Source: Candidatus Baldrarchaeum yapensis | GTDB lineage: Archaea; Asgardarchaeota; Baldrarchaeia; Baldrarchaeales; Baldrarchaeaceae | Assembly (NCBI GenBank): GCA_016840465.1 | Contig: JAEOSH010000006.1 | Location: 2,886-66,885 of the forward strand | Reading direction: 5' to 3' | DNA length: 64,000 bases | Notes under the pieces: model-generated | What the model was told of the DNA's origin: nothing | The model's input: only the letters and a program-made list of their open reading frames with translations | Databases searched by the model: none | Translations under genes and position numbers: made by a program | Shown here: positions 1 through 64,000 of the stretch, one piece after another | Layout: the number at the start of each line of letters is the position of its first letter | Position numbering within the stretch: position 1 is the stretch's first letter

Positions 1-57
1 AACAGAGATTTGCCAGATCCTGCAAATTAACTTTTTAAACCTAAACCTATTTTTCTT

Positions 58-732
58 ATGATCAAATTAGTCGAGGAGATGAGAGTGCTACCAGCAGGCT
101 TTATAGTAAAAGTTATCGCAATAACGTCTTCGGGTGCGCTTTCTCCTGGCCCATTGACTGCGTCAACAATAGGTGTTGGCACGAAGGACGGGTGGAAATC
201 CGGCTTCATGGTAAGCGTTGGTCACACAATTGTCGAATTTCCGCTCACGTTACTCATAGCATTAGGTTTGATTTCCTTCATGAATGTTCTCTATGTTAGG
301 ACTGTAGTAAGCCTTGCCGGCGGTGGTATTCTTCTCCTCCTGGCGTATCTTATGGGTAGGGACATTTTTGCGCCAGAGATATCGGAAAGCGGAAGTATGG
401 GGATAAAAATAGAATCGCCACTTGCGGTAGGGGTGCTTTTGTCCGCATTCAATCCACATTTCATAGTGTGGTGGATTTTCGTGGGAGGATCACTTGTGAT
501 AGAGGCATACACCTATACGGGCATGTATGGCGTTGTTCTGATGTACATATTTCATGTATGGATGGACTATGCCTTCCTCATGGCGGTGGCTCACGCCTCG
601 TTTAAAGGTAGGGAGATTCTCAAATCTAAAGGATACAAGGTGCTACTCGGAATAATAGTCGCTGTATTGGTGATATTCGGAGTAGATTTGATATTTTATG
701 GTCTAACAGGGTCACGAATCCTTCCGCTATGA
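58..732 (+). CDS. LysE/RhtB-type translocator-like membrane protein
   Basis: About 6 predicted TM helices in 224 aa. The N-terminal 'SPGPLTASTIGVGTKDGWKSGFMVSVGHTIVEF' resembles the conserved LysE-family N-terminal motif. The start may be an internal Met near position 79. Confidence 0.45.
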   Translation: MIKLVEEMRVLPAGFIVKVIAITSSGALSPGPLTASTIGVGTKDGWKSGFMVSVGHTIVEFPLTLLIALGLISFMNVLYVRTVVSLAGGGILLLLAYLMGRDIFAPEISESGSMGIKIESPLAVGVLLSAFNPHFIVWWIFVGGSLVIEAYTYTGMYGVVLMYIFHVWMDYAFLMAVAHASFKGREILKSKGYKVLLGIIVAVLVIFGVDLIFYGLTGSRILPL

Positions 733-2616
733 TCACATAAAATGTTTCACTGCGATCATACGAATGAGATCACCCGCCTCCTCAGCCATGTCCGCACTCA
801 TCTCCATAGATTCAACGAACTCCCACACCATCAAGTACTCTGATATTTTCATAACGTCGCTCAGGATTCTCATTTTCCTCAAAAGAGAATGATGGAGGTC
901 GTCAAGGTTCCGCTCAGTTTCTTCGATATCTTTCACAATATCAAGGGTGACCTCTGGGTTTTCCCTTAGCGCTATAAAGGCATCTCTGACGAGCCTGCAT
1001 ATCCTCCTCACGCCACTGGCGAAACTTACGAAATCCTCCTTTATTTCGGGAGGTACAGCGTATGGATCTACAAGGGTAAGTCTTCTGCTTCCCCCTATCA
1101 GGTATCCGGCAATTCTATCTACAACATCGGTTAGATTAACGAAGTCGCCGCGGTCTGGTGGCTCCAAAACGCTCTCAGACAGCCTTCTCATGATTTCTCT
1201 CTTTATCATATCGGCAGTTTCCTCCATTTTCTTTGCGGAGGCAATTTCTTCAATCATAGAATGCATATCGCATTGGGCAAAGAACGTAACCGCGGACTCC
1301 ACTTTCTCAGCGACCTTCTCCACTGTGAGGATGTGATTCACCGATAGGGAAAAGGTTGGCCACCCAGGCCTCGTCTCTTTAACTCTCAATGAGAAGGCAA
1401 TCATTCCCACAATTAAAGATACGGATATCAGTAAAAGGCTCGCCCTAAATCCAGCGGGGTCGTAAATTCCCCAGAAATCTATCAGGAATCCGAGTATTAA
1501 TGGTCCCAATAACCATCCCATATCTCTAAATGACCTATATAGGCCGAGAGCTGCACCCCGGTAGTGAGGTGCAGCGACATCCATCGAAATTACGGGCAAC
1601 ACAGGGTAATAGAGCCCCATTCCTAGTCCCGTACTCACAACTGCAATGAGAACAAACGGAAGGCTCGGTGGCGAGAATGCTACGGCTATTAGAGAAATGG
1701 CATTAATCAGAAGCCCTAACATACATGGGATCTTTCTACCAATCGCATCTGCAATCTTTCCACCAATGGGCATCATTAATGCCCATGCAAGTGTCAAACT
1801 CCCCGCTACGATCCCTATCTCAAAAAGTGATAGACCTAAGAAATTGTGAAGAAAAATAGGTAAGAATGCCCACATGAACCCGTCTCCGAACTTTGCAAGA
1901 TGTCCGATTGCATATACTGTCATCAACCTTCTATTTTTTAGTATTCTGGACGAGAATGAGGCGATCTGCGATCTTCTTGAGTGCCCTCCGAAGCCCCTCG
2001 TTTCCCTCATAGTGAGCGAGACAACAAGAAAAAATAGAGACGTTATCGCTGCGAAGTATAATGCAACTCTTATTGAGAACTGTTGCGAAATAAAGCCGGC
2101 AGATATGGCCCCTATTCCTAACCCTATATACACCGAGAACTCCATTTTCCCTATTGACTCTCCTTTTTCCTCCGTCCCAGCAATGTCTCCTAATGCGGTC
2201 ATTGCAGCCACAAGAGACATTCCAGCACCAGTTCCCAAAAGTATACTTCCGAATAAGAGCTGAAAATAGGATGTAGAAACCGCGATAACAAAAGATCCGA
2301 TCGCTGAAAGCAAACTTCCAATAACAAACACACTCTTTCTTCCCATAAAATCTGTTAAAATCCCACTAGGCAGTCCAATAATTGCTTCAAATGCTGCAAA
2401 TAGTGCTATTATAATCCCTATTTGGAGTCCTATGGATACGAATTCACTGGCGTATATTGAAAGTATCGCGCGCTGGACACCTATCGCTATTCCCAAGAGG
2501 AAAATGGCAAGGAATATCAGGGCGGATGTGACAGCGAGGGGTTTGTAGAACTTTTCTCTTGATCTATTAACATCATAAACAGACGTTTTATTGTCGTAAA
2601 CCACAAAAACCACCAT
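733..2616 (-). CDS. MFS transporter fused to a C-terminal DUF47/PhoU-like (Pit-accessory-type) cytoplasmic domain
   Basis: The N-terminal ~400 aa has ~12 hydrophobic helices and an MFS-like 'LTDFMGRKS' loop. The C-terminal ~210 aa is a charged helical domain resembling DUF47 (phosphate-transport-regulator-like). Confidence 0.55.
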   Translation of the reverse strand: MVVFVVYDNKTSVYDVNRSREKFYKPLAVTSALIFLAIFLLGIAIGVQRAILSIYASEFVSIGLQIGIIIALFAAFEAIIGLPSGILTDFMGRKSVFVIGSLLSAIGSFVIAVSTSYFQLLFGSILLGTGAGMSLVAAMTALGDIAGTEEKGESIGKMEFSVYIGLGIGAISAGFISQQFSIRVALYFAAITSLFFLVVSLTMRETRGFGGHSRRSQIASFSSRILKNRRLMTVYAIGHLAKFGDGFMWAFLPIFLHNFLGLSLFEIGIVAGSLTLAWALMMPIGGKIADAIGRKIPCMLGLLINAISLIAVAFSPPSLPFVLIAVVSTGLGMGLYYPVLPVISMDVAAPHYRGAALGLYRSFRDMGWLLGPLILGFLIDFWGIYDPAGFRASLLLISVSLIVGMIAFSLRVKETRPGWPTFSLSVNHILTVEKVAEKVESAVTFFAQCDMHSMIEEIASAKKMEETADMIKREIMRRLSESVLEPPDRGDFVNLTDVVDRIAGYLIGGSRRLTLVDPYAVPPEIKEDFVSFASGVRRICRLVRDAFIALRENPEVTLDIVKDIEETERNLDDLHHSLLRKMRILSDVMKISEYLMVWEFVESMEMSADMAEEAGDLIRMIAVKHFM

Positions 2617-2766
2617 GTTTTCATACGGTGTCTAATACTGTTTCTACATCTACAGACGTTAAGAAATACTCTTCGGCTATAAATGGATAATTAAATAGTC
2701 GCTCGGTTAGATGGTGTGAAATTATCTGTACCTTATACAAGGTTACTAGATACCTCTACATTTCCG

Positions 2767-3018
2767 TCATTGAGTGTAAAATGCCAAAAATCTTCCTATC
2801 CTCGTAGGCATGGGTCTAACAACCTCCATAACCCCAGAAACGGGATCATATCTTCGTGGAACCAAAAAGCCATATGGTATCTTTCTCACCTTAAATGCAC
2901 ATCCATTATCCTCGAGTTTTTGGTTTACCTCGGGAATAATGTTATGGAGAGCCTCGACGTTTTCTATTTGAGCATTTAAATTCATATCTGTCGAAAACCT
3001 TTGGAAATCATACGGCAA
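2767..3018 (-). CDS. hypothetical small protein (83 aa)
   Basis: ORF only. It lies tandem to the 3054-3245 ORF on the same strand, so the two could be one gene split by an error. Confidence 0.2.
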   Translation of the reverse strand: MPYDFQRFSTDMNLNAQIENVEALHNIIPEVNQKLEDNGCAFKVRKIPYGFLVPRRYDPVSGVMEVVRPMPTRIGRFLAFYTQ

Positions 3019-3053
3019 ATATGATTGAACGCAAGAGTCTCTCTTCCATAAAA

Positions 3054-3245
3054 CTAGCGTCTTGAACCTGAAATTACAACAAGAGTATCAGCTTGCAATA
3101 TTGACAATTCTACATGCTCTAACGACACTATGCCAGAAATCTCGGAACATTTACGCAGTACTGGTGGATGTAGCACTTCTGGATCCCACACTTTGAGTAT
3201 TCTTCGTATCTTCACCTCATCATCTGTTGAAAGAGGAAACTTCAT
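3054..3245 (-). CDS. hypothetical small protein (63 aa)
   Basis: ORF only, in an intergenic position between the MFS gene and a membrane-protein gene. Confidence 0.2.
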   Translation of the reverse strand: MKFPLSTDDEVKIRRILKVWDPEVLHPPVLRKCSEISGIVSLEHVELSILQADTLVVISGSRR

Positions 3246-3380
3246 TAAAAATCATTGTTCCATTTTTGGAATGCACCAATAAATTGTTTCTTTTAAGGGG
3301 TTACATACTTTCGATACTCTCTCAACTGTTTGTTAGTAATCGTTAAAAGCAACTTCCCAGTCACTTTGAGAGGGAGTACC

Positions 3381-4034
3381 ATGAATGCTGGTGATGAACG
3401 CAGCCTTTTGGTAATAAAAGTATCTCTGGCTGCGATCTTTGGAGCACTTGCCATACTTTTCACGAGAGTCTTTGTCCCGTTACCCTTCGGAAACCCCAAC
3501 TTGGGGTCAACACCCGTTACGCTGGCAGCCGTGTTCTGTCCATTGTCAGTGGGAATGTTAACTGGCATCATCAAGGGAATAGGCGCTTCCATATGGACCG
3601 GGCAGGCCTTTATAGAGATGCCCGCGGGCATAGGAGATGCGATGATGGCGGCGTTCATATACTCACTTAAAAGGTCACGCATTGTCAAGCAATCGAAGCT
3701 CCCTGATAATGTGAAACTCGCAATATGCGCAACTTTGGGACAGTTGAGCAGATACATATTCACGTCTGGTATGATAGCGCTTTACATCGGACTTGCGGCA
3801 TCCTACGGTTTCGATGAGGCGGCAAAGGAAAAATTTCTGCAAATAGCAGCAAAATACTCTGGCCTTATGGGAATGACTCTACACCCCGTACTCCTAAACA
3901 TAGTAGTGGTTTGGCTGGCAATATTCGTGGCAGTGACGATATCAATAATCGTAAACGCAATAATTTCCTGTGCTATCATAGTGAGTGCGGGAAGATCAAT
4001 TAAAAGGATGCTATCCCAGTTCGGGATCGAGTAA
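3381..4034 (+). CDS. polytopic membrane protein, possibly an ECF-type substrate-capture (S) component
   Basis: Hydrophobic helices and a Gly-rich 'GIIKGIGASIWTGQAFIEMPAGIGDAMMAAF' segment. The internal Met at 3381 is preceded by a GAGAGGGAG RBS-like sequence (track ORF starts at 3330). It lies next to cobN. Confidence 0.4.
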   Translation: MNAGDERSLLVIKVSLAAIFGALAILFTRVFVPLPFGNPNLGSTPVTLAAVFCPLSVGMLTGIIKGIGASIWTGQAFIEMPAGIGDAMMAAFIYSLKRSRIVKQSKLPDNVKLAICATLGQLSRYIFTSGMIALYIGLAASYGFDEAAKEKFLQIAAKYSGLMGMTLHPVLLNIVVVWLAIFVAVTISIIVNAIISCAIIVSAGRSIKRMLSQFGIE

Positions 4035-4061
4035 GAACATATCCATGCTGAAGATAAAAAG

Positions 4062-7000
4062 TTAGGAAAACTTATCCTCTAATAATGCCTCAATTTCTTG
4101 GTATCTCTTCCTCAATTTCTCTATTGTTTCACTTGATGCTCTCCAATAACCCCTTGAATGAGCCTCTAATAATCTTCCGACTATCTTCTGAAACGCCCAC
4201 GGATTTTCCCTCTTTATCCTGTCGGAAACTTCTCGATCAAAGACTATTCTCTCGGCAACCTTATCCCACATCCAGTCCTGAACGCCACCTACCGTCGCTG
4301 CAAGTCCCAGTAGGTATTCCACCCTATCTGCAATCTTTGTTGACCCATTAAAGCCATGTTTGAGCATTTCATCTAGCCAACGCGGATTTAGAAGCCGCGT
4401 GGCTACGCCCCTCCTTATTGCCTCGTCGACATGCTCAACTTTCACTCTTTCTCTCGTACTATCCGCAACTAGAACTAGGGGTTTCTCACCTCTTACCTTC
4501 TCAACGCTCTTCGTCAATCCGCCTAAGAACTCATAATAGTGGTCGAGGTCGGTAATTTCGTAATCGATGCTGTCTCGAATCTGCGCAACTAGGTCCACTC
4601 TAGAGATAAGTTTATTGAAAACATCATTTGCGTCTTTCCCTCTGATGTATTCCCCGTACCCGAATCTCATACTTTCCATATATGCATTCACAAGATCCGC
4701 CTCGCTCCTCCAAGACCCGCTTTCAATGAGTGTGGTCAGCGTAGTTGCATATTCGCCCTCAGGTGGGCCGAATATCCTAATTATCGCATCCTCTCCCAAT
4801 TTCTTATCCTCGAGCGTGTGGGCCTTTACGTAATTTAACTCCGGAGGCTCATCCAAGCTTGCAACTAATTTGAACGCTCTATCAAGAAGTTCAACTATGT
4901 TGTAAAACGTGTCCCTGAAAATTCCACAAATGGTGACAAGAACGTCTATTCGAGGTCTTCCCAATTCCTCTAATGGTATTACTTCCAAGTCACGGATGTA
5001 TATCGACTTCCAGATAGGCCTCACTCCCAATAACCTGAAAATGGCGGCAACGGTCTCCCCTCCCGTCTTCATTGTCTCAAAGCCCCAAAGCACAACACTA
5101 ACAACCTTAGGATAACGGCCATACTTCTCATAATACCTCCTAATGTACTCCTCCGCAATTCGCGCACCGCGCTCCATTGCCACTTCCGTTGGTATATTCG
5201 TGGGGTCAAGCTGGAATACATTGCGCCCGGTTGGAAAGACCTCAGGCGATCGTATAGGATCCCCACCGGGTCCCGGAAGGATGTATTCTCCATTTAATGC
5301 GCGCAGTACGCCTTCAATTTCAGATGACTCTAATACTCTTTCCTTTACTGATTTGGCGTACTCCAATGATGTCCTCATCTCGTTTTTATCGACTCTTCCA
5401 AGTTTAAAACTCTTAATGAGATCGTTTAACGATCTCTGCTCAAAGACGTACATCTTGATAATGTTACGAACGACTTTTTCGATAGCATCCAAAATGTCAG
5501 AATATCTCCTTCCATCAGGTGTCATCAGAGAGGGCTTTTCAAGCAAATCATAGTAATTAAAGCCCATGGACTCAGCAATTATCCTATGGAGGCTCTTAAT
5601 GGTCCCTCTATCGTATCTTGCAACATAAGTCAGATAATCCAAGAGATCGTCCTCGGAAGGCGTCTCGCCAAGCACATGTAGTCCTTTCGGCACCAATGCT
5701 CTTTTATACTCGTAAATTCTGTCATGAATTTTGTCAATGCTATCTCCTAAACCGTATTTTCTTCCCACATCGATGATCTTTTTCGCAATCGTTGCAGCCT
5801 TCTCCTTATCGTATTGTAATGTGTCATGATATTGGTTAAGAAGCCTTTCCAGTTCCAAAATGAAATCATGAGAGCCACTCACCATAACTGGAGGACTACT
5901 ATGTCCTATAATGACCGCATAACTCCTATGCTTTGCAATGGCAGCCTCCGACGAATTGACGACATGGTAGATGTAAATGTTCGGTAGGTCCCCTAGTAGC
6001 AAATCCGGAAAACACTCTTCAGATAGCCCTGCATCCTTCCCCGGCAAAAACTCTAAGGTCCCATGAGTGCCGAAATGTACGACCGCATCTGCTCGAAACT
6101 CCTTCTCTAACCATTTATAAAACGCAATATACTGATGATGCGGCGGCAGATCTCGACTGTGGTATATTTTTGAGGGGTCCTCGTGTACACCTCTCGAAGG
6201 TTGTACTCCTATGAACACATTTCCTAAAATGATCCCCGGAATTATTATCGTGTCTTGGAACACCATTATCTTACCTGGAGGCTCTCCCCATGCCTCTAGA
6301 ACTCTTTTTCGTACATTCTCGGGCAATTCATTAAACCACTTTATGTATTTTTGCTTATCCACTTTAGGCAATCTTCGGAGCGCATCAGCTGTCTGGACCC
6401 ATTCTCCGGAATTTACTGCTCCGCTTCTCAACATCAACTCCTTTAATTCGTCTGCACTTGGAATCTTATCAATAAAGTACCCATGCTCTCTCATCGAAGA
6501 GAGCAGTTTGGATATGCTGGCAAACACGTCGAGATATGCAACCTTTCCGAGGTTTTCCTCGCCGGGCGGATAATTGAATATTATTATGGCAATTTTCTTA
6601 TCCTTGTTCGGCTTTCTCTTTAAGTGAACCCATTTTAGAACTCTTCGTGCCAATTTCCTAATTCTGTCCTCTATTGCTATGTACTCCTCAAGAACAACTC
6701 CCTCCTTCTTAAAATGAACGGGAGCATGTGTAACATGTGGTTCTATTCGCCCATCCAATTCGGGCAAAATTACCGACGTTACCATCTCTATTGGAGGAAC
6801 CCCTGCGCGGGACTCTTTCCATTTCTCTGCAGTTACCGATGATAAATGAATCCCGTGAAGAACGGGCACATTCAACTTTGTCAGCACATCAAATGTAAAT
6901 CTGTGATCCCCACCTACAGGGCCTCCCGCGAACCTGAACCAAAGCAGATCAACTAAAGCATCGATAACGGGTCTGCCATTTCTCAGAAAGTACTTCTCGA

Positions 7001-7826
7001 TCGCAAGATAATACCTCAGATCCTCACAAAAGACTGGTATTACTCCAAGTCCAAGGCGCTCAATCTCCTCGGCGAGGAGCTTAGCGGCGGGTAGAGATTG
7101 ATCATAGTGGTGCCCTCCATAAAACAATATCCCGACAAGAGGTCTATTCCCATGTCTGTACTGCTTGAGGTACTCTTCTGTTGAATCGTATATTTGGCCA
7201 GTGTGGAAGTCCTCTATCCCCATAGGCGGCATAACTTTTGGCTCCGGTATCTCAACATCTATCTTCACTTTGCCATACTCCTTTAACAATAACAGCAGCA
7301 TCGCAACGTAGTTTTCTTCTGAGGGATGCTCATGGCACTTCAATACAAATGCGAAGTTTCGAGCATGCCTAAAGATACCTATAGGAATCTTAGAACCTAA
7401 TTTCTCAAACCTCTCCCTCATTTTAACTATTTTGCCGTAATCTATCTCTCCTCTTCCGAATATTTTCCTGAGAATGGGCTTTTCTCGTAAAGACATAAAC
7501 CTGTCGAGAGAAAAACTTCCCATCCTAGTCAATCTTATCAGCTCAGGCGAGCCACCAACTAGAGTTATTATCGTTTTGTCTTTGGAATTTTTCAATGTTT
7601 CAACTAGCAATTTGCTGGTCCTATCTCCGCCTCTAACGTCAATTAACACTATATCGGCGGATAGCAACTCGTTGACCACCTTATCAGAAGAAAACGCCCC
7701 AGTCTCGATATCATATGCGTTGAAGAACGAAAAGTCCAGTTTTCCACCAGTTATTTTATTAACTTTTTTAACGGCTTCCAAAAGCGCGGGCCGAAACTGA
7801 TACCCTATCATCACAACCTTTACCAT
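4062..7826 (-). CDS. cobN: cobaltochelatase CobN / Mg-chelatase H-subunit family protein
   Basis: A single 1254-aa ORF, the size and architecture typical of CobN/ChlH. It is divergently paired with a ChlD-like AAA+/vWA gene. Confidence 0.85.
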   Translation of the reverse strand: MVKVVMIGYQFRPALLEAVKKVNKITGGKLDFSFFNAYDIETGAFSSDKVVNELLSADIVLIDVRGGDRTSKLLVETLKNSKDKTIITLVGGSPELIRLTRMGSFSLDRFMSLREKPILRKIFGRGEIDYGKIVKMRERFEKLGSKIPIGIFRHARNFAFVLKCHEHPSEENYVAMLLLLLKEYGKVKIDVEIPEPKVMPPMGIEDFHTGQIYDSTEEYLKQYRHGNRPLVGILFYGGHHYDQSLPAAKLLAEEIERLGLGVIPVFCEDLRYYLAIEKYFLRNGRPVIDALVDLLWFRFAGGPVGGDHRFTFDVLTKLNVPVLHGIHLSSVTAEKWKESRAGVPPIEMVTSVILPELDGRIEPHVTHAPVHFKKEGVVLEEYIAIEDRIRKLARRVLKWVHLKRKPNKDKKIAIIIFNYPPGEENLGKVAYLDVFASISKLLSSMREHGYFIDKIPSADELKELMLRSGAVNSGEWVQTADALRRLPKVDKQKYIKWFNELPENVRKRVLEAWGEPPGKIMVFQDTIIIPGIILGNVFIGVQPSRGVHEDPSKIYHSRDLPPHHQYIAFYKWLEKEFRADAVVHFGTHGTLEFLPGKDAGLSEECFPDLLLGDLPNIYIYHVVNSSEAAIAKHRSYAVIIGHSSPPVMVSGSHDFILELERLLNQYHDTLQYDKEKAATIAKKIIDVGRKYGLGDSIDKIHDRIYEYKRALVPKGLHVLGETPSEDDLLDYLTYVARYDRGTIKSLHRIIAESMGFNYYDLLEKPSLMTPDGRRYSDILDAIEKVVRNIIKMYVFEQRSLNDLIKSFKLGRVDKNEMRTSLEYAKSVKERVLESSEIEGVLRALNGEYILPGPGGDPIRSPEVFPTGRNVFQLDPTNIPTEVAMERGARIAEEYIRRYYEKYGRYPKVVSVVLWGFETMKTGGETVAAIFRLLGVRPIWKSIYIRDLEVIPLEELGRPRIDVLVTICGIFRDTFYNIVELLDRAFKLVASLDEPPELNYVKAHTLEDKKLGEDAIIRIFGPPEGEYATTLTTLIESGSWRSEADLVNAYMESMRFGYGEYIRGKDANDVFNKLISRVDLVAQIRDSIDYEITDLDHYYEFLGGLTKSVEKVRGEKPLVLVADSTRERVKVEHVDEAIRRGVATRLLNPRWLDEMLKHGFNGSTKIADRVEYLLGLAATVGGVQDWMWDKVAERIVFDREVSDRIKRENPWAFQKIVGRLLEAHSRGYWRASSETIEKLRKRYQEIEALLEDKFS

Positions 7827-7863
7827 TTAGCAACACCTGCCTGCTCTTACACCATCCGGTAAC

Positions 7864-7871
7864 ACTTATAT
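7864..7871 (+). promoter_or_regulatory. candidate TATA box for the ChlD-like gene, in the divergent cobN/chlD intergenic region
   Basis: 'TTATATAT' lies ~50 nt upstream of the ATG at 7920 in a 93-bp divergent intergenic region. Confidence 0.25.
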
Positions 7872-7919
7872 ATCACTTTTTATTACCCCGATGAGAGGAA
7901 AAAGATCACGGGAGCCGCG

Positions 7920-9920
7920 ATGCCCCACCACGTCAGGCGTTTCGTATTTCCGTTCACCGCGATAGTTGGACAGGAAAAGATGAAGAAAGCGCTCATTCTC
8001 AATGCAATAAACCCAAGAATAGGAGGAGTCCTGATAAGGGGTCAGAAAGGAACCGCAAAATCGACCGCTGTAAGAGCGCTTGCCGACCTCTTACCCGAAA
8101 TATATGTTGTTGAAGGATGTCCGTTCAACTGTAATCCGTTCGATCCCGCCGAGATGTGTGATATCTGCTACGAAAAGTATGAGCGGAGTGAGCAGCTACC
8201 CGCGGTGAAGAGAAAGGTAAGAATTGTGAACTTGCCATTAAATGCCACGGCGGACAGAGTTGTAGGATCACTGGATATAAAGAGAGCAATTAAAGAGGGA
8301 ATAAAGGCTTTAGAACCGGGGCTCCTCGCCGAAGCAAATCGAGGTATCCTTTATATTGATGAAGTAAATCTTCTAGACGACTACGTTGCAGATATACTCC
8401 TAGATGCCGCGGCAAGCGGGGTCAATGTCGTAGAGCGTGAAGGAATATCGGTCGCCCATCCGGCGAAGTTCATTCTCATCGGAACAATGAATCCCGAAGA
8501 GGGCGAACTCCGTCCACAACTCCTTGACAGATTCGGACTACAGGTAGAAGTAGAGGAAATAAGGGACCCCCGACTTAGAGTAGAAATCATAAGAAGGGTC
8601 GAAGAGTTCGAAAACGATCCTTTAAGCTTCCTGAAGAAGTATGAGCATAAACAGAGAGATCTGAGAGATAAAATAGAAAGAGCGCGCGAACTTCTGAAAA
8701 ATGTTGAGATAAGTGAAGATCTCCTCCTAGCAATCGCAGAAATCTGTATAAAACTCGAAGTTGCAAGCCACAGAGCCGAGATAACAGTTACAAGAACAGC
8801 AAAAACTATAGCTGCTTTCGATGGAAGGAAAAATGTGCGCGAGGAGGATATCATTGAAGCCTTGGAACTTGCTCTTCCTCACAGATTAAGAAAACGACCG
8901 TTTGAAAGACCGCAAATAAGGCAAGAGGATATAGAAAAGGTTTCTGAGGAAGTCTTTGGCTCTAAAAAGCTAAGATCAAGAAAGGATTTTGATAGCAACA
9001 ATGACGACCAGGATGAAAAGACTAAGAGAAATTCCAATAATGATCGAAATTTTATCGTATTTGACATTGGAAGTGAACCGACGATAATCCTCCCAGGCAA
9101 CACACCTCTGTGCTCGGGGCCCCGTGTCAGGCGTACAGGAAGAAGATTAAAAGCTAAGGGGAACGGCAAGCGAGGTGTATACGTGTCTTACACAATTCCA
9201 AGGAATGGGGATGTTGACGATATAGCAATAGATGCCACGATAAGAGCCGCCGCGCTAAAAAGTCCCGAAAGGCGCAAATATCGTAATGACGTTGCTGTAA
9301 TCATCGAGGATGAGGACATAAGAGAGAAAATCAGACGGCAAAAACTTCGTTCGCTGATACTTTTAGTCGTAGACGCAAGTGGGTCCATGGCTGCTCTTCG
9401 GAGGATGGAGGCAGCAAAGGGTGCGGCAATGGCAATACTGAGAGATGCATATATCCATAGGGACAAGGTTTGCTTCATAGAATTCCACGGAACCGACGCA
9501 CAAGTGCTCTTACCGCCAACAGACAACCTAGAACTGGCCGCTGAAATTCTAAAGGAGTTACCAACTGGCGGAAAAACTCCCCTTTCCGCTGGGATTGCGA
9601 AGGCGATAGAGGTCATAGAATTGGAGAGCAGAAAGTACGATCTGAGGCCCATAGTAATCATAATAACCGATGGCAAGGCAAATGTCCCATTAGGCATTGG
9701 CAGTAGCATCAAGTGGGAAATAATGACCCTTTCCAGACGATTAAAAGAATTAGGGGCTATCACTGTAGTTGTTGATACCTCACCTCCTCAAATGGACATC
9801 ATGGGGATTCCCAGATACATCAACGAAATTGTGGAAGCAGCATCGGCAAAACTCGTAAAACTTCCCGAACCTTCCGAATCCGCATTATATCAACTCATAA
9901 CCGGAATATCGCGAATGTAG
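7920..9920 (+). CDS. chelatase ChlD/BchD-like subunit (AAA+ ATPase, charged linker, C-terminal vWA domain)
   Basis: N-terminal AAA+ with 'GQKGTAKST' P-loop and '[10 protein letters not shown]' Walker B. An acidic/charged linker '[16 protein letters not shown]' follows. The C-terminal vWA has the MIDAS motif 'LVVDASGSM'. Confidence 0.85.
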
Positions 9921-9930
9921 CACAAAGAAT

Positions 9931-10452
9931 TTATGAACGGTTCTTTGATGGTCTTTGTCCATATCGTTCGTAATGCACAACACTTTCCAGAGGCTTTCTG
10001 TGAGGAGCCTTTGGCCTTTCGTCCGGATATCCGAGCGGGATAACTGTAAGCAGATGTAAATCTTTAGGGATCCCCAAAATTTCTTTTGCTCGCTCCCTGT
10101 CCATTGTCCCAATCCAGCAAGTTCCTAGCCCCAGTGCGTGAGCCGCCAGAAGCAAGTTTTGAACAGCACATGCTCCATCAACCATGTGAAACGCGGGCGA
10201 TTTCCTAGGGTCAGTAACTACTGCTATTACGACTGGCGCCTCAGCAATAAACCACCCAAACGGTGCCAGCTCGGCGAGTTTTCTCTTAGTGTCTTCATTT
10301 CTTATAATTATAAACTCCCATGGCTGGCGGTTCTTGCTGCTTGGCGCCCATATCGCCGCCTCGATAACTTTAAGCACTAGATCATCGCTTATTGGTTCCT
10401 TCTTGTACTTTCTTATAGATCTTCGCTCCTTAATAGCTTCAAAGACGTCCAT
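9931..10452 (-). CDS. nitroreductase-family NAD(P)H:FMN oxidoreductase
   Basis: 'IKERRSIRKY', 'PSSKNRQPWEF' and 'GACAVQNLLLAAHALGLGTCWI' are classic nitroreductase motifs. Confidence 0.8.
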   Translation of the reverse strand: MDVFEAIKERRSIRKYKKEPISDDLVLKVIEAAIWAPSSKNRQPWEFIIIRNEDTKRKLAELAPFGWFIAEAPVVIAVVTDPRKSPAFHMVDGACAVQNLLLAAHALGLGTCWIGTMDRERAKEILGIPKDLHLLTVIPLGYPDERPKAPHRKPLESVVHYERYGQRPSKNRS

Positions 10453-10595
10453 GCTTCAAACCTCCTTTATGCTCTTTACATGGTAGGGCCAAGTGAAAAA
10501 TCGCCCTTGACACGTGAAAAACCTCTCTAAAACGCTAACGCTTCTGGCATCAGGTATTAAGCAGCATACTACTTCATATAAGGGCGAACACATGA

Positions 10596-10982
10596 GTGGT
10601 GATCTTGATGACAAAATTAAGAATCACGATAGATAGGAAGAACCGTGTAATCTGTGGAAATTGTGAGAGCGTATGTTCTGAAGTATTCGAACTATCTCCC
10701 GATGATGAAAAATCCCAAATTGTTGAACAATTCAGAGACGGCGGTGATTCGTCAACCGGTATGGTCGATGAAACCCTTGAGCAATGCGTCAGGACAGCAG
10801 CAGACGAGTGCCCTATGAGCATTATAGAAGTAATGGAAAATTGGACTAAAGAACTGTTTATCATCACCAACCTCCGTTCTCCACATAAACTTTTTAAACT
10901 TCGGGATAAGAAGGTCCTCAGCTGGCCGATTCCTTATCATGCGCTTAAGATCATTTCATCTACTCAATTTGAACTACTATAA
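10596..10982 (+). CDS. small mono-cluster [4Fe-4S] ferredoxin (Pyrococcus-Fd type) with a C-terminal extension
   Basis: 'ITIDRKNRVICGNCESVCSEVFEL…CVRTAADECPMSIIEV' gives a CxxCxxxC…CP pattern. The likely start is the internal Met ('MTKLRITIDR'). Confidence 0.55.
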   Translation: MVILMTKLRITIDRKNRVICGNCESVCSEVFELSPDDEKSQIVEQFRDGGDSSTGMVDETLEQCVRTAADECPMSIIEVMENWTKELFIITNLRSPHKLFKLRDKKVLSWPIPYHALKIISSTQFELL

Positions 10983-11084
10983 TATTGGTATGCCGAGAAC
11001 AAGCCATAATTATTTATGTGAGATTTAATACTGGAAATCTGGGAACCTTTCATCAATTCATCAATAACCTCCATAGGGTCGGGC

Positions 11085-11721
11085 ATGCGGAGAGATTGCA
11101 AAGTAATATCAATATCGGGAAAAGGAGGGGTCGGAAAGTCCACAATCGCGACACTTATGCTAAGGTCTATTTTAAAGATGAAGAATGATGCCAGTATATT
11201 GATCATCGACGCAGATTCGGCCTCTACACTTGCACACATGCTATGCCTCCCGGCAGAAAAGACGCTCGCGGACATCTTAGATTCAAAACTCCGAGATTTA
11301 CCCCATCTGATGAACCGTTATTGTTGGAGATGGAACTAATCGACGCCATTATTACTGGTAAGGGTTTTGACTTGTTGATTATGGGTATGATTGAAAGAGA
11401 GGGGTGCTTTTGTCCAATAAATGCCGCTCTAAGGTTTTCGCTTAACGCACTGACAAGGTACTACGATCTCATAATTATGGACATGGAAGCTGACTTAGAA
11501 CATCCAATTCGCAGAACAAGTCATGATGTTGATGTTCTTGTCATAGTCACCGACCTCTCAAAAATGAGTATGGAAACTGTAAGGATGAGAAAGTGCCGGA
11601 GTTTGATAAACCACCGGAAGGGTATGTTATTGTCACTTCTTATAGAATTCTCTGCAACGGCTGTATGAGGTGTGTGAAAGCCTGTCCTAAGGGAGCAATA
11701 ACCGTAATAATGCCGAAGTGA
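11085..11721 (+). pseudogene. CooC/MinD-family P-loop ATPase with C-terminal 4Fe-4S ferredoxin motif, disrupted by at least two frameshifts
   Basis: Frame A has 'ISGKGGVGKST…IIDAD' (Walker A). Frame B, from about 11300, has 'GFDLLIMGMIEREGCFCPINAAL' (CooC CxC signature). Frame C, from about 11600, has 'KVPEFDKPPEGYVIVTSYRILCNGCMRCVKACPKGAITV'. The track shows two overlapping ORFs in different frames (11085-11339 and 11243-11668). Confidence 0.6.
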
Positions 11722-11802
11722 TGAGTTTTGATGAATAAATATTCGCTGTCCCTAATAATTGCAGCGTGGTTCAATGCTTAAGGATATCTGACATTAAGGG
11801 GC

Positions 11803-12390
11803 GTGGAACTACCGGGGAAAAACCTTAAAATGGATGTCGTTGCAATCCGCCCTATTGTCCGTGAACTAAAAAGAAGATTAAAACATGGAGTACCACCTAT
11901 TGGAATTTTACGTCATCTGATGGATGGACAGTTCCATACCACAGAGGATCTCGCAAGAAAGGCGGGCATGGATGCGGAGGTGATTTCTAAAATTTTATCG
12001 CAGAAAACCGATAGTGGATGGATAGAACGCATTAATAAAAATGGGAGAACGCTCTGGAGGATTAAGGACTATAGAGTACCAGCAAAGGAAGTCATTTTCG
12101 TATGTTGTGATTATAGAAACCTGAATAAAATGGTACAAAAATTACAGCAGTGCACGACGTGCTGTAATAAACTTTACGCGGCGTTTCCATATGACATCGA
12201 TAAGGAAACGACCGAAGCGCTAGGAAGAATGGGTATAGGCGTCTTAGTAATAAACCATAAGACGGGCGCCGTGAGGGAGGTGCAACCGCTGTTTCCTAGA
12301 AACTCCAAAGATATTAACATCGTAATGACGGTGTGCGAGATAGTAATCGCGGAGAATATTAGGCAAATGGCCCCAGCGCTTCTAGTTTAA
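11803..12390 (+). CDS. hypothetical protein with an N-terminal winged-helix-like segment and a Cys cluster (CC…CxxCC)
   Basis: 'TTEDLARKAGMDAEVISKIL…RTLWRIKD' is wHTH-like, followed by 'FVCCDYRN…QQCTTCCNK'. It lies 18 nt upstream of sfsA. Confidence 0.35.
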   Translation: MELPGKNLKMDVVAIRPIVRELKRRLKHGVPPIGILRHLMDGQFHTTEDLARKAGMDAEVISKILSQKTDSGWIERINKNGRTLWRIKDYRVPAKEVIFVCCDYRNLNKMVQKLQQCTTCCNKLYAAFPYDIDKETTEALGRMGIGVLVINHKTGAVREVQPLFPRNSKDINIVMTVCEIVIAENIRQMAPALLV

Positions 12391-12407
12391 GATAACGTGG
12401 TGGTAAC

Positions 12408-13121
12408 GTGATACTGTTCGAGGTAAAACAACCGTTGGTCGATGCTGTGTTTAGACGTAGAATAAGCAGGTTCATGGCAGAAGTACAAGTTGGAGACGAG
12501 ATTGTAACCGCTCATATCGGGAATTCCGGAAGGTTATCTGATGTTTTGATACCCGGTGCACCTGCACTCCTAAAAACTGTCACTCGCCCTGGAAGAAAAT
12601 CGCGTTTTGATATGATAGCGGTGAAACCCAGAGGATCTTGGATACTGGTAGACACTCATATGCACGGGGATATCGCAGAGAAAATTGTAGATTACGAGTT
12701 GGTACCCGAACTTTCGGGATATGAGATTCTGAAACGTGAAGTGAAGGTCGGGTCGCTGAAAATAGATTTTTTGCTCAAAAAGGAGGATACTTTGTGTTAC
12801 ATGGAGGTGAAGGGATGTACGCACCTCAAAAGCGGAAACGTGGGTGTCTTTCCCGATGCACCCACCATACGCGGTAGGCGTCATGTTAAATATCTCCTTA
12901 AGGCAGTAAAGGAAGGGATCGCCGCCACTATTACTTTCTTGGTATTCAGAGAAGAAGCCGAGAGTTTTTCGCCAAATTGGGATGTGGATCCGGAGTTCTC
13001 ACATCTGCTAAAAACTGCTTACGAAAACGGAGTTTTAATAGTAGCGTGTAAAATATTATTTGATGGGAGGAGAGTATGTTTCGAGAAAACACTTCCCATA
13101 AACCTAGATGAACAGAAATGA
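12408..13121 (+). CDS. sfsA: SfsA-family protein (sugar fermentation stimulation protein A homolog)
   Basis: 237 aa with 'VFRRRISRFMAEV', 'AHIGNSGRL' and 'SLKIDFLL', length and motif layout typical of SfsA. Confidence 0.7.
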   Translation: MILFEVKQPLVDAVFRRRISRFMAEVQVGDEIVTAHIGNSGRLSDVLIPGAPALLKTVTRPGRKSRFDMIAVKPRGSWILVDTHMHGDIAEKIVDYELVPELSGYEILKREVKVGSLKIDFLLKKEDTLCYMEVKGCTHLKSGNVGVFPDAPTIRGRRHVKYLLKAVKEGIAATITFLVFREEAESFSPNWDVDPEFSHLLKTAYENGVLIVACKILFDGRRVCFEKTLPINLDEQK

Positions 13122-13125
13122 GCGT

Positions 13126-13917
13126 TTAAGACAAATGGACTCGCTCCGGATATGTGTATAGGTTCATTCTATTTTCTCTCGCAAAGCATATTAGCGTCAC
13201 TCCTGTTCTTTCGGCAGTAATTACACCGGAAAGCAAAGGCGCGGAAACGGACACGAGTATTGGGATTCCGGCCATGGCCACCTTCATAACCATATCGGCA
13301 TTCTGCCTTCCCGAGCTTATCAACACACTTTTAGAGAAATCTGTCTTCAGGAAGACACCGGCACCAATAACCTTATCAACAGCATTATATCGTCCTGCAT
13401 CTTCCGAAAAGGCAACTAACTTGTTATCTGAGAATAGGGCGGCACAATGGGTGCCACCCGTTTCTTTAAAGATCTTGGCGTCCATACTGAGCACCTCCAC
13501 CATTTTCATAATCATATTCGCGCTAATCATGTAATTAGATTTCACAAACGGATTCCCTAATTCTTTTAAAATCTCTGAAACATACTCCTCGGTGGTATGT
13601 ACATGATTTGAAAGATCAACCGCAGAAGCCGAAAGATCAATTTTTAGTGAGGTTTTTATGTCAACAAAAGACCCATTCAGCGAAATCTCGAGAATATCAT
13701 TGGGTGATTTCAGAATCCCTCTCGTTAACAGCCATCCTATCGCTAACTCCTTTACCTGAAGTGGAGTTGCAATGAGCATCCCTAAAACCTTCCCATTGAC
13801 TCTTATGAAGACAGGCTGGTCCACTACCACAATCTCCTCAACGTCGTATACCGCATTTTTCGAAAGGTCTATCCTCTTAGCCCGAACTCTCCGTAAATAT
13901 GAAGTAAACGCTCTCAT
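13126..13917 (-). CDS. fdhD: FdhD/NarQ-family sulfurtransferase (formate dehydrogenase accessory protein)
   Basis: 263 aa with 'LQVKELAIGWLLTRGIL' and 'TGGTHCAALF', consistent with FdhD-family motifs. Confidence 0.6.
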   Translation of the reverse strand: MRAFTSYLRRVRAKRIDLSKNAVYDVEEIVVVDQPVFIRVNGKVLGMLIATPLQVKELAIGWLLTRGILKSPNDILEISLNGSFVDIKTSLKIDLSASAVDLSNHVHTTEEYVSEILKELGNPFVKSNYMISANMIMKMVEVLSMDAKIFKETGGTHCAALFSDNKLVAFSEDAGRYNAVDKVIGAGVFLKTDFSKSVLISSGRQNADMVMKVAMAGIPILVSVSAPLLSGVITAERTGVTLICFARENRMNLYTYPERVHLS

Positions 13918-13943
13918 AAATGCTCACCCGCTAACTCACCGGG

Positions 13944-14531
13944 TTATTTAAGTTTCTCCTCTAAAAATTGTTTAATTGCAACCAAAGTATCAAGGATTCG
14001 CTCCTCTACAGATTTTCTGCGCTCCTTCGTCAGAACGCCGATTCTCTCCAAAATCATGTCTCTTATTTGATCAGCATTGCACACCTGGAATAACGTCACC
14101 TCGGCCTTTGGAACGCCCATGGCCGCGGTGTGTACACATACGTTATAAAGCCCAAACCTTCTCTGTAGAGGTCCCTGCGTTATTTGTACGAGATGTATCT
14201 TCGCAAAACTCACCTTACTGATCTTCCTCCAGAAAACACCATACTCGGCAACTACGCCCTCCTCATCGATCGCGAACCGGACCGACTCGTAGAACTTCGG
14301 AATCCACCATAAGGAATATCCCACTGCTGCAACTATCACGGCGTTGATTATCATCATAGCAATAAATGCACCGATATCAGCTAACGAAACTATAATTAGG
14401 GGTATATCCCATGGCAGAACAAACGTGATCATGAACAAGAGAACATACGTCCTATAAAGGCTCTTCATCCTCGAGTCGGGTTTGAACTCGATAACTTTAC
14501 TCCCGGAACTCACGCTCATTCTCTTCACCAA
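13944..14531 (-). CDS. membrane-flanked bacterial-type PH domain protein (YdbS/YdbT-like)
   Basis: Two N-terminal TM helices are followed by a ~100-aa soluble domain. The architecture matches the bPH_2 (DUF304) family. It appears co-operonic with fdhD. Confidence 0.45.
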   Translation of the reverse strand: MVKRMSVSSGSKVIEFKPDSRMKSLYRTYVLLFMITFVLPWDIPLIIVSLADIGAFIAMMIINAVIVAAVGYSLWWIPKFYESVRFAIDEEGVVAEYGVFWRKISKVSFAKIHLVQITQGPLQRRFGLYNVCVHTAAMGVPKAEVTLFQVCNADQIRDMILERIGVLTKERRKSVEERILDTLVAIKQFLEEKLK

Positions 14532-14622
14532 TCTTTAGTAAAAATAAGAAGCTTTAAACATTGGTTAACGTATGAAGGAACGGAAGCAAGCTATGTAACT
14601 AATTCGAGTATCATTAAGTTGT

Positions 14623-15057
14623 ATGGGAAACTTTGTGAAAAATAAGGTGTTAACCTTGGGATTTGCCAAAGCGAAGTTCAAGATTTCGGGTAGCAAGGGG
14701 AGTGTTGAAGGTAATGCATTAGTTGATAGTGGTGCTTGGTATACGGTAATTGATGAGGAAATTGCGGAAAGAATAGGTGTGAGGTACACGGGGTTGACAA
14801 TTACGTTAACCTCGTTTTCTGGGCATAAAGTTCCATGCCGAGAAGCCATTGTTGAGTTTATAACAATTGAGGAGAAAACTGCACCATCGGAGTTAATAGC
14901 AGTGTGTAAAATACCTCAACAGGTCAAAAAACTACTCGTAAGACAAAATGTTGAAGATTGGATAGTTATCGGAGTGCATACACTCGAAAGGCTGGGGTAT
15001 GCCGTTGATGTAGTCTCTCACAGATTGGTGGAGTCTCCTGGAACTCTAATGATATAA
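14623..15057 (+). CDS. retropepsin-like (clan AA) aspartic protease
   Basis: 'NALVDSGAWYTVI' contains the D(S/T)GA catalytic motif in a ~140-aa single-domain protein, suggesting a homodimeric pepsin-like fold. Confidence 0.55.
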   Translation: MGNFVKNKVLTLGFAKAKFKISGSKGSVEGNALVDSGAWYTVIDEEIAERIGVRYTGLTITLTSFSGHKVPCREAIVEFITIEEKTAPSELIAVCKIPQQVKKLLVRQNVEDWIVIGVHTLERLGYAVDVVSHRLVESPGTLMI

Positions 15058-15071
15058 TTTCTCCGAGAATT

Positions 15072-16154
15072 TCACGCAATATTCTTCTCACTTATAAGCT
15101 TTTCAAACAGGTCTATAAACATCCTTGCGATTTTCTTCGGATCTCTCTCCTTTACGAAATTTCTCGCTTTTTCAAGGGCCTCCCTTGTTCTCTCGCCCAT
15201 ATTTAAGGCGTCTACAAGCAACTCCTTCAACTCGGCTCTATTGGTATACTTTAAAACCTCGCCGTTGAATGGCTCAAAGGACTCCGAAATTTTAGGAACC
15301 AGTAAAGGCCTCAATGTGCCTATAAACTGATAAACGGCGGTGGAGGTCACCGCAGTCGGGAAGGGTGGCGCCATTATTTTGTGTAATATTATCGCGTCGG
15401 ATGCAAAAGCATATTCGTCTAACTCCTGGTTCGTAAGCGGTCCTGTTTTCCGGATCTCCGTCTGAGGATACTTCCACTTGAAGTCCTTGTTTGTAATTAC
15501 TAGGAAGTAGGTATCTTCCAGATCTTTATCCGGTAGGGCTGGAAGATATGGCATATACCCTCCTCTGGCATATACAAGGACGAGCTTCTTGTCTAATGGG
15601 AGCCCAAGCTTCTTACGGCATTCCTCTTTGTCACCCCTCCTCTCGGGATAGCATGGAAACGGTATGTAGTGCGCCTTATCGCCATAGATTTTCTTAATGA
15701 ACCATTCCTGTGTCTTCTCTATGTAAACAACGGCATCCCAGTCAAACGCATAAAACTCCGGAGGCTGTGGCGGTGGGTCGCCATAAATCGTGCTCTCATG
15801 CATTATGTGCACAACAACCTTTGCCTTCCTCTTTATTATCGGGAAGATCAACGCAAGATTCTTCATCGGCAACATCTTAAGATCCTCTACGACAAATATA
15901 TCATAATCCTCTAAGAGGAACGGCCTAGGATCCAGAAAGTTCGTCTTCACCGAAGTTCCGAAACACCTTGTAACATAAGGCTCATCCTCACCTATTATCA
16001 CAGTCCCATGGAAGTCCTCCTTTATGAAGGTAAACACCCTGACCTCATAACCCATGTCGATCCATGTTTTAACGATGGGCTCCGCGTGCATGAACACTCC
16101 AGAATCCACATTCCACGCCGTCATTATTGCAATACGCCGGAGTTCCATGCTCAC
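15072..16154 (-). CDS. glycosyltransferase-like protein (GT-B/GT4-like N-terminus)
   Basis: 'IAIMTAWNVDSGVFMHAEPIVKTWIDMGYEVRVFT' resembles the GT4 N-terminal Rossmann fold. The remainder is a weak match. Confidence 0.35.
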   Translation of the reverse strand: MSMELRRIAIMTAWNVDSGVFMHAEPIVKTWIDMGYEVRVFTFIKEDFHGTVIIGEDEPYVTRCFGTSVKTNFLDPRPFLLEDYDIFVVEDLKMLPMKNLALIFPIIKRKAKVVVHIMHESTIYGDPPPQPPEFYAFDWDAVVYIEKTQEWFIKKIYGDKAHYIPFPCYPERRGDKEECRKKLGLPLDKKLVLVYARGGYMPYLPALPDKDLEDTYFLVITNKDFKWKYPQTEIRKTGPLTNQELDEYAFASDAIILHKIMAPPFPTAVTSTAVYQFIGTLRPLLVPKISESFEPFNGEVLKYTNRAELKELLVDALNMGERTREALEKARNFVKERDPKKIARMFIDLFEKLISEKNIA

Positions 16155-16535
16155 TCCTCCTGCGGCACTTCGATATTAAGCAACACTTCCAATATTAAAT
16201 TAGTTGATCGGTACGCCGTACACGCATATCCACGAAAAACCACTTTAAAAGTAGAAGAATTACTACTGATGGTCAAGGAGTAGAATAAAAATAATGATGT
16301 CCTCGTCGAAAATCCATAAAGCACCGCATAGGGGAGAAATCGTAAAAATAGTTCCTAAGCGAAAGTCTTGGATGTACGTACTGGCATCTCGTAATTTTTG
16401 AAATAAGCGAACTTTGAGTCGGAAATTTGCTCGCACCCGAATACTTTCTGTTATCTCTCTCCACGTACAGATAATATTCCCAAGCGTACTCCTAATTAGG
16501 AAATATTTATTTTTCGCAATAAATCAGACTAAAAG

Positions 16536-17804
16536 ATGAAGATTTCTCTGCTCGAAAGAGGGAGGCAAGTGGTACTTGATCCAATAAAGACGTGTCAGGT
16601 CGTGGAGCAGAAGCTTAATAACCTGAAGATGAGGGTTAGGACACGTAGGGAAGCGGACCTTTTAGAGGCTATTCGGTTCACTCGCTCAATGAACGACGTG
16701 AGGAGGGTTATAGAGAGCGATACAAGCATAAGTAAGAGGTTCCAAGAGTACGTTCTGCCAGTCGAGCAGGTACTCTTTAAAAGGATAACGGCGGACCCTG
16801 TAAACCCGCTACCTCGAAACGTTCCGCACGTTCGATTGATTGAGAATGTGGAGGAAATACCAGTTATAGGATGCGATACCAGCGAGATAAGACCTTCTGC
16901 ACATTATCTTCCTTTATTTATGCTAATAAACGTTGGAGTATTTGCAATGGGAGCAGAAGAGGGAGAATATTTCTCAGAGAGTGATCCTCACTTTTATACG
17001 TGGGAAGAGCTGACGGCACTGCATCCTCGCAGACTGAGGACTACCCTTAGAATAGACAGTCGGCGCATAGAAGCCCAATGTGAAACTATACTATCGGTGG
17101 TGGACAGAATAAGGGAGTCTGGGAACAGCAAGAGCATCATAGTGTTACTCGATGAAACACTATCCTTAGGCTATCTCGTTGGAAGATCGGCAGAAACTAG
17201 GGAGGAAACGGTAACAGCATTACTTGAAATGATGGGAGAGTTGAAGAAAAAGAATTGCATTCCCGTGGGCGTCTTTTATACAATGAGTGCTGCGCTGACG
17301 GTATCCCTCATCCGGGGAGTTATGTGTAGGAACAAGCCCTCGTGTAGCGTATGCATAGAAGGCGCCCGTTCAGGAGGTAATATTAAAGACCTACCGTGTG
17401 AAAAGTACATGATGCGCGACGTGAAACTCGTGGACTTGCTACTCGATCCGGGATGTAGAACCTTCTGCTTTGAAGTAAAAAATGTGATAACAAGAGCCTT
17501 CTCTTATACCGTGCTTGCCTTCTACCTAAAAGTGTGGAAAAATGACGTACTGAGAGTGGAAATTCCGCAATGGGCATCTGATAAAGTTAATGAGATAGCG
17601 TCCGTAGTTTACTTGCAGTCGATAATGGGCGCAGGATATCCGTACGTGCTCGAGAGGGCTCATGAATACGCTGTTATAAGGTCAGGGGAGAGAGACTGGT
17701 TCATTTCTATGATCTCGCGCGTCCTTCGTGACATCCTCCACATCGACCTTCGGATGAGCCGCAAGGAGATAATGAAAAAGATGCTCGGTGGAGGAGTTGT
17801 ATGA
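16536..17804 (+). CDS. nurA: NurA-like 5'-3' nuclease (DSB end resection)
   Basis: 422 aa with 'IGCDTSEI' as a candidate catalytic Asp motif and a C-terminal 'GYPYVLERAHEYA' (Y…H motif). It is first in an operon with herA, mre11 and rad50, overlapping the next ORF by 4 nt. Confidence 0.6.
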   Translation: MKISLLERGRQVVLDPIKTCQVVEQKLNNLKMRVRTRREADLLEAIRFTRSMNDVRRVIESDTSISKRFQEYVLPVEQVLFKRITADPVNPLPRNVPHVRLIENVEEIPVIGCDTSEIRPSAHYLPLFMLINVGVFAMGAEEGEYFSESDPHFYTWEELTALHPRRLRTTLRIDSRRIEAQCETILSVVDRIRESGNSKSIIVLLDETLSLGYLVGRSAETREETVTALLEMMGELKKKNCIPVGVFYTMSAALTVSLIRGVMCRNKPSCSVCIEGARSGGNIKDLPCEKYMMRDVKLVDLLLDPGCRTFCFEVKNVITRAFSYTVLAFYLKVWKNDVLRVEIPQWASDKVNEIASVVYLQSIMGAGYPYVLERAHEYAVIRSGERDWFISMISRVLRDILHIDLRMSRKEIMKKMLGGGVV

Positions 17805-18457
17805 GCATTTTTGACATGTTAAGAGCCAAGTACTCCAAGCCGGAAATGGCATTCGGGGAGGTAATAGAATCTTCAACAGTGAAATTCGATGTCTGCGCAT
17901 ATGATCATGAGCATACGCCGCAACACGGCGCATTTGTTCTTGTAAATTGTGACCACATACTGGTCATGGGTGTCGTGATACACTCCGAGATGCGTGCGGC
18001 TCCCGGCCTTCCCCGAATCCCTCAGAGACTCAGAATGACCCGTGATGAACTGAGAAGACGGTATCCTGATCTCAGGGACAATATTCTTGACATTTATACG
18101 GCGGTTGTCGTGGGATATTGTTCACGATCCGGCGTCGTACAAAGTCTTCCTCCCGAGAAGCCCCGCATCCACGACCTCGCCTTCATTTTAGATAAGGATC
18201 ACATAATAGAATTTCTAAACCCACACGGCGAGTGCATTGAAATGAACTATCTCCCCCTCCTAACCGTGCCCGTTGCTGCACCCGAAGTTCCCTTCGTCAT
18301 AGAACGTCACCTCAGATTTCTTGCCGAAATCTTAGATCAAAGCTTCCGATCGGAACTATTTAGGGCGCTCTGTACATCGGTTAATGAACATTTTAAAGGT
18401 GATGCGGCAGCTATGTTGCTAAAAATAGGAAGGAAAACCCTATTGGAGGGGGTATAA
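17801..18457 (+). CDS. uncharacterised 218-aa protein inside the nurA–herA–mre11–rad50 operon
   Basis: Its start overlaps the nurA stop (ATGA) and its stop overlaps the herA start (TAATG). There are no recognisable catalytic motifs, and the N-terminus is beta-rich ('EVIESSTVKFDVCAYD…GAFVLVNCDHILVMGVVIH'). Confidence 0.5.
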   Translation: MSIFDMLRAKYSKPEMAFGEVIESSTVKFDVCAYDHEHTPQHGAFVLVNCDHILVMGVVIHSEMRAAPGLPRIPQRLRMTRDELRRRYPDLRDNILDIYTAVVVGYCSRSGVVQSLPPEKPRIHDLAFILDKDHIIEFLNPHGECIEMNYLPLLTVPVAAPEVPFVIERHLRFLAEILDQSFRSELFRALCTSVNEHFKGDAAAMLLKIGRKTLLEGV

Positions 18458-20223
18458 TGAAATTAGAGGAAGAAAAGGACCCCACATTCGCATTCGTCGT
18501 ACAAGGCTCCTTAGATAAGGGAGTTATCGCGCAGCTAAGACGCGGATATCTAAGTGAGGATGTCCAATGTTCTTCTCTTACCACGATCAAGGGACGCAAC
18601 TTTCTCTTCCTAGGGCTCATCTCAAATATCGAGGTTTCTCGAAAGAGCGTCGTAGATGAAACTGTTAGGCATGAAGGTATCGATAAAAGCGCCGATGAGG
18701 TGGAAAGAGAAGCCGTATTGCACGGGTTGATAAACACAGGTGAGGGTCGCCCAGAAATCAGAATAATACCAATAGCTGTGGCGAGGGAAATCGATGGACG
18801 AGTATGTGTGGAGGGCGCGGATACGATACCATACTACATGGCAGAGGTTAAGGTTCCCGATGAGAGCGAAATAAAGGCGTTCTACACCCCGCAAAGGGGT
18901 GAAGGATTCGTAATAGGATATCCCAAGAGCCCAATAGCAAGCCAACAGATATCATCCGGTGTGCTCATGGATCTTGAGGTGCTGGTTCGTGGGACCTTCG
19001 GAATATTCGGAAAAAGTGGGACAGGTAAAACTTTCTTGGGAAACTATCTCGCGTCTGGAATTGTACTATGGAACAAAAAGAATCTCTTCTCCAAGAAGGT
19101 AAAACTCCTAATATTTGACATGCACTCGGAATATGGAACCCAACTTTTCAGCTCCAGGGGAGATACTTACGGTCCAGGAGTTGCAAAAGCATTTCCCGAG
19201 GAGTTCCTAGTATTTTCCCCGGATCACCAATTTGCAAAGGAGCATTCTCTCGAACCCTTGCAGATAAATGCCGGGAATATAACAATAGAAGATCTGGCAG
19301 CAACAGCTGAAGCCTTAGGATTATCAGAAGCATATCTGAGCCACTTGGAAACGTTCAGGCGGATAGCAGAGGATATATTGGATAAATACCGGAGAGAAGC
19401 AAGTAACAGGGGGATTACCAACTGGTTCCAGTTCATAACATCACTCGACGACGAACTTGGTCCTTCATTAACGAATCCACTAGAAGAGAGACTGAGAAGC
19501 ATATCACCAGGTGCAAAATTCGCCTATACCAGCGGAAGGAGCAGGCTTCGGAGATTGAAGAGATACGAGTTCATAAACTGGTTCGGAACGGGAGCAGACT
19601 CAGTAGACACAATAATATCCGAGTTGCTTGATGGAAAACGCAGCGTTGTAATATCGTTTGGAAGATACGGGGATGATAGAACTGCATACATGTTCATAGC
19701 AAACATAGTTGCGCGCAGATTATGGAGAGAATGCGTCGATAGAATAATGAGCGGAAGAGAGCTCCACTACAGGGTTGTAATTTTTATAGAGGAGGCGCAC
19801 AAGTTCCTAGGACCGGATGTCTACTACATGAGCCCGTTCGGCGATATTGCTAGGGAATTGAGAAAACGCGGCGTTATTCTCTGCGTTATCGATCAAACTC
19901 CATCGCAGATATGTGATGACGTTCGTGGAATGTTATGGAACAAATTTGTGATGTGTCTCGAGAACGAAAAGGACATAGAGGCCGCATCTATAGGATTACC
20001 CTTCCCACATCTCTTTAAACCGGTAATCCAGCGCCTACAGCGGCAGGAAGTGCTCGTATTTGGCGAGGCAATAAACGTCCCGGCTGTTGTTAAGGTTCCC
20101 GAATATAAGGAGAGAATTAAGGAAATGAGAGCCCAGTATCTTGAAATAAAGGCAAAGGAAGCGGAAGAAGAAAAGGTGCGGGAAAAAGCATTCGAAGAAC
20201 TCACGGGGCTACCGGTGGGATGA
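18457..20223 (+). CDS. herA: HerA-family hexameric DNA helicase/translocase
   Basis: 588 aa with Walker A 'FGIFGKSGTGKTFL', Walker B 'VVIFIEEAHKF' and a FtsK/HerA-type ATPase core. It lies immediately upstream of mre11. Confidence 0.85.
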   Translation: MKLEEEKDPTFAFVVQGSLDKGVIAQLRRGYLSEDVQCSSLTTIKGRNFLFLGLISNIEVSRKSVVDETVRHEGIDKSADEVEREAVLHGLINTGEGRPEIRIIPIAVAREIDGRVCVEGADTIPYYMAEVKVPDESEIKAFYTPQRGEGFVIGYPKSPIASQQISSGVLMDLEVLVRGTFGIFGKSGTGKTFLGNYLASGIVLWNKKNLFSKKVKLLIFDMHSEYGTQLFSSRGDTYGPGVAKAFPEEFLVFSPDHQFAKEHSLEPLQINAGNITIEDLAATAEALGLSEAYLSHLETFRRIAEDILDKYRREASNRGITNWFQFITSLDDELGPSLTNPLEERLRSISPGAKFAYTSGRSRLRRLKRYEFINWFGTGADSVDTIISELLDGKRSVVISFGRYGDDRTAYMFIANIVARRLWRECVDRIMSGRELHYRVVIFIEEAHKFLGPDVYYMSPFGDIARELRKRGVILCVIDQTPSQICDDVRGMLWNKFVMCLENEKDIEAASIGLPFPHLFKPVIQRLQRQEVLVFGEAINVPAVVKVPEYKERIKEMRAQYLEIKAKEAEEEKVREKAFEELTGLPVG

Positions 20224-20227
20224 GTTC

Positions 20228-21457
20228 ATGGGGTTAAAGATGGTACATACCGGAGATATACATCTGGGAGCCGTAATACGTGGAATGACGTCCGGAACTG
20301 AGGTTTATAAGCGTCGAATAATGGATTTTCTCGAAAACCTGAAAAGAATCGCGGAGTTTTCCGTAAAAAATGAATGCGACTTTTTGTTGATCTCCGGGGA
20401 TATATTCCACTCTCTGCACCCCAGCGCATTCATCCTCGACGAATTCGCGAAAATTCTGAGATTTGTTTCGAATAAAGGCGTAAAGGTCGTTGCAATTCCT
20501 GGAAATCACGACATGCCAAAGACCGCAGGCGTACCGTCCTATCTTGATGCAATATTTGACGCAGGCGTACCCAACTTCTACTACTTCTCACGCGCCGGAA
20601 CGATAACTTTGAGCGGAAGAGATCCCACACGCACGGTAAAATTCATTTGCATACCATATCTTCCGCCGCAAATTGAAAGACAAAAGATGGAGGAAGCATT
20701 AGAAAGATTTGTCAAAAGAGAGGCATCTGACAGAGAAAACTCCGATTACATAGTTGTGTTATCGCACATTTTGGTACATGGTGCAATTCTAGACGCCTAC
20801 GGCAGAAGAATGAAGGAAATGGGAGATGTAGAGTTTTCCACCTCCGCCCTTCTCACGAGTGAAGTAAGCTACGTGGCCCTTGGACATGTGCATCAACACC
20901 AGGAAGTCGCAAAGAAGGTTGTATACTGCGGATCGATAGAAAGAGTCGATTTCGGTGAGGAAGAGGGAGATAAGGGTTTCTATCTAGTAGAGGAAAGGTG
21001 CGGGGATCTTGAGTACGAGTTCATAAAGCTACAAACACGGCCACTAATCACGATTCCTGGGAGAAGATCCGGAATAGGTGGTGAGTATTTGAATCTTGCG
21101 GTCAGCGATCAACCATCCCGCGCGTTGCTTGAGTTTCTGAAAAATGCAAGAATAGAATCCGAATCGATAGTCAGAATAAGGTACCTGATACGGAGTGATC
21201 AAGTGCTTAACCTCAAACCCATAGAGGAGTTCCTAGAAGAGGTAAAGAGAGTCATGCATTATATACTTGACCCGACATATATCACAATTATTAGCCATAA
21301 TGAAGTATATGAAGACATTGCGGCGAAATCCCTGAGAGAATATTTCATAGAATATATTGACGCCCAAAATTTGCCACCAGAGATAAATAAAGAGAAATTG
21401 AAGGAGTTAGGTCTTGAATACATACAAAGGAAGATAGAAGAGGAGGAATACGGATGA
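20228..21457 (+). CDS. mre11: Mre11 DNA double-strand break repair nuclease
   Basis: Calcineurin-like phosphoesterase motifs 'HTGDIHLG', 'LISGDIFH', 'IPGNHD' and 'ALGHVHQ'. It overlaps rad50 by 4 nt. Confidence 0.9.
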   Translation: MGLKMVHTGDIHLGAVIRGMTSGTEVYKRRIMDFLENLKRIAEFSVKNECDFLLISGDIFHSLHPSAFILDEFAKILRFVSNKGVKVVAIPGNHDMPKTAGVPSYLDAIFDAGVPNFYYFSRAGTITLSGRDPTRTVKFICIPYLPPQIERQKMEEALERFVKREASDRENSDYIVVLSHILVHGAILDAYGRRMKEMGDVEFSTSALLTSEVSYVALGHVHQHQEVAKKVVYCGSIERVDFGEEEGDKGFYLVEERCGDLEYEFIKLQTRPLITIPGRRSGIGGEYLNLAVSDQPSRALLEFLKNARIESESIVRIRYLIRSDQVLNLKPIEEFLEEVKRVMHYILDPTYITIISHNEVYEDIAAKSLREYFIEYIDAQNLPPEINKEKLKELGLEYIQRKIEEEEYG

Positions 21458-23946
21458 ATAGTTGGGGATTTGTGCCAGAGAAACTCATTGCCGAGAACTT
21501 CATAACTTACGATAGATTAGAACTGGATTTCACAAAACTGGGAAGAAGAGTCGCCGTACACGGTCCCACAGGTGCGGGTAAAACAACAGCATTCGTGGAT
21601 GCCCTTACTTTCGCCTTATTTGGTGCAGCATACGAGAAATCTGGAGCCCAGTTCAGGGAAAAACTTGCAAAGGAGGCCGGAAGACCGGTAAAGGTAGAGT
21701 TGACATTCAGAGTTGGGGGTGAACGGTATAAAGTTATGAGAATGATAGATAGCAACGGTAAGTACATAAGGGTTGAATTAAGGAGATTGGAAGAGGGCGC
21801 AAAGCCAATAACGTCGCTGAGAGAGGTCAATCAGAGGATAGAGAAACTACTGGGCATGAATTATAAAATATTTCTCAACACGGTCGCAGTAAGGCAGGGC
21901 AATGTTGCTGAACTCCTACATGGCCTTACACCCTCGGAGTTCAGGCAAATGCTCCTCTTAGCTTTTGGAATCGATTTCAGAAAGATACAGGATGCAGTTA
22001 AGGATGACTACAGACAGGCAGAAGTCGAATACTCGAAAATAACTTCTAGGATAGAAGACTTGCGGAAAAAAATAAAGGAGAAAGACAAGGTTTTGAGAGA
22101 CCTGAACAACCTGAGAAAGGAACTCACGAAACTAAATGAAGATATCTCAAAAGTAAGAAGCAAACTCCAAGAAGTAGAACAAAAGCTTCAGGCGGTACAT
22201 GAGAAATTATCCTCCGCACGTCAGGAGTATAAACTTATGGAAAAGGAGTATCAGAACCTCCAGGATAAAAGGAGGCACCTCGAAGAAAAAATGTCGGATA
22301 GAGAGAGGTTTATGAGGGAATTAAGCAAGTTATCCGAAATTGAGGAAGAATTGAAATTGCTAAGAGAGTCGATATCAAAACTGCGAAAAGCGACCGGAAT
22401 CCTTGCTACCATTAAGGAGAAGAGAAGAGCTCTGAGCCGATATGAAAGAGAGTTGAGGGAGTTGGAAAGAAAGGAGAAGGAACTAAATGGGCTGAGAAAA
22501 CGAATTGAAGATTTGTCATGTGAAATATCAGCTTTAGAAAGCACGGTTAAAAAGATTGAGGATATCGAAAGGAAAATAGACGAGAAAAAAGAACTAAAGA
22601 ACAAACTTAGTGGAAAGAGGGAATATCTGGAGAGAAATTTAGCTGAAATAAAGGAAATGAAACAAAGATCATCAAACGGGGCAATAAAATGTCCGCTTTG
22701 TCTCTCCGAATTGTCCCCACAGAAAGTTGAGGAGGTCATGAGAAGCATAACTCATACACTCACGGAACTAAGAAACCAATTGGAATCGATAAGCAGAGAA
22801 TTAGAAGAGCTATCTAGAGAGCGCGAAACTGTTAAGAAAGCTGAGGAAAAGCTAAATACGCTGTACAAAATGCTTATGAGATACGAGGGGCAAGCAAAGT
22901 CTCTTAGCGAATTTGTAAAAAAGAAGGTTGATTTGCAGGGCGAAAGGGAAAAATGTGGACAGGAATTAAAGAAAATGGAGGAAGAACTCTCGAAACTTAT
23001 AGAGGGGATATGCTCTTACGATGAGGTCGAACAAAAGCTTGCAGAATTAGAAGCAAAGGAGCGGGCTCTCGAAGAGAAAGTCAGAAAGATAGCGGAAAGC
23101 AGAGGAAGAATATCAGAGTTGGAAAAGGAGATAGAGAGGTTAAAAAACGAGATTAGAGAATTGGAGCCTCTAATTTCAGAAGAAATGCTGAGAAGAAAGA
23201 AGATCGAGTTAGATGAATTAATGAAAATGGAAGATGAGTTAAAAAGGCGCAAAAAGGAAATAGAGTCAGAACTCGAGGGCCTGCAGGACAGAATGATAAA
23301 GGTCAGCGCGGACGTTAAAGCACTCGAAAGTAAGTTGAAAGAAATAAAAGATGCCGAAAATGAAATAAAAAGTCTCGAAATAGAGGAAAGAAAAGCACGA
23401 GAAAAACTCATTATGCTCAAAGTATTAAAGGAGAAGGTATTTCATGATCAAGGATTCCCGATGTTCCTACTAAGTCGCTTCATTACTAGACTTCAGGATT
23501 ACGCGAACTATTACCTCAGTAGCATTCTTCCAAATTATCAGATCCGCCTCAAGAGGGTAAAAGAGGGAAGACAAGAGAAAATAAGAGCAACGGTCATGGA
23601 TATTTCAAGGGGATATGATCGCCCGTTATATACATACTCCGGCGGTGAAACCGCGATCCTGGGATTTGTACTGAGATTAGCACTAGCAAAAACATTACTA
23701 GAGGTAAAAGGTGCTAAATCGCCGAGAATTCTGATTTTAGATGAGGGATTTAGCTCTGCTAGCGAGGAATATCGTGCCCAATTGATGAAGTTATTAGCAA
23801 CGCTATCCCAAGAGTTCGAAAATATTATTGTCATTTCACACGTTCCTGACATAAAGTTCAGCGAAATATTCGATAGAATTCTCGAAGTTCAGAGAGACAG
23901 AAGTGGAAGTCGCATAAGGGACGTCACCACATCGGTGAAATCGTAG
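21454..23946 (+). CDS. rad50: Rad50 ATPase (SMC-like, with zinc-hook)
   Basis: N-terminal Walker A '[10 protein letters not shown]', a long heptad-rich coiled coil with a central 'CPLC' zinc hook (about 22689-22700), and C-terminal signature/Walker B '[11 protein letters not shown]…LILDEGF'. Confidence 0.9.
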
Positions 23947-24005
23947 AATGGCAAATATATGGTAATAATTGCGATAAGAACTGGAAGGCAAAAGAGAAGG
24001 TCGTT

Positions 24006-24868
24006 TTGGAGCAACTAGGAAAAGTCATTAAGGGAAAGCAATATAAGGAATATGCAAAGCATCTGGTGGCAGGCATGAACGAGGATGAACTGTCAGAAAA
24101 GATATTTTCTGCGGCAAAGATAATAGTTAAATCAAAGAGAGTTGTTGCGCTCACTGGCGCGGGGATATCCGTTGAGAGCGGGATTCCTGATTTTAGGGGT
24201 CCTGTTGGACTCTGGAGAGTTTGCAACCCGATATAGCATCCATACACTATTTTCTCCCAAACCCCGAAGGATTTTGGAAAATGGCCAAAAGCTTGGCAAA
24301 AACCCTCTTTAACGCAAAGCCCAATCCCGCGCACATAGCTCTCGCCGAACTAGAGAAAATGGGAAAGCTTCGATGCATAATAACTCAGAACATAGATTCT
24401 CTTCACCAAAAAGCCGGAAGTAAAAATGTCATAGAAATTCATGGAACTGCTCGAACGGCCACTTGCCTCAGTTGCGGGAAAAAGTTTCGGGATGCGGACA
24501 TACTGAAAATGCTGGATGAAGGGCTCTTGGTTCCGGTTTGCGACAGATGCGGAGGGTTGATAAAAGTAGATGCAGTCTTCTTTGGTGAAAATCTCCCTCG
24601 GGACGCCCTTTCAAGGGCCATGGATGAAAGCATACATTGTGACGCAATGTTAGTCGTGGGTTCTTCTTTAGTCGTTTATCCGGCGGCATATATATCTTCC
24701 TCAATTGGCAAAGGAGCACGGGCAAACATAATTGTGGTGAACTTAGAGCCTACATGGTTCGATAGAATTGCGGATGTTGTAATACATGGTAAGGCCGGAG
24801 AAATCCTGCCCGAGCTCGTTGCAAAAGTCAAAGAGTTGTTGCTATCGGATAATAGCAACACAAGATGA
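24006..24868 (+). pseudogene. Sir2-family NAD-dependent protein deacylase (CobB-like), split by a frameshift near 24220-24240
   Basis: The 24006-24236 ORF has '[24 protein letters not shown]'. A different frame, 24221-24868, continues 'PNPAHIALAELEKMG…IITQNIDSLHQKAGS…IEIHG…CLSCGKKF…CDRCGG'. The whole is colinear with the intact paralog at 54643-55449. Confidence 0.6.
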
Positions 24869-24944
24869 CGGTAAAAGGTCGTCTCTTCGTCCTACTCGAT
24901 AATTTTTATCGACGTGAGATTTTCATCACCACTAGGATTAAAAA

Positions 24945-25772
24945 ATGAAGAATCCACATCATCAGCGGGAGGTGAAATTGGAACCGATAAGTTTGTTGAT
25001 CTGTTTCTTGCTCGGTATTGTTACAGGAACGGTGGCCGCCTTTTTCGGCATAGGCGGCGGGATCCTCTTCGTACCCATATTGGTGCTCATCTTTCATTTA
25101 AAGCAACAAGAAGCATCCGGTACGTCCTTATTAGCAATTTTTTTCACTTCAACATCCGCATCCATCGCTTACTTCAGGCAAAGGAGAGTACTTGTGAAAG
25201 TCGGCATATTCTTAGAGTCACTGACAATCCCAGGTGCCATAATTGGTGCGCTCTTCTCAAGTCAAGTTCCTGAGAAGACTCTGAGAATTCTCTTCGTAAT
25301 CGGCGCGTTCCTAGTAGGAATAAACATGATAGTGAGAGGGAGACCAGCCCTTCTTCGAGAATTGCAAAGTGATATGGACGACCCTTCTCGGGCAATAAGC
25401 GTATACGAAATTAAGAAGACGCGAGTCCTCGCGGCCGGAGTTTTTTCCTTTCTTGCTGGCATGGTTGCCGGGGCAATCGGTATAGGAGGTGGCGTCATAA
25501 AAGTTCCAATAATGTATTACCTGCTAGGCATCCCAATACATTTCGCCGTCGCAACATCCAGTTTCATGATAATGTTAACCTCGGCGGTTGCTGTACTTAC
25601 ACATTTCGAGTTACAACAAGTCGTACCCGAGCTGGGGATAACTCTTGGAATTGGTGCAATACTTGGCGCTCAACTGGGTGCGCGGATAGGCAGGCGGGTT
25701 AAAGCCGCGGTACTAAGGAGACTCTTCGGCGTAATTTTGCTTATAGTCGGAGCAAGAATGTTGCTCCTGTGA
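24945..25772 (+). CDS. TSUP/TauE-SafE family (DUF81) anion exporter-like membrane protein
   Basis: Two internal repeats, each with 'FGIGGGILFVP' / 'AIGIGGGVIKVP' glycine motifs, across ~8 TM helices. Confidence 0.7.
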   Translation: MKNPHHQREVKLEPISLLICFLLGIVTGTVAAFFGIGGGILFVPILVLIFHLKQQEASGTSLLAIFFTSTSASIAYFRQRRVLVKVGIFLESLTIPGAIIGALFSSQVPEKTLRILFVIGAFLVGINMIVRGRPALLRELQSDMDDPSRAISVYEIKKTRVLAAGVFSFLAGMVAGAIGIGGGVIKVPIMYYLLGIPIHFAVATSSFMIMLTSAVAVLTHFELQQVVPELGITLGIGAILGAQLGARIGRRVKAAVLRRLFGVILLIVGARMLLL

Positions 25773-25847
25773 GGTAAACTCAGTATCGGGTTGCTAAAAA
25801 CCGCGCAGAGCGGTTCGATGAATGGCATCATGTTATAAAAAATCGAT

Positions 25848-26717
25848 TTGAGGAGCTTGAATCGAAATACGATGAATGCTACCGGTTCGATCAACGGGAG
25901 AAAATGCCAGCAGAAAAAAACTAAAATTTTGAGATTGACTGTAATGACACCAAAATATGTGAGGTATGAGGGATTGAGGGTCTGGGTCTCAGCATTCGTC
26001 CTACTTATATTGCTATTCCCGGCACTTATGACATTAATTGCCAGTACCGCTTATGCGCAACCAATTTACCAAACGATAAGTGCAACTTCCGGAGGTGTTT
26101 ACATAGAAGTCCTAGTATTTTCTCGGACACCAGCTTACGAGGGTCAGCATTTCTCCGTCAACCTATATCTTCAAAATTTAATCGTGTTTTCGCCCGAATG
26201 TACAAATATCACGTTACTGCCATCCCCACAAGAAAAATCGATGGAAATCGTAATGATGTCATACGGCAGTTCGGCAACGGCTTCTCAGGTAATGGAAGGG
26301 TCTCCTGAGGAGAAATACAGTGACGTGTATGTTGAGAACGAGGACGAGATCTTTACTACTACGGGTGTAAGCATCAGAAGAAGAGTGTTTAATGCGAGTC
26401 AGCCCATTATCGAAAAGGAACTAGGAGAGTTCTGGGGAATGGTAAGACATGGAACCGTAGGCAAGCAGATAAAACTGCATATCGACCTCTTATTTGAAGT
26501 GAGATATAAGAACGGCTCATCCACCATCCTAGAGGTAAAGAACGGGGATCCTATAACGATAATCGTGATGCCGGGATCGGTAACGATCCCAATGGAACTC
26601 ATAATCTTCTTTGCAACGGTTTCCATTCTCATGATACTATTCCCGATCGTAGTTTTAGTCATTAACAGGTGGAGAATGAAAAGGATAAAGGAGAGGAGGT
26701 TATTGTATGCACAGTAA
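25848..26717 (+). CDS. membrane-anchored extracytoplasmic protein (N-terminal signal/anchor, C-terminal TM plus basic tail)
   Basis: Hydrophobic 'VWVSAFVLLILLFPALMTLIASTAYAQ' near the N-terminus. The middle domain is rich in NxS/T sequons. It ends with the TM 'LIIFFATVSILMILFPIVVLVI' followed by 'NRWRMKRIKERR'. The probable start is the internal Met near 25944. Confidence 0.45.
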   Translation: MRSLNRNTMNATGSINGRKCQQKKTKILRLTVMTPKYVRYEGLRVWVSAFVLLILLFPALMTLIASTAYAQPIYQTISATSGGVYIEVLVFSRTPAYEGQHFSVNLYLQNLIVFSPECTNITLLPSPQEKSMEIVMMSYGSSATASQVMEGSPEEKYSDVYVENEDEIFTTTGVSIRRRVFNASQPIIEKELGEFWGMVRHGTVGKQIKLHIDLLFEVRYKNGSSTILEVKNGDPITIIVMPGSVTIPMELIIFFATVSILMILFPIVVLVINRWRMKRIKERRLLYAQ

Positions 26718-27444
26718 TGAGCTAAGATGTGGAGGGATGCTTGTATTAGTAGTAATAATGATGGTTATAGCCTTCATTCCGCTCACCATCGTGGACGCTT
26801 ACGGTGCAAGCAATAATGTGGTACTGGCATATAAGGGCGAGGTCGGGAGGCCCGTTGAAGGTAAAAACATAACAACGTACCCCGCTCACGCATACATTAC
26901 GATAAAGATGCAAGCAAATGGCACAATATTAGTCGAGGAGGTATCGGAAGGAATTCCTCCGGCAATATTGATGATCACCAAGAAGATATATTTGGTAGAG
27001 AGCAATAGCAGAAAGATAGTTGGTACGGAAGAGTATGTACTTTGGTGGATCGATCCTCACGGCCTGAAAAATGGGGATAAGGTCAAGATACTGAATTTCA
27101 CGTTCGAGGTTGTGGGAACATCAAGTTATTTCGTCATGAACATGCTAAGGAGAGTAGTTGAACTTCGGCATATTGACGAAAATGGTACAAAGTATGCGGC
27201 TAAATATGATGAGAAAAGCGGGGTTCTAATAGAATATAGGATCAAGAATTACGCGGAAAATTATTCTCTAGTCATTATACTGGAGTCGGCGTACGGGGTT
27301 GAATTGAGCGTTGATATTCTGTACTATGTGATGCTTGCCCTTCCGTTCATTATTGTTCCGGCGATAATAACTTATTTCATCACAAGGCCGCGCCTTCCGA
27401 AAGTGGGAGGGATAAGAAGTGAAGGAGGCGGTGATAAAGGTTGA
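26707..27444 (+). CDS. membrane-anchored extracytoplasmic protein (paralogous architecture to the previous ORF)
   Basis: N-terminal hydrophobic 'MLVLVVIMMVIAFIPLTIVDAYG', several NxS/T sequons, and a C-terminal TM 'ILYYVMLALPFIIVPAIITYFI' plus basic tail. It overlaps its neighbours, indicating an operon. Confidence 0.45.
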   Translation: MHSNELRCGGMLVLVVIMMVIAFIPLTIVDAYGASNNVVLAYKGEVGRPVEGKNITTYPAHAYITIKMQANGTILVEEVSEGIPPAILMITKKIYLVESNSRKIVGTEEYVLWWIDPHGLKNGDKVKILNFTFEVVGTSSYFVMNMLRRVVELRHIDENGTKYAAKYDEKSGVLIEYRIKNYAENYSLVIILESAYGVELSVDILYYVMLALPFIIVPAIITYFITRPRLPKVGGIRSEGGGDKG

Positions 27445-28360
27445 AGGTTTGGTGAAATTCTACGGGAAGATAAGGGCACTTGCTGGAGTGACATTTGAGG
27501 TAGAGCATGGGACGTGTTTCGGCTATCTTGGACCCAATGGGGCTGGGAAGACTACGACTATAAGAATTCTCCTAGGGTTAATAAAACAGGACGCAGGCAG
27601 GGCATTTATTCTTGGAGAGAAAGCAGGATCGAGGAAGGCTCTAAGAAGGGTGGGTTACCTCCCAGAAAGACCCGGATTTTACGATCATTGGACTCTCCTT
27701 GACTATATGAGGTATATAGGAACTCTTTATGGAATGGCCCTACGAGAGGCTAAGAGAAGGGCTGAAGAACTCTTAGAGTGGATAAAATTGGGCGATTGGG
27801 CATACGAAAAAATAGGTAATCTTAGTGCGGGCATGCGCCAAAGACTCGCTTTCGCGCAGGCCTTCATTAACGACCCAGACTTGCTGATACTTGACGAACC
27901 CACATCAAATTTGGACCCAATGGCGCGCATCGAAATTCTTGATAAGATAAAGTCCGCGGTCAGGGAGGGGAGAACAGTCCTGTTCTCGAGCCATGTTCTT
28001 CCCGAGGTGGAAAGAGTTTCCGACCATATAGTGATTATCCACCGCGGGCTAATACTCGCCCAAGGGAGAATCGAAGACCTGCGGAGACTTCCTAACACCT
28101 ACAGCATAAAAACCGATAATCCTCAAATCTTAGTAAATGAATTAAAGAACCTGTCCTACGTGAAAAATGTAAGTATAAAAGATAGAGAGACGTTGTTTGT
28201 GGAAGTTGAGGATGTCAGCAGATTCGAAGGAGAGATTGCGAGAATTATCGCCAAATGCGGAGTTAAATTGAAGCGTTTTGAACCCGTAGGTGAATCCCTC
28301 GAAAACATTTATGTTAGAATTGTACGCGAGGGAGGGATTCCGGTTGGTGGACAGAGATGA
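27419..28360 (+). CDS. ABC transporter ATP-binding protein (ABC-2/CcmA-like exporter type)
   Basis: Walker A 'GPNGAGKTTT', Q-loop, signature 'LSAGMRQRL', Walker B 'LLILDEPTSNLD' and H-loop 'SSHVL'. It has a GTG start. Confidence 0.85.
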   Translation: MKEAVIKVEGLVKFYGKIRALAGVTFEVEHGTCFGYLGPNGAGKTTTIRILLGLIKQDAGRAFILGEKAGSRKALRRVGYLPERPGFYDHWTLLDYMRYIGTLYGMALREAKRRAEELLEWIKLGDWAYEKIGNLSAGMRQRLAFAQAFINDPDLLILDEPTSNLDPMARIEILDKIKSAVREGRTVLFSSHVLPEVERVSDHIVIIHRGLILAQGRIEDLRRLPNTYSIKTDNPQILVNELKNLSYVKNVSIKDRETLFVEVEDVSRFEGEIARIIAKCGVKLKRFEPVGESLENIYVRIVREGGIPVGGQR

Positions 28361-28405
28361 ACTTAAAAACAAAATTGAAGTGTTTGGCAGGTTACTTTTG
28401 GAGGA

Positions 28406-29261
28406 AATGAGGATCTCGTATAGAAGCAAGAGGTTTTACATATACCTCATCCTATTCTTGCTTCCGCCGCTTTTCATGAGCCTGTGGTACTTCATCTTCC
28501 AGTATCACATCGACATTCAGACAATCGACCTGAAAATATTCATGCAGGGAGAAGGAGCCAAGGAGGACATACTGACCGAAAGAGTGAATATCGTAAAGGG
28601 AATGAGGGGAATAAGTTCCGGGCTTTACATGAGTGGCCTGATGGGGCTCCTTATAGCGGTGATTTCATCCGAATGGGTTGCAGGTGAGCGGCATAGTGGA
28701 ATGCACAACATAACTTTTTCGAAATTCATGAGCAGGAGCGGGATACTTCTTGCAAGGTACATCGCGTTCCTCATACACAGCGCCATTTTCGTAACCATAG
28801 CGATACTATGGGTGGGGGTGCTAGTATTGACGCCGTTAATAAATGTAGGCCTGTTCTTTGAAGCATTTAGCAAGACGGCCAACATACTGCTGATAATGAT
28901 AGGTGTAACCATTCTATGCATACTGGCATACACGTCCCTAGCAACTCTCTTCTCAGTGCTGTCTCCGCGGCCAATGATAGCGATCATCATGATGCTAATC
29001 TACACAATGGTGATTGTCAGCATTGTCAGCGTAATCGCCTTAATATTTGGACAACAAAACCCAGCTCTTTATAATCTCATGTACCTCTCATTAAGCAACG
29101 ACGGAAGCGTCGTAATGGAACACTTCATCCTCGGCGAGGAATTCTGGAAATCATACATAATTCCGCAGGACCCGTACGTTGCGCTATCGGTGCTGATCGC
29201 TGTATCGGTAGGTGGGCTTGTACTGGCATGCCTGTTGTTGGAGACTAGGGAATTTTCATAA
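28406..29261 (+). CDS. ABC-2 family transporter permease
   Basis: Six hydrophobic helices with the first periplasmic loop after TM1, the typical ABC-2 topology. The ATG at about 28406 follows 'GGAGGA' (track ORF opens at 28290; an ATG at about 28310 is also possible). Confidence 0.55.
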
Positions 29262-29326
29262 GTCACTGAAAGCTAAGTACATTTCAAGGGCAGTGTGCAC
29301 AATGACATTTTATCCGGTGATACGAG

Positions 29327-31354
29327 GTGCCAATACTTTTCTTTATTGCTACTCACATGATGCTACTGCTCTTCGTAGTCCCAGTACTCATTCCGAAAAC
29401 CTTCGGAATTCCCCCCTTAACTATAAAATTTTGGCGTAGAATCTTTCTATCTACTGCTATCCTCCTTGAGGTTCTTGTGAACATACAACTTTTACCACTT
29501 TACATATGGCATGATGCCCCCTACGGTTCGCCAGAGTTGATCCTCAGATCTTCATTTTTGTTGCTTCTTTCACTCTCTCTCATGAAGTTTTCCTTCTCTA
29601 AGTATTACTCCGAAAAATTAGAAATCGCGGAAATGGCAAGACGTGAGGTTTTATTCCGAAAAATAAGTCCGTTCATTGTGTGGGGGGCCGTGGGATCGAT
29701 AGTATTCATAATTCTGGCATTTGTCGTGGTATCGTTATTGCTTATTCCGGCGTACATGTGTTACTACTTCCTCGTATTCATAAGAACACTATTTGCTCCC
29801 GACATAATATCAAAATTTGCTCCATTGCGTAAAAAGACAATAATGCAAGTGGTGTCGATGTTCTTCCTCATATATTTCGCCATAATTTCGACATTAGTTA
29901 TATTTCCGCCTTACTGGCAAGCACAACACTTTAATAATACGGTTAAAATTGAAAGATCGTCACCTTTTACTTCAGAAGTATCTCCCGCAATGGTTCGCCT
30001 GATCGACAAGAATCTTGCCACGTCTATCATGAGCAGGTACATTTCGGAGTTCGGTTCAAACGCAAATCTTGGAACGCCTCATATAGCCAAAAATGGCAAC
30101 TCTATTGTGTGGATAGCACCTGTTTACCCGGCTAATGTCTTTGCTCAGAACTACATAATTGGATTCATAATCATAAAAGCGAATGATCCTATGAGCCCTC
30201 CCGTGATTTTAAAGGAAAAATTCTACGTTGGTGATCTGCTTTACGGCGGTCACAATGTGCACATTAAGAACTTCTTAGAAGATACTACGGTGAGCCGTTC
30301 AAGCGCGTACTTCGCGTTTGATAAGGATGGCAAAATAGTTCTGGTGGTATTAAGAGTCCGTATGACACCGTTGACCTATGAGATCCCAGGAGAGGTCTTA
30401 ATATACGACCGTAACGGAAAAGTTATCGGAAGATATGATATTACAAACGCGCCCGACTGGGTACCGCAGGTTTATGACCAGAAACTCGTCGAAGCAACAG
30501 TCCACAATATTGGCCAGTATTATAGAGGGAATAAAGTGGATCCATTTGCCGGGGGGCTTCTTACAATACCCGCGTCAGAAGACCGATTCGAAATTACGGA
30601 ATCCCCTCAGAACATCATAAATCCCGACACAAATTGCGTTGAAACGATAATTTATGTTCATCCTCTCGGTAATGATAGAACTCTGGCAGGGATTTTCCGT
30701 ATATTCAAGGGCGGCATATACTTTTACGACTTCAGAATGCTCAGTTTAATTAGCGCTAGGGTTGCACATGATTATGCCGAATCCCTTTTTCCCAAACCAG
30801 CGGTAGGAGAATATTTCGCAACTGCGGGGATGCTTTATCCCGTTAAACATCCCCTCACCGGAGAAGCTGTGTGGACATGGTTTGTCCCAATTTATTGGAG
30901 GAAAAACGCGACTATATTACTAAGAGGCCTCGTTCTAATAAACGCTCACAACATGAGTTACTTTTATTACGGCATCATCAGGGAGAACGAACATGGTTGC
31001 GAGTTCGTTGCGCGAGTTCTTGAAGGTTACAAAAGAGTGTTGAAGCAGGCCATTAAATACGAATATATCATTAATTATGCGAACGAAACCCACATTTCTG
31101 GATACTTTAGAGTTTTGAACGTATCGAGGTATGTAAGTGGAGGGGAAACCCACATAGTCCTCTGGATAAACTACGAAAACGTATCCTTCGTTGAGGCAAC
31201 TGCAAGTGACCTTAAGAACAAAACCGCGTGGTATGAACTTTTGTTTACGCGCCCCGGTGATGTTGTCCTCATAACCGCGGAGAAAGCAGATGGATACTGG
31301 GTCCTTAGAGAATTCGATAACCTTGAGATAACACCGGAAGGACGCGTGCATTAG
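29327..31354 (+). CDS. large polytopic membrane protein with a ~480-aa extracytoplasmic C-terminal domain
   Basis: About 6 N-terminal TM helices, then a soluble domain with several N-glycosylation sequons. It is last in the ABC-2 operon. Confidence 0.45.
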   Translation: MPILFFIATHMMLLLFVVPVLIPKTFGIPPLTIKFWRRIFLSTAILLEVLVNIQLLPLYIWHDAPYGSPELILRSSFLLLLSLSLMKFSFSKYYSEKLEIAEMARREVLFRKISPFIVWGAVGSIVFIILAFVVVSLLLIPAYMCYYFLVFIRTLFAPDIISKFAPLRKKTIMQVVSMFFLIYFAIISTLVIFPPYWQAQHFNNTVKIERSSPFTSEVSPAMVRLIDKNLATSIMSRYISEFGSNANLGTPHIAKNGNSIVWIAPVYPANVFAQNYIIGFIIIKANDPMSPPVILKEKFYVGDLLYGGHNVHIKNFLEDTTVSRSSAYFAFDKDGKIVLVVLRVRMTPLTYEIPGEVLIYDRNGKVIGRYDITNAPDWVPQVYDQKLVEATVHNIGQYYRGNKVDPFAGGLLTIPASEDRFEITESPQNIINPDTNCVETIIYVHPLGNDRTLAGIFRIFKGGIYFYDFRMLSLISARVAHDYAESLFPKPAVGEYFATAGMLYPVKHPLTGEAVWTWFVPIYWRKNATILLRGLVLINAHNMSYFYYGIIRENEHGCEFVARVLEGYKRVLKQAIKYEYIINYANETHISGYFRVLNVSRYVSGGETHIVLWINYENVSFVEATASDLKNKTAWYELLFTRPGDVVLITAEKADGYWVLREFDNLEITPEGRVH

Positions 31355-32310
31355 ATCAAAAGTTTAAGGAAGTTCCTCAGCGCGCTTATATCCCCATATA
31401 TAAACAGCACGTCACCCTCTTTTACACATATGTTTCGATCCCACAACCATTCGCTTCCTCTTCGCACAGATAACACTTTTACACCTGTCTGATTTTCAAT
31501 GTCAGCAATCTTCAATCCGTTAATTTTGGCATGCCTGTGAATCTTGATCACGAAAGGTTTCGGAAATTCCGATATTATGTCAGTAAAACACCCGAGTATG
31601 TATTCTATTACGGCGATTTTGCTCGTGCTGAGAATCTCGTCGGCAAATCCCCCTTTCTTCAAAATTTCCGCAATGTCATCGTTATAGATTCTAACGATGA
31701 TCTTCGCGTTTGGATTCAATTTTCTGATGCGCTCTGCAATCACCGGATTTACGTAATCATCATTAATCGATATAATGACCGCTCGTGCGTGTTCCACATT
31801 CGCTTCTCTTAAGACAGATGTGAGAGAGGCGTCGCCGAATATCACCGGTACACCCTTACTGATCAAATTGCTCACAAATTCGTTATGTTCCCTATCTCTC
31901 GGAAGTACTATTAGCACAAACGGTATTCCTAACTCGAGAAGTGCACTGACAACTCTACGCCCCAAGTGACCACATCCTATCACAACTATATGATCACGCA
32001 TGTGCTGTGCCCTTATTCTGGCTTTTTCATCGTAGTGCAATGTTCGAATTTCAACAAATGCCATTATAGGAGACATTTCTATCAGAAATATTATTAGGAG
32101 GCAAACACACTCCCCGATCGTGTGAGGCTCGTAGTTTAAAGAGAGAAACAGAACCAGGTTCTCGAATGTAAGCTCGACTCCAGAAGATAATGCTACCACC
32201 ACGAACAGCACTGCCAATGTTGAGAAATATATCAATGCGGTTCTTATTAGTCTGAGAAAGTAGAGAATCTCAAGGATTAAAATGTAAATATTCCTTAGGA
32301 GGCTCTTCAT
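31351..32310 (-). CDS. membrane protein with cytoplasmic TrkA-N (RCK, Rossmann) and TrkA-C domains
   Basis: 'IVVIGCGHLGRRVVSALLELGIPFVLIV' is an NAD-binding RCK motif. A C-terminal TrkA-C-like domain is present, as are 3-4 N-terminal TM helices. There is no TVGYG selectivity filter. Confidence 0.6.
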   Translation of the reverse strand: MKSLLRNIYILILEILYFLRLIRTALIYFSTLAVLFVVVALSSGVELTFENLVLFLSLNYEPHTIGECVCLLIIFLIEMSPIMAFVEIRTLHYDEKARIRAQHMRDHIVVIGCGHLGRRVVSALLELGIPFVLIVLPRDREHNEFVSNLISKGVPVIFGDASLTSVLREANVEHARAVIISINDDYVNPVIAERIRKLNPNAKIIVRIYNDDIAEILKKGGFADEILSTSKIAVIEYILGCFTDIISEFPKPFVIKIHRHAKINGLKIADIENQTGVKVLSVRRGSEWLWDRNICVKEGDVLFIYGDISALRNFLKLLI

Positions 32311-32343
32311 GTGTACCCCCTGTTGGACATGGAAACGTTTCGA

Positions 32344-33066
32344 TCATCCTATTATCTTCTTTGGGTGGTAGCAATTCCCCCATATAAGAAGCGCCCTATT
32401 AACCTTATAAAATGGTCCGCTTGCAAGATTCTCATCGTACATTTTCAAAAACAGCCTTCTGACAATATTCGTCCCACTAACATAAGGGCTGATCGCGCCT
32501 GCGCCCTTAAGTTCAAGAATTAATGTACCTGCATAGGATCGCGGCAGACCCGAGAGTTCACATCCTTTCACTATCGCGTTTGCCGATATTAAACCAAATA
32601 CCGAATTTTTGATAGCGTACTCAAATATTCGTGGCACATAACTGGCAAATTTATCTCCAATATCATCAAAATACCATACCAGTGCATCCCGGCAATCTAA
32701 GTACCCCTCGGTAATAAGTAACCTCAGAAGGTATCTGATAATCTTAGGCATTGAAAATCGTTCGTTTACAGAACACCTAAATGCCACATTTTCCCACTCA
32801 AGGCAGTCTCCTGAAATTCTCTCTTCGCTGAAGAAAGCGTTCCATTCCCATCCCAGGAAGATGATGGTATTAAATGCCTGAAGGACATTAAATTGTGAAA
32901 CATTTTTGCGCACTTCCGTTAAGATTTGACCTGCGGTTAATGTTCCATTTTTCACAAAAAGATTGAGAACCTTGGCGAAAGTCACCTTAATGGGTTCTTC
33001 CTCCTCGCTCAAATACTTCCTGCAGATTTCATTGTATATGATCTGGTGATTGTTTGAGGTCACCAC
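32344..33066 (-). CDS. hypothetical protein (240 aa), possibly a helical-repeat protein
   Basis: ORF only, upstream of and co-oriented with the RCK-domain gene. The Trp-rich helical sequence gives a weak resemblance to HEAT-like DNA-alkylation-repair proteins. Confidence 0.3.
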   Translation of the reverse strand: MVTSNNHQIIYNEICRKYLSEEEEPIKVTFAKVLNLFVKNGTLTAGQILTEVRKNVSQFNVLQAFNTIIFLGWEWNAFFSEERISGDCLEWENVAFRCSVNERFSMPKIIRYLLRLLITEGYLDCRDALVWYFDDIGDKFASYVPRIFEYAIKNSVFGLISANAIVKGCELSGLPRSYAGTLILELKGAGAISPYVSGTNIVRRLFLKMYDENLASGPFYKVNRALLIWGNCYHPKKIIG

Positions 33067-33300
33067 TATTCACCAAGCTGGGTTAATCATCGGCAAATTC
33101 TCATCTAATAACCAATTGAACAAAAATAAATCTCTTGTTTAAAGACTAATCTTCATGGAAATCGCAAATCTGCCATATGAGTTCTCTCGAACTACCTCCT
33201 AACACCGTGCAACATTCTTAGATGGAATTATATGTCAAAAGACGGGAAAAATTATTATGACCGGCGCTAACAGGTGGTTAAAGGAGGCCAATGGCGGTAA

Positions 33301-35640
33301 ATGTACATAACCGATAATATTGCCAAATTGGAAGGACTGTTGAGAAAGTGGGGTATTTCCGAGTTAAGGGAGGTACAACGCAAGGCCATAGACATGGGGC
33401 TACTCAGAGGAGAAAGTTTGATTGTATGTGCGCCAAGTGGCAGTGGTAAGACGTTAATCGGAGAGATAGCACTTGCTCTTAATGCAAATGATGGGATGGG
33501 CGTATATTTAGTGCCCTTTAAGGCTCTTGCTGACGAAAAATTTGAGGATTTCAGGAAGAAGTTTGATTGGAAGAAAGTGGGAATAACGACTGGTGATTAT
33601 GACGTAGTTCCTGAAAGTCTTAGAAACTATGACATTTTAGTCACAACATATGAAAGATTCGACAGTATACTCAGAGCGGATCCTCCCTGGTTGCGAGAAA
33701 TAAAGGTCGTAGTTGTCGATGAAATACACATGATCGGGGACAAAAATAGGGGTCCTCGACTTGAAAGTCTCCTTTTCCGCCTCTCCTCGAAATTAAAAGA
33801 ATTTCAGTTAATAGGTTTAAGCGCTACTATTGCGAATCCGGAAGAAATTGCCGAGTGGCTGGGTTGTAAACTTGTAATGAGCAACAAACGCCCAGTTCCT
33901 CTCAAGTATCAGGTAGTTCTCTGTAAAAACAAAAGAAAGGAGATACTTGAATTATCGAGGAGATGTTTGGAGGAGGGAGGGCAGGCGCTTATCTTTGTTC
34001 TAACTAGGAGAGAGGCGGAAGACGTGGCGGTGATGCTGTCCGAAGTCAGTGAGGAATTTCTGAGTACAGATGATAGAAAAACTCTCGAAAATATTGCTAA
34101 AGACTTAGAAAAGGAGGATATGCCATCGATCTCAAAGAGGCTTGCGATGATTTTGCGGCTCGGCGCGGCGTTTCATCATGCCGGTCTTCCTCATAGGGAT
34201 AGATCCTTAGTTGAGAAATTATTTAGGGATAAGGTGCTTAAGCTGTTGTCTTGTACAACAACGTTGAGTGCAGGGGTGAATTTACCCGCTCGGTACGTGA
34301 TACTAAAAGATGTCACTAGAAAGAGAGGAAAGAAGATATCAACAGCGTTAGGGGCCAACGAGTTTCACCAAATATTAGGCAGGGCCGGCCGTCCCGGCTT
34401 TGATGACATAGGGATAGGTGTGGTATTAAGTTCGTCTCATAGGGAATTGCAATACATAAAGAGAAGGTACTTTTCCGGTGATGGGTTGGATCCAGTATAC
34501 GACAATGTTTTAAGTGCCATGATGCACTTTGATGCGCTTACAGAGCAGGTGCTTCTGCGAATTTTCGAGGAAGAACCCACGAGTATAGACTCTCTAGTGC
34601 AGTACTTCTCTGGGACATTCTGGGGTTGGAAAGTCGGCGGTCGCGAGGCGATTTCAAGAATTTTTTACTCAGAAGCAAAGGACGTTCTCAGAGGACTTAA
34701 GGAGATTTGTATGGATGCCCGCACATTGGAAGTTGACATTTTAGAATTCAACGGCATTTCTGTAAAGGCTCGGGTGCAAAGCGAGTCCTCATCGAAATGG
34801 TATAGGGTTCAAATAGATGCAAGCGGTAATGCGCAGTGTTCATGTCCCGATTTCAAGTTTAGGAGGAGAAAAGAAGGAGAACTCTGTAAGCATCTTGCAA
34901 CTCTAGTAAGATACATTGTTGAAGAGGGGATCGGCGACGCAATACCAGTGGTGCTCGATTATATTCGTATTACAAGAAATGTTGAGGTATCTCCGATATC
35001 TTACTTAAGGATCGGGGGCTTCATCTCATCTTCCCGTGATGGAACCCTTCATTGCACGAAGTTCGGAAAAACCACAATACTCCTCTATATAAAGCCAAAA
35101 ACTGCGCTGTTCCTTAGAGGTGGAATTATTCGCGTCGGAGATCCTTTAGAGAAATATCTTATTGAACTAGCCATACATGCTGCTCACTTAGAGGATAACG
35201 AGAAAATCGGGCCGCGCAGAATGAAAAGGTACGTGGATGCACTGCTTATGTGGATAGATGAATATCGAGAATCGGAGATTTGCGATAGTTGTAAAATAGA
35301 TCCGGGAGATTTCCAAATGCTCAGGGATAGAGCAACATGGATGATGCATTCGATCTCCATACTGGCATCACTCTTTAATAGGGGGAACGTTGCAGAGACC
35401 GCAAGAAAACTGGAGGAGAGGTTGAAACACGGCGTCAGGGAGGAGTTATTGCCAATATTAAGAATGAGAGTCGAGGGCCTCGGTAGGGTGAGGGCAAGGA
35501 TACTTTTCAATGCAGGGTTCAAAACCCCGGAGGATCTCAAGAATGCAACCTTAGAGACTCTTACAAGGTTGCCGAGCATAGGCAAGAATCTCGCGAGCAG
35601 AATACTCAGCCGATTGAAGCATAATACCATGGAACATTGA
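33301..35640 (+). CDS. Ski2/Hel308-like superfamily-2 DNA helicase with an embedded SWIM zinc finger and C-terminal HhH
   Basis: Motif I 'CAPSGSGKT', motif II 'DEIHMIGD', motif VI 'QILGRAGRPGFD', the SWIM pattern 'CSCPDFKFRRRKEGELCKH' (CxCx14CxH) and a C-terminal 'LTRLPSIGKNLASRIL' helix-hairpin-helix. Confidence 0.8.
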   Translation: MYITDNIAKLEGLLRKWGISELREVQRKAIDMGLLRGESLIVCAPSGSGKTLIGEIALALNANDGMGVYLVPFKALADEKFEDFRKKFDWKKVGITTGDYDVVPESLRNYDILVTTYERFDSILRADPPWLREIKVVVVDEIHMIGDKNRGPRLESLLFRLSSKLKEFQLIGLSATIANPEEIAEWLGCKLVMSNKRPVPLKYQVVLCKNKRKEILELSRRCLEEGGQALIFVLTRREAEDVAVMLSEVSEEFLSTDDRKTLENIAKDLEKEDMPSISKRLAMILRLGAAFHHAGLPHRDRSLVEKLFRDKVLKLLSCTTTLSAGVNLPARYVILKDVTRKRGKKISTALGANEFHQILGRAGRPGFDDIGIGVVLSSSHRELQYIKRRYFSGDGLDPVYDNVLSAMMHFDALTEQVLLRIFEEEPTSIDSLVQYFSGTFWGWKVGGREAISRIFYSEAKDVLRGLKEICMDARTLEVDILEFNGISVKARVQSESSSKWYRVQIDASGNAQCSCPDFKFRRRKEGELCKHLATLVRYIVEEGIGDAIPVVLDYIRITRNVEVSPISYLRIGGFISSSRDGTLHCTKFGKTTILLYIKPKTALFLRGGIIRVGDPLEKYLIELAIHAAHLEDNEKIGPRRMKRYVDALLMWIDEYRESEICDSCKIDPGDFQMLRDRATWMMHSISILASLFNRGNVAETARKLEERLKHGVREELLPILRMRVEGLGRVRARILFNAGFKTPEDLKNATLETLTRLPSIGKNLASRILSRLKHNTMEH

Positions 35641-35683
35641 AATTAAGTGAAAATGCCATTTGTAGTTGATATTTTCGTAATTT

Positions 35684-37195
35684 ATGGCCCAAGAAAGAGA
35701 AATAATGGAAACTCACCTGAATTCTCAGCACCTTTATTTCACGGGATCGGATAGTATTGATGATGTTACGAAGCGATCAATCCGTGCGGTGAGAGTAACA
35801 ATGGACAAGTTAAGAGAGGTTCTTGACAAAATGTTTCATGCAAAATCCATAGCGATAATAGGGGCCTCTCCTCGCCCTGGAAGCGTTGGGAACCTTTTCC
35901 TAAAAAGATTAATGGATTTCGGATATTCAGGAAAACTATTCCCGGTGAATCCCCGATATCAGGAGATATACGGGTTGAAGTGCTATCCCAGCGTAAGGGA
36001 AATACCAGAGGAAGTGGATCTAGCAATAATAACAATACCTGCAAATCTTGTTCTCAGAGCCGTCAAAGAGTGTGCGGAAAAGGGAGTGCCTGGAGTGGTT
36101 ATAGTCAGTGGAGGATTTAAGGAATTGGGAGAAGAGGGAAGAAGACTGGAGGAAGAATTGACGAGGATAGCGAAAGAAACGGGGATCAGAATAATCGGCC
36201 CCAATTGCATGGGGATATACTGCCCGTCGTCTCAGATAACATTTCACGATAAGTTTCCAAAAGAAAGCGGGGATATAGGTTTCATTTCGCATAGCGGAGG
36301 CCTGTGTGAGCTATTTGTTCTGATGATGGGGGAAAGAGGCCTCGCGATGAGTAAGGTCATAAGTTGCGGAAACGAGTGTGATTTGAAGTTTGTAGATTTT
36401 CTAGAATATCTCGAGGACGACGAAGAGACACGTGTAATAACCGGATATGTGGAGCAAATACGAGAGGGAAGACGGTTTCTCGAGGTTGCGAAGAGAGTGA
36501 CTAAAAAGAAGCCAGTGATAATATGGAAGGCCGGAAGGGGATCCGCGGGTCAGCGGGCCATCTTCTCTCACACTGGTGCACTCGGCGGATCCGATAAAAT
36601 CTATAATGCCGTATTCAAACAGGTTGGTGTTCTGAGAGTCAATTGTCTAGAGGAGATTATCGACTTAGCTATGACATTCCATTGCTTATCCCCCAGAAAA
36701 GTGAGAAATGTTGCAGTGATTACTGGACCTGGAGGTTTGGGAGTTGCAATGGTCGATGCCTTCGAGTCCGCAGGCCTTCAGGTGCCTGAATTTTCAAAGG
36801 AAACGCAAGATCGCCTTAAGAAAATAATGCCACCCGTAGCGGGAGTAAAGAACCCTGCGGATCTGACTCTTGCGATTTTCGAGGATATAGATTTGACACG
36901 AAAGGCCATTGAAATAATCAAAGAAGATGACAGGATTGACGCAATTGCGGTCGGAATAGCGGGCGCGATAGCATACCTATCTCCTGACGCGGTCAACAGA
37001 ATACTAGGTGGAGTCTTAGAGGCATCAAAGGAGTCCGAAAAACCCGTTGTTGCCGTATGGCCTCATGTTGGCCGGCTATGGAGTTACGTTAGAGAATTCG
37101 TCAGATCAGGGGTTCCTGTATACACTTTCCCTGAAGACGCAGCAAGAGGGCTTAGAGCGCTTGACTGGTACTATACCCGTACATCTGCAAAATAG
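35684..37195 (+). CDS. NDP-forming acyl-CoA synthetase alpha subunit (acetate–CoA ligase [ADP-forming]-like, CoA-binding plus ligase-CoA domains)
   Basis: 'SIAIIGASPRPGSVGN', 'GVPGVVIVSGGF', 'IGPNCMGI' and the phosphohistidine-region 'ISHSGG'. The probable start is an internal Met near 35800. Confidence 0.75.
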   Translation: MAQEREIMETHLNSQHLYFTGSDSIDDVTKRSIRAVRVTMDKLREVLDKMFHAKSIAIIGASPRPGSVGNLFLKRLMDFGYSGKLFPVNPRYQEIYGLKCYPSVREIPEEVDLAIITIPANLVLRAVKECAEKGVPGVVIVSGGFKELGEEGRRLEEELTRIAKETGIRIIGPNCMGIYCPSSQITFHDKFPKESGDIGFISHSGGLCELFVLMMGERGLAMSKVISCGNECDLKFVDFLEYLEDDEETRVITGYVEQIREGRRFLEVAKRVTKKKPVIIWKAGRGSAGQRAIFSHTGALGGSDKIYNAVFKQVGVLRVNCLEEIIDLAMTFHCLSPRKVRNVAVITGPGGLGVAMVDAFESAGLQVPEFSKETQDRLKKIMPPVAGVKNPADLTLAIFEDIDLTRKAIEIIKEDDRIDAIAVGIAGAIAYLSPDAVNRILGGVLEASKESEKPVVAVWPHVGRLWSYVREFVRSGVPVYTFPEDAARGLRALDWYYTRTSAK

Positions 37196-37240
37196 TCGAA
37201 AGTTCCTCTTACACCCCTGTTTCTCAATTACGAAGAACGA

Positions 37241-37284
37241 ATTTCATAAACTCATAAGTTTATAAACTTATGAGTTTATGAAAT
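37241..37284. promoter_or_regulatory. 44-bp perfect palindrome centred on a TTTATAAA TATA-like box, about 15 nt upstream of the ATPase-nuclease gene
   Basis: Read directly: ATTTCATAAACTCATAAGTTTA|TAAACTTATGAGTTTATGAAAT. The central 8 nt are TTTATAAA. Confidence 0.5.
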
Positions 37285-37298
37285 CTTGGTGTTAAACG

Positions 37299-38885
37299 TT
37301 GTCCTACCTGTTACCAGTGACGGGCGAGGACTTCTTCGATCGGGAGCGAGAACTGGAGATCTTGGAAAGTGGGAAGAATATAGCACTTATAGGACCTAGA
37401 AAGTCGGGAAAGACATCTATAATATTTGAATTTGTACGAAGACATCCCGAGAAGAGAATTGCTTACGTGTATGTTCTTTTCCAGGAAGACATCAATAGCT
37501 TAATTTCAAGAATGGCAAGATCGGTGCTAATGGTAATACTAAGAGTAAGGGATGAAGTGCCGGCGCTTGATGATCTGATATCCGCAGCTATGGACAAGGT
37601 GCCGGAAATATCGGCTCTCCTATATAATCTTATGCGACATATCAGGAAGCAAAGACATGAGGAGGCTCTCGAGGCATTAGCTAATGTTTGCGAGAAAACC
37701 GGAACCGTAATCGCCATAGATGAGTTTCAGAACGTTTTTCAATTAGAGAAGTTCGTAGATATTCTGCGCATGATCTTACTCAAGTATAGAAAGGTACAAT
37801 GGATAATAACTGGATCCAGCATAGGAATCATGAAGGAACTGCTCATGGAACCATCATCTCCCCTTTTTGGGCACTTTGAGGTCGTATGGGTCGGCGCATT
37901 TGATATGCCCACGGCTTCAGAGTTTCTGGAGTTCTTACTAAGGCGTACCCAATTTTCGATGCCACCCGATGTGAAACAATACATTCTTGCAATTTCAGGA
38001 GGCTTCCCATTCTACATCTCAATCATTGTCTCAAAGTCCGTAGAGAAAGCCAAAACCAAACGAAAAGGGAAAATAGTCCCTTGGAGCGATGTCATGGAAA
38101 CCTTAGAGGAAGAATTGTGCCATCCGGAGGGCACTCTGTACAGGCATTTTATAGAAACTCTAGAGAAGGGTATGAAACGAAGAAATGTGGGGAAATATAT
38201 AGACGTACTTTACTGGATCGCAAAAGGAGCGTCAGATTTAACGACCATATCCAAAAACACAGGATTCAGCCCGCAGCACTGTCTGAAAATACTCAGATTT
38301 CTCGAAAAAAGCATGTTAATAGAGAGAGTGGGGGATAGTTACTTTCTGAAGGACCCTCTCATGGACATATGGCTCAAGAGAATATATGAGTTGATGAGCC
38401 GAGAATACTCCCCGGTAAGGGACTTTACACAAATAAAACTGATGTTAAAAGAGTATTTGGACGAATTGAGAAAGCAGATTTCGATAGGTGCGGAGGCAAG
38501 GATCAGAGAATTGCTTAGAGCATTCGATGGAAGAAGGAAGATACCAATAGCTGGAGAAATTGTAAGGACCCCAACATTTCAAATGGTGTCGAGGATTACA
38601 TGGAATGGTAATGAAATAGATGTTCTCGCAATCGGGTCCGAGGTGTGGGTTTTAGAAGTAAAAACCGGGTCTGTGAAATATGAAGATCTGAAAACCTTCG
38701 CTAGGAAAATAGATGACGCGATAAAATCCGGAGTTATTAAGCGTGTTGACAGAAGAATACTCGCATGCCTCGGTGATATTAAAGAGAATCTGGTAACAGA
38801 AGCAGATAAGCTCGGTATCAAGATTTGGAGAAAAGAGGAGATTAACAAAGCCATGCGGATTTTCGGTTATTATCCATTCCTGTAA
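37299..38885 (+). CDS. Arch-ATPase (Orc/Cdc6-related AAA+) fused to a C-terminal DUF234-type PD-(D/E)xK nuclease-like domain
   Basis: Walker A 'LIGPRKSGKTSI', Walker B 'VIAIDEFQ', and a C-terminal 'NEIDVLAIGSEVWVLEVKTG' (D…ExK). It has a non-ATG (TTG/GTG) start and is paralogous to the 60475-61896 gene. Confidence 0.75.
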   Translation: MSYLLPVTGEDFFDRERELEILESGKNIALIGPRKSGKTSIIFEFVRRHPEKRIAYVYVLFQEDINSLISRMARSVLMVILRVRDEVPALDDLISAAMDKVPEISALLYNLMRHIRKQRHEEALEALANVCEKTGTVIAIDEFQNVFQLEKFVDILRMILLKYRKVQWIITGSSIGIMKELLMEPSSPLFGHFEVVWVGAFDMPTASEFLEFLLRRTQFSMPPDVKQYILAISGGFPFYISIIVSKSVEKAKTKRKGKIVPWSDVMETLEEELCHPEGTLYRHFIETLEKGMKRRNVGKYIDVLYWIAKGASDLTTISKNTGFSPQHCLKILRFLEKSMLIERVGDSYFLKDPLMDIWLKRIYELMSREYSPVRDFTQIKLMLKEYLDELRKQISIGAEARIRELLRAFDGRRKIPIAGEIVRTPTFQMVSRITWNGNEIDVLAIGSEVWVLEVKTGSVKYEDLKTFARKIDDAIKSGVIKRVDRRILACLGDIKENLVTEADKLGIKIWRKEEINKAMRIFGYYPFL

Positions 38886-38888
38886 TGA

Positions 38889-40061
38889 TTACTTGCGGGC
38901 GACGATAATTACGCTTGCCACGGAAAATGGCCCGCCCAGATTGTGCGCAAACCCTATTTCAGCATCTTTGACCTGTAACCCTTCTGCTCTGCCTAAAACC
39001 TGTCGTGTGAGTTCTACAACCATTCTACAGCCTGTCGCTCCAATTGGATGCCCGAAACACTTGAGTCCCCCATCAGGGTTTATAGGAAAGTCCCCGTGAA
39101 TGGTCGTAACTTCCTCTCTTATGAGATCAGCACCCTCTCCAGGTTTACACAACCTCATATCTTGATAGTCCAACAGCTCCGTTATTGTAAAACAGTCATG
39201 CACAATACCAAAATCTAGTTCTTTACGCGGATCTTCAATCCCTGCCATCTTGTAAGCCATATCAGCAGCCTTTCTCGTCGATGGGAAGCCTAGGAAATCA
39301 AAATTCGGATCAAGCCACGGTGTTGCTGTTTCGACGGCAAGTCCTAGCCCCTTTATAACAGCATACTCATCACCTACCAACTTCCTAGCAATTTCGGGCC
39401 TTGTTAGAACGACGGCGGCAGCACCATCCGAAACCGCGCAACAATCGTACAACCCCAATGGATATGCAATTATGGGAGCCTTAAGCGCGGTTTCTATATC
39501 TATCTTCCTGCGAAAGTGCGCCTTGGGATGATAATAACCATTATAGTGGTTTTTAACCGCAACCTTTGCTAGGTCTTCTTTTGTCCAACCCCATACCTTA
39601 AACGCTCTGACCGCGCAAAGTGCAAACATTGCAGGAGCAGATAGACGCGGTAATACCGGTTGCGGATTCATTTCACCGACGCCAGGTAATCCTCTTGCTC
39701 CTTGATCGAGAATTTTCTCCACACCGCAAGCAATAACTATGTCATACAGCCCTGATGCAACTGCAATAGCAGCATTCCGAATAGCGTCCATTCCCGAAGC
39801 ACAATAGTTCTCTACTCTCGTAACTGGCTTGCCGAAGATCTTAAGGGGCTCGGAAAACGCAGTACCGCCAACTCCACTGAAAGTGTAGAACGTTGCAACC
39901 CATATCCCGTCAACGTCCTTAACAGGGTCTATATTAGCCTCGTTACACGCCTCATGTACCGCCTCTACTAACAAATCCTCAGCATCCTTATCCCATATCT
40001 CTCCAAACTTCGTGACACCTGTACCTATAATCGCAACTTTATCCTTCAAACTGCCAATCAC
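38889..40061 (-). CDS. archaeal thiolase (acetyl-CoA C-acetyltransferase, SCP-x-type)
   Basis: 'VAIIGTGVTKFG', 'VENYCASGMDAI' (active-site Cys), 'GHPIGATGCRM' and 'CVSDGAAAVVL'. It is co-operonic with HMG-CoA synthase. Confidence 0.85.
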   Translation of the reverse strand: MIGSLKDKVAIIGTGVTKFGEIWDKDAEDLLVEAVHEACNEANIDPVKDVDGIWVATFYTFSGVGGTAFSEPLKIFGKPVTRVENYCASGMDAIRNAAIAVASGLYDIVIACGVEKILDQGARGLPGVGEMNPQPVLPRLSAPAMFALCAVRAFKVWGWTKEDLAKVAVKNHYNGYYHPKAHFRRKIDIETALKAPIIAYPLGLYDCCAVSDGAAAVVLTRPEIARKLVGDEYAVIKGLGLAVETATPWLDPNFDFLGFPSTRKAADMAYKMAGIEDPRKELDFGIVHDCFTITELLDYQDMRLCKPGEGADLIREEVTTIHGDFPINPDGGLKCFGHPIGATGCRMVVELTRQVLGRAEGLQVKDAEIGFAHNLGGPFSVASVIIVARK

Positions 40062-40065
40062 CCTA

Positions 40066-41493
40066 TCACCCCCTCACCGGACGCGCTTTCCAGTAATAAA
40101 ATCTATAATCCGATTTCTGGTGAATAAGCCTAAATGTAACTTCCACCGGCATATCAACATCCAACTCTCCCATAAGAACATCAGTTACCTCCAGTAGTAC
40201 ACGTGTTCCATCTTCAAGATCTATCACAGCCTTTATTCCGGGATATACGCCGTCTCCGGGATAGCCCCCAGGTCCTAAGAGAAAATCATACGTATACGTG
40301 AATATTTTCCCCCTTCTTGCAAGTTTAACAATCTCATACTTGTCCTTTGCGCCGCAAATCCTGCAAACACGGGCAACAGGGTATGTAATTCTTCCGCACT
40401 CCTTGCATTTCATCCCGTAAAACGGCAATTCGAAGATCTCATCTCTCCAATAAGTTACCACCGACGCCTTGGCAGGCTCGGGCCACCTGCGATCTCTAAG
40501 CCTCTTAAAGTCCATATACAGCTCATACGTCGGTAATAACTTTTTAGATCTTATGTGCCCCTTAACCCCACGTCTTTTCTCATTGATGCTCTCTATTTCA
40601 TCTGTAACTTCTACATAAAAAGCCTCACATCCGTCCCCATACCCGGCACACAATATTCTATCACCGGGTTTTGCATCCTCCAGCGCCGCGGCAAGTAATA
40701 GCAATGCATGAGCGGCACCGGTGACTCCTACATCAGCAAATAGAAAGTCCTGAAGTTGGCTTTTCACATCAATGCCAATCGCAGATGCAGCTCTCACGTA
40801 CTGCCTGGGATCGTTTGCGTAAAATGCAATCTTGGAGAAATCTTTCAAACAGAGTCCGGCTTTCTCTAACAGCGCCTTAATCGTTTCACTGAGAACTCTA
40901 ACATAAACAACATTATCCGCTCTTGGGTCGAATTGCATAACGTACCTATCCTCAGACCTCCTCCATGTTCCAAGAATGGGCTCATTCAGCACATGAAACT
41001 CTTTAACTTCTGCAATTCCACGCTCTTTCCCCAATAAAAACGCCACTCCTGCATCACCATATATCTGCTCCTGTGCAGAGCCCGGAACCGGCAACCGACA
41101 ATCCGCAACAGTTACTAATACCCTTTTGCATCTCCCGGACTTTATAGCGTCCACCGCAGCCCTTATAGCCGTGATCCCGCACCTCAACGAAGATGTAAAA
41201 TCCGCAACCGACACATCTCTCCTCAAATCGAGCGCAGATGCTATTATTGTCGCGTTTTGCTTCTCTATGTAGGGAGGTGTAGTCGTCGCAAAATGCAACG
41301 CGTCTACGCCCCTTACGTCCAAATCAGAAATGCAATCTAGCCCCGCCTCGACCGCCATGGTGATGCTGTCTTCGTCCCAGCCCGCTACCGCTCTTTCGCC
41401 GCCCATTGATGGAATGCCGGTGGCTCTGGAAAGTTCGGTTCTACTTATCCTCCATATCGGAATATATGCGCCATAGGAAAGAATACCTACCAT
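40066..41493 (-). CDS. HMG-CoA synthase fused to a C-terminal DUF35 (Zn-ribbon/OB-fold) domain
   Basis: N-terminal 'VGILSYGAYIPIWRI…GWDEDSITMA…DCR' is HMGCS-like. The C-terminal 'CKECGRITYPVARVCRICG' Zn ribbon and OB fold resemble DUF35. The start is taken at the internal Met with a GGGG RBS (track ORF extends to 41571). Confidence 0.8.
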   Translation of the reverse strand: MVGILSYGAYIPIWRISRTELSRATGIPSMGGERAVAGWDEDSITMAVEAGLDCISDLDVRGVDALHFATTTPPYIEKQNATIIASALDLRRDVSVADFTSSLRCGITAIRAAVDAIKSGRCKRVLVTVADCRLPVPGSAQEQIYGDAGVAFLLGKERGIAEVKEFHVLNEPILGTWRRSEDRYVMQFDPRADNVVYVRVLSETIKALLEKAGLCLKDFSKIAFYANDPRQYVRAASAIGIDVKSQLQDFLFADVGVTGAAHALLLLAAALEDAKPGDRILCAGYGDGCEAFYVEVTDEIESINEKRRGVKGHIRSKKLLPTYELYMDFKRLRDRRWPEPAKASVVTYWRDEIFELPFYGMKCKECGRITYPVARVCRICGAKDKYEIVKLARRGKIFTYTYDFLLGPGGYPGDGVYPGIKAVIDLEDGTRVLLEVTDVLMGELDVDMPVEVTFRLIHQKSDYRFYYWKARPVRG

Positions 41494-41742
41494 GACAACC
41501 CCTCTCATCCATACATCGCCAGAAGACGAATATTTAAACATTTTCAGTTGACATGTGGTCTTAAATGGCAATAATGAAAAAATTTCCGGACAATATTTAC
41601 AATTCTTGCGGGCAAATCTCCGATGCTGTGAAATATCGAGGTAAAAATGGGGACATCTGAGATAAAAATTAAGTAATCGTAGAACAATAACTCCCTACTC
41701 ACAAAATTTCCGTCACGAGAAAAGATCTACGGAGCGATCACT

Positions 41743-42906
41743 GTGAAAGACAACGAAGGTATATTCCCATTGTATATCGGGCTCGCACTCGACTCCCTGG
41801 CTTGGAGCATCCTATGGATATTTACCCCGTTACACGTATTTCTACTTGGGGGTTCGTTGTTCATCATTGGAGTGATCTGTGCGCTTCCGCCTTTCGCATC
41901 CGTGGTAACGACACCAATCTGGGGGCATCTATCCGATAAAACGGGAGTAAGAAAGCCCTTCATAATACTGGGAACCGCGACATCGGGGCTCCTAGCACTA
42001 TTATACGCAATACTGACAGAACCCTTCCACTTCCTAGTACTCACACTTGCCATAATACCGTTTAATGTTGCATACTTCCCCGCAACATACGCTCTTCTCA
42101 CCGAAAGAGTGGAAATGAGGGGTGAGAGCCTCGGAAAGTGTGAGGCCTACACATCAGCGGGGTGGCTCATAGGAAGTCTCGTGGGGGGACTATGCGCCGA
42201 ATCCATGAACCTACAAGCAATCTTCATTATAGCGTCCGCCTCCGCAACCCTAGGTACACTGATAATACTATTCGGCCTCGAAGAACATCCAAAAAAGAGA
42301 AAACACAAAAACACCGAAAACATGACTTTCAAAGAAATACTAACCAGACCCCAGATGAAAACCCTATTCGCATTGCTGCTGATCATCTACACAGGAACAG
42401 CATCTTTTTCAACATTCTTCTCAATTTACTTCACCGAGACGATTGGGGGCAATTACGCACTTTTAGGAATTTCAAACGCACTTGCCACACTCTTCGGCAG
42501 TATCGTGTCTGTACCCTTAGGAAAAGCCGCAGACAAGATAGGAAGAAAGCCTATCATCCTATACAGCACTTTAGGATACGTGATACTATTCATACTTCTC
42601 ATAATCGTTCGTGATCCATACGCCGTTGCACTATTATGGGCAATACCTTTCTATGTTGGGATATATGTGGGCTTTGGAGCAATGGTCTCGGATATCACCT
42701 CAGAAGAGGAAAGAGCCCGAGGGATGTCAATATTAAGTATCTCGGTTAGCATAGGAAGTGGCTTAGGCGCAATAATAGGCGGCGCCTTGGGCCAGAATTT
42801 TGGCATCGACAAAAACCTGTACTTTGCAACACTCCTATCCTTATCTGCATTCCTGCTATGTACTACAATCTTAGAGGAAACATTAAAAACCCGTGCCGCC
42901 AGTTGA
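41743..42906 (+). CDS. MFS transporter
   Basis: 12 predicted TM helices with 'GHLSDKTGVRKP' and 'GKAADKIGRKP' loop motifs, the duplicated MFS signature. Confidence 0.75.
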   Translation: MKDNEGIFPLYIGLALDSLAWSILWIFTPLHVFLLGGSLFIIGVICALPPFASVVTTPIWGHLSDKTGVRKPFIILGTATSGLLALLYAILTEPFHFLVLTLAIIPFNVAYFPATYALLTERVEMRGESLGKCEAYTSAGWLIGSLVGGLCAESMNLQAIFIIASASATLGTLIILFGLEEHPKKRKHKNTENMTFKEILTRPQMKTLFALLLIIYTGTASFSTFFSIYFTETIGGNYALLGISNALATLFGSIVSVPLGKAADKIGRKPIILYSTLGYVILFILLIIVRDPYAVALLWAIPFYVGIYVGFGAMVSDITSEEERARGMSILSISVSIGSGLGAIIGGALGQNFGIDKNLYFATLLSLSAFLLCTTILEETLKTRAAS

Positions 42907-43113
42907 TGATCCTTCAAATTCAAAATTATCGCGAAGCCCCCTGCACAACTTAAAGCAAAATGTTCATCTGCTAATAAAATGTAAATGTATTAGAATCTGT
43001 ATTGCTAACCCTCAACTTCTAACAAGAATCGACTTGGTGAGGTTGTTGATTTCCGATAATGTAAAAAGCAGAATCGAAACATCAAGAACGAAACAAAAAG
43101 AGAATTTTCCGGT

Positions 43114-43942
43114 ATGGAATTTCCCATTAAAACTCAAAGGGAGATCATATGTCAACTTTCTGAACTCATGGAAGAAGACGATTCCATCTACACTTCGGAT
43201 GAATATGCAAGGAGAAGGGGCTTCGAAGCAGCAGTTGTCCCACCATCAATAATATTGTCCCTGCTGTCGTTGAAATTAAGGGACGCATTTTTAAAATACA
43301 TGCAAAAACTGATGGGATGGGGGCGAAGGGATTAATACATGTAGGATCAAACGTTGAGTTCCACAAACCACTCATCGCGGACAAGGAGTATAAGGTACTT
43401 ATGAAACTCAAGAACTTAAACGAAAAATTTTGAAAGAAGGGAACTTACCTGCTAATGTCTCTCGAAATATCAATTTTCGATGAAAAAGAAGAGATCATGT
43501 TGCGTGATGACCATAAGTTCTTCATTAAAATAGAGTGATGGGGAAAGCCTATGGAAAGGGGATCTTATAAGGAAATAAGGGTCGGAACATCAATTCCCCC
43601 GCTTAAAGTTACAATCGACAGGGATAAGTTGCTCAGGTACTGTGAAGTGACAAGAGAGGTAAACCCTATACATTTTGACGAAAATGCAGCAAAAATGCTC
43701 GGATTTGATGATATAGTTGTACAGGGAATTTTCACAATCGGCTTTTCCCGAAGATGCTTACTAGGTGGCTAGGAAGTCCGACATGTCTGAGAAGGATTGA
43801 AGTTCGCTTCACAGCACCGGTATATGCGGGAGATACCATCATCTTTCATGGTATTGTCAAAAATATTCTGCAAGAGAAAGGAAAGACCCTGTTAGAATGT
43901 GAAATATGGGCGGAAAAGGAGAGCGGCAAGAGGGTCATTTGA
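43114..43942 (+). pseudogene. degraded MaoC-like (R-specific enoyl-CoA hydratase, hot-dog fold) gene pair, broken by multiple frameshifts and stops
   Basis: Four ORF fragments in different frames. One is 'SIYTSDEYARRRGFEAAVVPPS' with 'HVGSNVEFHKPLIADKEYK' (N-terminal hot-dog). The other is 'EVNPIHFDENAAKMLGFDDIVVQGIFTIGF' with 'RFTAPVYAGDTIIFHG' (catalytic MaoC hot-dog). Confidence 0.5.
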
Positions 43943-44072
43943 GGGCGACGCGGAAGTGCTACTGGAAAAGCCTTGATGTAAGACCTATTGTATGCGTGAA
44001 AGTAATCCTCCAATGTACAAATAGTGCGAGAAATCTTGCATCACTTAGGGAATCCCTTAAAACTAAAAGTTC

Positions 44073-45359
44073 ATGAGAATTACTCGACAGCGAAGGTGTT
44101 CCATACTCAAAGGTAGTGGTACCATGGGGGCCGGAGATTTTAGAAGTGTGGAAGAACTCCTAAAGGCACATGGCAAACCTCCTAGAGAAGTATATCTCGA
44201 TTGTGAGAATTCTCCTTGGGTCCCTCCCGAAGTCATTGACGCGATGCTTCCGTACTTTAATACCATCGGATATGGAAACCCCTTGATAACACATAAGGCC
44301 GGTTGGGAAGCTTATGAGGCGTATAGAAGGGCCCTCATACAAATAGCTCGCCCGATAAATGCCGATCCCCAGCAATTCATCATCACCCACAGCGGGACTG
44401 AAGCAAACAATCTCGCAATCAAGGGGTATGTTCTCGCAAACAAAGATAAGGGAAGGAAAATAGTTGTATCGGAAATAGAGCATTTAAGCGTAATTTTCAC
44501 AGCGGAGTACCTTAAAAACTGCGGATTTGAGGTCGTTAAGGTTCCGGTCGACGCAGAGGGTTTCATAGATCTCGAAAAACTGGCGGATATTGTCGATAGA
44601 GAAACCATTCTCGTGAGTATTATGTTGGTCAATCACGAAATAGGGACAATAGAACCCCTCAGGGAGGCCGTGGAAGTAGTAAAGGACAAAAACCCTGATG
44701 TGGTCTTCCACACGGATGCTGCGGATGCGTACGGCAAAATAAAATTTGACGTGGAGAAACTTGGAGTTGATATGGTTTCACTAAGCGCCCGCAAAATTTA
44801 TGGGCCAAGAGGAGTAGGTGCGCTTTATGTAAGAGAGGGAATAAGGTTGGAAAAACTGATACATGGCCAAATAAGTATAGAGGAATTATGGCCGGGGGTC
44901 GAGAACGTACCGCTGGTTATGGGTTTCGCAAAAGCAAGTGAACTTATATTCAAAGATTTTGACAGGAACGTCAGCCACATGAGAAAACTAAGGGACATGC
45001 TCATAGACGGCATATTATCATCAATCCCGTACACTTTCCTTAATGGGCCAAAGGGGGATAGAAGAGCGCCGGATAACGTTAACATAAGCTTTCTCTACTG
45101 CGAAGGCGAGGCCATGGTGATAGAGTTAAGCACGCACGGAGTTTATGTATCCAGTGGAAGCGCGTGTGCAAGCCGAATGTTGGAACCAAGTCACGTTCTC
45201 CTCGCCATAGGGCGAAAATTTGAAGAAGTGCACGGAAGTCTGCTGATGAAGGTGACGCCATATCACACAGTTGAAGATATAAAGTACGTATTAGAAGTAT
45301 TGCCGAAGGCGGTAGAAAGAATAAGGAGTATAAGTGCACTTAAGCCCGAAGGTGATTGA
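44073..45359 (+). CDS. iscS: cysteine desulfurase (class V aminotransferase, IscS/NifS-like)
   Basis: 'HSGTEANNLAIKG', the PLP-Lys region 'SLSARKIYGPRGVGALYV' and the catalytic loop 'SSGSACAS'. It is followed directly by iscU. Confidence 0.85.
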   Translation: MRITRQRRCSILKGSGTMGAGDFRSVEELLKAHGKPPREVYLDCENSPWVPPEVIDAMLPYFNTIGYGNPLITHKAGWEAYEAYRRALIQIARPINADPQQFIITHSGTEANNLAIKGYVLANKDKGRKIVVSEIEHLSVIFTAEYLKNCGFEVVKVPVDAEGFIDLEKLADIVDRETILVSIMLVNHEIGTIEPLREAVEVVKDKNPDVVFHTDAADAYGKIKFDVEKLGVDMVSLSARKIYGPRGVGALYVREGIRLEKLIHGQISIEELWPGVENVPLVMGFAKASELIFKDFDRNVSHMRKLRDMLIDGILSSIPYTFLNGPKGDRRAPDNVNISFLYCEGEAMVIELSTHGVYVSSGSACASRMLEPSHVLLAIGRKFEEVHGSLLMKVTPYHTVEDIKYVLEVLPKAVERIRSISALKPEGD

Positions 45360-45875
45360 ATGCCAACGAAAAGGATCCCACTTCCCTATAGCCCAAAGGT
45401 GTTAGAATACTTCAGAAACCCCAAAAATTTGGGCCCGCTCGAAGATGCAAGCGTTGTTGCGATGGCAGGTAGTCCCGCGTGCGGCGATATGATCGCAATA
45501 TACCTCAAAGTCAACGACGAAAGCGAAATCATAGAAAAAGCAACATTCGAAAGCTACGGGTGTGCAGCCAACATAGCGGCAGCGAGTGTCATGACAGAAA
45601 TGATAACGGGCAAGACGCTAAAGGAAGCTTGGAATCTTACATGGAAGGACTTGTCCGATGCATTGGGCGGCCTCCCCTCTATAAAGTTTCACTGTGGAAT
45701 ACTCGCGGTTGGGGCTTTACGCAGAGCAATAAGAGAGTACTATAGGAAAAAGGGTAAAAATCCCGACTGGTTGCCTGAGGATCTTACAAAAGAAGAAAAA
45801 ATGGCGCTCGAGGAGGAAGAACTGGTAAAACGGTTGCAAAAACGATACGAGAGAATGCTGAAACGGGGTGAATGA
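45360..45875 (+). CDS. iscU: IscU/NifU-type Fe–S cluster scaffold protein with a C-terminal extension
   Basis: 'AGSPACGDMI', 'FESYGCAANIAAAS' and 'KFHCGILA' give the three conserved Cys contexts. Confidence 0.8.
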   Translation: MPTKRIPLPYSPKVLEYFRNPKNLGPLEDASVVAMAGSPACGDMIAIYLKVNDESEIIEKATFESYGCAANIAAASVMTEMITGKTLKEAWNLTWKDLSDALGGLPSIKFHCGILAVGALRRAIREYYRKKGKNPDWLPEDLTKEEKMALEEEELVKRLQKRYERMLKRGE

Positions 45876-45878
45876 CAA

Positions 45879-46151
45879 GTGGGCCTAGTGGACGAGTTTG
45901 TGAAGAATTACACGAAGAGTTGTACTGCGGAAACGACGTATACCGTTACGCTCAAGTGGGACAAGATTGATGACGCCTATCGGAGAATCTTAAGTAAGGG
46001 TAAGGTTATTTCAAAGATGCCCATGTTAACCCGCGTCGTCTACGAAGGTGTGGAGATAACGCTTTTCAGAACGGGAAAAATGGTTATTAAAAAACTTGGT
46101 GATCGCGATATAAGGGAATTTTTGGAGAATCTTCTCTCGGATAGCGGCTGA
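45879..46151 (+). CDS. hypothetical small protein (90 aa)
   Basis: ORF only, 4 nt downstream of iscU, so possibly co-transcribed. Confidence 0.3.
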   Translation: MGLVDEFVKNYTKSCTAETTYTVTLKWDKIDDAYRRILSKGKVISKMPMLTRVVYEGVEITLFRTGKMVIKKLGDRDIREFLENLLSDSG

Positions 46152-46194
46152 CTTTTCAAGAAATCATTAAATTATCCGTGGCGACTATTTCTCA

Positions 46195-47025
46195 GTGGGG
46201 AGAAGTATGTGTGACTGGTGCATTAAGCACGGAGAAGGTAAACTATGGTATTTAAACGCGAAAAACTACGCCAGAAAAATGTATCGAGAGAGAAAAAGAG
46301 CGGAACTTACCGGAAAGGTGGAATTTGATCCGCTCAAATTAATAATGGAGCAGCTTGAGAACGCACTTAAGTATTACGGCACCGAACGCTGGCCAACCAT
46401 AAAAAAGCAAATAGAAAACTTCTGCCACGCGGTGCACTTTGGCCAGGTGGTGCCACTTGAAGACCTAAAAGCGATCCTTGACATCGCATGGCCTATTGCG
46501 AGAATAACATGCGCATGTAGACGCATGGTTTATGGACTTGAAGATGAAGAGAACTTCTACTGTTTCGGGATAGGCGTCGGGATGTATAAGTGGGAGCGCT
46601 GGCCCGAAAATTACAGAGGTGGTGTGGAGTTCATATCCCCCGATGAGGCCAAGAGGCTTGTGGAGGAGTTCAACAAAAAGGGACTTGTGCACACAATTTG
46701 GGTTTTCGGAACTCCCTACATAGGAGGAATATGCAACTGTGAATACCCCGTTTGTCTCGGAATAAGAAACCGTGTGGACTACGGGATCAAAATATTACTA
46801 AAGGGACATTACGTAGCGGTTCTGGATCCGGAAAAGTGCAACGGTTGTAGAAGATGTGTAGCGAGATGCCAATTCGGGGCGATAAAATACTCCCCCAGCA
46901 TGAATAAAGTTGTCATAGATATGAAGAAGTGCTTCGGATGCGGGTTGTGTGTCACCGCCTGTCCTCGTGGAGCAATCAGACTTGAAAGGAGAGAGAAGTT
47001 CCCAGCAATAGCGAATGACTGGTAG
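46195..47025 (+). CDS. Fe–S protein with an N-terminal Cys-rich domain and a C-terminal 2x[4Fe-4S] ferredoxin domain
   Basis: 'CNGCRRCVARCQFGAI' and 'CFGCGLCVTACPRGAI', plus N-terminal CDWC, CAC and CNC motifs. Confidence 0.5.
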   Translation: MGRSMCDWCIKHGEGKLWYLNAKNYARKMYRERKRAELTGKVEFDPLKLIMEQLENALKYYGTERWPTIKKQIENFCHAVHFGQVVPLEDLKAILDIAWPIARITCACRRMVYGLEDEENFYCFGIGVGMYKWERWPENYRGGVEFISPDEAKRLVEEFNKKGLVHTIWVFGTPYIGGICNCEYPVCLGIRNRVDYGIKILLKGHYVAVLDPEKCNGCRRCVARCQFGAIKYSPSMNKVVIDMKKCFGCGLCVTACPRGAIRLERREKFPAIANDW

Positions 47026-47265
47026 GTGAACCGGATGCCGATAAGGATAGAAGTGGACACCGAGAAATGTGGAAACGCAATGGAGTGCAAGATTTGTCTC
47101 AGAGTTTGTCCTCAGAGAGTTTTTATGATGTTCCCAAGCACCTATGAGAAGTACAAGTTATCAGAGAGGTTTTATATACGCCCGGTCCATGCAGTTGCCT
47201 GCGTGCTTTGTAATTTATGTGTGGAAAAATGTCCTAAGGGCGCAATAAGGATAATAACGCAGTAG
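47026..47265 (+). CDS. 2x[4Fe-4S] ferredoxin
   Basis: 'CGNAMECKICLRVCP' and 'CVLCNLCVEKCPKGAI'. Its start abuts the stop of the preceding gene. Confidence 0.65.
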   Translation: MNRMPIRIEVDTEKCGNAMECKICLRVCPQRVFMMFPSTYEKYKLSERFYIRPVHAVACVLCNLCVEKCPKGAIRIITQ

Positions 47266-47847
47266 GTGAGACATATGACCACAGAGGGGGAATTATACGA
47301 CTATTATCTGCCGGATGAGTTATTAGCCACAATAAGGGAAAAATTCGACGTGAAAACTCTGGTGAGGGAACTTGTGGAAAAATGCAGAGGAAAAGACCCA
47401 ACGGAGATCGAAAAACTGGCATCTCAAATTTTAGGCGAAAGGTTGAAGGAATCCATTAAGGCGGCGATAGAGGTGGGGGAAAAGGTACTGGACAGGACCG
47501 CAGAGTGGATTTACAAGGTGGCCCAGAAGACCGGAATAAGGTTTCCGAGTGTACCTCAAAGATTCATAGAAGCCCATTTTATGGCAGCAAGAAAAAATGA
47601 TAAATATGAAATACGCGCCAGTACACCATCTTTTATGGAATTTGAAGTCAAAAGATGTGAAATTTTTGATTTGCTGAGAAAATCTCTTGGCGATGATGCA
47701 ATGAGGTCAATGCCTTGTCGCTATGGATGCATATTAGCATCAAAAACGTTATTCGAAGCGCTAAAATTTGATGTAGAGATACTAAGACATTCTGAGATGT
47801 CCAAGGACGGAAAATGCAGAATAGAAATTAAGTTGAAGAGTGGTTAA
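47266..47847 (+). CDS. hypothetical protein (193 aa), third gene of the Fe–S cassette
   Basis: ORF only. Its start abuts the ferredoxin stop. Confidence 0.35.
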   Translation: MRHMTTEGELYDYYLPDELLATIREKFDVKTLVRELVEKCRGKDPTEIEKLASQILGERLKESIKAAIEVGEKVLDRTAEWIYKVAQKTGIRFPSVPQRFIEAHFMAARKNDKYEIRASTPSFMEFEVKRCEIFDLLRKSLGDDAMRSMPCRYGCILASKTLFEALKFDVEILRHSEMSKDGKCRIEIKLKSG

Positions 47848-47869
47848 AAAGAAAGGAGCAAATAACAAT

Positions 47870-49510
47870 TTACTCCAACTTTAGTGTCTTGTACTGCTCT
47901 ATAAGTTTCATTACATCTATTTTTCCGGTTCCGGTTTTTGGAAGTGACTCAACGAATATGAATCTATCAGGTATCCACCACTTCGCGACTTTGCCCTCTT
48001 CCGACAGTTTCAGCATGAAATTCCTCATCTCATCCTCAGTTATCTTATCTTTATATTCGGGCTTCGGAACTATTACTGCAATAGGCCTTTCTCCCCATTT
48101 CTCGTGAGGTACGGGAATCACCGCTACCTCAGAAACCGCAGGATGTGTGCTTAGCAGGTCTTCTAATATCAATGGAGATATCCATTCTCCTCCACTCTTT
48201 ATCACGAACTTCAATCTTCCAACTATCTGTATGTATCCATCCTCGTCCCAGACACCAACGTCACCCGTATGCAGCCATCCGTCCTTCCATAACTCTCTCG
48301 TCTTTTCAGGGTCCTTATAATACTCGCGTGTGCACCATGGTGCCCGTACTACAATCTCTCCGACAGTCTTTCCATCTTTAGGTACTTCTTCTCCCTTCTC
48401 ATTCACAACCCTTACCTTTACTAATGGGAATGGAATTCCCGTCTTAAGTGTGACTTCAAATTTCTTATCCTCCGGCCATTCAAGCATGTGTTCCTTATAT
48501 CCGGCAATTGTGAGTGCTGGGCACGTTTCAGAGAGTCCGTATGCGGAAATTACCTTCATTCCCAGTTCTCTAGCCCGCTTGGCTAATCCTCTTGGAAGGG
48601 CTGCACCTCCAATTATCATTTTCAGTCTTGAGAACACGTCTCTATATTCTTCGGCTTTTGGATGATAAACTAGCGCATGTAGGATTGTTGGTACGCCATA
48701 TGTATAGGTGACGCCTTCCTTTCGCATAAGCTCGAGTATTAAGTCCCATTCGTATCTACCAGGTAAAACGAACTTTACTCCCATAAAGGCCGCGGTGTAT
48801 GGCATACCCCAAGAGTGTACATGGAAGAACGGTACAAGTGGCATTACTACATCTTGAGAAGTCAGATTAAATTCTCCGGGGAAGAGCGACGCAAGTCCAA
48901 GAGCCAACGAATGTAACGTTATTTGTCTGTGCGTGAAGATGACTCCCTTTGGAAGTCCCGTGGTTCCTGATGTGTAGAAGAGTGTAGCATCGGTGTTTTC
49001 ATCCAAATCAGGGAATTCATAGTCAGGCGATGCTTCCTTAACAAGTGATTCATAATCATAAGCGGGTTCTAGCTTAGTTTCCGGAAACGTTCCAGTATCC
49101 GATGTAATTATAAATGCTTTCAGGCTCTTGGGAAGCATATCCTTTACTCTTTCGACTATTGGCAGGAATTCGTCCCTTATTACAAGAACATCATCCTCGG
49201 CATGCTTCATGGTATACAGGAGGTGTTCTGGGGGCAAACGCAGGTTTATGGTGTGGAGTATAGCGCCCATCATAGGAACCGCAAAGTACAACTCAAGGTA
49301 CCTATGTGTGTCCCAGTCGAGTACTGCTACTTTCGTCCCTCTTTTAACCCCGATCTCCTCGAGTGCGTTTGCAAGTCTCTTTATTCTCTCGTAAAACTGG
49401 GACCAAGTATACCTAACAAGGTCTCTATATACAACCTCTTTATTTGGTGCCCGATTAATACCCCACTCGAGGAGGTTTTTTATTATCAACTGGTAGTTGT
49501 ACGCACTCAA
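47870..49510 (-). CDS. AMP-forming acyl-CoA synthetase (fatty-acid–CoA ligase family)
   Basis: 'LFYTSGTTGLPKGV' (AMP-binding motif), 'WHTGD' and a C-terminal 'GKI' lysine region. Confidence 0.85.
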   Translation of the reverse strand: MSAYNYQLIIKNLLEWGINRAPNKEVVYRDLVRYTWSQFYERIKRLANALEEIGVKRGTKVAVLDWDTHRYLELYFAVPMMGAILHTINLRLPPEHLLYTMKHAEDDVLVIRDEFLPIVERVKDMLPKSLKAFIITSDTGTFPETKLEPAYDYESLVKEASPDYEFPDLDENTDATLFYTSGTTGLPKGVIFTHRQITLHSLALGLASLFPGEFNLTSQDVVMPLVPFFHVHSWGMPYTAAFMGVKFVLPGRYEWDLILELMRKEGVTYTYGVPTILHALVYHPKAEEYRDVFSRLKMIIGGAALPRGLAKRARELGMKVISAYGLSETCPALTIAGYKEHMLEWPEDKKFEVTLKTGIPFPLVKVRVVNEKGEEVPKDGKTVGEIVVRAPWCTREYYKDPEKTRELWKDGWLHTGDVGVWDEDGYIQIVGRLKFVIKSGGEWISPLILEDLLSTHPAVSEVAVIPVPHEKWGERPIAVIVPKPEYKDKITEDEMRNFMLKLSEEGKVAKWWIPDRFIFVESLPKTGTGKIDVMKLIEQYKTLKLE

Positions 49511-49645
49511 GCGAACTCCCTCACTCTGTGATTCATGACGATGTAAAGCTAATTATGAATTATAAATTTTCCGGGGAAAACATAATATACGGATTTAGCT
49601 AACGCCATGCGATCTACAACATAATATTGTCGAAGAACTATCAAT

Positions 49646-50071
49646 CTACTGGAGGAAGTCTTTGAGCACCTCTCGTATTCTTTCTGCGTACTTCTCTCTT
49701 TCTTCAAGGCTTATCTTCTCCCTATTGACAATCTTGAGACTAACACCCCTATATCTGGGTATTACGTGGAAGTGGAAGTGAAATACCTCCTGCCCACCAC
49801 CCCTCTCATTCGTCTGGAAGAAACTCAATCCATCAGCGTTAAGAGCCTTACGCGCGGCCATTCCTATTCTTTTCGCCATTACAATGACATATGCGAGAAG
49901 GTCATCAGGAACCTCATATATATTCTCATAATGTTGCTTTGTCACAACAAGCAGATGACCGGGTGATGCTGGTGCCATGTCCATAAATGCAACTATTTTA
50001 TCGTCTTCGTAGACGAATGCAGCCTCCGCCTCTTTCCTTACTATTTTACAGAAGATGCAACCCTCCGACAA
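49646..50071 (-). CDS. HIT-family nucleotide hydrolase
   Basis: 'CIFCKI' and the histidine triad 'HFHFHVIP'. Confidence 0.8.
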   Translation of the reverse strand: MSEGCIFCKIVRKEAEAAFVYEDDKIVAFMDMAPASPGHLLVVTKQHYENIYEVPDDLLAYVIVMAKRIGMAARKALNADGLSFFQTNERGGGQEVFHFHFHVIPRYRGVSLKIVNREKISLEEREKYAERIREVLKDFLQ

Positions 50072-50092
50072 CTACATCACCCGCACAAAATC

Positions 50093-50938
50093 CTAAACGT
50101 ACTTAGAAAGATCCCTTAAAAACCCAACCTTTCTCACGCAACCGTGAAACGTCCATTCGTGATTCCCGTACTTCCTTTTCTCTAATTCTGTAGCAAACTC
50201 TTCCTCTTCATCCTTTAATTCTGACTCTACAAATTCTACATTAAGCGCATCGGAAAATCCCCGTATTAATGCTTTAAGCACAGTATCCGTGTCAACATCT
50301 ACCCCTAAGTCCTTAAGCGATACTATGCTTTTCTTCAAATCGTCTAAAGTCGTCCCACTGGGGACTTTTATGACCTCATACCAATCTTCGGGCCTGAAGC
50401 CGATAAGCAAAGTTCCGTGTTGCAACAAAGCTTTATGAAGTCTTCGCTGCGCACTTCCCGAAATTTTTCTCCCTTGCACCTTAATATCGCTTTGTGCTTC
50501 TCTGAAATAGCAAAGAGCATATTTCCTTGTACCACTAAAGCGTGTTCCATGAGATGCATTGATACCTAACCTTTTGAGTGCACTTATTATTCCCCTCGTA
50601 ATAAAAGTAGCAGAACCGACCACATCATTAGGCATACATGGAAAGTCTAACGGCAGAATCACACTATATGTGATTTCGAGATCCTCTGCATGTAAAAGCG
50701 CTCCTCCGCCGGTTGGTCTTCTAACGAGTTCAAAACCCTTCAATCTTATTTTTTCAATATTCACGGAATCCTCTAACTTTTGATGAAAACCTATGCTCAC
50801 AGTACTCGGTCTCCACATGTAAAACCTAATGATCGGCATGTGCTTTTCTGGTTGATAGAGTAAGAGAAGGGCTTCATCGACCGCCATGTTCCTTCGTCCC
50901 GGCATTTTGTCATGTACTATAAGCCGAGCTTTCAGCAT
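50093..50938 (-). CDS. lplA: lipoate–protein ligase A (catalytic BPL/LplA/LipB domain)
   Basis: 'RRPTGGGALLHAEDLEITYSVIL' and 'GRKISGSAQRR' are characteristic of LplA. Confidence 0.75.
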   Translation of the reverse strand: MLKARLIVHDKMPGRRNMAVDEALLLLYQPEKHMPIIRFYMWRPSTVSIGFHQKLEDSVNIEKIRLKGFELVRRPTGGGALLHAEDLEITYSVILPLDFPCMPNDVVGSATFITRGIISALKRLGINASHGTRFSGTRKYALCYFREAQSDIKVQGRKISGSAQRRLHKALLQHGTLLIGFRPEDWYEVIKVPSGTTLDDLKKSIVSLKDLGVDVDTDTVLKALIRGFSDALNVEFVESELKDEEEEFATELEKRKYGNHEWTFHGCVRKVGFLRDLSKYV

Positions 50939-50978
50939 CTTATCACCGTAAACTGATGCGAAAGCAATCGTCGGGAAA

Positions 50979-52370
50979 TTAAACGATCTCGAGCAATTTT
51001 AAATCTAGATACTCATGCTGGGGATCAAAATAAGCATTGTATATCGGTGTCCTAGGTCTTGTTCCGTAAAGGAACACGTATCCGTGCCTATAAAAGACCC
51101 TTATTCCTCGATCCGCCATGTCTCTGAATATTTTCCTCGATTTAGAACTCTCATGTGCGAATGCAACTATTATATCATTCATTTTCCTGCCCTCGGATAG
51201 TATCCTCGTGCCCGCACGGACACCATCTTCCATGCCAAACGTGTGTTCGAGAGCGTCGATCGAGAACATGATGGCCACATGAGGACTACGAACTTTCGCT
51301 CTCTCCGTAATGAACGCTCGCACAAACATCTCAACATCTTCAACATCCAAGGACATCATATTCACACGATCATAAATGCTCTTTCCGAAAATCAATTCAA
51401 GTTGACGCAATGGGAACTCCTTGTCGACATACTCGGGTGGTATGTATATTACGTCTATATTGCGTGATAGAAAACCTCTCATGTGAACCTCGGTGAGGGC
51501 GGTGAGAACACCAACCGGGACATAAGGTCCTATTTCGTAAAATAGAAAGTTCCCGTATCTGAATAGTCCTATTGCTCTATCCAACGATAGTGATCCTGTT
51601 GTGCACCTCTCGTGCGGAATCTTCATCTTAGAAAGTACGTCTACGATCCTTTTCCCCTTTTCCTTTATTTCGCTCATACTTGGATATTTAAATCGTGTCA
51701 GCATCTCGAACCTTCCGCCACTAAGCGTAAACGCAACAACTGGATTGTTTATCTTAACGGATCTTAACTTTTCAATGACCATCTCGCGATACATGCGCCC
51801 ATTTATTAACTCGTACGTAAGACTTACAACTCCATCAGCGAGGTAATCGAGTTTCGAACTTTTCATCCGTTCGGTTATTATAACGGTCTTGATGTTCGAT
51901 TTCCTTGCAAAATCGGAAAACACGTGCATGAATTCTATCTCAGAAACCTTTATGGCATCACATATTGCATCCAGCGAGTCTATGACTACTAAGGAGCGAT
52001 CAACATGAGCAGTTCCACCGATTTTCGTATACAACCCTCTCAGAAAGTCAGGAAATGATGAAAACTCTAAAGCCTCATACATGCTATGTGCTCGAGGGAA
52101 CGGCGTGCGTACGGCATCTATGATGTTCTCGGGCGGAAGATATTCGCTTATATGAGGATATTGGCTCAATACAACGTCCGGGTCGACTCTCGTTGAGAGA
52201 TAATAACCATATCCTCTTTCAGCAAACTCTAATAGGCACTCCATCGAGAAAAGTGTCTTCCCAGATCCGGCCTTACCTTTAACAAGCAGAATATTGTTCC
52301 CCTTTACAGAAAAGAACCGTCTTATCTCCTCTGGCACCCTACTCATCTGATTCCCCATCCTTCCGACCAT
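50979..52370 (-). CDS. KaiC/RecA-superfamily ATPase with an intact first P-loop domain and a degenerate second RecA-like domain
   Basis: Domain 1 has 'LLVKGKAGSGKTLFSMECL' and 'LVVIDSLD'. The C-terminal half has the same fold signature ('IGLFRYGNFLFYEIGP') without a Walker A. Confidence 0.55.
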   Translation of the reverse strand: MVGRMGNQMSRVPEEIRRFFSVKGNNILLVKGKAGSGKTLFSMECLLEFAERGYGYYLSTRVDPDVVLSQYPHISEYLPPENIIDAVRTPFPRAHSMYEALEFSSFPDFLRGLYTKIGGTAHVDRSLVVIDSLDAICDAIKVSEIEFMHVFSDFARKSNIKTVIITERMKSSKLDYLADGVVSLTYELINGRMYREMVIEKLRSVKINNPVVAFTLSGGRFEMLTRFKYPSMSEIKEKGKRIVDVLSKMKIPHERCTTGSLSLDRAIGLFRYGNFLFYEIGPYVPVGVLTALTEVHMRGFLSRNIDVIYIPPEYVDKEFPLRQLELIFGKSIYDRVNMMSLDVEDVEMFVRAFITERAKVRSPHVAIMFSIDALEHTFGMEDGVRAGTRILSEGRKMNDIIVAFAHESSKSRKIFRDMADRGIRVFYRHGYVFLYGTRPRTPIYNAYFDPQHEYLDLKLLEIV

Positions 52371-52672
52371 AACAGATGCGTATCGTCAAATTCTGAAACG
52401 ACCCGTAAATAAATATTGTTCGTGGAAATTTAGATTTTACTGGGAGAATAATACTCTGTTGCAGAGAACGGCCAGCATTGATCCGTACCACCGAGATGTT
52501 TTAGAAAACGCCGGATCCTGACTTTTCGAAATATTAAGGCCGAGTACGGAGTTGTAATAGCAATTACGAGAGAATGTACACGAATGAGGGAAATTTGTAA
52601 AACTGTTGTCAAGTGCATATAAATTGGGTAACAAGAAAGTGTGAATTCCCCTTGAGATAAATTAAAAAATTA

Positions 52673-53476
52673 ATGTCTCAACTTATAACGACATCTCTCT
52701 TTACTGAAGGAGAGGAGTCGGGATTGCCAATTGCGATCCTCATACTCCATTCAAACGGCATCCTTCTATTTGACCGCATATATGGCGAAATGCAAATTGG
52801 AAAGAGAAAGGAACTGTTCTCGGGACTCATCTCTGCAATCGTGTCCTTTATGAAAGAATTAACATCGTCCGAAATAAAATACCTCATGACGGAGGATCAT
52901 GAAATATTCATTGCCCGCGGAGACAGCATTGTTGTCGCTTTAGTCGCTTATGGAAAATATGATAAGAAAACTCTCGAAAAAGTGTTACGAGAACTTGTAG
53001 ATAGTTTTGTTAAACGTTATAGCCATGCGGCATCGCTAGAGGGACTCGTAGAATTATCGGTATTCAGAAAGTTCTCAGAAGAAGTTGACGCTATTTTCCT
53101 AAGAAACGGTCTTATATCGGAGAAAGACATAGTTGCAATAAGGACGCGCGAGATTCTTGAAAGAGTGTCCAAAGGCGAACTATCGCCGGACCAAGCAATG
53201 GGCCTGATTTCCGATATAAAGGAGAACGTGAAATTTTATCGCGTATACGCACCGTCAACACCACACGTCCTCAAAAATGCAGTAATAAGAATGTCAACGG
53301 ATCCTGTGACGGTCACAATTTTAGAAAACATAGGGCGCGGAATGAGTGTCATCGAAATGACCGACGCTTTGAAAAAATCCGGATATAATGTAACCCCTGA
53401 TCGCATACTTGAGATACTTGAAAGCTTAAGGGCTAGGGGAATTGTGAAACTCGATAAGTACAGAATCCCGGCATAA
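52673..53476 (+). CDS. hypothetical protein: N-terminal roadblock/longin-like alpha/beta domain, C-terminal winged-helix-like domain
   Basis: Alternating β ('IAILILHSNGILLF', 'IFIARGDSIVVALVAY') and helix segments at the N-terminus, with a C-terminal 'MSVIEMTDALKKSGYNVTPDRILEILESLRARGIV'. It is divergent from the KaiC-like gene. Confidence 0.35.
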   Translation: MSQLITTSLFTEGEESGLPIAILILHSNGILLFDRIYGEMQIGKRKELFSGLISAIVSFMKELTSSEIKYLMTEDHEIFIARGDSIVVALVAYGKYDKKTLEKVLRELVDSFVKRYSHAASLEGLVELSVFRKFSEEVDAIFLRNGLISEKDIVAIRTREILERVSKGELSPDQAMGLISDIKENVKFYRVYAPSTPHVLKNAVIRMSTDPVTVTILENIGRGMSVIEMTDALKKSGYNVTPDRILEILESLRARGIVKLDKYRIPA

Positions 53477-53628
53477 AAAGATAGGAGCGAGAATCTCTAA
53501 ACAAAATTACTATGAGTATTAAGATCCGATGTCAGTAGTCGAGGTATTCATCATCAGGTCAGAGGGTAGTCCCTAGCCATCATCCGCATCTAATGGTATA
53601 ATTGCAGAAAATAAACTTAATGGTGAAG

Positions 53629-54384
53629 TCATAGTAACAAATCACCCCGACGATATTCCTCAATATCACCAATGATTCCCTTTACTCTTTCGAGTCTCTC
53701 CTTCATCTGGAGGATTCCACTGTCAACGTTAACCCTCAAACTTCTTCTTAAAACTGAAGATACTACCTCCACTCCTCCCAGAAAGCTTTTTATCTCATGA
53801 TATGCTTTTTCGGCTGACCTCTTATCAAGAGATCCAGAAGCTATTCTGACCATCAACATATCTATGAGCTTGTCTATTTTCTTTATCCGCGACTCCAGTT
53901 GTTCTTTGAACATGTTCCGAATTATTTTATGCATCCAGTCCTCTAGTGGTCTCAGCTTTGAAAGTTTGAAACACTTTCCCCCCTCACTCTTTATGAGCAT
54001 GACTATCTCTCCTGGAGTTACTATCTTGGGGTGCATTCTCTTCTTCACATATGCGAACAGGTATGTGGACTTTGCGATTCTTATTGCGGGTGCATACCAC
54101 ATCATTCTCTGGAGGCGTTTTCTCAGTTTAACATTAGATTGGGGCAGATCAGAATACGTCACAAGACTGAGACTTCCAACGTTAACGTCATCGCCGCTGA
54201 CATGGGGTTTTTCAACGCTCCTGAATTTCTTAAGAACAATATAGGAGTTTTCTGGGAGCACGATGTCACCCTTCGGGACGATCCACACCCGCCGCCCTAT
54301 TCTTCGCGCTCCTTTGATCTCAAGCAACTTCTGTATCCGTTGCCTTCGGGAGGAACTCCCATCGATCAGAATTACTATCTGCAC
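53629..54384 (-). CDS. hypothetical protein (251 aa)
   Basis: ORF only. It is basic and helical, with no motifs recognised. Confidence 0.3.
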   Translation of the reverse strand: MQIVILIDGSSSRRQRIQKLLEIKGARRIGRRVWIVPKGDIVLPENSYIVLKKFRSVEKPHVSGDDVNVGSLSLVTYSDLPQSNVKLRKRLQRMMWYAPAIRIAKSTYLFAYVKKRMHPKIVTPGEIVMLIKSEGGKCFKLSKLRPLEDWMHKIIRNMFKEQLESRIKKIDKLIDMLMVRIASGSLDKRSAEKAYHEIKSFLGGVEVVSSVLRRSLRVNVDSGILQMKERLERVKGIIGDIEEYRRGDLLL

Positions 54385-54642
54385 ATCATCACCCGGCTCA
54401 TACTCTCATCATGCACAAGCATCTGTCACTATTAGCACTTTGTACTTAATGCGTATTATTTCCTGCCATCTAAAAATATTATCTTGGGTATATAGTCTAC
54501 AGATGGGCACTCATTACCACTTATGAATAAAGAAGGTAGGCGGTCATCGATATTGCTCCACTGACTATTGTTCTCAATAATAGTTATTGTCGTTTCAGGG
54601 GATTGCTTTTTTAATCCTTCTATGGAAACTTATTTCTAGAGC

Positions 54643-55449
54643 GTGATGCAGATGAGCGGTGAAAGGGAACTCATGGAGGCTGTGAGATCCGCTGCGGAAC
54701 TCATAGTATCATCGGAGTACGTAATTGCCCTCACAGGTGCTGGAATTTCTGTGGAAAGTGGAATACCTCCATTTAGGGGTCCCGGTGGAATATGGACAAA
54801 GTACGGTGAGCCACCGCCAGATCAGTATCAGGAGTTTCTTCGGGATCCAAAGGGTTGGTGGGAGAGGAGGTTAAAGAGAGAGCTAGAAGGGCCGACAGGT
54901 GAGATGGTGAGAAAAATTTACGAGGCGAAGCCGAATCTTGCGCATAAGGCTCTTGCCGAGTTAGAAGAAATGGGAATATTAAAATCGATAATTACGCAAA
55001 ACATAGACGGTCTGCATCAAAAGGCCGGGAGCAAAAACGTGATAGAGATCCATGGCAACATTTACAAACTCAGGTGCATTTCGTGTAATGCCAGATTTGA
55101 TAGAGACAAGTTTGAGATAAAAGAACTTCCACCGCTGTGTCCCAATTGTGGTGGATTGGTAAAACCAGACGTAGTATACTTCGGGGAACCCATTCCACCG
55201 GATATGCTAAATGCGTCCCTCCTAGAGGTATATAAGTGCGACTGCATGCTCGTCGTTGGAACATCCGCAGTCGTCTACCCAGCCGCAGGTTTTCCGATAG
55301 CCGCAAAAAGACGCGGGGCCTTTCTTATAGAAGTGAATCCGTATGAAACCTCAATATCACATATATGCGATGTGGTCTTGAGAGAGGCCGCAGGAAAAGC
55401 TCTACCACTGGTCGTCCAGGAGGTTAGGCGTTTGCTTGCCAGAAGGTGA
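54643..55449 (+). CDS. cobB: Sir2-family NAD-dependent protein deacylase (intact)
   Basis: '[23 protein letters not shown]', 'ITQNIDGLHQKAGS', 'IEIHG' and a Zn ribbon 'CISCNARF…CPNCGG'. Confidence 0.85.
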   Translation: MMQMSGERELMEAVRSAAELIVSSEYVIALTGAGISVESGIPPFRGPGGIWTKYGEPPPDQYQEFLRDPKGWWERRLKRELEGPTGEMVRKIYEAKPNLAHKALAELEEMGILKSIITQNIDGLHQKAGSKNVIEIHGNIYKLRCISCNARFDRDKFEIKELPPLCPNCGGLVKPDVVYFGEPIPPDMLNASLLEVYKCDCMLVVGTSAVVYPAAGFPIAAKRRGAFLIEVNPYETSISHICDVVLREAAGKALPLVVQEVRRLLARR

Positions 55450-56831
55450 AATCTATGGGTCAAGTGAAGATAACGTTCTACGGCGGTGTTGGTGAAATAG
55501 GCGGAAATAAAATACTGGTAGAAGATAAAGGATACGATGTACGGCTTCTCTTAGATTTTGGTAAATCCTTTAAAATAGCATCACAGTATTACCAATTTCC
55601 GATCGATTACCCTTCAAGCCTAGATGAGTTGCTCGATCTTGGTGCAATTCCACAGATAGAAAACCTTTATACGAGAGAGTTTTTGGCACGAAGGAATGGA
55701 GATGTCGGGGGAGAGGAGGAGCCTCCGGTTGACGCGTGTTTGATATCCCACGCACACATGGATCACGCACAATACATATCTCTCCTAAATAGAAAAATAC
55801 CGGTATATGTGAGCGAGTGCTCATACAGCATTCTCACTGCGGCAGATCAGATATGGCGAACACGGCTAGAGACAAATTTTTCCGGAATAAAATTTGAAGT
55901 ATTCAAAAATGGCCAGAAAATAAAAGTTGGAAATTTAGAGATAAAGGCTCTTTACGTCGATCATAGCATTCCTGGGGCGTCCGCGTTCATACTCTACACC
56001 AGTGAGGGGCCATTGGCGTACACGGGCGACTTCAGACTTCATGGAACTTTTGAAACTCTAACAAGCGCTTTTATTGACGCTTTGAGAATGGAGGAGAAGA
56101 TAATTGCGCTAATATTTGAATCTACGTCGATATTTCGAAGCAGGATGCAAAGTGAAAGGAACGTCGAGGACTCCGCGGGGATACTTGCAAGTGCGTGTAG
56201 AGGGCTCGTAATAGCAGATTTCTCATCAACCGATTTCTTCAGATTCCAGACATTTTACAAGGTTGCACGTAAATGTGGAAGAGAGATTGTAATTACTGAG
56301 AGGTTTGCAAAGATTGTAGAGGCAATAAACCAGTACCCCGAGTACAGGTGGCCGGGTTTAAGATCCTCCGGAGACATAAGGATAATCCCAGATGCGCAAC
56401 GGAGGGAAAGATGGAGAGAGGAGATGCGTAGAAGATTTCCCGACCTATATATAAATTGGGATGAAGTGCGCAAAAATCCACAAAAGTACATATTTTGTAC
56501 ATCTTATAACAGTGTTCGCGACCTGAGAACAATAAAACCGGAGCCAGGATCAATTTACATACTGAGTTCGAGCGAACCCTTCAATGAGGAGCGCGAACTT
56601 GCGTTTGAAAAGTTGTTAAACTGGCTGGAAAAGTTAAATGTGCCGATGTACCGTATTCACGCCAGTGGCCATGCAACACCTCACGAAATCCAACAACTTG
56701 TGCACGAGACCCGTCCTAAAGTGATAATACCAATACATACCGAGTATCCTGCCGTCATTGCAGGATTTCTGCAAGGCCTTTCCGAGAAATCTCTTATACC
56801 CGAAAAGGGAATAACATACGAAATACAATAA
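55446..56831 (+). CDS. MBL-fold/beta-CASP ribonuclease, archaeal RNase J-like
   Basis: 'CLISHAHMDHAQ' (HxHxDH), 'YTGDFR', a C-terminal His 'IPIHTE', and ~460 aa, typical of aRNase J. Confidence 0.6.
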   Translation: MKSMGQVKITFYGGVGEIGGNKILVEDKGYDVRLLLDFGKSFKIASQYYQFPIDYPSSLDELLDLGAIPQIENLYTREFLARRNGDVGGEEEPPVDACLISHAHMDHAQYISLLNRKIPVYVSECSYSILTAADQIWRTRLETNFSGIKFEVFKNGQKIKVGNLEIKALYVDHSIPGASAFILYTSEGPLAYTGDFRLHGTFETLTSAFIDALRMEEKIIALIFESTSIFRSRMQSERNVEDSAGILASACRGLVIADFSSTDFFRFQTFYKVARKCGREIVITERFAKIVEAINQYPEYRWPGLRSSGDIRIIPDAQRRERWREEMRRRFPDLYINWDEVRKNPQKYIFCTSYNSVRDLRTIKPEPGSIYILSSSEPFNEERELAFEKLLNWLEKLNVPMYRIHASGHATPHEIQQLVHETRPKVIIPIHTEYPAVIAGFLQGLSEKSLIPEKGITYEIQ

Positions 56832-56832
56832 T

Positions 56833-57120
56833 TCATCGCTTCAAATTGCCATTTAATGCTCTACTCTTTATTACCCTTACCCCCAATGGGGTTCTCTTTA
56901 GAAATATTTTCTCCCCATCGCGCTCCGCAACCACGTACATCTCATTACAGTCAAAGACCTCCTTCATCTTGTTGAACAGAGCCTCTATAAATATCGCAAG
57001 CATTCTTAGATCCTGGTCATCGGTGCTTTCTGTTATGAAGGGAAACTCTTCCACCCCATTCTTTTGTGGCTTGGATGATTTGTCCGACACCGCTGGTATC
57101 CCCAACAGATCGTTAATCAA
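56833..57120 (-). CDS. hypothetical small protein (95 aa)
   Basis: ORF only, convergent with the RNase J gene. Confidence 0.25.
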   Translation of the reverse strand: MINDLLGIPAVSDKSSKPQKNGVEEFPFITESTDDQDLRMLAIFIEALFNKMKEVFDCNEMYVVAERDGEKIFLKRTPLGVRVIKSRALNGNLKR

Positions 57121-57216
57121 TAACCCGTTATATCCATATTCCTAATTTGCTAAGGTGGCATATCTGATGTTCCACCCGCTATTGCATCATTCCATCGACA
57201 AAAAGTGTAAGGGTGA

Positions 57217-59187
57217 ATGCGGATGGTTACGGATGTTGATAGTATTTTCTCGACATTATATGGTGAAATTTCCGGGATAAGGGCGAAGGACTTCGTCTCC
57301 GAAATTTCTAGGTATCACAGAATACAGGCGTCGCCGGGATATCGAAAAGCCGCAGAATTCATCCTAGATACGCTTAAAAAGCACGGAATAGACACAAAAA
57401 TTCTGAGTTTTGAATCCAACGGGCGAAAGAAATATTTAGAGTTTCTATCCCCCATGGGCTGGGAAGCCACTCATGCAATTCTGGAAATGGTTGAACCTAG
57501 GAGAGAGAAACTCGTTGATTACACCGAACATCCGATATCTCTGGTTGCGTTTTCGGGAGGAACGCCAAAAGGTGGGGTGACAGCCGAGGTCACTTACGTG
57601 GGACCTGGTATAGAAGATAGGAATTATGACGGGATTGATGTTAAAGGGAAGTTCGTCTTGGCATATGGCGAGCCCCGTAGAGTCTTTAAAAAGGCCGTTA
57701 TTGAGCGAGGAGCCATCGGGCTTATATTTTTCAGGAGAGGGGTTGCTGAGCAGGACGCTATTCCATATAGATCCCTATGGCCGTCGGCCGACGAGATTTA
57801 CAAATTAGTCCCCGCATTCTCCGTATCTAAAAGGACAGCTGAGAGGATAATATCACTAATAGAAAGAGGAGAAAGGGTGAAAGTGAGGGCGGAGGTGAAT
57901 GTTAAGTTTTTCGAAAGTAGCCTAGACATCATTACTGCCGTCCTGCCAGGCGAGGTGGAAGAGGAAGTTGTTCTGATAGCACACTTATGTCATCCTAAAC
58001 CTTCTGCAAATGACAACGCTTCCGGGTCAGGACTGCTACTTGAGATCGCGTGCACATTAAAGAGGCTCATGGACGCGGGATTATTGAAACTTAAACGGGC
58101 GGTAAGATTTTTCTGGGTACCAGAATATACAGGAACGGCAGCCCTTCTTTCGGAGGGCATAAAAAATATTGGAAAAATCAGAGCAGTGATAAATCTTGAT
58201 ATGGTCGGAGAAGATCAGTCGCAATGCGGATCGGTTCTCTCAATAGTCAGTTCGCCAATGTCTGTCCCGTCGTTTCTAACATTCCTTATAGAATCGCTGG
58301 TGGAACGTTCCGCAAAGGAGAAATTAAAACAATTTGGCGCTGTAGATTCGTTATATTCGTTCAGGTTCAAGAGGACGCCGTTTGTTTGGGGAAGCGACCA
58401 CGAAGTTTTCTCGTGTTCGGACTTCAAAATACCATCTGTTGCGCTGATATGCTGGCCGGACAGATACTATCATTCGAGTTTCGATACTGCGGACAAGGTC
58501 GATCCGCAAATTTTGAAGCATATTGGCGCCGCAGTAGCAACAGCGACCATCATCTGCGCATCGTCATCACAAGAAATAGGCCTCTGGGTGCTACCACGTG
58601 TGATGAGAGGTATTATGAGCGTATTGGGATCCATCGAGGAGAAAGCGCTGGCAATAAAGGATCCGAAGACGTACCGCCTGATGTATGAATCACTTGATGT
58701 TTACGAAAAGTGGGCACTTGGAACCTTACACTCGATCTTGACAATGTTCGATGGTGAAGTTTTAAAGAAATGCGTTATGGAGAGCGAAACTGAAATTAAG
58801 AATGCAATTTCGAAAATCAGGAGAAGGTTTCTAATAGTAGCCGAGGGGCGGGGATGGCCCATCACGGATGTGGAACTTACAGAGGAGGAACGTGAGGCAT
58901 TAGAACGTGTCTACATCAAGAAATTCAGGGGACCTCTGCCTTTAAGATATTTGAGAGAGCACCCTAAGGATGGAAGAGCCCTATGGTATCTGAGAAAAAT
59001 AGAATCTGATGACCCGATAATTTCCCAGATATCAGAAATGCTAAACCTCATGGACGGCACAAAGTCGCTCTACGACATCTATGTGACGCTAATAGCAGAA
59101 TACGGAAAATCAAACCTGAGAGAATTGATCGAAATATGTAACGATCTCGAAGAACTGGGACTCATAGAAAAAGTTGGGAAGAAGTAG
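57217..59187 (+). CDS. Zn-dependent exopeptidase-like protein (M28/PA-domain-type, DUF4910-like) with a C-terminal helical domain
   Basis: A PA-like insert ('GKFVLAYGEP…GAIGLIFF'), 'HLCHPKPSANDNASGSG', 'DMVGE' and a 'HSSFDT' metal-ligand-like motif. Confidence 0.5.
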   Translation: MRMVTDVDSIFSTLYGEISGIRAKDFVSEISRYHRIQASPGYRKAAEFILDTLKKHGIDTKILSFESNGRKKYLEFLSPMGWEATHAILEMVEPRREKLVDYTEHPISLVAFSGGTPKGGVTAEVTYVGPGIEDRNYDGIDVKGKFVLAYGEPRRVFKKAVIERGAIGLIFFRRGVAEQDAIPYRSLWPSADEIYKLVPAFSVSKRTAERIISLIERGERVKVRAEVNVKFFESSLDIITAVLPGEVEEEVVLIAHLCHPKPSANDNASGSGLLLEIACTLKRLMDAGLLKLKRAVRFFWVPEYTGTAALLSEGIKNIGKIRAVINLDMVGEDQSQCGSVLSIVSSPMSVPSFLTFLIESLVERSAKEKLKQFGAVDSLYSFRFKRTPFVWGSDHEVFSCSDFKIPSVALICWPDRYYHSSFDTADKVDPQILKHIGAAVATATIICASSSQEIGLWVLPRVMRGIMSVLGSIEEKALAIKDPKTYRLMYESLDVYEKWALGTLHSILTMFDGEVLKKCVMESETEIKNAISKIRRRFLIVAEGRGWPITDVELTEEEREALERVYIKKFRGPLPLRYLREHPKDGRALWYLRKIESDDPIISQISEMLNLMDGTKSLYDIYVTLIAEYGKSNLRELIEICNDLEELGLIEKVGKK

Positions 59188-60123
59188 TTAGGTGGGAGAA
59201 GGAAGAATAACTCGCATGCCAACGGTGCTCAGCACAAATTTTTCCCTAAGTTCCGTTGAAATTCTACTTATGGCCTTAAAGCCGGTGCAATGCATCGGTA
59301 TTATGTAAGTTGGATCTATCTCCCTGAACATCTCGATGGTCTTATTAATCGTAGTATCTGGAGCCCCGCTCAGATGGAATCCTCCTATCACCGCATACAC
59401 CTTTTTAGTTCCCGTAATTTTTTGCGCGTGCAATATCGTATTTATTATGCCAGCGTGCGCGCATCCCGATATTACAACCAATCCCTCCTTCCTTAGGCGT
59501 ATCACTAAAGATTGGTCGTCAAGTATTTCATCCCTTACAAGTTTATCGTCCTTTATCGTATACATCACTGGAAATCCTTTCTCAAAATCGGTGGTCCGTT
59601 CAACTTCCCCTGTTGTTGTTGTTCCGGGTGCAAGTTGTACGGGGGACTTTGTTATCATCAATTTTGCCCCCAAGGACTTCAACTTCTCGGGGTCGAGTAT
59701 CATGGGTCCTCGGGTATTCCCGTTCGGAAGTATTACGTACTTTGGCAAGAAAACATCCGGATGCGCAACAAAGGTGACGGGCTTACCTATTTTCTTAAGC
59801 ACATCCTCTAACGCGCCATAGTGATCTAAATGTCCATGACTGAGAAAGAAGAAGTCGACCTCTCTGAAGTTAACGCCTAACTTCTCAGCATTATATGGGA
59901 CCCCTACTCTCGTGAGCCCTGCGTCCATGAGTATAGTTCGACATCTATCCCCCCTGAACACCTTAATTAGTAGTGAAAGTCCGTGCTCTGCAATCAACTG
60001 TTCTGAGAGCTCAGCCACGTATCTTTTCACTGGCGGAACGCTTGGAACCAGAACATCCGCGTAGTTATCCATTAAAACAAGTATTTCTACCCTATCGGCA
60101 TCTCCCAGCAACAACACCTTCAC
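59188..60123 (-). CDS. MBL-fold metallo-hydrolase
   Basis: 'FFLSHGHLDHYGAL' (HxHxDH) with downstream His/Asp ligands 'IPMHCTGF'. Confidence 0.7.
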   Translation of the reverse strand: MKVLLLGDADRVEILVLMDNYADVLVPSVPPVKRYVAELSEQLIAEHGLSLLIKVFRGDRCRTILMDAGLTRVGVPYNAEKLGVNFREVDFFFLSHGHLDHYGALEDVLKKIGKPVTFVAHPDVFLPKYVILPNGNTRGPMILDPEKLKSLGAKLMITKSPVQLAPGTTTTGEVERTTDFEKGFPVMYTIKDDKLVRDEILDDQSLVIRLRKEGLVVISGCAHAGIINTILHAQKITGTKKVYAVIGGFHLSGAPDTTINKTIEMFREIDPTYIIPMHCTGFKAISRISTELREKFVLSTVGMRVILPSPT

Positions 60124-60415
60124 CTCCTCTCAAGAAGTCAATTATTTTTGAGCATATGCTCAATTTAAAATCTCCACCCAGATGTCGCTGGTATTCAAAC
60201 TCCTGAGTCGCACATTACAAAGAATGTGTAATGCTCGGACAATCATGCACCAACAGATGTGACTCGCAATAATGAGAGCAACATGCTTAAGAATAGAATT
60301 AAAAATCGTTTTTTAAGCAATTTGACGTAAAAATTGTACGCTAAGACCGATTAAAAGGTCTGATGATTTTTGACGCAATCCGCCGCAAACAACGCATCAT
60401 TAAGAAAATGCATTT

Positions 60416-60463
60416 ATCTACTTATGAGTAGTCTACTATAAAGTAGACTACTCATAAGTAGAT
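60416..60463. promoter_or_regulatory. 48-bp inverted repeat (22-nt perfect arms, 4-nt spacer) centred on TATAAA, 11 nt upstream of the second ATPase-nuclease gene
   Basis: Read directly: ATCTACTTATGAGTAGTCTACT-ATAA-AGTAGACTACTCATAAGTAGAT. The centre reads CTATAAAG, and 'AAGGGGA' lies between the repeat and the ATG. Confidence 0.5.
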
Positions 60464-60474
60464 AAGGGGATGAC

Positions 60475-61896
60475 ATGCAGAATCACGCTTTTATCAATAG
60501 AGAGAAGGAACTCTCCGTTCTGCATGAGCGGTTTAAAACATCCCGTGCTGAGCTCATAGTGGTGTACGGAAGAAGACGCGTGGGGAAGACCACAATACTA
60601 AAGGAGTTCCTGAAAAGAGTAGGTGGAGTGTATTTCCTCGGCAGACAAGAATCGGAATTAGATCAGTTGCGCAGGTTTTCCTCGATACTTGCAAGATACT
60701 TCGGAGACAAGTTCTTAGAAAAGAGTCCATTTACGAACTGGGATGGACTTTTTGAGTACCTTGCCAGCAAGGCTGAGAATCAACGAGTAGTGGTGATATT
60801 CGATGAGTTTCCGTATATGGTTTCTAGTTGCCCTAAACTGCCATCAATATTGCAGGACTTCTGGGATAACAGATTATCATATACGAAGATCTTCATAGTA
60901 CTTTGCGGCTCCAGCATCGGAATGATGGAGGAGATAATCGGTGGTAAAAGCCCACTTTACGGTAGAAGAACCGGACAACTACGTATAGGTCCCCTTAAAT
61001 TCTCTGATGTCCGGAAGTTTTTTCCTAAGTACACATTTAGAGACCAAATAACTGTATATGCCGTTTTGGGCGGGACTCCCGCATATCTCGTCCAATTTGA
61101 TACTCAAAAGAATATCATGTCAAACATCGAGGAGAACGTACTAAGGACAGATGCATTCCTTTATCAGGACCCTCTCTTCGTGCTCAGGGAAGAAATAGAA
61201 GAACCGCGGTTCTATTTCTCAATACTTAAAGCAATAGCCTATGGCGCAACGCGTCTGTCAGACATAATTAATCTCACAGGCCTAGGGAAGGGATTGGTTT
61301 CAAAATATATTGCAACACTAATAGACCTAGATCTAATTAAGCGTGAAGTTCCTGTCACAGAGAAACACCCCGAAAAGTCCAGAAAGGGAATTTACAAAAT
61401 AAAAGACCACTTTTTCAGATTCTGGTTCCGTTTCATATATCCTCACATGGAAGAAATTGAACTTGGCGACACAAAGTTCATAATCGACACTATAGAGCGC
61501 AACCTCCAAGAGTTCGTAGCTCCTGTGTTTGAAGAAATCTGCATGGAGGCCCTTAAGATTCTTAACTTAAAAAATAAACTGCCAACTCGTTTTTTACAGT
61601 TCGGAAAATGGTGGAATAGAGGAGAAGAGATAGACATAGTTGCATTAGATCCTCGCACAAAATGCATGCTGGTCGCAGAATGTAAATGGAGCACAAAACC
61701 AGTTTCTGCATCAGAACTCGGTAGGCTTGTTGAAAAAGCAGAACTTGTGGAGTGGATGAACGACACTAGGAAAACCTTCTATGCATACTTTTCCTCGGGC
61801 GGCTTTACAAAATCAGCATATAGTGTTGCACAAGAATACAACATCTTTACATTTGATCTAGAAAAACTGGAGAAAATTTTCAGTAATAAAGTTTAG
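60475..61896 (+). CDS. Arch-ATPase (AAA+) fused to a C-terminal DUF234-type PD-(D/E)xK nuclease-like domain (paralog of 37299-38885)
   Basis: Walker A 'VVYGRRRVGKTTIL', Walker B 'VVIFDEFPY', and a C-terminal 'EEIDIVALDPRTKCMLVAECKWS' (D…ExK). Confidence 0.75.
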   Translation: MQNHAFINREKELSVLHERFKTSRAELIVVYGRRRVGKTTILKEFLKRVGGVYFLGRQESELDQLRRFSSILARYFGDKFLEKSPFTNWDGLFEYLASKAENQRVVVIFDEFPYMVSSCPKLPSILQDFWDNRLSYTKIFIVLCGSSIGMMEEIIGGKSPLYGRRTGQLRIGPLKFSDVRKFFPKYTFRDQITVYAVLGGTPAYLVQFDTQKNIMSNIEENVLRTDAFLYQDPLFVLREEIEEPRFYFSILKAIAYGATRLSDIINLTGLGKGLVSKYIATLIDLDLIKREVPVTEKHPEKSRKGIYKIKDHFFRFWFRFIYPHMEEIELGDTKFIIDTIERNLQEFVAPVFEEICMEALKILNLKNKLPTRFLQFGKWWNRGEEIDIVALDPRTKCMLVAECKWSTKPVSASELGRLVEKAELVEWMNDTRKTFYAYFSSGGFTKSAYSVAQEYNIFTFDLEKLEKIFSNKV

Positions 61897-62076
61897 AAAT
61901 CCAATGGGGAAGAAATTGCCGTAGGCGGGCCCTTCCGATGTCGTAGTATGCTTAGTCGCAATGCTACTTTAAAGGAATAGGATAAAAATCATAAGTGTGA
62001 TATTTCCCTAAAGTTCCATAAATCTGCACCGCATCCTACGCACCGATTCACGGAAAGAATCCCCGAAGTGATTCCC

Positions 62077-63525
62077 ATGAGCGATGAAAAGAAGAAAGAG
62101 GAGGCAAAATATCTGTTTAATGTCCCCAAATCGGACTTCTCGCGATGGTACGAGGAGATTTTAGAGAAGGCGGATATCATTGATAAGCGATACCCCGTAA
62201 AGGGAATGCTTGTATGGAAACCTTACGGGTTTAAGGCGTTGAAGCTTATGCGTAGAATAATGGAAGAGTTGCTGGATAAGTACGGTCATCAGGAAGCATA
62301 CTTCCCAGCGCTAATACCCGAAGAGGTATTTGAGAAGGAGAGAGACTTCCTAGAGGGTTTCAGCGGAGAAACATTTGTCGTGGAGGGGACATTAACGAAG
62401 AAGTTAGGTCGGCGTCTGCTCCTTAGACCCACGAGTGAGACCGTGATGTATTACATGTTCAGTCAGTGGATAACCTCCCATAGGGATCTACCCCTGAAAA
62501 TCTACCAAACAGTAAACGTCTTCAGATATGAAACTGAACATACGCGTCCCATAATTAGGGTTCGCGAAATAATGAACTTCATAGAGGCGCATACCGCTCA
62601 CGCAACACCAGAGGAGGCAGAGGCGCAAATAAAGGAAGGAATACAGATATATAAGAAATTCTTCGACCGCCTCTGCTTAGCATACGTGATCTTACGAACT
62701 CCCAAGTGGGATACCTTTGCTGGCGCCGAGTACAACTACGACTTCTTCACGTTAATGCCCGACGGCCGTGCGATCGAAATGGGATCCGTAATAAATCTTG
62801 GACAGAAGTTCGCAAAAGCCTTTGACATAAAATACATGAAGCCAGACGGAACGTACGAATACGTCTATCAGACGTGCTACGGAGTATCCGAGAGAGCACT
62901 TGCAATAACGATCTCGATTCACGGAGATGATAGAGGAATAATATTCCCGAGCGAGATAGCACCCATACAGGTGATAATAGTCCCCGTTATATTCAAGGGA
63001 GAGCAAGAGGACGTTATGAAAAAGTGCTTAAGGTTGCGCGATGAACTAAGTAAGCACTTCCGAGTTGAGGTGGATTTGTCCGAAAAGACTCCGGGCTATA
63101 AGTATTACTACTGGGAAATGAAGGGAGTACCTGTCAGACTGGAAATAGGCCCTAGAGAAGTCAAAAACTATGAAGTGACGGTCGTCAGAAGAGATACAGG
63201 AGAGAAAAGAAGAGTACCCGATAGCGCGCTGGTAGAGGAAATAAAAAGGACCTTGGAGGACATAGACAGAAATCTGCGTAAAAAAGCGGAAGAATTTCTA
63301 ATGAGTAGTATACGTGAAGTTTCATCACTCGAAGAGGTGCTGGCGCATATGAACGGAACACTAATAAAGGTACCATGGTGTGGTGACGATGACTGCGGGA
63401 TGAAAATAGAGGAGCGCACGGGACTTAAGGCGTTGGGTTACGATCCCGAGGAGGAATGCAAAAGAGACTGCGTGATTTGTCGAAGACCGGGAAAGTACTA
63501 CCTGTGGATTGGAAACAAATATTAA
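62077..63525 (+). CDS. proS: prolyl-tRNA synthetase (archaeal/eukaryotic type)
   Basis: Class II motifs 'LLLRPTSET', 'FRYE' and 'IRVREIM', with a C-terminal Zn-binding region ending '…YLWIGNKY'. The track ORF opens 9 nt earlier at 62068. Confidence 0.9.
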   Translation: MSDEKKKEEAKYLFNVPKSDFSRWYEEILEKADIIDKRYPVKGMLVWKPYGFKALKLMRRIMEELLDKYGHQEAYFPALIPEEVFEKERDFLEGFSGETFVVEGTLTKKLGRRLLLRPTSETVMYYMFSQWITSHRDLPLKIYQTVNVFRYETEHTRPIIRVREIMNFIEAHTAHATPEEAEAQIKEGIQIYKKFFDRLCLAYVILRTPKWDTFAGAEYNYDFFTLMPDGRAIEMGSVINLGQKFAKAFDIKYMKPDGTYEYVYQTCYGVSERALAITISIHGDDRGIIFPSEIAPIQVIIVPVIFKGEQEDVMKKCLRLRDELSKHFRVEVDLSEKTPGYKYYYWEMKGVPVRLEIGPREVKNYEVTVVRRDTGEKRRVPDSALVEEIKRTLEDIDRNLRKKAEEFLMSSIREVSSLEEVLAHMNGTLIKVPWCGDDDCGMKIEERTGLKALGYDPEEECKRDCVICRRPGKYYLWIGNKY

Positions 63526-63880
63526 CGCTAGTCCGTTGCTACCTGCATTAAGCATTACTTTTATGGGGCCACGATCACTGCCAGAATTATTGGATCCAGC
63601 AATTCATAAAATACATCAACTGGCACATTTCCACGCAAGACATACCGTTACGTAAGGTCTCCACCTTATCGCCCTAGTATTTCCTACCATATGTCAATTG
63701 GAGCACCTCGGAATCGCTACCAGTTCGTAAATAGTTTCAAAACCTCATAAAAGTATATAAACCCATTAGGGAAGTGGGATCTATCGGTAAACCCGTAAAT
63801 CACAGGTTGTTCCGACAGATACACTTCCCTGACATATTCGAGTATTAGTCCACACTTAAGCGTTCAGGGTTGATGCACCT

Positions 63881-64000
63881 ATGGAAAGGGTTTCCTGCGG
63901 GATTAAAGAAATAGACGAAATATTGGGTGGCGGTTTCCCCCGTGGCTCCCTAATCTTATTATTAGGCGACCCAGGCGCGGGCAAATTTGCCTTTTGCAAC
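63881..64000 (+). CDS. KaiC/RadB-like RecA-superfamily ATPase, N-terminal fragment truncated by the window end
   Basis: 'GIKEIDEILGGGFPRGSLILLLGDPGAGK' is the typical KaiC/RadA-like N-terminus. It continues beyond position 64000. Confidence 0.5.
   Translation, partial: MERVSCGIKEIDEILGGGFPRGSLILLLGDPGAGKFAFCN

Follow-up and report, generated by a model that had tools for sequence, protein, structure and literature searches.

The window, by which is meant the whole 64-kb stretch of DNA that was analysed, carries two distantly related ATPase genes, each preceded by a palindrome. The question is what these genes encode and what reads the palindromes in front of them. A preliminary description of the sequence regarded the two as paralogous fusions of an AAA+ ATPase and a PD-(D/E)xK nuclease, which might serve as defence modules and be kept under repression. 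Both open reading frames are present as described. Gene A (37299–38885) encodes a 528-aa protein composed of an ATPase_2 domain, a putative winged helix and a divergent DUF234/PD-(D/E)xK domain. Gene B (60475–61896) encodes a 473-aa protein of the order ATPase_2, putative winged helix and DUF234. Both genes lie on the forward strand, as do the coding features given below. The start codon of gene A is TTG, which agrees with the N-termini of protein A homologs.

The ATPase domains span residues 12–240 of protein A (37332–38018) and residues 6–208 of protein B (60490–61098), and they score 59.8 and 117.9 bits, respectively, against Pfam ATPase_2 (PF01637), of which the gathering cutoff is 33.2. 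The preliminary description had called the Walker motifs intact, and this was borne out by both family alignments. In protein A, the Walker A motif (G32–T39) reads GPRKSGKT, and G32, R34, K35, G37, K38 and T39 are invariant together with the Walker B residues D141-E142. In protein B, where the Walker A motif (G32–K38) reads GRRRVGKT, the invariant residues are G32, R34, R35, G37 and K38, together with D110-E111 of Walker B. The ATPase is followed by a putative winged helix at about residues 297–379 of protein A (38187–38435) and at residues 247–291 of protein B (61213–61347). In protein A, this region gives weak Pfam/NCBIfam matches to Rrf2, Cmi2 HTH, Csa3 HTH and Sso10a. The weak matches of protein B are to HTH_IclR, MarR_2, HTH_5 and HTH_45, and the same four are precomputed for many B homologs.

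Residues 317–407 of protein B match Pfam DUF234 (PF03008) with 107.4 bits against a gathering threshold of 22.5, and the region (61423–61893) is predicted to extend into a full PD-(D/E)xK fold that reaches the C-terminus. Protein A, on the other hand, gave no match to this family at E ≤ 0.1. Profile-profile comparison of the two C-terminal alignments yielded a probability of 96.3% (E = 1.6e-9) with the motifs in register, and this supports a reading of protein A as a divergent DUF234 relative that falls below Pfam-level membership. The DUF234 region that had been assigned to both proteins is thus clear in B and a remote homology in A. The A-type domain (about residues 376–528; 38424–38882) belongs to a small subfamily: of 1.84 billion representative clusters, 280 match it at E ≤ 1e-3, and in nearly all of these it forms the C-terminal end of a protein about 540 aa long. 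The nuclease-like motifs quoted earlier are real and conserved. In protein A, the motif E439-I-D441 ... E453-V-K455 (38613–38663) has invariant E439, E453 and K455 and a nearly invariant D441 (≥90%), and the first core helix holds the conserved residues E399, R403 and E404. In protein B, E385, D387, E402 and K404 of the motif E385-I-D387 ... E402-C-K404 (61627–61686) are all invariant.

When the C-terminal profile of protein A was searched against the sequences of PDB chains, nothing significant was found (the best relevant match was Can2, 8bao, with E = 0.41), so a comparison of folds was needed. The AlphaFold models of the C-termini are confident, with pLDDT values of 89.1 for A and 93.4 for B, and both have the topology alpha-beta-beta-beta-alpha-beta. 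The top PDB matches of both models in Foldseek were all PD-(D/E)xK nucleases, the best being NucS/EndoMS, MspJI/AspBHI, Card1/Can2/Cdn1 and AF1548 (probability ~1.0, E down to 5e-5). The residues typical of the superfamily, all of them invariant or nearly so, occupy the secondary-structure elements of the models where they would be looked for: E399/E404 of A and E353 of B on the first helix, D441 and D387 on the second strand, and E453-x-K455 and E402-x-K404 on the third. The models, a check that the preliminary description had proposed, therefore support the assignment of both C-termini to the PD-(D/E)xK fold with a conserved catalytic-type motif. An active nuclease remains putative in both proteins.

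Proteins A and B share 23% identity over about 458 columns in BLASTP (E = 8e-11), and K330 of A aligns with K277 of B in the putative winged helix. The two are thus homologous, as the word “paralogous” in the preliminary description implies, but a duplication within this genome is the less likely origin. They are probably separate acquisitions, because the nearest relatives of A are only about 30% identical to it and some are located on contigs with bacterial-looking neighbour genes.

The palindromes are real as well. The one before gene A (37241–37284) is perfect over 44 bp and ends 14 bp 5' of the start codon; the one before gene B (60414–60465) measures 52 bp, with perfect 24-nt arms around a 4-nt spacer, and ends 9 bp 5' of the start. 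Neither the palindromes nor the boxes within them are assigned a strand. No other long and perfect inverted repeat with closely spaced arms is present in the 64 kb, and the palindrome scores of these two, 22 and 24, are the two highest among 85 upstream regions. Before gene A, box A1 (ACTCATAAGT, 37250–37259), which is of the type ACT-N4-AGT, and box A2 (ACTTATGAGT, 37266–37275) are 16 bp apart. Between them, about 36 bp 5' of the start codon, is a TATA-box-like centre (TTTATAAA, 37259–37266, forward strand), a putative promoter element by the archaeal TATA consensus. Before gene B, boxes B1 (ACTTATGAGT, 60420–60429), B2 (ACTATAAAGT, 60435–60444) and B3 (ACTCATAAGT, 60450–60459) are spaced by exactly 15 bp, and B2 overlaps the TATA-like centre (CTATAAAG). 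The TATA-like element is therefore flanked by boxes at A and covered by a box at B. The four exact copies of the box in the window all fall within these two promoters. It had been proposed that each copy has a palindromic element of its own; the box core ACTYATRAGT is, however, common to both promoters. A layout of TATA-like element and boxes like that at gene A was also seen in other archaeal loci.

To place the palindromes in a wider context, the sequences upstream of 83 family genes, bacterial and archaeal, were compared with those upstream of neighbouring genes. The median palindrome score was 8 for the family and 5 for the neighbours (Mann-Whitney p = 3.5e-18). A score of at least 10 was reached by 41% of the family upstream regions and by 11% of intergenic controls, and composition-matched shuffles of the family regions reached at least 12 in 0.1% of cases. 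ACT-N4-AGT boxes occur in 20% of the family upstream regions compared with 1.3% of the controls, and their spacing is nearly always 15 bp. The family element consists of alternating TACTY and RAGTA half-sites with a 15-bp period that overlap the core promoter in bacteria and archaea alike, and the palindromes of the window are extreme cases of it. In 783 kb of sequence, 15 exact two-box arrays were present, of which 14 sit 19–61 nt 5' of a family start codon and the last adjoins a truncated paralog.

A scan of metagenomes for three boxes, made without regard to the encoded proteins, returned 80 raw matches, of which 56 trivial 15-bp tandem repeats were set aside. Sixteen of the 24 non-tandem arrays lie directly 5' of a family gene, compared with one of the 56 tandem repeats. 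Positions outside the selection criterion are conserved too: Y4, R7, A11 and T15 are kept in 18–19 of 20 arrays, which points to sequence-specific recognition by a protein and not simply to the pairing of bases. Many bacterial loci have TATAAT between their boxes, and archaeal loci have TTTAAATA/TTTATATA beside or between theirs. In a scan with the sigma-70 consensus, which does not extend to archaeal promoters, the first box of one locus (L013) was overlapped by a promoter-like site, and no such site was found at another locus (L050). The arrays thus exist, are specific to the family and overlap promoter-like elements. Both the palindromes of the window and the arrays of the family have the look of repressor operators laid over a promoter, which is in line with the repression that the preliminary description had thought plausible.

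From the distribution of the boxes, it appears most likely that the arrays are operators bound by the DNA-binding module of the family protein itself. The boxes recur in distant phyla of both domains of life, and their only constant companion is the product of the family gene, with its predicted winged helix. ATPase_2-winged-helix relatives that have no nuclease also possess 15-bp arrays. In the putative recognition helix, the position of K277 is a lysine in 16 of 17 members with ACT boxes and V, R or A in another box class; relatives of A with other operators carry V or R at the position of its K330.

On this basis, a joint reading of protein, operator and function can be put forward, to which we give an even chance of being correct as a whole. 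A and B would each combine an AAA+ ATPase_2, a winged-helix DNA-binding domain and a PD-(D/E)xK nuclease in one polypeptide, and each gene would have an operator of ACT-N4-AGT boxes every 15–16 bp over its core promoter. The ATPase-winged-helix module of the protein would bind these boxes as dimers or as a higher oligomer, and the bound boxes would block access of TBP/TFB or of RNA polymerase. Binding would in this way lower transcription, and self-repression would keep a potentially harmful nuclease low and self-limited. As an effector, the protein would cleave nucleic acid in an ATP-dependent manner, aimed at invading DNA, in line with the reading of such fusions as the defence candidate PDC-S27.

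A more elaborate version, possible though doubtful, takes the ATPase_2-winged-helix unit as a sequence-specific binder of DNA arrays with a portable operator. Gene and operator would have travelled together across the two domains, with a swap of the core promoter element alone (TATAAT in Bacteria, a TATA box in Archaea). As long as an oligomer of the protein occupies the array, the gene would be repressed and the fused nuclease kept inactive; once occupancy is lost, for instance because invading DNA titrates the protein or because its nucleotide state changes, derepression would be coupled with activation of the nuclease. The two distant members with one box type in this Asgard genome would form a small cross-regulated pair.

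Whether the effector serves in defence is a matter of gene context. No known defence system was found beside gene A or B in the window, where the neighbours are housekeeping genes: a Hel308-like helicase, acetyl-CoA synthetase, thiolase/HMG-CoA synthase, an M28 peptidase, an MBL hydrolase and ProRS. The closest relative of B (L213) also lies among ordinary metabolic and translation genes. Other relatives adjoin a Gabija-like pair of OLD nuclease and UvrD, McrBC, an Eco57I-like restriction-modification enzyme, PIN/VapBC, AbiEii, HicA and integrases; a cluster of paralogs in Pyrococcus directly adjoins McrBC. The sampled relatives are often, not always, in a defence, toxin-antitoxin or mobile-element context. 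Only seven relatives were confirmed in a scan of viral contigs, a number that carries little weight for or against defence. The proposal of a defence module is favoured by the neighbourhoods of the relatives, whereas the setting of the two window genes does not speak for it. Defence would nevertheless be the biological role under the joint reading.

It is unlikely that the architecture and the operator are as described above and that the role is instead a housekeeping one in the processing of DNA (repair, recombination or cleavage linked to chromatin) or is purely one of gene regulation. The ordinary surroundings of both window copies and of L213 are what such a role predicts, and the repair nuclease NucS/EndoMS is among the closest matches by structure. 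As this kind of array is kept by the nuclease-less relatives, the core of the function may lie in the sequence-specific binding of DNA, and the defence label derives solely from gene neighbourhood. However, the family is patchy, has been exchanged between the domains, expands into clusters of paralogs and is repeatedly found beside McrBC, Gabija-like, restriction-modification and toxin-antitoxin genes and integrases, all of which is atypical of core repair genes. Neighbourhoods, moreover, are not kept between close relatives.

Self-binding itself has a rival, rather unlikely in our judgement, in which the arrays are operators read by another regulator: in this genome, either A or B as the controller of the two genes together, or a transcription factor encoded elsewhere. 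The ACTYATRAGT core is common to A and B at only 23% identity, an observation that cross-regulation or a third factor would fit as well as self-regulation does, and the sampled relatives of the A subfamily have palindromes unrelated to this core. In a mutual-information test of protein positions against box class (17, 15 and 4 members), the winged helix supplied two of the top 30 columns where about four are expected, a result that is confounded by phylogeny and that shows no enrichment for the domain. Against another regulator stands the occurrence of identical half-sites before family genes in both Bacteria and Archaea, where a common host factor is not expected. Paralogs within one genome also bear different box types, as in one Pyrococcus genome with three paralogs and three types, and the aligned K330 of A and K277 of B match the residue typical of ACT boxes in the putative recognition helix. 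The mutual-information test also gave a cluster at residues 57–85, which may reflect a variable insert.

The gene and its array could also form a selfish or mobile unit of an addiction- or homing-like kind, with the palindrome as a site of recombination or cleavage. The patchy cross-domain distribution, the change of neighbourhoods between close relatives and the integrase that adjoins the family gene at two loci (L002 and L003) would all suit such a unit, and the unusual perfection of the window palindromes could reflect hairpin-templated repair or conversion. This reading is nonetheless improbable: no second copy of the array 3' of gene A or B, no terminal repeats and no transposase were found in the 64-kb window, the exact boxes are confined to promoters, and across the family loci the array has a fixed position relative to the start codon and the promoter elements. 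A transposon or TnsC/TniB identity was rejected separately, since the similarity is weak and limited to the ATPase (E = 0.026 for PDB 7ufi and ~0.004 for Pfam TniB) and neither transposase genes nor terminal repeats are nearby.

It is highly improbable that the palindromes are 5' leader RNA hairpins, terminators of the upstream gene or small replication-origin elements beside an Orc-like gene: the perfect arms could fold, and long perfect repeats with AT-rich centres beside an AAA+ winged-helix gene superficially resemble orc1/cdc6 origin boxes, but the half-site sequence rather than the pairing is conserved family-wide, the box interiors are only partly symmetric, the TATA-like centre implies that the arms lie mostly 5' of the transcript, and a search of the whole window against Rfam at its gathering thresholds gave no match. 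The origin reading was rejected because B scores 11.6 bits (E = 0.093) against the orc1/cdc6 model TIGR02928, whose cutoff is 181.3, and A does not match it at all, because there is no turn of GC skew at 37241–37284 or 60414–60465, and because the element is also present in bacteria.

The idea of an ATPase-nuclease fusion in defence, raised by the preliminary description, is not new. DUF234/COG1672 was catalogued in 2012 as PD-(D/E)xK family 76, fused to an AAA+ ATPase (PMC3424549). The fusion of an ATPase to PD-(D/E)xK has since been listed as PDC-S27, which is abundant in Archaea, where it ranks among the most frequent defence candidates with 3,503 archaeal instances in one survey; like most such candidates, it awaits validation (PMC12988326). 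The main text of the 2024 “guilt-by-embedding” preprint makes no mention of S27, S01 or DUF234. Both the architecture and the defence hypothesis are thus already published, and the proteins of the window are ordinary members of a known family. What seems to be new here is the box array built into the promoters of the family in bacteria and archaea, of which no description was found.

For the PDC-S27-type fusions, which are so frequent in Archaea, the array gives an entry point for the study of their mechanism. It provides footprinting, reporter and structural studies with a concrete candidate site of binding, and it suggests in simple terms how a nuclease that may be toxic could be restrained. 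It is also a DNA signature by which members of the family and their nuclease-less relatives can be found without a protein search. That one half-site array surrounds TATAAT in bacterial promoters and TATA boxes in archaeal ones would make a clean case of a regulatory module that crosses the domain boundary.

Among known systems, PADLOC PDC-S27 is the closest to protein B, which matches the model PDLC04984 over its full length (E = 2.2e-58; residues 5–451 of 473, profile positions 3–461 of 474). The match of protein A is weak and partial (E = 2.9e-5), PDC-S01 being the better one (E = 2.3e-8), and both copies in the window are located outside a defence island. Compared with the “archaeal ATPase” family of Pfam ATPase_2 and DUF234/COG1672, both proteins pass ATPase_2 and B passes DUF234, whereas the C-terminal domain of A, from its small subfamily, stays below Pfam detection. 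PDB 2qen and 2fna, with E values of about 1e-5 to 2e-6, are the only solved sequence relatives. Both extend over the ATPase, and 2qen reaches the start of the predicted winged-helix region, but their chains of 350–357 residues have no nuclease domain, and the PDB listing attaches neither a DNA-bound structure nor a function to them. The nucleases matched by fold share the core topology and the placement of D and E-x-K on the strands; their identity to the C-termini is 13–24%, however, and their partner domains are CARF, SRA-like or PCNA-binding, and their substrate and mode of activation cannot be transferred to A and B.

McrBC-type and other restriction or defence machines that pair an NTPase with a nuclease couple an AAA+ motor, driven by NTP, to a cleavage module of the PD-(D/E)xK type. 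By analogy, A and B may be seen as a similar pairing of motor and nuclease, but they hold the motor, the predicted DNA-binding domain and the nuclease in one chain, and their motor belongs to another AAA+ family. With respect to regulation, the nearest parallels are the operators of C proteins, of methyltransferases with an HTH at the N-terminus and of BrxR/RptR-type repressors, where palindromic operators over the promoter control a potentially toxic defence gene; RptR is described as repressing defence genes (PMC12255303). The regulator in such systems is usually a separate small protein, whereas the predicted DNA-binding domain of A and B is located within the effector, and their operator, unlike those, is an array of alternating half-sites with a 15-bp period that occurs in both domains of life.

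The window carries two genes on the forward strand that the preliminary description took to be ATPase-nuclease fusions: A (37299-38885, 528 aa), whose TTG start is consistent with the N-termini of its aligned homologs, and B (60475-61896, 473 aa). Both open reading frames are present, and a pairwise protein comparison showed that the products are distant relatives (23% identity, E = 8e-11). Each exceeds the Pfam threshold for ATPase_2, and the Walker A and Walker B residues, described as intact, are invariant within the alignment of each subfamily (named A and B after the two proteins). Among solved structures, only PDB 2qen and 2fna are related in sequence, and their chains (350-357 residues) lack a nuclease domain. 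Between the ATPase and the C-terminus, A gave weak matches to the winged-helix regulator families Rrf2, Csa3 HTH and Sso10a, and B to HTH_IclR, MarR_2, HTH_5 and HTH_45, families that are also precomputed in the database for many B homologs.

A DUF234 region had been proposed for both C-termini. This holds for B, which matches Pfam DUF234 strongly and is covered over its full length by the PADLOC single-gene defence candidate PDC-S27 (E = 2e-58), but not for A, in which the Pfam profile search found no DUF234. A is a remote homolog of DUF234 proteins below the Pfam level, as a profile-profile alignment of the two C-termini reached 96.3% probability (E = 1.6e-9) and placed the motifs in register. 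The proposed nuclease-like triads were borne out by the alignments: E439, E453 and K455 of A are invariant and D441 nearly so, and its first core helix carries the conserved E399/R403/E404; in B, E385, D387, E402 and K404 are invariant and E353 nearly so. Structure prediction, suggested as a check on the fold, gave confident AlphaFold models, with a pLDDT of 89.1 over residues 345-528 of A and 93.4 over residues 305-473 of B. In each, a long helix leads into a beta-meander, after which come a helix and one more strand; this is not the outcome that would speak against a nuclease fold. The top Foldseek matches in the PDB were Cdn1, NucS, VC1899, Can2, Card1, AF1548 and EndoMS for A, and MspJI, NucS, Cdn1, Card1, EndoMS, AF1548 and AspBHI for B, all PD-(D/E)xK nucleases. 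A PD-(D/E)xK nuclease fold is a well-supported prediction for both C-termini.

As had been noticed, each gene has its own palindromic promoter element. In front of A, positions 37241-37284 form a perfect palindrome of 44 bp with TTTATAAA at its centre; the element of B (60414-60465) has perfect 24-nt arms and a 4-nt spacer, with the centre CTATAAAG. No other long, perfect, closely spaced inverted repeats were found elsewhere in the window. The 10-mer ACTTATGAGT or its complement occurs in both palindromes, and all four exact copies in the window lie in the two promoters. The promoter of A has a TATA-like element flanked by two ACT-N4-AGT boxes 16 bp apart, and that of B has three such boxes at a spacing of exactly 15 bp, the middle one lying over a TATA-like element.

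To place these elements, 80 loci of family B from species-representative genomes of Bacteria and Archaea and four loci of family A were sampled, and palindromes were scored over the 130 nt preceding each of 83 family genes, with the upstream regions of neighbouring genes at the same loci as controls. The median best score was 8 for the family and 5 for the controls, and a score of 10 was reached by 41% of family regions; the figure was 7% for the full control set, 11% for controls that are clearly intergenic (Mann-Whitney p = 3.5e-18 for family against intergenic controls) and 0.6% for shuffles. Palindromes are a feature of the family. They fall into several classes, including ACT-N4-AGT (e.g., TATACTTTAAAGTATA), AATC-N2-GATT (ATAATCGTGATTAT) and TTTAGTCAA-N6-TTGACTAAA. 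Of the family upstream regions, 20% contain exact ACT-N4-AGT boxes, compared with 1.3% of controls, and in regions with two or three boxes the spacing is nearly always 15 bp. The window pair scored highest of 85 upstream regions (24 for B and 22 for A, followed by 20, 20 and 19). In most relatives only the 5-bp half-sites are conserved, not the full palindrome, and perfect symmetry across 44-52 bp exceeds what an operator requires; strong selection, recent conversion or hairpin-templated repair may have produced it.

A position matrix built from 20 two-box arrays that had been ascertained via the protein revealed conservation at positions outside the selection (Y4 19/20, R7 19/20, A11 19/20, T15 18/20), which puts the half-site at about 5 bp (TACTY, or RAGTA in the inverse orientation). 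Successive half-sites point in opposite directions, are separated by gaps of 2 and 3 bp, and repeat every 15 bp. The half-site sequence rather than the pairing is conserved, which favours recognition of DNA by a protein and speaks against an RNA hairpin; the box interiors are only partly symmetric. Many bacterial loci (e.g., L013, L018, L022, L035, L040, L050 and L052) have a TATAAT hexamer between two boxes, and in a bacterial member from a viral contig the hexamer follows directly on two boxes. A sigma-70 consensus scan placed a promoter-like site over the first box of L013 and found none in L050. Archaeal loci carry a TTTAAATA/TTTATATA element between the boxes or just 5' of them, and their final box frequently touches or overlaps the start codon (L008, L012, L015, L016, L028), which suggests leaderless transcripts. 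At L213, the locus of B's closest relative, a TATA-like element is followed by two boxes 15 bp apart. A repressor-type operator is a well-supported prediction, in keeping with the proposal that a potentially toxic nuclease would be tightly repressed.

The arrays are closely tied to the family. In 783 kb of loci, 14 of 15 exact two-box arrays lie 19-61 nt 5' of a family start codon, and the fifteenth about 210 bp 3' of a truncated family paralog (L061:97-1339). This last array is perfect (ACTCATAAGTAAATAACTCATGAGT, nearly the box sequence of the window) and also stands about 20 nt 5' of an unrelated 992-aa gene; it could be a case of operator capture or a remnant. In the reverse test, a metagenome collection was scanned for three boxes at 15-bp spacing without protein information, and 80 loci were kept. 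Trivial 15-bp tandem repeats accounted for 56 of these, one of which adjoins a family gene. Sixteen of the 24 non-tandem arrays lie immediately 5' of a gene matching the family HMMs; the remaining eight mostly lack an adjacent gene or lie in low-complexity sequence. Two proteins found from the array scan alone (L115:10712-12035, 418 aa, and L141:3299-4521, 383 aa) have the ATPase_2-winged-helix architecture without a nuclease domain, which indicates that the array goes with the ATPase-DNA-binding module and not with the nuclease; at L115 it comprises about five units of 15 bp that share a conserved AGTTGGCAACT core. Such arrays may accompany ATPase_2-winged-helix proteins in general. Separately, an AAA_14-DUF4143 ATPase gene of the PDC-S01 type, another PADLOC candidate, carries a palindrome of its own in its upstream region, flanked by two TATA-like elements (L215:1524-1648, TATATAGGGTTACGTTGTAACGTAACCCTTTATATA), and this related candidate-defence family may be organised likewise. 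A two-box-like array with one mismatch, 38 bp 5' of an N6/N4 DNA methyltransferase gene and with a family A relative nearby (L006:5528-5566), may be due to chance.

We infer that the array is bound by the product of the gene that it precedes. The same half-sites stand 5' of family genes in Thermococcus, Methanoregula, Methanospirillum, an Asgard archaeon, Caldiserica, Pseudothermotoga, Veillonellaceae and Deltaproteobacteria, and no protein other than the gene product, which has a predicted winged helix, accompanies them in every case. Three paralogs of Pyrococcus kukulkanii (L221) have three different upstream box types, which fits a model in which each protein recognises a site of its own. 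In the putative recognition helix of B, K277 is a lysine in 16 of 17 ACT-box members and V, R or A in the AATC-N2-GATT class; it aligns with K330 of A, a position that is V or R in those A-subfamily relatives whose palindromes are unrelated. It is also possible that the arrays of A and B are read by one of the two proteins (cross-regulation) or by a third factor. The box core is common to both despite their low identity, the sampled A relatives carry other palindromes, and the alignment columns that discriminate box classes are not enriched in the winged helix, although this comparison is confounded by phylogeny. Twelve of the 30 best class-separating columns lie in B residues 57-85 (window 60643-60729), a helical stretch shortly after Walker A that could be a second DNA-contacting element or merely a variable region. 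Against a different reader stand the sharing of half-sites across Bacteria and Archaea and the divergent boxes of the Pyrococcus paralogs, both of which favour binding by the gene's own product.

No defence island was found around A or B among the annotated genes of the window. A is flanked by an ADP-forming acetyl-CoA synthetase-like gene and a thiolase and HMG-CoA synthase pair, with a Hel308-like helicase upstream, and B by an M28 peptidase/MBL hydrolase pair on one side and prolyl-tRNA synthetase on the other. The closest relative of B (L213, 59% identity) has a different but likewise ordinary neighbourhood. Many sampled relatives, however, are surrounded by defence or mobile genes: a relaxase, TrwB and an Eco57I-like RM enzyme (L001); an nSTAND NTPase, an OLD-nuclease/UvrD pair, an integrase and a PIN toxin-antitoxin pair (L002); HicA, Uma2, a methyltransferase and a kinase with an ORC/CDC6-like domain (L006); several PIN/VapBC pairs, AbiEii and DUF4143 ATPases (L215-217). 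At L221:1635-8374, four clustered ATPase_2/DUF234 paralogs, one of them truncated, directly adjoin McrB/McrC. The suggested look at ortholog neighbourhoods is in line, indirectly, with the published candidate status. A defence role is plausible, but the local context of the window copies does not support it. Two neighbours of A deserve mention. The helicase (33301-35640, forward strand) has DEAD, Helicase_C, archaeal helicase domain 4 and HHH_5 domains and a SWIM zinc-finger match at residues 501-537. Beside the thiolase gene, a 501-aa ORF (40066-41571, reverse strand) ends in an OB_ChsH2_C (DUF35-type) domain, which at L213 is a separate small protein adjoining thiolase; the ORF looks like a fusion of this small OB-fold protein to the adjacent HMG-CoA synthase-like enzyme, the Pfam match covering the OB-fold domain only.

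The A subfamily is small: a word-indexed search yielded about 20 full-length relatives, which share roughly 30% identity with A. An exhaustive search of 1.84 billion representatives with its C-terminal profile gave 280 clusters at E <= 1e-3, nearly all matching at the C-terminus of ~540-aa proteins. The B family is very large (at least 7,947 of 8,000 scored candidates below E = 1e-3). We could not find a description of the promoter-embedded conserved box array in the literature searched, and the array renders the regulation and DNA recognition of the family directly testable. The architecture and the defence hypothesis are not new, as both are in the earlier literature. [quoted passage not shown] B is an ordinary member of PDC-S27, and A is a divergent one.

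Follow-up and report, generated by a model that had tools for sequence, protein, structure and literature searches.

What reads a long perfect palindrome that lies across the core promoter of an archaeal ATPase-nuclease gene, and to what effect? The question is raised by the inverted repeat at 60414-60465, here called element 2, in the window (the whole stretch of DNA that was analysed, 64,000 nucleotides or 64 kb in length). The gene behind it belongs to the ATPase_2-DUF234 family, also known as PDC-S27, which is among the most abundant archaeal candidate defence genes and whose function, ligand and DNA target are not known. A paralogous gene at 37299 is preceded by a palindrome of its own (element 1). 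The first-pass annotation had seen in the two elements private dyads built from a common half-site, and had suggested a family-specific control, possibly exerted by the winged helix of the encoded protein itself.

Two long palindromes ahead of two ATPase_2 genes

A repeat finder returned element 2 as a perfect inverted repeat with arms of 24 nt (60414-60437 and 60442-60465), 100% complementary, around a loop of 4 nt. The sequence first reported for 60416-60463 is an exact match. The arms of 22 nt described there are indeed perfect and end 11 nt before the ATG at 60475, but this is not their full length; with the 24-nt arms the distance to the ATG is 9 nt. Divided into units, the 52 bp read TTATC-TACT-TATG-AGTA-GTC-TACT-ATAA-AGTA-GAC-TACT-CATA-AGTA-GATAA. 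They contain three 10-bp dyads of the form ACT-N4-AGT (units A, B and C in Table 1), which start at 60420, 60435 and 60450; the pitch is exactly 15 bp, both from A to B and from B to C. The 10-mer ACTYATRAGT, which had been taken for a half-site, is instead a complete dyad unit (ACT-YNNR-AGT) of this tandem array.

The palindrome has TATAAA at its centre, at a distance of 33-38 nt from the downstream ATG (60475). In archaeal promoters, the BRE precedes the TATA box, and transcription starts about 26 nt downstream of the latter. By this general distance, transcription of the 60475 gene would start at about 60464-60468. Element 2 reaches over the whole predicted core promoter of the gene. Its stem is A+T-rich and directly followed by GGGGATGAC, and as a DNA single strand it has a hairpin energy of -23.3 kcal/mol (z = -12). 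On its upstream side, element 2 is preceded by a divergent gene. Since the two flanks of element 2 differ and each is unique, a fold-back assembly artefact can be ruled out; moreover, the element is identical in three independent assemblies of the organism (Candidatus Baldrarchaeia MAG).

Table 1. Features at the two loci, with positions in the window (residue numbers refer to the 60475 protein)
Feature	Position	Strand	Basis
Element 1, perfect 44-nt palindrome	37241..37284	.	sequence, hairpin energy
Paralogous ATPase_2 gene, 528 aa	37299..38885	+	Pfam, alignment with the 60475 protein
Element 2, inverted repeat: three-unit array with symmetric linkers and flanks	60414..60465	.	sequence, DNA hairpin energy
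Unit A, ACTTATGAGT (tACT-TATG-AGTa), putative operator, upstream of the TATA box, BRE-proximal	60420..60429	.	sequence; fits family consensus
Unit B, ACTATAAAGT, putative operator; the TATA box is made up of its N4 and flanks	60435..60444	.	sequence
TATAAA, predicted TATA box at the palindrome centre	60437..60442	+	seen in sequence
Unit C, ACTCATAAGT, putative operator, unit A in reverse complement, located downstream of the TATA box and ahead of the predicted start site	60450..60459	.	sequence
GGGG, possible Shine-Dalgarno-like run, 5 nt before the ATG	60466..60469	+	sequence only, weak inference
ATPase_2 + winged helix + DUF234 (PD-(D/E)xK) gene, 473 aa	60475..61896	+	Pfam, PDC-S27 HMM, AlphaFold2
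AAA+ domain	residues 1-243		AlphaFold2 model
Predicted winged helix-turn-helix	residues 244-311, 61204..61407	+	model secondary structure
Two long helices	residues 312-365		AlphaFold2 model
PD-(D/E)xK nuclease-like α/β domain	residues about 367-473, 61573..61893	+	invariant columns, model

Element 1 carries two units, ACTCATAAGT (37250-37259) and ACTTATGAGT (37266-37275), which are 16 bp apart and flank the centre TTTATAAA (37259-37266). It lies 46 nt past the stop codon of the preceding gene and 14 nt before the TTG at 37299. Its single-strand fold has an energy of -18.0 kcal/mol (z = -11). As noted from the start, the two elements differ in overall sequence, each of them is unique in the window, and the shared 10-mer and its complement form an inverted pair that is innermost in element 1 and outermost, in the opposite orientation, in element 2.

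The window holds seven perfect inverted repeats with arms of at least 9 nt and a loop of at most 10 nt. Their arms measure 24 nt, 22 nt and then no more than 10 nt, so that no other perfect palindrome in the 64 kb comes near elements 1 and 2 in length, and one of the two stands ahead of each family gene. ACTYATRAGT occurs four times in the window (37250, 37266, 60420 and 60450), compared with 0.28 occurrences expected, and none of 100 shuffles reached four. All four copies are inside the two elements, and the 10-mer is absent from 7.9 kb of extra flank beside the window. A word of at least 10 nt common to two palindromes of such arm compositions would be expected with P≈0.007.

The array in homologues, metagenomes and viral contigs

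Relatives of the 60475 protein were taken from one genome per species, which gave 80 archaeal and bacterial loci with 34-54% protein identity. The upstream regions were compared in 78 loci with at least 100 nt of upstream sequence, a set that includes the 59%-identical homologue L004 and spans 34-59% identity. Most of these 78 loci are bacterial. The family had been described as a widespread archaeal one; it is found in archaea, but it is not specific to them.

ACT-N4-AGT is present 30 times in the 8.0 kb of upstream DNA (100 nt per locus, hits in 20 loci) and 36 times in 465 kb elsewhere in the same loci, a 48-fold enrichment. Dinucleotide shuffles of the upstream regions gave a mean of 2.4 and a maximum of 7 matches. 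No other spacer length is enriched to a comparable extent: N0-N3 and N5-N8 yielded between 0 and 5 matches each. Two units 15-16 bp apart were seen in nine loci and in 0 of 500 shuffles. In line with this, the self-similarity of the upstream 90 nt shows a single peak at a shift of 15 (0.371 vs 0.288, z = 11.9). Of the upstream regions, 29.5% contain a perfect inverted repeat with arms of 8 nt or more; the corresponding figures are 4.6% for shuffles (Mann-Whitney P about 5e-17) and 3.3% for random windows (P about 8e-23). The first-pass annotation would have counted a lack of enrichment upstream of other family members against its proposal; enrichment is present, with the 48-fold excess of ACT-N4-AGT, its restriction to N4, the 15-bp periodicity and the excess of dyads.

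The symmetrised consensus of the unit is tATACT-YwwR-AGTATa, of which ACTYATRAGT is an ordinary instance. Very often the longest upstream inverted repeat of a homologue is of the TAyACT...AGTrTA type and lies 10-50 nt ahead of the start codon. For example, the site TAGTCTACTCTAAAGTAGACTA upstream of one homologue (L012) is nearly identical to unit B and nearly matches the window core TAGTCTACTATAAAGTAGACTA. The nearest homologue (P0002, locus L004, 59% identity) has kept two ACT-N4-AGT units 15 bp apart, and the long palindrome was not found in its upstream region. The arrays of most homologues consist of short dyads repeated in tandem every 15 bp and lack symmetry over a longer range. The upstream sites are conserved beyond neutral expectation and with fixed spacing. 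Judged from these comparisons, the array is kept by selection at protein divergences that would randomise neutral upstream DNA.

When the loci are ordered by protein similarity, the sequence of the unit shifts with the clade while its position and pitch stay constant. We could distinguish five unit classes in the upstream regions of homologues: TAtACT-N4-AGTAtA, the ATTATAAT type, TAATCrYGATTA, TAGTCAATCGTACTTGACTA and TTAGnCTAA. As in element 2, where they cover the TATA box and its flanks, the dyads of homologues lie over the core promoter of their own gene. Bacterial homologues have a TATAAT -10 box inside the unit linker AGTATAATACT, and the bacterial locus L053 carries a 41-bp perfect palindrome with TATAAT at its centre, a direct analogue of element 2. 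In archaeal homologues, a TATA box of the TTTAAATA type precedes the start codon by about 25-35 nt; their units either fill the space between the two, where unit C of element 2 lies as well, or span the start codon. In two of these loci (L014 and L019), the unit over the ATG is exactly ACTTATGAGT, which shows that the 10-mer is not private to the window. Five distant bacterial homologues of the 37299 protein (about 30% identity) likewise have tandem palindromes, placed between the -10 box and the RBS and built from the units TGAATATATTCA and TCATATATGA. No conserved partner or regulator gene was detected, and no neighbouring protein family was common to more than 2 of 45 loci. The only gene that travels with the motif is the family gene itself.

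The reverse question is what lies behind an array when the search starts from the array. The pattern ACT-N4-AGT repeated three times proved non-specific, and the metagenome pattern was therefore redesigned as ATACT-N4-AGTAT-N2-TACT-N4-AGTAT. This returned at least 120 arrays. Among the matches listed, 27 were too close to a contig end to be judged and 93 had room on both sides. A family gene followed directly downstream in 61 of these 93 listed arrays (57 with a called gene and 4 with an ORF call running over the array), and exact ACTYATRAGT occurs in 13 of the 61, from unrelated metagenomes. The remaining 32 of the 93 listed arrays had no family gene downstream. Three of these precede genes for AAA_14+DUF4143 proteins, another ATPase family, three precede GntR/UTRA regulators and two sigma-54 genes, while single cases precede UvrC, fumarase and further genes. 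The link between motif and family is therefore high, without being exclusive.

In viral contigs, the redesigned pattern gave 18 matches, none of them beside a family gene. Six of these arrays are upstream of ORFs of 562-588 aa, and in one contig (L133, array at 2921-2964) the ORF is a portal gene directly after a terminase gene. The looser pattern mostly hit generic 15-bp tandem repeats and arrays of GTTACT-N4-AGTAAC, again with no family gene at any viral match. The GTTACT-N4-AGTAAC arrays form a family of their own in phage intergenic regions, some of them beside tyrosine integrases.

The encoded protein as a candidate reader

The 60475 protein combines an N-terminal P-loop ATPase_2 domain (PF01637, 7.6e-34) with a C-terminal DUF234 domain (PF03008, 5.3e-31), both above the gathering cut-offs, and matches the PADLOC candidate PDC-S27 HMM over residues 5-451 (2.2e-58), which places it in the ATPase_2-DUF234 / PDC-S27 family. 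A profile search found only two family members in the window, the 37299 and 60475 genes. The two proteins align over about 458 aa at 23% identity (E = 8e-11), and the aligned part extends to both the winged helix and the EID...nuclease region. For the 37299 protein, the ATPase_2 match is accompanied by a weak C-terminal match of the PD-(D/E)xK type. The neighbours in the window are an MBL-fold hydrolase and ProRS.

An AlphaFold2 model of the 60475 protein, built with 34 homologues, reached a pLDDT of 94. The first-pass annotation had suspected a C-terminal wHTH-like region. A winged helix is indeed predicted, but in this model it is central, between the AAA+ and nuclease domains. It would consist of helices 244-255, 261-268 and 272-284, the last being the predicted recognition helix, and of wing strands 288-291 and 306-309. 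Homologues with Pfam matches to HTH_5, HTH_IclR and MarR_2 lend support to this assignment, as do weak Sso10a and MsvR matches in residues 247-312 of the 60475 protein itself. In the C-terminal domain, E385, D387, E402 and K404 are invariant in the 34 homologues and map to the adjacent strands 384-392 and 397-404 of the model. DUF234 was classed in the PD-(D/E)XK superfamily in 2012 (PMC3424549).

The solved structures closest to the model are the uncharacterised archaeal ATPases 2FNA and 2QEN, followed by archaeal Orc1/Cdc6, eukaryotic ORC subunits, STAND/NLR proteins, RuvB and MuB. We considered an Orc1/Cdc6-ORB replication origin and rejected it: the protein belongs to the 2FNA/2QEN ATPase_2 family, the ORC chains are matches of fold only (12-16% identity), and the array is found on the promoter across 78 loci, bacterial ones included.

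If the winged helix reads the units, its recognition helix should vary with the operator class. K277 and T281, both in this helix, are among the columns that best discriminate the operator classes, in an analysis that is phylogenetically confounded. Of 19 class-A proteins, 18 have K at position 277, a column that varies in the other classes. Class A has V, T or I at position 281, where N predominates in classes C and D. Seven of the top 30 discriminating columns fall in the winged helix, compared with about 4.4 expected, a count subject to the same phylogenetic confounding. This result is suggestive and compatible with a winged helix that contacts the units, and we regard the central winged helix of the 60475 protein, as modelled, as the candidate reader.

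PDC-S27 has been reported as an abundant unvalidated candidate defence gene, present in 71% of Halobacteria genomes and numbering about 3,500 copies in archaea and 4,600 in bacteria (PMC12988326; bioRxiv 10.1101/2025.11.08.687337).

Proposed autoregulation, its alternatives and known parallels

Taken together, element 2 is probably a promoter-embedded operator array that is read, and repressed, by the product of its own gene. This is close to the control through the protein's own winged helix that was originally proposed. The family-linked promoter array is borne out (48-fold enrichment; 61 of 93 arrays among the matches listed), whereas we infer the identity of the binder, its cooperativity and the choice of repression over activation. 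Autoregulation is the most economical reading because the spaced array is co-inherited only with the gene that encodes the winged helix.

In detail, the three (t)ACT-N4-AGT(a) sites at 15-bp pitch would cover the promoter from the BRE-proximal region across the TATA box and through the zone that separates it from the start site. Dimers of the central winged helix of the 60475 protein would occupy adjacent dyads, possibly in a cooperative manner through the AAA+ module. The bound array would exclude TBP/TFB and RNA polymerase. Repression is expected because the units cover the TATA box and the TATA-to-start zone in archaea and the -10/+1 zone in bacteria. Such negative autoregulation would hold a potentially toxic ATPase-nuclease at a low level. 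Since the same design follows the gene with either an archaeal TATA box or a bacterial -10 box, gene, promoter and operator would travel as one self-contained cassette in archaea and bacteria. The 37299 paralogue carries two units of the same sequence, which would make cross-regulation possible.

Several findings do not fit this reading easily. The 37299 and 60475 genes share the 10-mer, yet the recognition-helix sequences of their products are quite different, which fits a shared third-party factor as well as cross-binding. About a third of the metagenome arrays with room on both sides, among the matches listed, precede genes outside the family, which argues against exclusivity. The perfect symmetry of element 2 extends to the N4 and linker positions, which are presumably uncontacted; this is more symmetry than a simple operator would call for, and few homologues show it. 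Finally, a pitch of 15 bp corresponds to about 1.4 helical turns and would put neighbouring dyads on nearly opposite faces of B-DNA, an unusual arrangement for simple cooperative dimers.

The first of these points leads to a separate host factor, for example a small wHTH or GntR-type protein encoded elsewhere, that reads the array at both paralogues and perhaps at more genes as a regulon. Such a factor could account for the same 10-mer in front of two different recognition helices and for the class-A arrays that precede GntR/UTRA, sigma-54, UvrC and other genes. However, the motif accompanies the gene in archaea as well as bacteria, its sequence tracks the protein clade, and no neighbour gene is conserved. 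The factor would have to be co-transferred or evolve anew each time. In the window, moreover, the motif pair is limited to the two family genes. We therefore consider a host factor unlikely.

Quite unlikely, in our estimate, is a reading in which the array is an assembly platform for an Orc/DnaA-like AAA+ oligomer. The array would then be more than a repressor site, and the protein a DNA-tethered sentinel of a family that takes dyad arrays of 15-bp pitch for a molecular pattern. Its ATP-dependent nuclease would be triggered by identical arrays in phage genomes, such as those of the six viral contigs, or by titration of the protein away from its own promoter. If true, one motif would link the sensing of foreign DNA to the dosage of the protein itself, and an operator scaffold that doubles as TATA box in archaea and as -10 box in bacteria would explain easy transfer between the domains.

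Given the excess symmetry, the palindrome might owe its role chiefly to a DNA structure, a cruciform or hairpin, or might be a site of recombination or insertion through which a single-gene cassette is mobilised. The arms are perfectly symmetric including N4 and linkers, the hairpin energies are strong, the family is frequently transferred into unrelated neighbourhoods, and a Logan contig ends inside element 1. Against this, most homologues lack the long-range symmetry, and the array always overlaps promoter elements right before the start codon. The window also shows no second copy or matching repeat at the far end of the gene and no flanking direct repeats. A predominantly structural role thus seems improbable to us. 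MITEs or terminal repeats of insertion sequences were rejected separately; each palindrome is unique in the window, their sequences differ, and further copies were not found.

It is very unlikely that the units are recognition sites of the nuclease, for instance on invading phage, with the promoter copy serving as a tethering or self site. The PD-(D/E)xK motif is intact, class-A-style arrays are upstream of the 562-588-aa ORFs of six viral contigs (the portal gene of L133 among them), and the family is a candidate defence gene (PMC12988326). Yet cleavage of its own promoter would be deleterious, the viral arrays have no linked family gene, and one PDC-S27 representative failed to protect E. 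coli from T4, T5 or T7 (PMC12881386).

An RNA-level element (a 5'-UTR hairpin or terminator) or chance in AT-rich promoter DNA can hardly be credited: the fold would be stable if transcribed and element 1 is 46 nt past the upstream stop, but the TATA box is in the loop, so that the gene's own transcript begins at or beyond the right arm, the gene before element 2 is divergent, a T-run is absent after both palindromes, and chance is excluded by the shuffles. An intrinsic terminator or structured RNA was also rejected on its own account, given the A+T-rich stem, the GGGGATGAC that follows, the divergent upstream gene and an Rfam scan of the whole window that returned no match.

Autoregulation by the encoded protein, our preferred reading, is a known kind of control. 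In the literature on the ATPase_2-DUF234/PDC-S27 family, within an incomplete coverage, upstream arrays are not described, and a family-wide, cross-domain array of 15-bp pitch for an uncharacterised ATPase-nuclease appears to be undescribed. The clade-specific promoter motif with its fixed spacing would be the first concrete and testable candidate DNA ligand for the winged helix of the family. It also offers a simple recipe by which the cognate site could be predicted for any family member. One operator scaffold would serve both the archaeal TATA box and the bacterial -10 promoter element. The predicted tight negative autoregulation could explain uninformative heterologous tests with foreign promoters or hosts.

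In function, the arrangement resembles autoregulated AAA+/HTH initiators, archaeal promoter-occluding repressors and self-repressed defence loci, and by the comparisons made it belongs to none of these families. The initiators are DnaA, with DnaA boxes at the dnaA promoter, and Orc1/Cdc6, with ORB elements by its own gene. Both fuse an AAA+ module to a (winged) HTH and have arrays of short sites at or over their own promoter, and Orc1/Cdc6 proteins are the nearest functionally characterised fold neighbours. The 60475 protein is no orthologue of Orc1/Cdc6 (14-15% identity) and carries a C-terminal PD-(D/E)xK nuclease. The sites differ as well, being 10-bp dyads at a strict 15-bp pitch, and an AT-rich unwinding element or origin context was not seen here.

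Promoter occlusion by palindromic operators over the TATA box or start is known from archaeal repressors such as MDR1, LrpA, Phr and TrmB (with the Thermococcales glycolytic motif). Autoregulation is common among these small dedicated transcription factors, which use one or two sites. As in these cases, the dyads described here overlap or follow the TATA box, and exclusion of TBP/TFB or RNA polymerase would be expected. The differences are the putative reader, a 473-aa ATPase-nuclease, the three units in a 52-bp palindrome and the existence of bacterial cassettes.

In anti-phage defence, the WYL-type regulators BrxR and CapW act on inverted repeats upstream of defence operons. The present loci resemble them in pairing a candidate defence gene with a proposed tight negative control via a promoter inverted repeat. 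They differ in that there is no separate regulator gene or WYL domain, the predicted DNA-binding domain being part of the effector. A WYL-type defence regulator was rejected for this locus; the 45 loci have no conserved neighbour family, and an MBL-fold hydrolase and ProRS are the genes beside it.

The STAND/AAA+ regulators MalT and IniR likewise couple a structurally neighbouring ATPase to a DNA-binding domain that controls promoters. They are activators with sensor repeats and a LuxR-type HTH and target other operons, whereas the 60475 protein has a predicted central winged helix, a nuclease domain and putative sites on its own promoter. The AAA+ domain of IniR has been likened to SSO1545/2FNA (PMC5760070).

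Class-A arrays before other gene families

Among the matches listed from the metagenome scan, AAA_14+DUF4143 genes at three loci are preceded, at a distance of 84–135 nt, by the class-A two-unit array tgtatACTcgtaAGTatactACTcatgAGTataca. Because the same array precedes its genes, this ATPase family may follow the same operator logic as the ATPase_2-DUF234 family. The matches listed also include class-A-like arrays 95–126 nt upstream of GntR/UTRA regulator genes (L165, L181 and L257) and 21–58 nt upstream of two sigma-54 genes (L188 and L253). Two readings are open for these arrays: operators with GTATAC cores that belong to other factors and only resemble the class-A type, or additional targets of the family protein.

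Arrays in viral contigs

We could also observe tatACTccaaAGTagtatACTctaaAGTataatACTctaaAGTatata arrays in the style of the class-A operator in six viral contigs (L133, L134, L143, L267, L275 and L280). In all of them, an ORF of 562–588 aa is found 23–130 nt downstream of the array, and none of the six loci harbors an ATPase_2/DUF234 gene. The ORF behind the L133 array is a portal gene, immediately preceded by the large terminase gene. Intergenic GTTACT-N4-AGTAAC arrays with a 15-bp pitch are common to about 25 viral contigs (within L093–L146), and their architecture is identical to that of the putative operators of two family homologues, L040 and L028. A tyrosine-integrase gene (425–427 aa) is located 13–21 nt from such an array in L111, L115, L118 and L137.

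Coordinates of arrays in the comparison loci and of further features in the window
Feature	Locus	Position	Strand
Class-A two-unit array before AAA_14+DUF4143 gene	L223	2100-2128	
Class-A two-unit array before AAA_14+DUF4143 gene	L242	1826-1854	
Class-A two-unit array before AAA_14+DUF4143 gene	L264	1637-1665	
Viral class-A-style array	L133	2921-2964	
Viral GTTACT-N4-AGTAAC array	L093	3336-3377	
Viral GTTACT-N4-AGTAAC array	L114	4470-4511	
Viral GTTACT-N4-AGTAAC array	L111	3763-3804	
Third-longest perfect inverted repeat (10-nt arms), AGAAATAGAAGAACCGCGGTTCTATTTCT	Window	61191-61219	
MBL-fold hydrolase gene	Window	59188-60123	minus

Homologue promoters and remaining features of the window

In two Methanoregula MAG homologues (L014 and L019), the ATG start codon lies inside the exact 10-mer ACTTATGAGT, of which N4 holds the ATG. 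Since the 10-mer spans the start codon, the sequence suggests leaderless transcripts that would start within the putative operator unit. The window's TATA-centred palindrome has its bacterial counterpart upstream of the Selenomonas felix homologue (L053, about 2948–2988), where ATCTTTCTAATCACGATTATAATAATCGTGATTAGAAAGAT is perfectly palindromic over 41 bp and has a TATAAT -10 box at its centre.

The divergent 350-nt intergenic region between the MBL-fold hydrolase gene and the palindrome (window 60124–60413) contains no recognised elements besides a weak 73% overlapping repeat at 60389–60432. The 60475 gene carries the window's third-longest perfect inverted repeat in its coding sequence. The sole other public contig with the 37299 paralogue, Logan contig L007, breaks off inside the 44-nt palindrome (its position 1 corresponds to window 37255), probably because the assembler broke the sequence at this perfect palindrome.
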